DNA of 12,709 nt. It comes from Spirulina sp. (GTDB taxonomy: Bacteria; Cyanobacteriota; Cyanobacteriia; Phormidesmidales; Phormidesmidaceae). Shown here piece after piece: positions 1 through 12,709 of the stretch (within the stretch, counting starts at the first letter, position 1; each line of letters opens with the position of its first letter). The notes beneath the pieces were generated by a model, which searched no databases, had not been told where the DNA came from, and saw nothing but the letters and a program-made list of their open reading frames with translations. The stretch lies in assembly GCA_044070495.1 (NCBI GenBank), contig JBIPSI010000061.1, forward strand, positions 1-12,709, given 5' to 3'. The position numbers were made by a program, and so were the translations under genes.

Positions 1-1
1 C

Positions 2-220
2 CACAGCATTGAAGAAGCGTTGTTGCTCTCCGACCGGATTGTGATGATGACCCGTGGCCCCGCCGCCCGCATCGACGAAATTTTGGAGGTGCCCTTCCCC
101 CGTCCGCGCAACCGCGAAACCATCGAACAACACCCCGCCTACCACACCCTCAAGGCCGAAATGGAAAGCCACCTCTACCGCGAAACCCGCGCCGTAGAAG
201 AGGCCCGGATTAGCCGGTAG
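2..220 (+). CDS. cynD: C-terminal part of an NrtD/CynD-type ABC transporter ATP-binding protein (5' end outside window)
   Basis: Frame 2 is open from base 2: HSIEEALLLSDRIVMMTRGPAARIDEILEVPFPRPR, the H-loop and C-terminus typical of NrtD/CmpD/CynD. The position directly upstream of cynS supports cynD. Confidence 0.75.
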   Translation, partial: HSIEEALLLSDRIVMMTRGPAARIDEILEVPFPRPRNRETIEQHPAYHTLKAEMESHLYRETRAVEEARISR

Positions 221-263
221 ATCTCCCCTACCCCCCTTAGAAAGAGAAGAACCGGATTCAAAG
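220..263. repeat. Degenerate half-copy of the GC-rich palindromic dispersed repeat seen at 7244-7319
   Basis: GATCTCCCCTACCCCCCTTAGAAAGAGAAGAACCGGATTCAAAG aligns by eye with the reverse complement of 7244-7319 (GATCCCCCCTAGCCCCCCTTGCCAAGGGGGGAGCTGGAGTTAAAG...). It stops just before the REP at 266. Confidence 0.5.
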
Positions 264-265
264 AC

Positions 266-390
266 GTAGGGTGGGCACTGCCCACCATGCCTTACTAGCC
301 ACTCTCAGCCCATTTCCTAAAGCTCAAACCTCCTAAGTCATGGGAAAAAGTGACAAGGGCGAGGGATTTGGTGGGCAGTGCCCACCCTAC
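266..390. repeat. GTAG-type REP doublet (REPIN-like), family A
   Basis: GTAGGGTGGGCACTGCCCACC (266-286) and its exact reverse complement GGTGGGCAGTGCCCACCCTAC (370-390), with an 83-bp spacer. Each unit is GTAG plus a hairpin. Confidence 0.85.
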
Positions 391-450
391 CAGATGGGGG
401 TGAGGGCCAGTATTTCAACGCAATTAAGACGTAATTAAGAGGATCTTGTC

Positions 451-894
451 ATGACTGTTTCTGCGATTACCGAAACGCTACTAGCCGCTAAGAAGGCCGC
501 TGGCCTCAGCTTTGCTGACCTAGAAGCCAAGACGGGCTACGACGAAGTGTGGATTGCTTCGGTGTTCTACCGGCAGGCCAGTGCCTCGGTGGAAGAAGCA
601 ACCCAATTGATTGAAGCCATCGGAGCCGATGCATCTTTGATTGATGCCCTAACTGACTTTCCGGTGAAGGGCAGCCTGGATCCGGTGATTCCCACCGACC
701 CGCTGATCTACCGTTTCTACGAAATCATGCAGGTCTACGGGATGCCCATGAAAGCGGTGATTCACGAAAAATTTGGCGACGGCATTATGAGCGCTATTGA
801 CTTCACCCTAGATGTCGAAAAGGTGGAAGATCCCAAGGGTGATCGGGTCAAGGTCGTGATGTGCGGCAAGTTTTTACCCTATAAAAAGTGGTAG
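451..894 (+). CDS. cynS: Cyanate hydratase (cyanase)
   Basis: 147 aa with signature motifs [26 protein letters not shown] and [11 protein letters not shown]-like AGAGGA upstream. Confidence 0.97.
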
Positions 895-964
895 CCCTTA
901 CCCTGCGATCCCCTCAGATCGCACCATAGCAACACGCTATTCCCCCCTCCTAACTCACAAAATA

Positions 965-1007
965 GCGGACATTACGGGCCTTCAGGCTACCGGATGTCCG
1001 TTTTTTT
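965..1007 (+). terminator. Intrinsic terminator downstream of cynS
   Basis: Stem GCGGACAT...ATGTCCGT with an inner GCC-TTCA-GGC hairpin, followed by a T7 tract (1001-1007). Confidence 0.7.
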
Positions 1008-1075
1008 GCCTGGTTCTACCCACACATCCTAGATTTGGACAAGACCCTAGGAAATCTTGAAACATCTTGCAGAAG

Positions 1076-1089
1076 GTATAGATCATTAC
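1076..1089 (+). promoter_or_regulatory. NtcA binding site upstream of the ABC binding-protein gene
   Basis: GTA-TAGATCAT-TAC is an exact GTA-N8-TAC followed by an A-tract. At 22-nt spacing there is only a non-canonical -10-like TCTAAT (1112-1117). Confidence 0.7.
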
Positions 1090-1093
1090 AAAA

Positions 1094-1116
1094 TTGATTT
1101 AGAATAACCATTCTAA
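1094..1116. promoter_or_regulatory. Candidate TetR operator 1
   Basis: TTGATTTAGA-ATAACCAT-TCTA(A) contains the inverted repeat TTAGAAT-AACC-ATTCTAA (1099-1116). The same TTGATTTAGA-N8-TCTA frame occurs at 10293-10314. Confidence 0.6.
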
Positions 1117-1254
1117 TAGAAGTCACCACAGCGCCCTGCTAACCCAGCCATAGGCTGTGTTGAGGGATGGGATGAGCCTGCACGACGAGACGGTTGAGTG
1201 GCTGGCCTTGGCTGGTGGTAGATTAATCCGTTGTCCTAAACATGAGAGCGATGT

Positions 1255-2871
1255 ATGGCTTTTAGTGCGGCATCCCTTGCAAGTCAACCTATGGCGAAAC
1301 GGTCATACCAACTAGGATCTGGTGCCCCGTGGGCCGCCGCCTGTGCGATGTGTGGGCAGTTCCATCTGCCCCAAGATCATCAGCGGGTAATGGCCGATAT
1401 GCCCCAGGATCCGGCGGATTTATTGGCAGATTTAACCCAAATGGGGTTCTACCGTCCCCAGTCTTTGGCGGTGGCCGAAGCCATTAGTCAGGCGGAGGTG
1501 CGTACTGCTTTATTTGTGAAAATGGCGGGCCGAAATGATCCCAAACGGGAGCGTCTTGTCCTAGATTTAATCAAGCTAGCGGGTGGATTAGACCAAGCTT
1601 TCGCTGCCGCCTTTGGTCCTAAAGCAGGTGAGTTTTTTACTGATGCTCAGATTAAAAGTCAATTCACTCGCCGCAAGTTTTTGCAGAATGTGGCGGTAGG
1701 TGCAGCCCTAGTTACCCTGGCTAACTGTGCCCAACAACCGGAGCAGGATGCTGCCGAAGAATCTACCTCTGGCGGCACTGGGGAACTAGAAAAAACGGAT
1801 CTCAGCATTGCCTTTTTGCCGATCACCTGTGCCACGCCGATCATTATGTCTAAACCCCTGGGCTTCTATGAGCGCCATGGGCTAAATGTGACGTTGATGA
1901 AGTATGCAAGCTGGTCGATTGTGCGAGATGCGGCCATTGCCGGGGAACTGGATGCTTACCACATGCTAGCTCCCATGCCCATTTCGATGTCTTTAGGGCT
2001 AGGATCAACCGCTTTCCCGATGAAGTTGGCCAGCATTGAAAACAACAACGGTCAGGGCATTGCCGTCGCCAAAAAACACCTCGGAAAAGTAAACGGCCCC
2101 GCCGATTTTGCTGGCATGACCATCGGGATTCCCTTTGATTATTCCAACCACAATTTGCTGATTCGCTACTACCTGGCCTCCGGTGGTCTCGATCCCGACA
2201 AGGATGTGCGCCTACTGATTATGCCGCCGCCGGATGCCATTGCCCAAATGTCCACCGGGCAAATTGATGCCTTCATTTTGCCCGATAACTTCACTCAGCG
2301 AGTGGTGTTTGATGACATTGGTTTCATCCATATTTTGACCAAGGATCTCTGGCCCGGTCATCCCTGCTGTGCCTTTGCGGCTTCCCAGAATTGGATTGAT
2401 GAGAATCCCAACACTTTCCGTGCGGTCAATAAGGCCATTATTGATGGCGCTAATTACGCCAACGATCCAGCCAACCGAACAGAAGTCGCCGCCGCCATTG
2501 CCCCCCGCGAATACCTCAACCAACCCGTTGAAGTGTTAGATGCCGTGATGACGGGTAACTTTGAAGACGGTCAAGGCAATACCCTGGAGGTACCGGATCG
2601 GATTTACTTTGATCCCTATCCTTGGAAGAGTTTTTCAGGCTGGATTTCTACCCAGTTGGTGCGGTGGGGTTATATGCCCACGGATCAGGCTAACTACGAT
2701 GAAATTGCCAACCAGGTTTTCTTAACTGATCTAGCACGGGAATTATCGGAGGAGTTAGGGGTAGATGCGCCTAGCGAATTAACCCGAGTAGAGAACCTAA
2801 AAACGGCTCCCTTTGACCCCGCCGATCCTGAAGGTTACCTCAAGGCTCAGGTTGATAAGTTTGGCCGTTAG
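1255..2871 (+). CDS. NrtA/CmpA/CynA-family ABC substrate-binding lipoprotein with an N-terminal Cys/His extension
   Basis: LEKTDLSIAFLPITCATPIIM, ASWSIVRD, HMLAPMP and YPWKSF are NrtA-like motifs. Internal Tat motif TRRKFL (aa 138-143) and lipobox LANC (aa 155-158). N-terminal CAMCGQFH. Confidence 0.88.
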   Translation: MAFSAASLASQPMAKRSYQLGSGAPWAAACAMCGQFHLPQDHQRVMADMPQDPADLLADLTQMGFYRPQSLAVAEAISQAEVRTALFVKMAGRNDPKRERLVLDLIKLAGGLDQAFAAAFGPKAGEFFTDAQIKSQFTRRKFLQNVAVGAALVTLANCAQQPEQDAAEESTSGGTGELEKTDLSIAFLPITCATPIIMSKPLGFYERHGLNVTLMKYASWSIVRDAAIAGELDAYHMLAPMPISMSLGLGSTAFPMKLASIENNNGQGIAVAKKHLGKVNGPADFAGMTIGIPFDYSNHNLLIRYYLASGGLDPDKDVRLLIMPPPDAIAQMSTGQIDAFILPDNFTQRVVFDDIGFIHILTKDLWPGHPCCAFAASQNWIDENPNTFRAVNKAIIDGANYANDPANRTEVAAAIAPREYLNQPVEVLDAVMTGNFEDGQGNTLEVPDRIYFDPYPWKSFSGWISTQLVRWGYMPTDQANYDEIANQVFLTDLARELSEELGVDAPSELTRVENLKTAPFDPADPEGYLKAQVDKFGR

Positions 2872-2895
2872 GAAATCCTAGACAAGCAAATCCCC

Positions 2896-2951
2896 GTAGG
2901 TTGGGTACAGCAAAGCGGAACCCAACAGTGCCCTATACCAATGGGTTCCGC
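2896..2951. repeat. GTAG-type REP, family B, with a truncated inverted partner
   Basis: GTAGGTTGGGTACAGCAAAGCGGAACCCAACA (2896-2927) differs at 2 positions from the reverse complement of 8558-8589. Remnant TGGGTTCCGC at 2942-2951. Confidence 0.8.
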
Positions 2952-2974
2952 AATTTATCATTGGAGGTATCGTG

Positions 2975-3493
2975 ATGTCCGCGAGTCGGTATCGCTTTGA
3001 ACTGGCGCGCTCTGCCCAGGAATTTGCGGCCTACTATGAGCTTAGAAAGGCAATTTTCTGCGAAGAGCAGGGGCTTTTTGTGGGCAATGATGAGGATGAT
3101 TTAGACCCAGTTTCCTATCCGATCATTGCCATTGATGACGAAGCACCTACGGGTCAAAACGTGGTGGGTGTAGTGCGCATTTACGAAGCTCAGCCTCGCC
3201 TTTGGTATGGTGGACGACTGGGAGTTCATCCCGACTATCGACGGGTGGGACGCATTGGCAAAGGGCTAATTCACAAAGCTGTAACAACAGCTAATGGCTG
3301 GGGCTGCGACCGCTTTTTAGCCACGGTGCAGCTCCAAAATGTGCGTTTTTTCCGTCGCCTGCATTGGGACACCATTGATGAAATGCAGGTACTCGACCAT
3401 CCCCATCATCTAATGGAAGCCGACCTGGAATTCTATCCCCCCAGCGACGAAGATCGTCCAACTCTCATGAGGTCTATGCTTCAGGTGTCCTAA
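2975..3493 (+). CDS. nitE: GNAT N-acetyltransferase, MSMEG_0567/Sll0786 (Nit1C) family
   Basis: LRKAIFCEEQGLF, WYGGRLGVHPDYR and FLATVQLQNVRFF motifs. GGAGG at 2963-2967 fits ATG 2975 (GTG 2972 is an alternative). Adjacent to an sll0787-like gene. Confidence 0.88.
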   Translation: MSASRYRFELARSAQEFAAYYELRKAIFCEEQGLFVGNDEDDLDPVSYPIIAIDDEAPTGQNVVGVVRIYEAQPRLWYGGRLGVHPDYRRVGRIGKGLIHKAVTTANGWGCDRFLATVQLQNVRFFRRLHWDTIDEMQVLDHPHHLMEADLEFYPPSDEDRPTLMRSMLQVS

Positions 3494-3506
3494 CAAAAAA
3501 ACGTCC

Positions 3507-4481
3507 ATGTTGACTGAGTTGATCACTCAAATTCGTCCAGCTTTAGGGCTAGCGCAAAAGCAGGATATTCAAACCGCTGCCCGTCATTTGGGGCGATTCG
3601 TCCAACACAACCAAACCCGCGAACCCATTGCTTTGGGGGATGACTGTGCCGCCATTCCCGACGGTGAGGGCTATCTACTGCTGGCGGCGGAAGGGCTGTG
3701 GCCGCCCCTGGTGGAGGCGGATCCCTGGTTTGCGGGCTGGTCGGCGGTGCTGGTGAATGTCAGCGATATTTACGCCATGGGGGGCCGTCCCTTGGCGGTG
3801 GTGGATGCCCTGTGGAGCCCCTCTACGGAACAGGCAGATGCGCTCTGGCAGGGGATGTTAGCGGCCTCGAAGGCGTTTAATGTGCCGATTGTGGGCGGTC
3901 ACACGAATTGCCACAGCCCCTACAATGCGCTGTCTGTGGCGATTTTGGGACGGGCGAATCGGCTCATTTCCAGTTTTGCCGCCCAGCCGGGACAGATGCT
4001 CGTGCTGGCCACCCAGCTCGCCGGGCGACTCCATCCTCAATATCCCTTTTGGGATGGAGCGACCCAGGCCGAACCAGCGGATTTGCAACGACAGTTAGCC
4101 GTTCTACCCGCCATCGCCGAGCAAGGGCTGTGTGGGGCGGGGAAGGATGTCAGCATGGGCGGCATTTTGGGCACCACCCTCATGCTGCTGGAAACCTCCG
4201 GCTGTGGGGCGGTAGTGGATGTGGCGGCGATTCCTTGCCCAGAGGCTGTACCCCTAGAAACCTGGCTGCGCTGTTTCCCCAGCTACGGCTTTTTGCTGAC
4301 CGTTGATTCCCAAAATTTTGCCGCCGTTCAGCAACAATTTCAGGCGGTCGGCATTGCCTGTGCTGCCATTGGGCGCATTGTGGCGGAACCTCAGTTGACG
4401 CTTACCCATGGCGACGAAACCGCCGTTTTTTGGGATTTTTCCACCCAGTCCCTCACTGGATTTGCGCCTCAACCAATCTAA
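3507..4481 (+). CDS. nitF: AIR synthase (PurM/ThiL/SelD fold)-related protein, Sll0787 (Nit1C) family
   Basis: LGDDCAAIPDG, VNVSDIYAMGGRP, VPIVGGHTN, KDVSMGG and FPSYGFLL motifs, plus the Nit1C context. Confidence 0.9.
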   Translation: MLTELITQIRPALGLAQKQDIQTAARHLGRFVQHNQTREPIALGDDCAAIPDGEGYLLLAAEGLWPPLVEADPWFAGWSAVLVNVSDIYAMGGRPLAVVDALWSPSTEQADALWQGMLAASKAFNVPIVGGHTNCHSPYNALSVAILGRANRLISSFAAQPGQMLVLATQLAGRLHPQYPFWDGATQAEPADLQRQLAVLPAIAEQGLCGAGKDVSMGGILGTTLMLLETSGCGAVVDVAAIPCPEAVPLETWLRCFPSYGFLLTVDSQNFAAVQQQFQAVGIACAAIGRIVAEPQLTLTHGDETAVFWDFSTQSLTGFAPQPI

Positions 4482-4612
4482 GAGGGCGTTTGAAAAGGGT
4501 TGCCTCAGGTGCGATTGGTCGCTAGATCGGTGCAAATCTACGGGATTTTTGACGACTGAGGCTGACCTCATCGGTATAACTTGGGACAAGCTTCGGCTTT
4601 TCAAACGTCCTC
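4482..4612. mobile_element. 131-bp MITE with 16-bp terminal inverted repeats and a TAA target-site duplication
   Basis: Left end GAGGGCGTTTGAAAAG (4482-4497) and right end CTTTTCAAACGTCCTC (4597-4612) are 15/16 complementary. Flanked by TAA at 4479-4481 and 4613-4615. No transposase ORF. Confidence 0.85.
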
Positions 4613-4672
4613 TAAGTTCGCGATACGCCCAGGACTTCATTAAAATCCTGCCGTAACGGATGACATGCCACC

Positions 4673-5815
4673 ATGAAAATTGCCCTCCTCACCTACTCCA
4701 CCAAACCCCGTGGTAGCGTCGTCCACACCTGGGAACTGGCCACGGCCCTGCACCACCTCGGCCATCAGGTCACGGTTTTTGCCCTAGATAAGGACGGCCA
4801 AGGCAGCGACCGATCCCTCCCCTGTACCTTCCACGGCATTCCCGCTGGCCCCGCCCCGGCGAATATGGACGCCCTCATTCAGCAGCGCATCGACGAGTTC
4901 GCGACGGGCTTAAGTCAGGCTGAAGACCGCTACGACATCTACCACGCCCAGGACTGCCTGGGGGCCAACGCCCTGGTGCAGCTCAAACAGCAGGGCAAAG
5001 CGTCCCATGTGGTGCGGACGGTGCATCACATTGAGGACTTTGCGAGTTTCTACCTGCGCCAGTGCCAGGACAAGTCGATTCGGCAGGCGGATCTGTGTTT
5101 GTGCGTCAGCTCTTACTGGCAAAAAGCCCTCGCTGAGGATTACTACATCACCGCCCAGCGAGTGGTTAATGGGGTGGATATTCAGCGGTTTAGTCCCTAC
5201 CCCAAGTCCACTGACGCCGATTTGAAAACAGCCTACAACCTAACAGGGTTTCCCATTTATTTGACCGTGGGCGGCATTGAACCCCGCAAAAATTCCCTTG
5301 GTTTGCTGGAAGCCTTCGCCCAGGTGCGTCGCCATCATCCCCAGGCCCAGTTGGTGATCGCCGGAGGGGCTACCCTATTTGATTACCAAACCTATCGCGA
5401 TCAATTTTTTCAGCGGGTCGCCGCCCTAGGGCTGACGGTAGGCTTAGATATCATTTTGCCGGGAGTTGTGCCCGATGCTGATTTGCCGGGACTCTATCGT
5501 TGTGCCGACGTATTCTGCTTCCCTTCGGTGAAAGAGGGCTGGGGTCTAGTGGTGCTAGAAGCCATTGCGGCAGGGCTACCTGTTATTACCGCCAATCAAC
5601 CACCTTTTACCGAATTCCTAACGCCCGATCAGGCGCTGCTGATACCGCCAGAATCCGTTACAGATTTGACCCAAGCCATGATCGCCGCCGCCCAGCCTGA
5701 CCAGGCCCAAACCCTAGGGCAAAATAGTCAAACGATTTTGTCTCAATACACCTGGCAAATCTCCGCCCAACAACACCTCACGGCCTACCATTCTTTGCTG
5801 AATCAACGCTGTTGA
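4673..5815 (+). CDS. GT4 glycosyltransferase, MSMEG_0565 family (Nit1C-associated)
   Basis: MKIALLTYSTKPRGSVVH, YHAQDC, RTVHH, VGGIEPRKN and FPSVKEGWGLVVLEA (GT4 EX7E) motifs. Confidence 0.9.
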   Translation: MKIALLTYSTKPRGSVVHTWELATALHHLGHQVTVFALDKDGQGSDRSLPCTFHGIPAGPAPANMDALIQQRIDEFATGLSQAEDRYDIYHAQDCLGANALVQLKQQGKASHVVRTVHHIEDFASFYLRQCQDKSIRQADLCLCVSSYWQKALAEDYYITAQRVVNGVDIQRFSPYPKSTDADLKTAYNLTGFPIYLTVGGIEPRKNSLGLLEAFAQVRRHHPQAQLVIAGGATLFDYQTYRDQFFQRVAALGLTVGLDIILPGVVPDADLPGLYRCADVFCFPSVKEGWGLVVLEAIAAGLPVITANQPPFTEFLTPDQALLIPPESVTDLTQAMIAAAQPDQAQTLGQNSQTILSQYTWQISAQQHLTAYHSLLNQRC

Positions 5816-5824
5816 TTACCCTGA

Positions 5825-6526
5825 TTACCAGGCCCTTGGTTCAAAGCTGGCGTCGTTGAGAATTTGCATGGTTTCCCCAGTCTGGGCTAATACAAATAAT
5901 CCCTGACGATAGGCATAGCGATCTGCGCCTTGGTCAAAGGCGATGCCAGCCACCGCCCCATAGAGTTGTCGGTCGGCGTGTTCTGGGAAAAAATGGTGGA
6001 ATCGCTGCAAATCTTCCACGAATTCCTTGATGTCATCAACGCTGAGGCTGCTTTTTACTTCCACCGCCAAAATATGGTTCTGATTCTGCACCAATACATC
6101 AATTTCTAGGGTGTCGCTGTCAAGAATTTTTTGTACCCGCTGGCTCACCTGATGTACAGGGATACCTCGATCTAAAAACAAGGTTTTGCAGGCTGGAGCC
6201 ACCATATTTTCCACAAACAGCCCCCATTTGCCGCCCAAGGCTCTGAGTTGTTGGTTCAACTGACGGTTAGATTCCGCCATATCCCGCCGCGTTTCCGCAA
6301 CGACCCGATCCAACTCCTGACGCGATTCCTGGAACTTGCGGTCAGTCTCCTGGAACTTACGGTCAGTCTCTTTAATCAACCGATCCAACTCCTGGCGCGA
6401 TTCCTGGAACTTACGGTCAGTCTCCTGGAATTTGCGGTCAGTTGCCTGGAATCTGCGTTCTGTCTCTTTTTGCGCCTCTGCTAGTTCGGCCAGGAGACGC
6501 CATACATCGTCCGCTGTGGTAGCCAT
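5825..6526 (-). CDS. Coiled-coil repeat protein with a C-terminal PD-(D/E)XK nuclease-like domain (DUF3782-like)
   Basis: MATTADDVWRLL start, ETDRKFQ heptad repeats, then LGGKWGLFVE, EIDVLV...AVEVK, FFPEH and LYGAVAG...YAYRQGLFV. Confidence 0.8.
   Translation of the reverse strand: MATTADDVWRLLAELAEAQKETERRFQATDRKFQETDRKFQESRQELDRLIKETDRKFQETDRKFQESRQELDRVVAETRRDMAESNRQLNQQLRALGGKWGLFVENMVAPACKTLFLDRGIPVHQVSQRVQKILDSDTLEIDVLVQNQNHILAVEVKSSLSVDDIKEFVEDLQRFHHFFPEHADRQLYGAVAGIAFDQGADRYAYRQGLFVLAQTGETMQILNDASFEPRAW
6306..6442. repeat. Intragenic 75-bp-period duplication built from 21-bp (7-codon) units
   Basis: 6306-6367 and 6381-6442 are near-identical and encode TDRKFQETDRKFQESRQELDR twice. 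Confidence 0.85.
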
Positions 6527-6553
6527 AGGTCTTTTTGATCCCGCTATGGCTCT

Positions 6554-6559
6554 ATTATA
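6554..6559 (-). promoter_or_regulatory. Putative -10 box (TATAAT) for the DUF3782-like gene
   Basis: The minus strand reads TATAAT at 6559-6554, 27 nt upstream of ATG 6526. No recognisable -35. Confidence 0.4.
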
Positions 6560-6582
6560 AGTTGACCCAAGCTTTCGGATAG

Positions 6583-7182
6583 CTAGGTGTTTTGGAGGGC
6601 AGCGGCGAGGAGATGACGGGCCACATCGAACCCCTGGCGCAGGCGGTCGGTGTCTTGGTAGAGTTTGCCCATCAGCATGGCTCCCTCTAGGACGGTCATA
6701 ATTTGGCCCGCGAGAATTTGTGGATCAACGCTTGGTTTAAGGTGTCCCTGATCCCGCGCCTGGATTAAGCGTTCGGCAATGGCCCCTTCCCACTGGCTGA
6801 AAATTTGAACGAGGTGTTCCCGAAAGCTCGGATCCTGTTCAGCTAAATCAACAATTAAGTTACCCAGCAAACATCCGCCACAAAAGGGTTCTTTATGCTG
6901 TTTTTTCTCTAGGAAATCTATAATCCAGAGTAGTTGTTCAATGGGAGAATCACTCTGCTGCTGGGAAGGCTCCAGGATATTAGTTTTCAACTTTTCCCAC
7001 TCAAAATCAATCAGGGCATGGCCAAGCTCTTGTTTGGAGGAAAAGTAGTTATAAAAACTGCCCGACGACGCGCCACTGAGGTCAAAAAGCTTGCTCAACC
7101 CAGTGGCCGTTAACCCGTTGCGATGAACGGTATTAATCACCGATTCCAGAATGTCTTCGCGTGTACGCTTGAGGTTTACCAT
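6583..7182 (-). CDS. TetR/AcrR-family transcriptional regulator, NemR/LmrA/YxaF-like
   Basis: N-terminal HTH TREDILES...GLTATGLSKLFDLSGASSGSFYNYFSSKQELG and the subfamily motif GCLLGNL (here CGGCLLGNL). Confidence 0.92.
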   Translation of the reverse strand: MVNLKRTREDILESVINTVHRNGLTATGLSKLFDLSGASSGSFYNYFSSKQELGHALIDFEWEKLKTNILEPSQQQSDSPIEQLLWIIDFLEKKQHKEPFCGGCLLGNLIVDLAEQDPSFREHLVQIFSQWEGAIAERLIQARDQGHLKPSVDPQILAGQIMTVLEGAMLMGKLYQDTDRLRQGFDVARHLLAAALQNT

Positions 7183-7243
7183 AATTCACCCGATACCAGG
7201 TCGGTTTCGCTTAACGATATCCTAAATTCAACAACACTCCAGA

Positions 7244-7319
7244 GATCCCCCTAAATCCCCCTTGCCAAGGGGGACTTTAACTCCAGCTCCCCCCTTGGCA
7301 AGGGGGGCTAGGGGGGATC
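7244..7319. repeat. GC-rich palindromic dispersed repeat of a type common in cyanobacterial intergenic regions
   Basis: GATCCCCCTAAATCCCCCTTGCCAAGGGGGACTT...CCCCCCTTGGCAAGGGGGGCTAGGGGGGATC: two internal hairpins inside a larger inverted repeat. Confidence 0.8.
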
Positions 7320-7347
7320 AATCCCCGCCAGATGAGCGTCACAAGAC

Positions 7348-8436
7348 CTAGGAACGCTCGAAGGTGGCGAGGGCAGAACAGGCTCCACATTTGGCGCAGC
7401 CTGCGTTGATGGTGTCTGAGGTCATTCCAGCGGCTTGCAGCAGGTTTCCCACCTGTTGATAGAGGGTAAACATGAAGTCAGCACTGGGGGCGGGGTGGTG
7501 GGCGAGGGGCGTTTCGGAGATGGGCACAAAGGGCACCACAAAGGGATAGACGCCCAGGCGAATTAGGCGTTCGCTGGTGTCAACGAGGGTTTCTAGGCTG
7601 TCCCCCAGCCCCGCCAGCAGGTAGGTGCTCACTTGGCCCCAGCCGAAGACCTCCACAGCGGCCTCAAAGGCTTCAAAGTAGTAGGATACGGGCACTTCGG
7701 CCTTGCCGGGCATGATTCGCGCCCGAACGGGTTCCTCCACCGCTTCCAGGTGCATTCCCAGGCTGTCGATGCCTGCGTCTTTCATGCGTTGGAACCAGAC
7801 AAAATCGTCGGGGGGTTCGCACTGGGCCTGGATTGGCAGGGGCACACGGGCTTTGATGGCGCGGGCGCATTCACTCAGGTAGGCAGCCCCGCGATCCTTG
7901 GAATTGGGTGTTCCGGTGGTCATAATCATGTGCGTCACCCCGTCGAGGCGCACGGCGGCTTCGGCCACTTCTGCCAGTTGGTCTGGGGTTTTGCGGGCAA
8001 TGGTGCGGTCTGCCGCCAAGGATTTTTCGATGGCGCAAAACTGGCAGGCGGTAGACTCATCCCGGTAGCGCATACAGGTTTGCTGCACGGTGGTCGCCAA
8101 CACATCATGGCTGTGGAGCAGGGCAATTTTCCAGTAGGGGATGCCGTCGGCGGTGGAAAGCCCGTAGAACTGGGGCGCTTTGGGAAAGGAAATCGACCCG
8201 ATGGGCTGATGATCGTAGGTCAGATGGCCCTGATCTGGGCCGCAGGGTTCCACCGCATAGGGCGACTGGTGGGCCGTATCGGTGTAGATCGGCACCATAA
8301 TCGTGCGGCCATCAATGGTAACAGCCTTGTGATCCGATGGCCCTGCGCCGCCCTTGCGTCCGGCTACACCAGGGGTTGTGTCGGGCAATTGCAGGCCACG
8401 GGTTTGCAGTTCTGTCATTAACCGTTGGGGTTCCAT
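7348..8436 (-). CDS. nitD: Radical SAM protein, MSMEG_0568/Sll0785 (Nit1C) family
   Basis: GRKGGAGPSDH, DVLATTV, Cys motif CMRYRDESTACQFC (CX9CX2C) and C-terminal GCAKCGACS. The start is moved to ATG 8436 (MEPQRLMTELQ; ATG 8442 is an alternative) because the ORF-track extension to 8580 runs through a REP element. Confidence 0.9.
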   Translation of the reverse strand: MEPQRLMTELQTRGLQLPDTTPGVAGRKGGAGPSDHKAVTIDGRTIMVPIYTDTAHQSPYAVEPCGPDQGHLTYDHQPIGSISFPKAPQFYGLSTADGIPYWKIALLHSHDVLATTVQQTCMRYRDESTACQFCAIEKSLAADRTIARKTPDQLAEVAEAAVRLDGVTHMIMTTGTPNSKDRGAAYLSECARAIKARVPLPIQAQCEPPDDFVWFQRMKDAGIDSLGMHLEAVEEPVRARIMPGKAEVPVSYYFEAFEAAVEVFGWGQVSTYLLAGLGDSLETLVDTSERLIRLGVYPFVVPFVPISETPLAHHPAPSADFMFTLYQQVGNLLQAAGMTSDTINAGCAKCGACSALATFERS

Positions 8437-8474
8437 GGGCATCACAAAAAATGAATAAAACGATCCTGAAATAG

Positions 8475-8589
8475 CTGACCTAATACCGAAAAATTCTGAT
8501 ATTTCGTAGGTTGGGTGGCGCGATAGCAGAACCCAACAAAATCCTTCTTCTCGTGAGTGTTGGGTTCCGCTTCGCTGCACCCAACCTAC
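8475..8589. repeat. REP doublet family B (8506-8589) with a 31-bp CTGAC leader
   Basis: GTAGGTTGGGTGGCGCGATAGCAGAACCCAACA (8506-8538), spacer, then TGTTGGGTTCCGCTTCGCTGCACCCAACCTAC (8558-8589). Leader 8475-8505 matches 9808-9838 at 19/31 positions. Confidence 0.85.
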
Positions 8590-8594
8590 CTTGG

Positions 8595-9635
8595 CTAAGG
8601 CTCAGGGAAAATAGATTCCGGTAGCGGGAACGGCACTATTGGCGCGGCGGCTTCTGAAGAGTTGTGCTCGGAAGGATTAGGCGCAACGAAATCAGGCGAT
8701 TGGGCCATAGGCTGCATTACTGACCAGGCTTTTTGATTGACCTGAAGCTGAAGCAAATCCGGGCGGGCATAGTGGCCAACGGAATCCATCATGCGTTTGC
8801 GTACCCAAATGTCACGTAGGTCTAAATCCGCAATCACTAAGCCTTCGCCTTCGGTTAAGGGCGTACCCATAATTTCGCCCTTGGGGTTAATAATCGCTGT
8901 AAAACAGCCGCCGCTCAGCGCTTTATGATAGGACTCATCGGCGGTAATTTGTTGCTTTTGTTCTGGCGTTAGCCAGCCCGTGGCATTCACCACAAAACAG
9001 CCCGATTCTAGGGCATGGTGGCGAATAGTGACCTCCATTTGGTCAGCAAAAATCTGCCCCACCATTGACCCTGGAAACTGACTACAGTGAATTTGCTCCT
9101 GCTGGGCCATCAGGCTATAGCGAGCCAGGGGGTTGTAATGTTCCCAACAGGCCAGGGCACCGACTCGGCCCACGGCGGTATCCACGGTGCGCAGTCCGGC
9201 CCCATCGCCATTGCCCCACACCATGCGTTCGTGGTAAGTGGGGGTGATTTTTCGCCGCTTTAGCAACAGGGTGCCATCGGCATCAAAGATAAGTTGGGTG
9301 TTGTAAATCGAGCCGCCATCTCGCTCGTTAATTCCCAGCACTATCACCATGCCATAGGAACGTGCTGCCCGACTGACGGCATCCACTATTGGCCCCGGCA
9401 CCGTCACCGCTTCTTCGTAGAGTTTGAGGTGAGCCGCCCCCATTTTCATCGGCGGTTCAATAAACGAAAAATAGGGGTAGTAGGGAATGAAGGTTTCTGG
9501 GAAAACGATCAGTTGAACGCCCTCTTTTGCCGCTGATGCAATGGCATCCAGGACTTTTTCTGTCGTACCTTCTCGGCTAAATAGTACGGGACTAATCTGG
9601 GCAGCGGCAGCTCGAATCGTTTGGGAATAATCCAT
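8595..9635 (-). CDS. nitC: Nitrilase, Nit1C / Sll0784 (Nit6803-like) family
   Basis: Catalytic triad contexts VFPETF (Glu), [11 protein letters not shown] (Lys) and LACWEHYNP (Cys), plus [13 protein letters not shown]. Directly upstream of the Nit1C radical SAM gene. Confidence 0.95.
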
Positions 9636-9724
9636 GGTTAATCAATACCCTGGGACGATAACGCAATAGAAAACTAAACAGATCGGCAGAATTTTGTATC
9701 GATGAAAGTTGAAATCCAAATTGC

Positions 9725-9787
9725 CTGACACAAGGCCAAAAATTGTTGATATCTGGCGGGTTAAGTGGCCAACGGCAGAACCCAATA
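9725..9787. repeat. Decayed copy of leader + REP family B left arm
   Basis: CTGACACAAGGCCAAAAATTGTTGAT...GTGGCCAACGGCAGAACCCAATA aligns colinearly with 9808-9871 (offset 83 bp). Confidence 0.65.
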
Positions 9788-9807
9788 AGCTCTAACGCCC
9801 TGGCGGA

Positions 9808-9938
9808 CTGACACAACGCCGAAAAGCCTTGATCCCCCGTAGGTTGGGTGGCGCGATAGCAGAACCCAACAAGCCCAAAATCCTCGGCGAATGTTGGGTT
9901 CCGCTTCGCTGCATCCAACCTACTTTGGAGATGTGTCA
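9808..9938. repeat. REP doublet family B (9839-9923) inside a TGACACA...TGTGTCA inverted-repeat frame
   Basis: The left arm is identical to 8506-8538. The right arm has 1 mismatch to 8558-8589 and the spacer differs. TGACACA at 9809-9815 and TGTGTCA at 9932-9938. Confidence 0.85.
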
Positions 9939-10161
9939 AGCAATCAGCCTAAAGCCTTGGTGAGTGATGACCGAGACTTTAATGCGTTCGCCTGACACGA
10001 TTCCCGTCTAGTGGGCCTTGGGCTGCCAATTTTTGGGTTGCCAGTTCAAAACCTTATTGCCGAGTCAGTCGCCATCATATGACCAATATTCGACGACTAA
10101 CCATATTTCACGCCCCACCAGAGGGCCTACCAAGCGGCCCACCCCATGTCTGACCAACCAG

Positions 10162-10193
10162 GCCGAATCCGCGATGTGCCGAATCCGCGATGT
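10162..10193. repeat. Perfect 16-bp tandem duplication
   Basis: GCCGAATCCGCGATGT x2. Confidence 0.9.
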
Positions 10194-10251
10194 TTTTACG
10201 CCCAAGGCTGCCCCGACATTAGGACATTACCCCGCCAATACCGCTAGATTC

Positions 10252-10293
10252 GTATCCATGGATACAGTTTATCGGGGATAGGTTACCTAGATT
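10252..10293 (+). promoter_or_regulatory. Canonical NtcA-activated promoter for the OsmC-like/ACAD/ABC operon
   Basis: Fully palindromic GTATCCATGGATAC (10252-10265, GTA-N8-TAC), then exactly 22 nt, then TAGATT (TAN3T, 10288-10293). Confidence 0.85.
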
Positions 10294-10314
10294 TGATTTA
10301 GATAGACTTTTCTA
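10293..10314. promoter_or_regulatory. Candidate TetR operator 2, overlapping the predicted transcription start
   Basis: TTGATTTAGA-TAGACTTT-TCTA has 14 fixed positions identical to 1094-1115. Confidence 0.6.
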
Positions 10315-10326
10315 TTTGGTAGAGCT

Positions 10327-10848
10327 ATGTCAGACGCAACGACGACCCTAACGCCCATTTCCGTAGATGGCTTGAAGGACTTGGGGGAAAAGAACCGCGC
10401 CAACCCCGCCGACAAGACCCTGAAGGTAAAAACCGTCTGCGAAGGCAAGTTTCGCAGCCTGAATTACGCCCGCGACCTAGACGCCTTTGTGATTGACGAA
10501 CCCCCCGGTTTGCTGGGCGACAACACCGCCCCCAACCCCTCGGAAATTGTGCTTGGGGCCTTTGGATCCTGTCTGGCCGTAGGTTTGCAGGCTAACGCAG
10601 CGGCGCGGGGCATCACCCTCACCAAGCTGGAAATTTCCCTGGAGGGCGACATCAATATCACCAGCACTTGGGGCACCGGAGAACTGGCCAAGCCCCAGAT
10701 TGGCTTCACCGATGTGCGCGTCAAGGTAGACATCGACGGCGATGCCCCCAAGGAAGTGCTGGCGGAAATGGTGGCCCACGCTAATGAGTGGTCCCCCGTT
10801 TCGGCCACCCTGCGCAACCCCATGCCCGTTTCCGTGGAAATGGTCTAA
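10327..10848 (+). CDS. OsmC/Ohr-family protein
   Basis: IDEPPGLLGDNTAPNPSEIVLGAFGSC motif and C-terminal SPVSATLRNP (CPV-equivalent position). Confidence 0.88.
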   Translation: MSDATTTLTPISVDGLKDLGEKNRANPADKTLKVKTVCEGKFRSLNYARDLDAFVIDEPPGLLGDNTAPNPSEIVLGAFGSCLAVGLQANAAARGITLTKLEISLEGDINITSTWGTGELAKPQIGFTDVRVKVDIDGDAPKEVLAEMVAHANEWSPVSATLRNPMPVSVEMV

Positions 10849-10878
10849 CCTTACTCCCCCTGGGTTTAGACCCAATCC

Positions 10879-10965
10879 GTAGGGGCGAGGTCTCCTCGCC
10901 CCAGCCGTCTTCACCCCAACCGTCTTCGCCCTAATTGTTCTCGTCCTAACCGTTCTCGCCCTAAC
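10879..10965 (+). repeat. GTAG-type REP (third family) followed by a degenerate 15-bp tandem array
   Basis: GTAGGGGCGAGGTCTCCTCGCCCC (10879-10902), then AGCCGTCTTCACCCC / AACCGTCTTCGCCCT / AATTGTTCTCGTCCT / AACCGTTCTCGCCCT / AAC. Confidence 0.8.
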
Positions 10966-11191
10966 TGGCGGGTGGATGGCCTGACCAGCCCTATTCCTGC
11001 CCGCTGTCTGCTCCCAAAGGTGAGTTAATCTTCCTCCTTGACCTGGCTTGTTTCCCTTGGCCCCATGCTGCCTGTGCCCCCTTAGTCAGGTGCAACTCCA
11101 CCCAAACTGTGTGCTAGAAGTCTGATTTTTCCTAGCTTCTGGCCTAAGAATACGTCACGATAACCTCAGGCCAACATCATCCTTTCGACTA

Positions 11192-12349
11192 ATGCAAACA
11201 CTCCAAACCGCACCGTTAAAAAATGCCTCGCTGACCCATGAATCAGCCGTTGCTGCCGTTCGGTCGGTGGTGCAGGAGGCCCTAACGCCCAAGGTGCAAG
11301 ATATTGACCTCAAGGGCGAGTACCCAGCGGAAATTTTGGCGCAATTAGGTGAGGCCGGAGCCTTTGCCCATGCCGTATCTCCTGAATTTGGCGGCACGGG
11401 GCTGGGGCTGCGAGCCACCATTCAAGCCATCGAAGAAGTATCCAAGGCCTGCGTTTCCACAGGATTTATGACCTGGTGCCAGGTGGCCTGTACTTGGTAT
11501 TTGCAAAAGACCGATAATACAGCCCTCGCCTCAACGATGCTGCCGGAGATTGTCTCCGGACAAAAGCTAGCCGGAACGGGGCTGTCTAACCCGATGAAGC
11601 ACTTTGCTGACATCGAAAAAATTGCCCTGACGGCGGTGCCCGTGGAGGGTGGCTTTGAAATTAGCGGCTTACTACCCTGGGTATCTAACCTGGGGCCAGG
11701 GCATGAGTTTGGGGTGGCCGCCAAAATTGCCGACAGCGATGAGTATCTCATGGCGGTGGTGTCCGATGCTTTGGAGGGCCTGACCCTGCGCTGTAATGCC
11801 CACTTCATCGCCCTAGAGGGGACGGGTACCTATAGCTGCGTGTTCCGCCAGGTGTTTGTGCCCCACAGCCGCGTGTTGGCCGCCCCCTGCGAAACCTATG
11901 TGCGCTGCATTCGTCCCGGTTTTATCCTCACCCAGGTGGGCATGGGCTTGGGGTTGGCAGAAAGCTGCATTGAGCTGATTCGCCGCTCCAACCAACGCCT
12001 GGGCCATGTGAATCAGTTTTTGGACGACCAAGCCGACGACCTGGCTATGGATTTGCAAACCGCCCGCGAACGCACCTACGCCCTGGCGGATCGTTTGGAC
12101 GGCTGCACCGGAGCCGTGGAAGATGTGGCACTGATGCGGGAAGTAATCCAGGCCCGCATTGCTGGGTCAGAGTTATCACTACGGGCGGCCCAGTCGGTCA
12201 TGCTCCACGCCGGAGCCCGCGCCTACGTCCATGGCAGCGCCCCAGAACGCAAACTGCGGGAAGCCTACTTTGTGGCCATTGTCACCCCCGCCCTCAAGCA
12301 CCTGAAAAAAATGCTCCACGCCCTGCCAGAACCCGCCCTCCTGGCCTAA
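11192..12349 (+). CDS. Acyl-CoA dehydrogenase-fold flavoprotein (possibly a flavin-dependent monooxygenase)
   Basis: ACAD-fold elements: IDLKGEYP, SPEFGGTGLG, IEEVSKACVSTGF, LPWVSN, FRQVFVP and HAGARAY...ERKLREA. Confidence 0.85.
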   Translation: MQTLQTAPLKNASLTHESAVAAVRSVVQEALTPKVQDIDLKGEYPAEILAQLGEAGAFAHAVSPEFGGTGLGLRATIQAIEEVSKACVSTGFMTWCQVACTWYLQKTDNTALASTMLPEIVSGQKLAGTGLSNPMKHFADIEKIALTAVPVEGGFEISGLLPWVSNLGPGHEFGVAAKIADSDEYLMAVVSDALEGLTLRCNAHFIALEGTGTYSCVFRQVFVPHSRVLAAPCETYVRCIRPGFILTQVGMGLGLAESCIELIRRSNQRLGHVNQFLDDQADDLAMDLQTARERTYALADRLDGCTGAVEDVALMREVIQARIAGSELSLRAAQSVMLHAGARAYVHGSAPERKLREAYFVAIVTPALKHLKKMLHALPEPALLA

Positions 12350-12362
12350 GTAGGGGATCTCA

Positions 12363-12397
12363 GTTGGGGGCAGTCTGTCTGTGGACGGCCCCCCAAC
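12363..12397 (+). other. Intercistronic GC-rich stem-loop
   Basis: GTTGGGGGC...GCCCCCCAAC with an inner GTC/GAC pair. No T-tract follows, so it is more likely an mRNA stabiliser than a terminator. Confidence 0.5.
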
Positions 12398-12445
12398 CCA
12401 CCGTTCCGCCCCTTGCCGTCTTTCCGCCGCCTTTGGTAGACCCCC

Positions 12446-12709
12446 ATGAGCACCACTCCTGCAAACAGTTATCTTTCGGCGGATGCGCCCTCGCCCACGG
12501 CGCAGCTATCCATCCGTCAGGTTGCCAAGGTGTTTCCGGGTAAGCGTGGCCTGATTAACAAACTCTCTGGCAAAACCAGCCGCGATTTTGTGGCCATCCA
12601 AGACATTAATTTGGAAATCGAACCGAATACCTTCGTGTCGATTATTGGCCCCTCCGGCTGCGGTAAATCTACCCTGCTGAACATGATCGCGGGCCTCAGC
12701 CCGATCAGC
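12446..12709 (+). CDS. NrtD/SsuB/TauB-type ABC transporter ATP-binding protein, N-terminal part (runs off window; absent from ORF track)
   Basis: My translation from ATG 12446: MSTTPANSY...[10 protein letters not shown]...[37 protein letters not shown], containing Walker [10 protein letters not shown]. Confidence 0.92.

Follow-up and report, generated by a model that had tools for sequence, protein, structure and literature searches.

An OsmC-like/ACAD-fold gene pair accompanies cyanate uptake and cyanase genes in cyanobacteria and proteobacteria

A gene pair encoding an OsmC-like thiol protein and an ACAD-fold flavoprotein forms a conserved accessory module of cyanate gene clusters, both in cyanobacteria and in proteobacteria. 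The pair was analysed in a 12,709-nucleotide stretch of Spirulina sp. DNA (assembly GCA_044070495.1, contig JBIPSI010000061.1; the window), which, in correction of an earlier description, is one complete contig. It is the new, previously uncharacterised element of this island, the genes for cyanate uptake and cyanase being already known. A functional tie of the pair to cyanate uptake and cyanase is highly probable. The best explanation of the window, with roughly even chances of being right, is a nitrogen-regulated island for cyanate use in which the pair would convert a relative of cyanate to cyanate. An earlier note on this DNA had named its genes and their positions, and family profile, Pfam, and structure matches recovered all of them there:

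2..220, plus strand: cynD-type (NrtD-like) ABC ATPase gene, of which the contig start leaves only the 3′ end (TIGR01184, last 54 profile positions)
451..894, plus strand: cynS, cyanase (TIGR00673, 213.3 bits against a cut-off of 113.3, residues 3–147; PF02560, 5e-37)
1255..2871, plus strand: CynA-family substrate-binding protein, "type 1" paralogue (Pfam NMT1_2, 3.7e-71; CynA motifs)
2972..3493, plus strand: Nit1C GNAT acetyltransferase (TIGR04045, 233.5 bits against 68.45)
3507..4481, plus strand: Nit1C AIR-synthase-like protein (TIGR04049, 467.5 bits against 321.3)
4673..5815, plus strand: Nit1C glycosyltransferase (TIGR04047, 504.3 bits against 259.85)
6583..7182, minus strand: TetR-family regulator (TetR_C_13, 1e-21)
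7348..8580, minus strand: Nit1C radical SAM protein (TIGR04043, 601.8 bits against 303.7)
8595..9635, minus strand: Nit1C nitrilase (TIGR04048, 565.6 bits against 502.6)
10327..10848, plus strand: OsmC-like one-cysteine thiol protein (PF02566, 1.7e-20)
11192..12349, plus strand: ACAD-fold flavoprotein without the catalytic glutamate (AlphaFold2 pLDDT 94.9; Foldseek TM-score 0.83–0.86)
12446..12709, plus strand: second cynD-type ABC ATPase copy, of which only the 5′ end precedes the contig end (ABC_tran, 5.6e-10)

Gene neighborhoods were compared around the best 80 of 569 flavoprotein relatives, taken from species-representative genomes of cyanobacteria and other phyla, mostly proteobacteria. 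Within these 80 loci an OsmC-like gene is found in 73 and cynS in 37. Among the same best 80, 39 loci have at least 8 kb on both sides (full-flank loci; 9 cyanobacterial, 30 other), and the OsmC-like and ACAD-fold genes occur together in all 39, as the earlier note had anticipated. Of these, 35 also encode a CynA-type binding protein, and cynS lies within 10 kb in 27 (4/9 cyanobacterial, 23/30 other) and is absent from that range in 12. The genes can form single-strand arrays: OsmC-ACAD-cynA-cynB-cynD-cynS-TetR in four loci (L043, L045, L046, L050), rhodanese-OsmC-ACAD-cynABD-cynS-TetR in L109, and OsmC-ACAD-cynS in L106 and in genome G131, the latter with a 118-bp gap. Non-cyanobacterial loci include a layout in which cynS-cynD-cynB-cynA diverges from a sigma-54 regulator followed by OsmC-ACAD-DUF302-rubredoxin::NorW. 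The operon of L109 includes a gene for a two-domain rhodanese, as do those of 9 of the 50 non-cyanobacterial loci.

Among 250 other genomes of the cyanobacterial class, which as relatives are not independent samples, 31 carry an ACAD orthologue; cynS is present in 30 of these 31 and in 137 of the remaining 219, a modest enrichment because cynS is common in cyanobacteria (167/250). In at least 16 of the 31, cynS and the ACAD gene are no more than 11 kb apart; a single genus accounts for ten of these 16, and five further families for the rest. In 200 genomes of one proteobacterial order, including the unpublished G314 (cynS present, ACAD gene absent), cynS accompanies 7 of 13 ACAD-positive and 38 of 187 ACAD-negative genomes; 5 of the 13 have it within 11 kb, and 6 show none. 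The link of the pair to cyanate metabolism is well supported by the recurrent CynA-type protein and nearby cynS, but cynS is not obligatory. A lack of co-occurrence, or an unrelated characterised function of the homologs, had been named as grounds for giving up the earlier interpretation. The neighborhood and phylogenetic profiling proposed at the time produced neither, the literature search yielding no unrelated function and no paper on the pair, and the interpretation is partly supported overall.

At each end the contig breaks off inside a cynD-type ABC ATPase gene, and the two broken copies are near-identical. The tail at 2..220 is 98.6% identical to that of the single ATPase gene preceding cynS in the relative G005, and the head at 12446..12709 shares 94% identity with the corresponding part of the G005 gene and 95.5% with the copy on contig C66. 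Contig C66 ends with a binding protein gene (SBP2), a permease gene, and the head of a cynD-type ATPase gene, while contig C31 starts with a tail matching the 12446..12709 copy, followed by a homolog of the DUF1348-family gene found 3′ of the ACAD gene in G005. The cynABDS order is split between SBP2-permease-ATPase head at the end of C66 and ATPase tail-cynS at the start of the window, the two not being assembled as one; from synteny with G005 we infer that the two join at cynD. The two ABC ATPases noted earlier thus represent opposite ends of copies of one gene, broken by assembly.

CynS matches the cyanase equivalog model over its full length and above the cut-off. The binding protein encoded at 1255..2871 has no permease gene of its own. 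It matches the NrtA structure 2g29 (E 3e-50), is 59% identical to SBP2, and begins with a conserved extension, followed by a TAT signal (TIGR01409, 19.5 bits against a cut-off of 16.7, residues 138–160) and a lipobox. Its cleft cysteines Cys192, Cys371, and Cys372 align with NrtA Asp73, Glu268, and Lys269 and are present in all CynA-type proteins examined. Of the further positions that we take to be NrtA ligand residues, Gly240 is replaced by Pro343, and Trp102 (Trp220) and Gln155 (Gln267) are kept. The motifs ITCATP and GHPCCAF are common to this protein, SBP2, and the binding proteins of L100 and L103, two plain cynA-cynB-cynD-cynS operons with no OsmC/ACAD pair nearby, in which ITCATP and GHPCC are identical to those of the window. 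By motif and identity the protein is a CynA paralogue. Nitrate binding of the NrtA kind was rejected as its identity: the available part of PMC8786288 gives Lys269 as a nitrate ligand and Lys269 and His196 as charge-balancing ligand residues, and His196 is kept (His299) but Lys269 is replaced by Cys372. The cysteine cleft described earlier is real; the protein that bears it, called atypical in the earlier note, is this CynA paralogue. Since ordinary cynABDS operons have the same cysteines, they do not mark a special, soft ligand, and that part of the earlier reading falls.

Both plus-strand units carry the matching promoters reported earlier, with an NtcA-type box followed by a palindrome (1076–1115 and 10252–10314):

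1076..1089, plus strand: NtcA-type box GTATAGATCATTAC upstream of the binding-protein unit (GTA-N8-TAC; −10-like TCTAAT 22 nt downstream)
1100..1115, plus strand: palindrome TAGAATAACCATTCTA, candidate TetR operator (TAGA-N(4–8)-TCTA)
10252..10265, plus strand: NtcA-type box GTATCCATGGATAC upstream of the OsmC-like gene (GTA-N8-TAC; −10-like TAGATT 22 nt downstream)
10299..10314, plus strand: palindrome TAGATAGACTTTTCTA, candidate TetR operator (TAGA-N(4–8)-TCTA)

The predicted boxes are sequence matches only, to a GTA-N8-TAC motif placed about 22 nt before a −10 box. GTA-N8-TAC occurs just twice in the window, which alone is not rare (0.8 expected; 39 of 200 shuffles reach two). The palindrome pattern is confined to the two promoters, with three matches against 0.17 expected (0 of 200 shuffles reach three), and 21 of 27 cyanobacterial loci have it upstream of the OsmC-like gene, against none of 44 non-cyanobacterial loci. 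It is conserved together with the TetR gene, which is found in all nine cyanobacterial full-flank loci; TetR homologs with 53–55% identity also flank OsmC-ACAD-ABC operons that have no Nit1C genes. Judged by this distribution, the TetR regulator belongs to the OsmC/ACAD-cyn module, and the palindrome is probably its operator. Control of the pair by nitrogen status is supported, as 11 of 27 cyanobacterial loci have a predicted NtcA box ahead of the OsmC-like gene, and sigma-54 regulators are placed like CynF in 24 of 30 non-cyanobacterial full-flank loci.

Cyanate ABC importers combined with cyanase are known from the cynABDS operon of Synechococcus elongatus PCC 7942 and the cynFABDS cluster of Pseudomonas pseudoalcaligenes CECT5344 (PMC6627978). 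As far as the available sections of that account describe them, they share with the island the importer family (NMT1_2 binding protein, NrtB-like permease, NrtD-like ATPase), the cyanase, and nitrogen control, here in the form of the NtcA box in the window and the divergent, CynF-like-placed sigma-54 regulator of non-cyanobacterial loci; the divergent loci reproduce the published cynFABDS layout with extra genes. In contrast to both, the island adds the orphan CynA paralogue, the OsmC-like/ACAD-fold pair, a second cynD copy, and the TetR regulator, and the non-cyanobacterial loci further bring DUF302, a rubredoxin::NorW fusion, and in some cases rhodanese. The available sections of PMC6627978 are silent on all of these additions.

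The OsmC-like protein has the OsmC fold (PF02566) and, like OsmC/Ohr thiol peroxidases, keeps the cysteine after the NPxE motif (Cys82, invariant in 47/47 sequences). It differs from them in that the second canonical catalytic cysteine, that of the CP motif, is serine in 47/47 (WSPV motif), and in an extra N-terminal Cys38, conserved in 91%. Scores on the OsmC, Ohr, and SACOL1771 peroxiredoxin subfamily models are 17–21 bits, far below cut-offs of 86–166. A two-cysteine OsmC/Ohr peroxiredoxin identity was rejected on the serine replacement. In L113 and L114 the gene upstream of the ACAD gene encodes an AhpD-like (CMD) protein instead of an OsmC-like one.

An unlikely alternative is that the pair is a protective redox module, dealing with peroxide, peroxynitrite, NO, or thiol repair, that is co-expressed with a cyanate/nitrite importer against reactive by-products and makes no cyanate. 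Its members would be the OsmC-like or AhpD-like protein, the flavoprotein, and, outside cyanobacteria, the rubredoxin::NorW reductase. Every flavoprotein partner has a peroxidase-type thiol fold, the reductase resembles NorW (NF003437, 9e-81), NifA and NorR models match the sigma-54 regulator, some genomes have the pair but no cynS, and the CynABD transporter of S. elongatus also carries nitrite (PMC6627978, available sections). However, the resolving cysteine of OsmC/Ohr is lost in all 47 sequences, the tight and repeated operon fusion with cynS, as in G131, is unexpected for a general stress system, and the NtcA boxes indicate nitrogen rather than oxidative-stress control. The AhpD-like replacement is as compatible with protection as with sulfur carriage, because OsmC and AhpD are both peroxidase-type thiol proteins.

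The AlphaFold2 model of the flavoprotein has the three-domain ACAD fold, with Foldseek TM-scores of 0.83–0.86 to short-chain/butyryl-CoA dehydrogenases (2vig, 1jqi, 1buc), and its WVSN aligns with their W-I-T-N motif, presumably a flavin-contact motif. Despite the common fold, identity to these enzymes is only 16–22% and Pfam matches the N-terminal domain alone. The likeness to acyl-CoA dehydrogenases does not extend to the catalytic base: the glutamate is absent at both known positions, being replaced by Thr365 at the YEG position and by Thr247/Gln248 at the isovaleryl-CoA dehydrogenase helix G position (alignments to 3pfd, 4kto, and 7w0j). Thr365 and Pro366 are invariant in a family alignment (A2). 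Further differences are the invariant Cys87 and Trp95 and the nearly invariant Cys96, which alignment places on an N-domain helix that we take to line the acyl pocket in acyl-CoA dehydrogenases. A DszC/SfnB-type (group D) monooxygenase was rejected (SfnB 42.6 against 430.9 bits, DszC 21.3 against 850, HsaA 39.4 against 450).

Six loci (L015–L017, L034, L037, L073) combine OsmC-ACAD with an SsuA-like binding protein (ITD and H[AP]CCV motifs) and have no cynS nearby. Many carriers of the flavoprotein are sulfur oxidisers, going by record titles. An independent sulfur or organosulfur scavenging operon, pairing a DszC/SfnB-like flavoprotein with an SsuABC-like importer merely beside cyanate genes, would accommodate these carriers, the weak matches to the SsuA family (1.5e-16) and SfnB (3.5e-11), and the neighbors in certain homologous operons: a TauD-like dioxygenase and a TIGR01244 sulfur transferase in L016, sulfate-transporter genes in L012, and an ArsR-rhodanese gene in L014. 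It is nonetheless highly unlikely, as the SsuA family score (60.5 against 163.5) is, like those for SfnB and DszC, far below the cut-off, and Foldseek ranks acyl-CoA dehydrogenases first, not DszC-type monooxygenases. The binding protein is moreover CynA-type, and the proximity of cynS in full-flank loci, the NtcA boxes, and the CynF-like-placed regulators all point away from it.

Five Nit1C families, each above its NCBIfam cut-off, place the window with the Nit1C cluster (Sll0783–Sll0787 / MSMEG_0565–0572 type). Unlike in that cluster, the member genes are divided and rearranged: contig C18 carries the flavin oxidoreductase gene (TIGR04046) and the Sll0783-family gene (TIGR04044), along with a remnant of a nitrilase gene and a second copy each of the radical SAM and GNAT genes. 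The pair could be an extra part of this nitrilase pathway and share its cyanide- or nitrile-derived intermediate. Nit1C genes flank it, in differing arrangements, in the window and in L019–L021, L023, L024, L026, L031, and L040, and 23 of the 31 ACAD-positive cyanobacterial genomes have the nitrilase somewhere in the genome, compared with 83 of the other 219. Yet only 2 of the 31 have the nitrilase gene within 10 kb of the ACAD gene, so the link is local, and in G264, a genome of the same family, the two genes are some 216 kb apart. No Nit1C gene was found in 50 non-cyanobacterial loci, and no nitrilase within 10 kb in the 30 full-flank ones. The pair is not a regular Nit1C neighbor, this alternative is very improbable indeed, and the coupling to Nit1C proposed in the earlier note shrinks to a lineage-restricted arrangement.

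In the preferred reading, the known part of the cyanate island would be cynA-cynB-cynD-cynS, with cynA (SBP2), cynB, and the cynD head on C66, and the cynD tail and cynS in the window. The added parts would be the second CynA paralogue, the pair (10327–12349) followed by the second cynD copy, the TetR regulator, and a partial Nit1C set shuffled in between. NtcA would turn on both plus-strand units under nitrogen shortage, and the TetR protein would repress both at the palindrome until a ligand arrives. The substrate may enter through the CynA-type importer or by diffusion. The flavoprotein, using FAD and its invariant pocket cysteine(s), would then turn a small cyanate relative, with thiocyanate as first and cyanide as second candidate, into cyanate, the OsmC-like cysteine would take sulfur or an oxidising equivalent, and cyanase would free ammonium from the cyanate made. 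Formation of cyanate from a precursor by the pair falls a little short of an even chance; conversion of thiocyanate or cyanide is a step that we only infer, and thiocyanate as the precursor is possible but tentative. The chemistry hints counted for the proposal are the absent catalytic glutamate, the invariant Cys87, the single Cys82, the operon rhodanese, and the sulfur-oxidiser carriers. Counted against it are the SsuA-like relatives without cynS, the other absences of cynS, and the AhpD-like partner swap.

Known thiocyanate enzymes include thiocyanate hydrolase (scnABC) and copper thiocyanate dehydrogenase, one of which works via cyanate, and the Thiobacillus thioparus scnABC cluster contains a cyanase, a NitT/TauT-family ABC transporter, and a "peroxiredoxin" (PMC5328954, available sections). 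The pair would share with these enzymes the task of releasing nitrogen from thiocyanate, but has no sequence or fold kinship with them; it is built around a flavoprotein and not a cobalt nitrile-hydratase-type or copper enzyme. It is a doubtful but conceivable extension that the pair forms a third, flavin/cysteine-based route from thiocyanate (or cyanide) to cyanate, unrelated to the cobalt and copper enzymes and plugged into the cyanate importer and cyanase, with sulfur leaving as a persulfide on the OsmC-like cysteine or rhodanese, across cyanobacteria and sulfur-oxidising proteobacteria. The pair may let cells use a further cyanate-like nitrogen source.

The window is the whole of contig C61, one of 74 in a 5.3-Mb cyanobacterial assembly, and its proteins have their nearest named relatives in Phormidium, Nodosilinea and Leptolyngbya-type strains. 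Pfam and NCBIfam scans of the listed ORFs confirmed in place every gene named in the earlier note, including five Nit1C families that all exceed the curated NCBIfam cut-offs, and added a DUF3782/PD-(D/E)XK gene absent from that discussion. The features relevant here are:

2-220, piece of a cynD-type ATPase gene
451-894, plus strand, cynS
1255-2871, plus strand, NMT1_2 binding protein (538 residues)
5825-6526, minus strand, DUF3782/PD-(D/E)XK gene, between glycosyltransferase and TetR genes
6583-7182, minus strand, TetR regulator
8595-9635, minus strand, Nit1C nitrilase
10327-10848, plus strand, OsmC-like gene
11192-12349, plus strand, ACAD-fold flavoprotein gene (ACAD gene)
12446-12709, piece of a cynD-type ATPase gene

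The DUF3782/PD-(D/E)XK gene is multi-copy, with 11 more matches on other contigs (39-85% identity), and contains tandem repeats with a 21-bp unit (6327-6370, 6403-6464); it may be mobile or repeat-associated and brought in by rearrangement. In the 691-base gap that separates the nitrilase from the OsmC-like gene, Pfam and NCBIfam scans found no ORF with a family match; the gap contains a non-coding inverted repeat (9858-9905; 14-nt arms, 20-nt loop) and, ahead of the NtcA box, a perfect tandem duplication of 16 bp (10162-10193). The 343 non-coding bp that separate the ACAD gene from the OsmC-like gene include a 15-bp repeat in 4.7 copies (10895-10965).

ATPase sequence is present at both window ends, but the two ABC ATPases counted previously are one kind of gene in two split copies. 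In a close relative (G005; flavoprotein 94% identical), a single 294-residue NrtD-like ATPase gene stands ahead of cynS; its head matches the last 88 codons of the window (94%) and its tail the first 72 (98.6%). Within the window's own genome, G000, contig C66 ends in a second CynA-type binding protein of 546 residues (SBP2), which shares 59% identity with that of the window, an NrtB-like permease and an ATPase head. Contig C31 starts with an ATPase tail, and this second copy is followed at 318-782 by a homologue of the gene located after the ACAD gene in G005, where it belongs to the DUF1348 family. These matches indicate two near-identical ATPase copies, inside which the assembly broke. The probable arrangement, its joins drawn from synteny rather than assembly, runs SBP2-permease-ATPase-cynS-(window)-ACAD-ATPase'-DUF1348 homologue.

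The OsmC-like and ACAD-fold genes form a pair that is a conserved addition to clusters of cyanate genes. Species-representative genomes were scanned with a 17-row flavoprotein alignment; the flavoprotein family is small and distinct, with 130 clusters (50% identity) at E 1e-30 versus 3,402 at 1e-3. Loci of the best 80 of 569 relatives were fetched, and gene families were mapped by tblastn after ORF clustering and Pfam naming, then remapped without spurious antisense ORF families. Among these best 80, 73 loci contain the OsmC-like gene, 61 a CynA-type binding protein and 37 cynS. Thirty-nine loci (9 cyanobacterial, 30 other) extend at least 8 kb either side of the ACAD gene.

Genes accompanying the ACAD gene in the full-flank loci
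OsmC-like: 39/39
CynA-type binding protein: 35/39
cynS: 27/39 (cyanobacterial 4/9; other 23/30)
TetR: 9/9 cyanobacterial
Sigma-54/GAF regulator: 24/30 non-cyanobacterial
DUF302: 12/30 non-cyanobacterial
Rubredoxin::NorW-like reductase: 12/30 non-cyanobacterial

Directly upstream of the ACAD gene and on the same strand, 56 of 74 scorable loci have the OsmC-like gene or a rhodanese. An apparent replacement of the former by the latter in five loci was an artefact of the spurious antisense ORF families, the OsmC-like gene being present there. Pseudanabaena-type loci display a single-strand OsmC-ACAD-cynA-cynB-cynD-cynS-TetR arrangement; in locus L109 a rhodanese precedes such an array, and L106 has OsmC-ACAD-cynS. 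The common layout outside cyanobacteria has divergent cynF and cynABDS, as published (an excerpt of PMC6627978), with OsmC-ACAD-DUF302-reductase behind the regulator gene. Full-text literature searches returned no article in which an OsmC-like or ACAD-like gene is linked to cynS or thiocyanate metabolism. The island is best described as a variant, in which the pair is a new addition to the known cyanate system.

A DUF1348 (SnoaL-like) gene directly follows cynS in one plain cynABDS operon (L103:8783-9220) and adjoins OsmC-ACAD in 8/30 cyanobacterial loci (L021, at 11163; L025; L027-L032). In L017 (G016:C1:525307-526385), stop codons divide the flavoprotein gene into two pieces, while the OsmC-like and transporter genes remain.

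Across 250 other cyanobacterial genomes, each at least 90% complete, 31 contain an ACAD orthologue (E 1e-158 or better). cynS is present in 30 of these versus 137 of the 219 others, and lies within 11 kb in at least 16 of the 31; ten of the 16 close cases belong to one genus and the other six are spread over five further families. In 200 genomes from the proteobacterial order of a Thiobacillus carrier, the ACAD gene occurs in 13, with cynS in 7/13 versus 38/187 others (counting the unpublished genome G314) and within 11 kb in 5/13; the remaining six carriers showed no cynS. More distant cyanobacterial homologues (58% identity) belong to cynS-less operons with the order OsmC-ACAD-ATPase-SsuA-like binding protein-permease-TetR, one of which adjoins a TauD-like and a sulfur-transferase gene. 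The cynS-less carriers and the SsuA-like-type operons count against an exclusive tie of the pair to cyanase. In two of the six proteobacterial carriers without cynS, the position immediately upstream of the ACAD gene is occupied by an AhpD-like (CMD family) gene instead of the OsmC-like one (L113:9087-9635, L114:9139-9696). The main rival explanation, a protective thiol-redox role for the pair, fits this exchange of OsmC-like and AhpD-like partners, and it also fits the NorW-like reductase of the non-cyanobacterial loci.

Of the 31 cyanobacterial genomes with the ACAD gene, 23 contain the Nit1C nitrilase, versus 83 of the 219 others, but the two genes lie within 10 kb of each other in only 2/31, so the coupling to Nit1C proposed in the earlier note does not hold generally. 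Besides a flavin oxidoreductase (TIGR04046) and an Sll0783-family gene (TIGR04044), a second, partial Nit1C stretch (G000:C18:31763-36165) contains a further copy each of the radical SAM (74.5% identical) and GNAT (66%) genes and a nitrilase remnant of 40 residues. The two Nit1C sites look complementary.

The matching NtcA and operator promoters described previously are borne out at sequence level, box and palindrome being present at both units. The window has two GTA-N8-TAC boxes, one 166 bp ahead of the start of the binding-protein gene and the other 62 bp ahead of that of the OsmC-like gene; such a count is not rare (reached in 39/200 shuffles). Both boxes are followed, 22 nt downstream, by a -10-like hexamer. 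A TAGA-N(4-8)-TCTA palindrome follows each box and is found nowhere else in the window, its three matches at two places comparing with 0.17 expected and reached in none of 200 shuffles. Of 27 cyanobacterial regions upstream of the OsmC-like gene, 21 contain the palindrome and 11 the NtcA box; of 44 such regions in non-cyanobacterial loci, none contains the palindrome and one the NtcA box. The window TetR gene lies inside the Nit1C stretch; its product is 53-55% identical to those of TetR genes flanking OsmC-ACAD operons elsewhere, which assigns it to the module of the pair; the palindrome is proposed as its candidate operator. A separate sulfur-scavenging OsmC-ACAD-ATPase operon, adjacent by chance, was also considered, and was overturned by the cynS linkage and the NtcA boxes.

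NrtA (2g29) and CmpA (2i48) both align with the mature domain of the window binding protein (E about 1e-50). After checking of the numbering offset, NrtA His196 corresponds to a conserved His299 and Lys269 to Cys372, while Glu268 and Asp73 are replaced by Cys371 and Cys192. Of the other NrtA ligand residues, Trp102 and Gln155 are kept (Trp220, Gln267) and Gly240 is a proline. A passage of PMC8786288 names His196 and Lys269 as ligand-site residues, with Lys269 charge-balancing. The corresponding ITC(A/S)TP and HPCC motifs are found in most binding proteins of related loci, and also in two plain cynA-cynB-cynD-cynS operons (L100, L103) whose fetched 13 kb contain no OsmC/ACAD pair. The cysteines thus mark CynA-type proteins in general, and the earlier argument from a cysteine cleft to a special ligand fails. 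Leptolyngbya-type genomes have two CynA paralogues: "type 2" heads the cynABDS operon, and the orphan "type 1", to which the window protein belongs (YASW, NNGQG and YSNHN motifs), is usually directly after the flavoprotein gene (L022-L024, L026, L032, L108).

In all CynA-type proteins examined, the three cysteines (window 1828-1830 and 2365-2370) align with glutamates of CmpA, where NrtA has Lys269. In CmpA, those glutamates bind calcium. According to PMC8786288, binding by CmpA is calcium-mediated. The three cysteines might form a soft-metal site mediating cyanate binding. COG0523/CobW metallochaperone genes are nearby in 5/30 cyanobacterial loci.

Before the twin-arginine motif and the lipobox, an unusual place for a domain, cyanobacterial CynA-type proteins also have a conserved stretch of approximately 115-135 residues. 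It comprises, in order, C-x(1-2)-C-G-x2-H-x4-H, MPxxP and LIxxAGGxxxAFxAAFGP, has no Pfam family match, and is present in the window protein (1255-1760, residues 1-168) and SBP2 (G000:C66:6341-7981). Conservation in 22 long homologues, both paralogues included, led to rejection of an internal methionine start for the 538-residue protein. According to passages of a 2026 preprint (10.64898/2026.10.08.757548), CynA has no solved structure and a non-canonical ABC transporter adjoins cynS in a Gloeobacter genome.

The predicted flavoprotein model is confident (pLDDT 94.9, pTM 0.93) and closest to short-chain acyl-CoA dehydrogenases (TM-score 0.83-0.86, 16-22% identity). Alignment to solved enzymes places threonine at both known catalytic-glutamate positions (Thr365; Thr247/Gln248), so the protein is not a working acyl-CoA dehydrogenase. 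Glu357 was rejected as catalytic base, since it aligns with the RDA-motif aspartate of these enzymes. The protein also falls far short of the DszC and SfnB models. Within the family, Cys87 and Trp95 are invariant and Cys96 nearly so. The OsmC-like protein is unusually conserved (approximately 60% identity between phyla); it keeps Cys82 and adds Cys38, and the second cysteine of OsmC/Ohr is serine in 47/47 sequences.

Beyond these observations of gene content, conserved linkage, promoter motifs and residue patterns, we infer that the pair converts a relative of cyanate to cyanate. On nitrogen shortage NtcA would activate both units, and a ligand would release the TetR repressor. The CynA-type importer would take in cyanate and, through the orphan paralogue, perhaps a related anion. 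The flavoprotein, using FAD and one or more pocket cysteines, would turn the precursor into cyanate, a cysteine of the OsmC-like protein would accept sulfur or an oxidising equivalent, and cyanase would then give ammonium. Thiocyanate is the first candidate precursor and cyanide the second. Thiocyanate is placed first on account of the thiol proteins, the occurrence of rhodanese in some of the operons, the large number of carriers that oxidise sulfur, and the Thiobacillus thioparus thiocyanate hydrolase cluster, described in a passage of PMC5328954 with cyanase, a NitT/TauT-family transporter and a "peroxiredoxin". No thiocyanate hydrolase genes are among the flanking genes of four non-cyanobacterial loci and one cyanobacterial locus. 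Thiocyanate hydrolase is a member of the nitrile hydratase alpha-subunit enzyme family, and G000:C7:109290-109847 is a gene of that family (PF02979, 2e-85). Of the previous interpretation as a nitrogen-scavenging module, what stands is that the module is real, nitrogen-controlled and tied to cyanate genes; the cleft argument and the general coupling to Nit1C do not.

Cyanate is a recognised nitrogen source of cyanobacteria and nitrifiers, and the cyn genes have been treated as a closed set of importer and cyanase. That more than one phylum has two conserved extra genes under the same nitrogen control implies that the cyanate pathway has an unrecognised input or need. The question is directly testable, because model strains with a plain cynABDS operon and without the pair exist. 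If thiocyanate or cyanide is the precursor that the pair turns into cyanate, the pair would represent a new enzyme class for those compounds, would explain the presence of cyanase in many sulfur oxidisers, and would give cyanobacteria a wider range of nitrogen sources than assumed.
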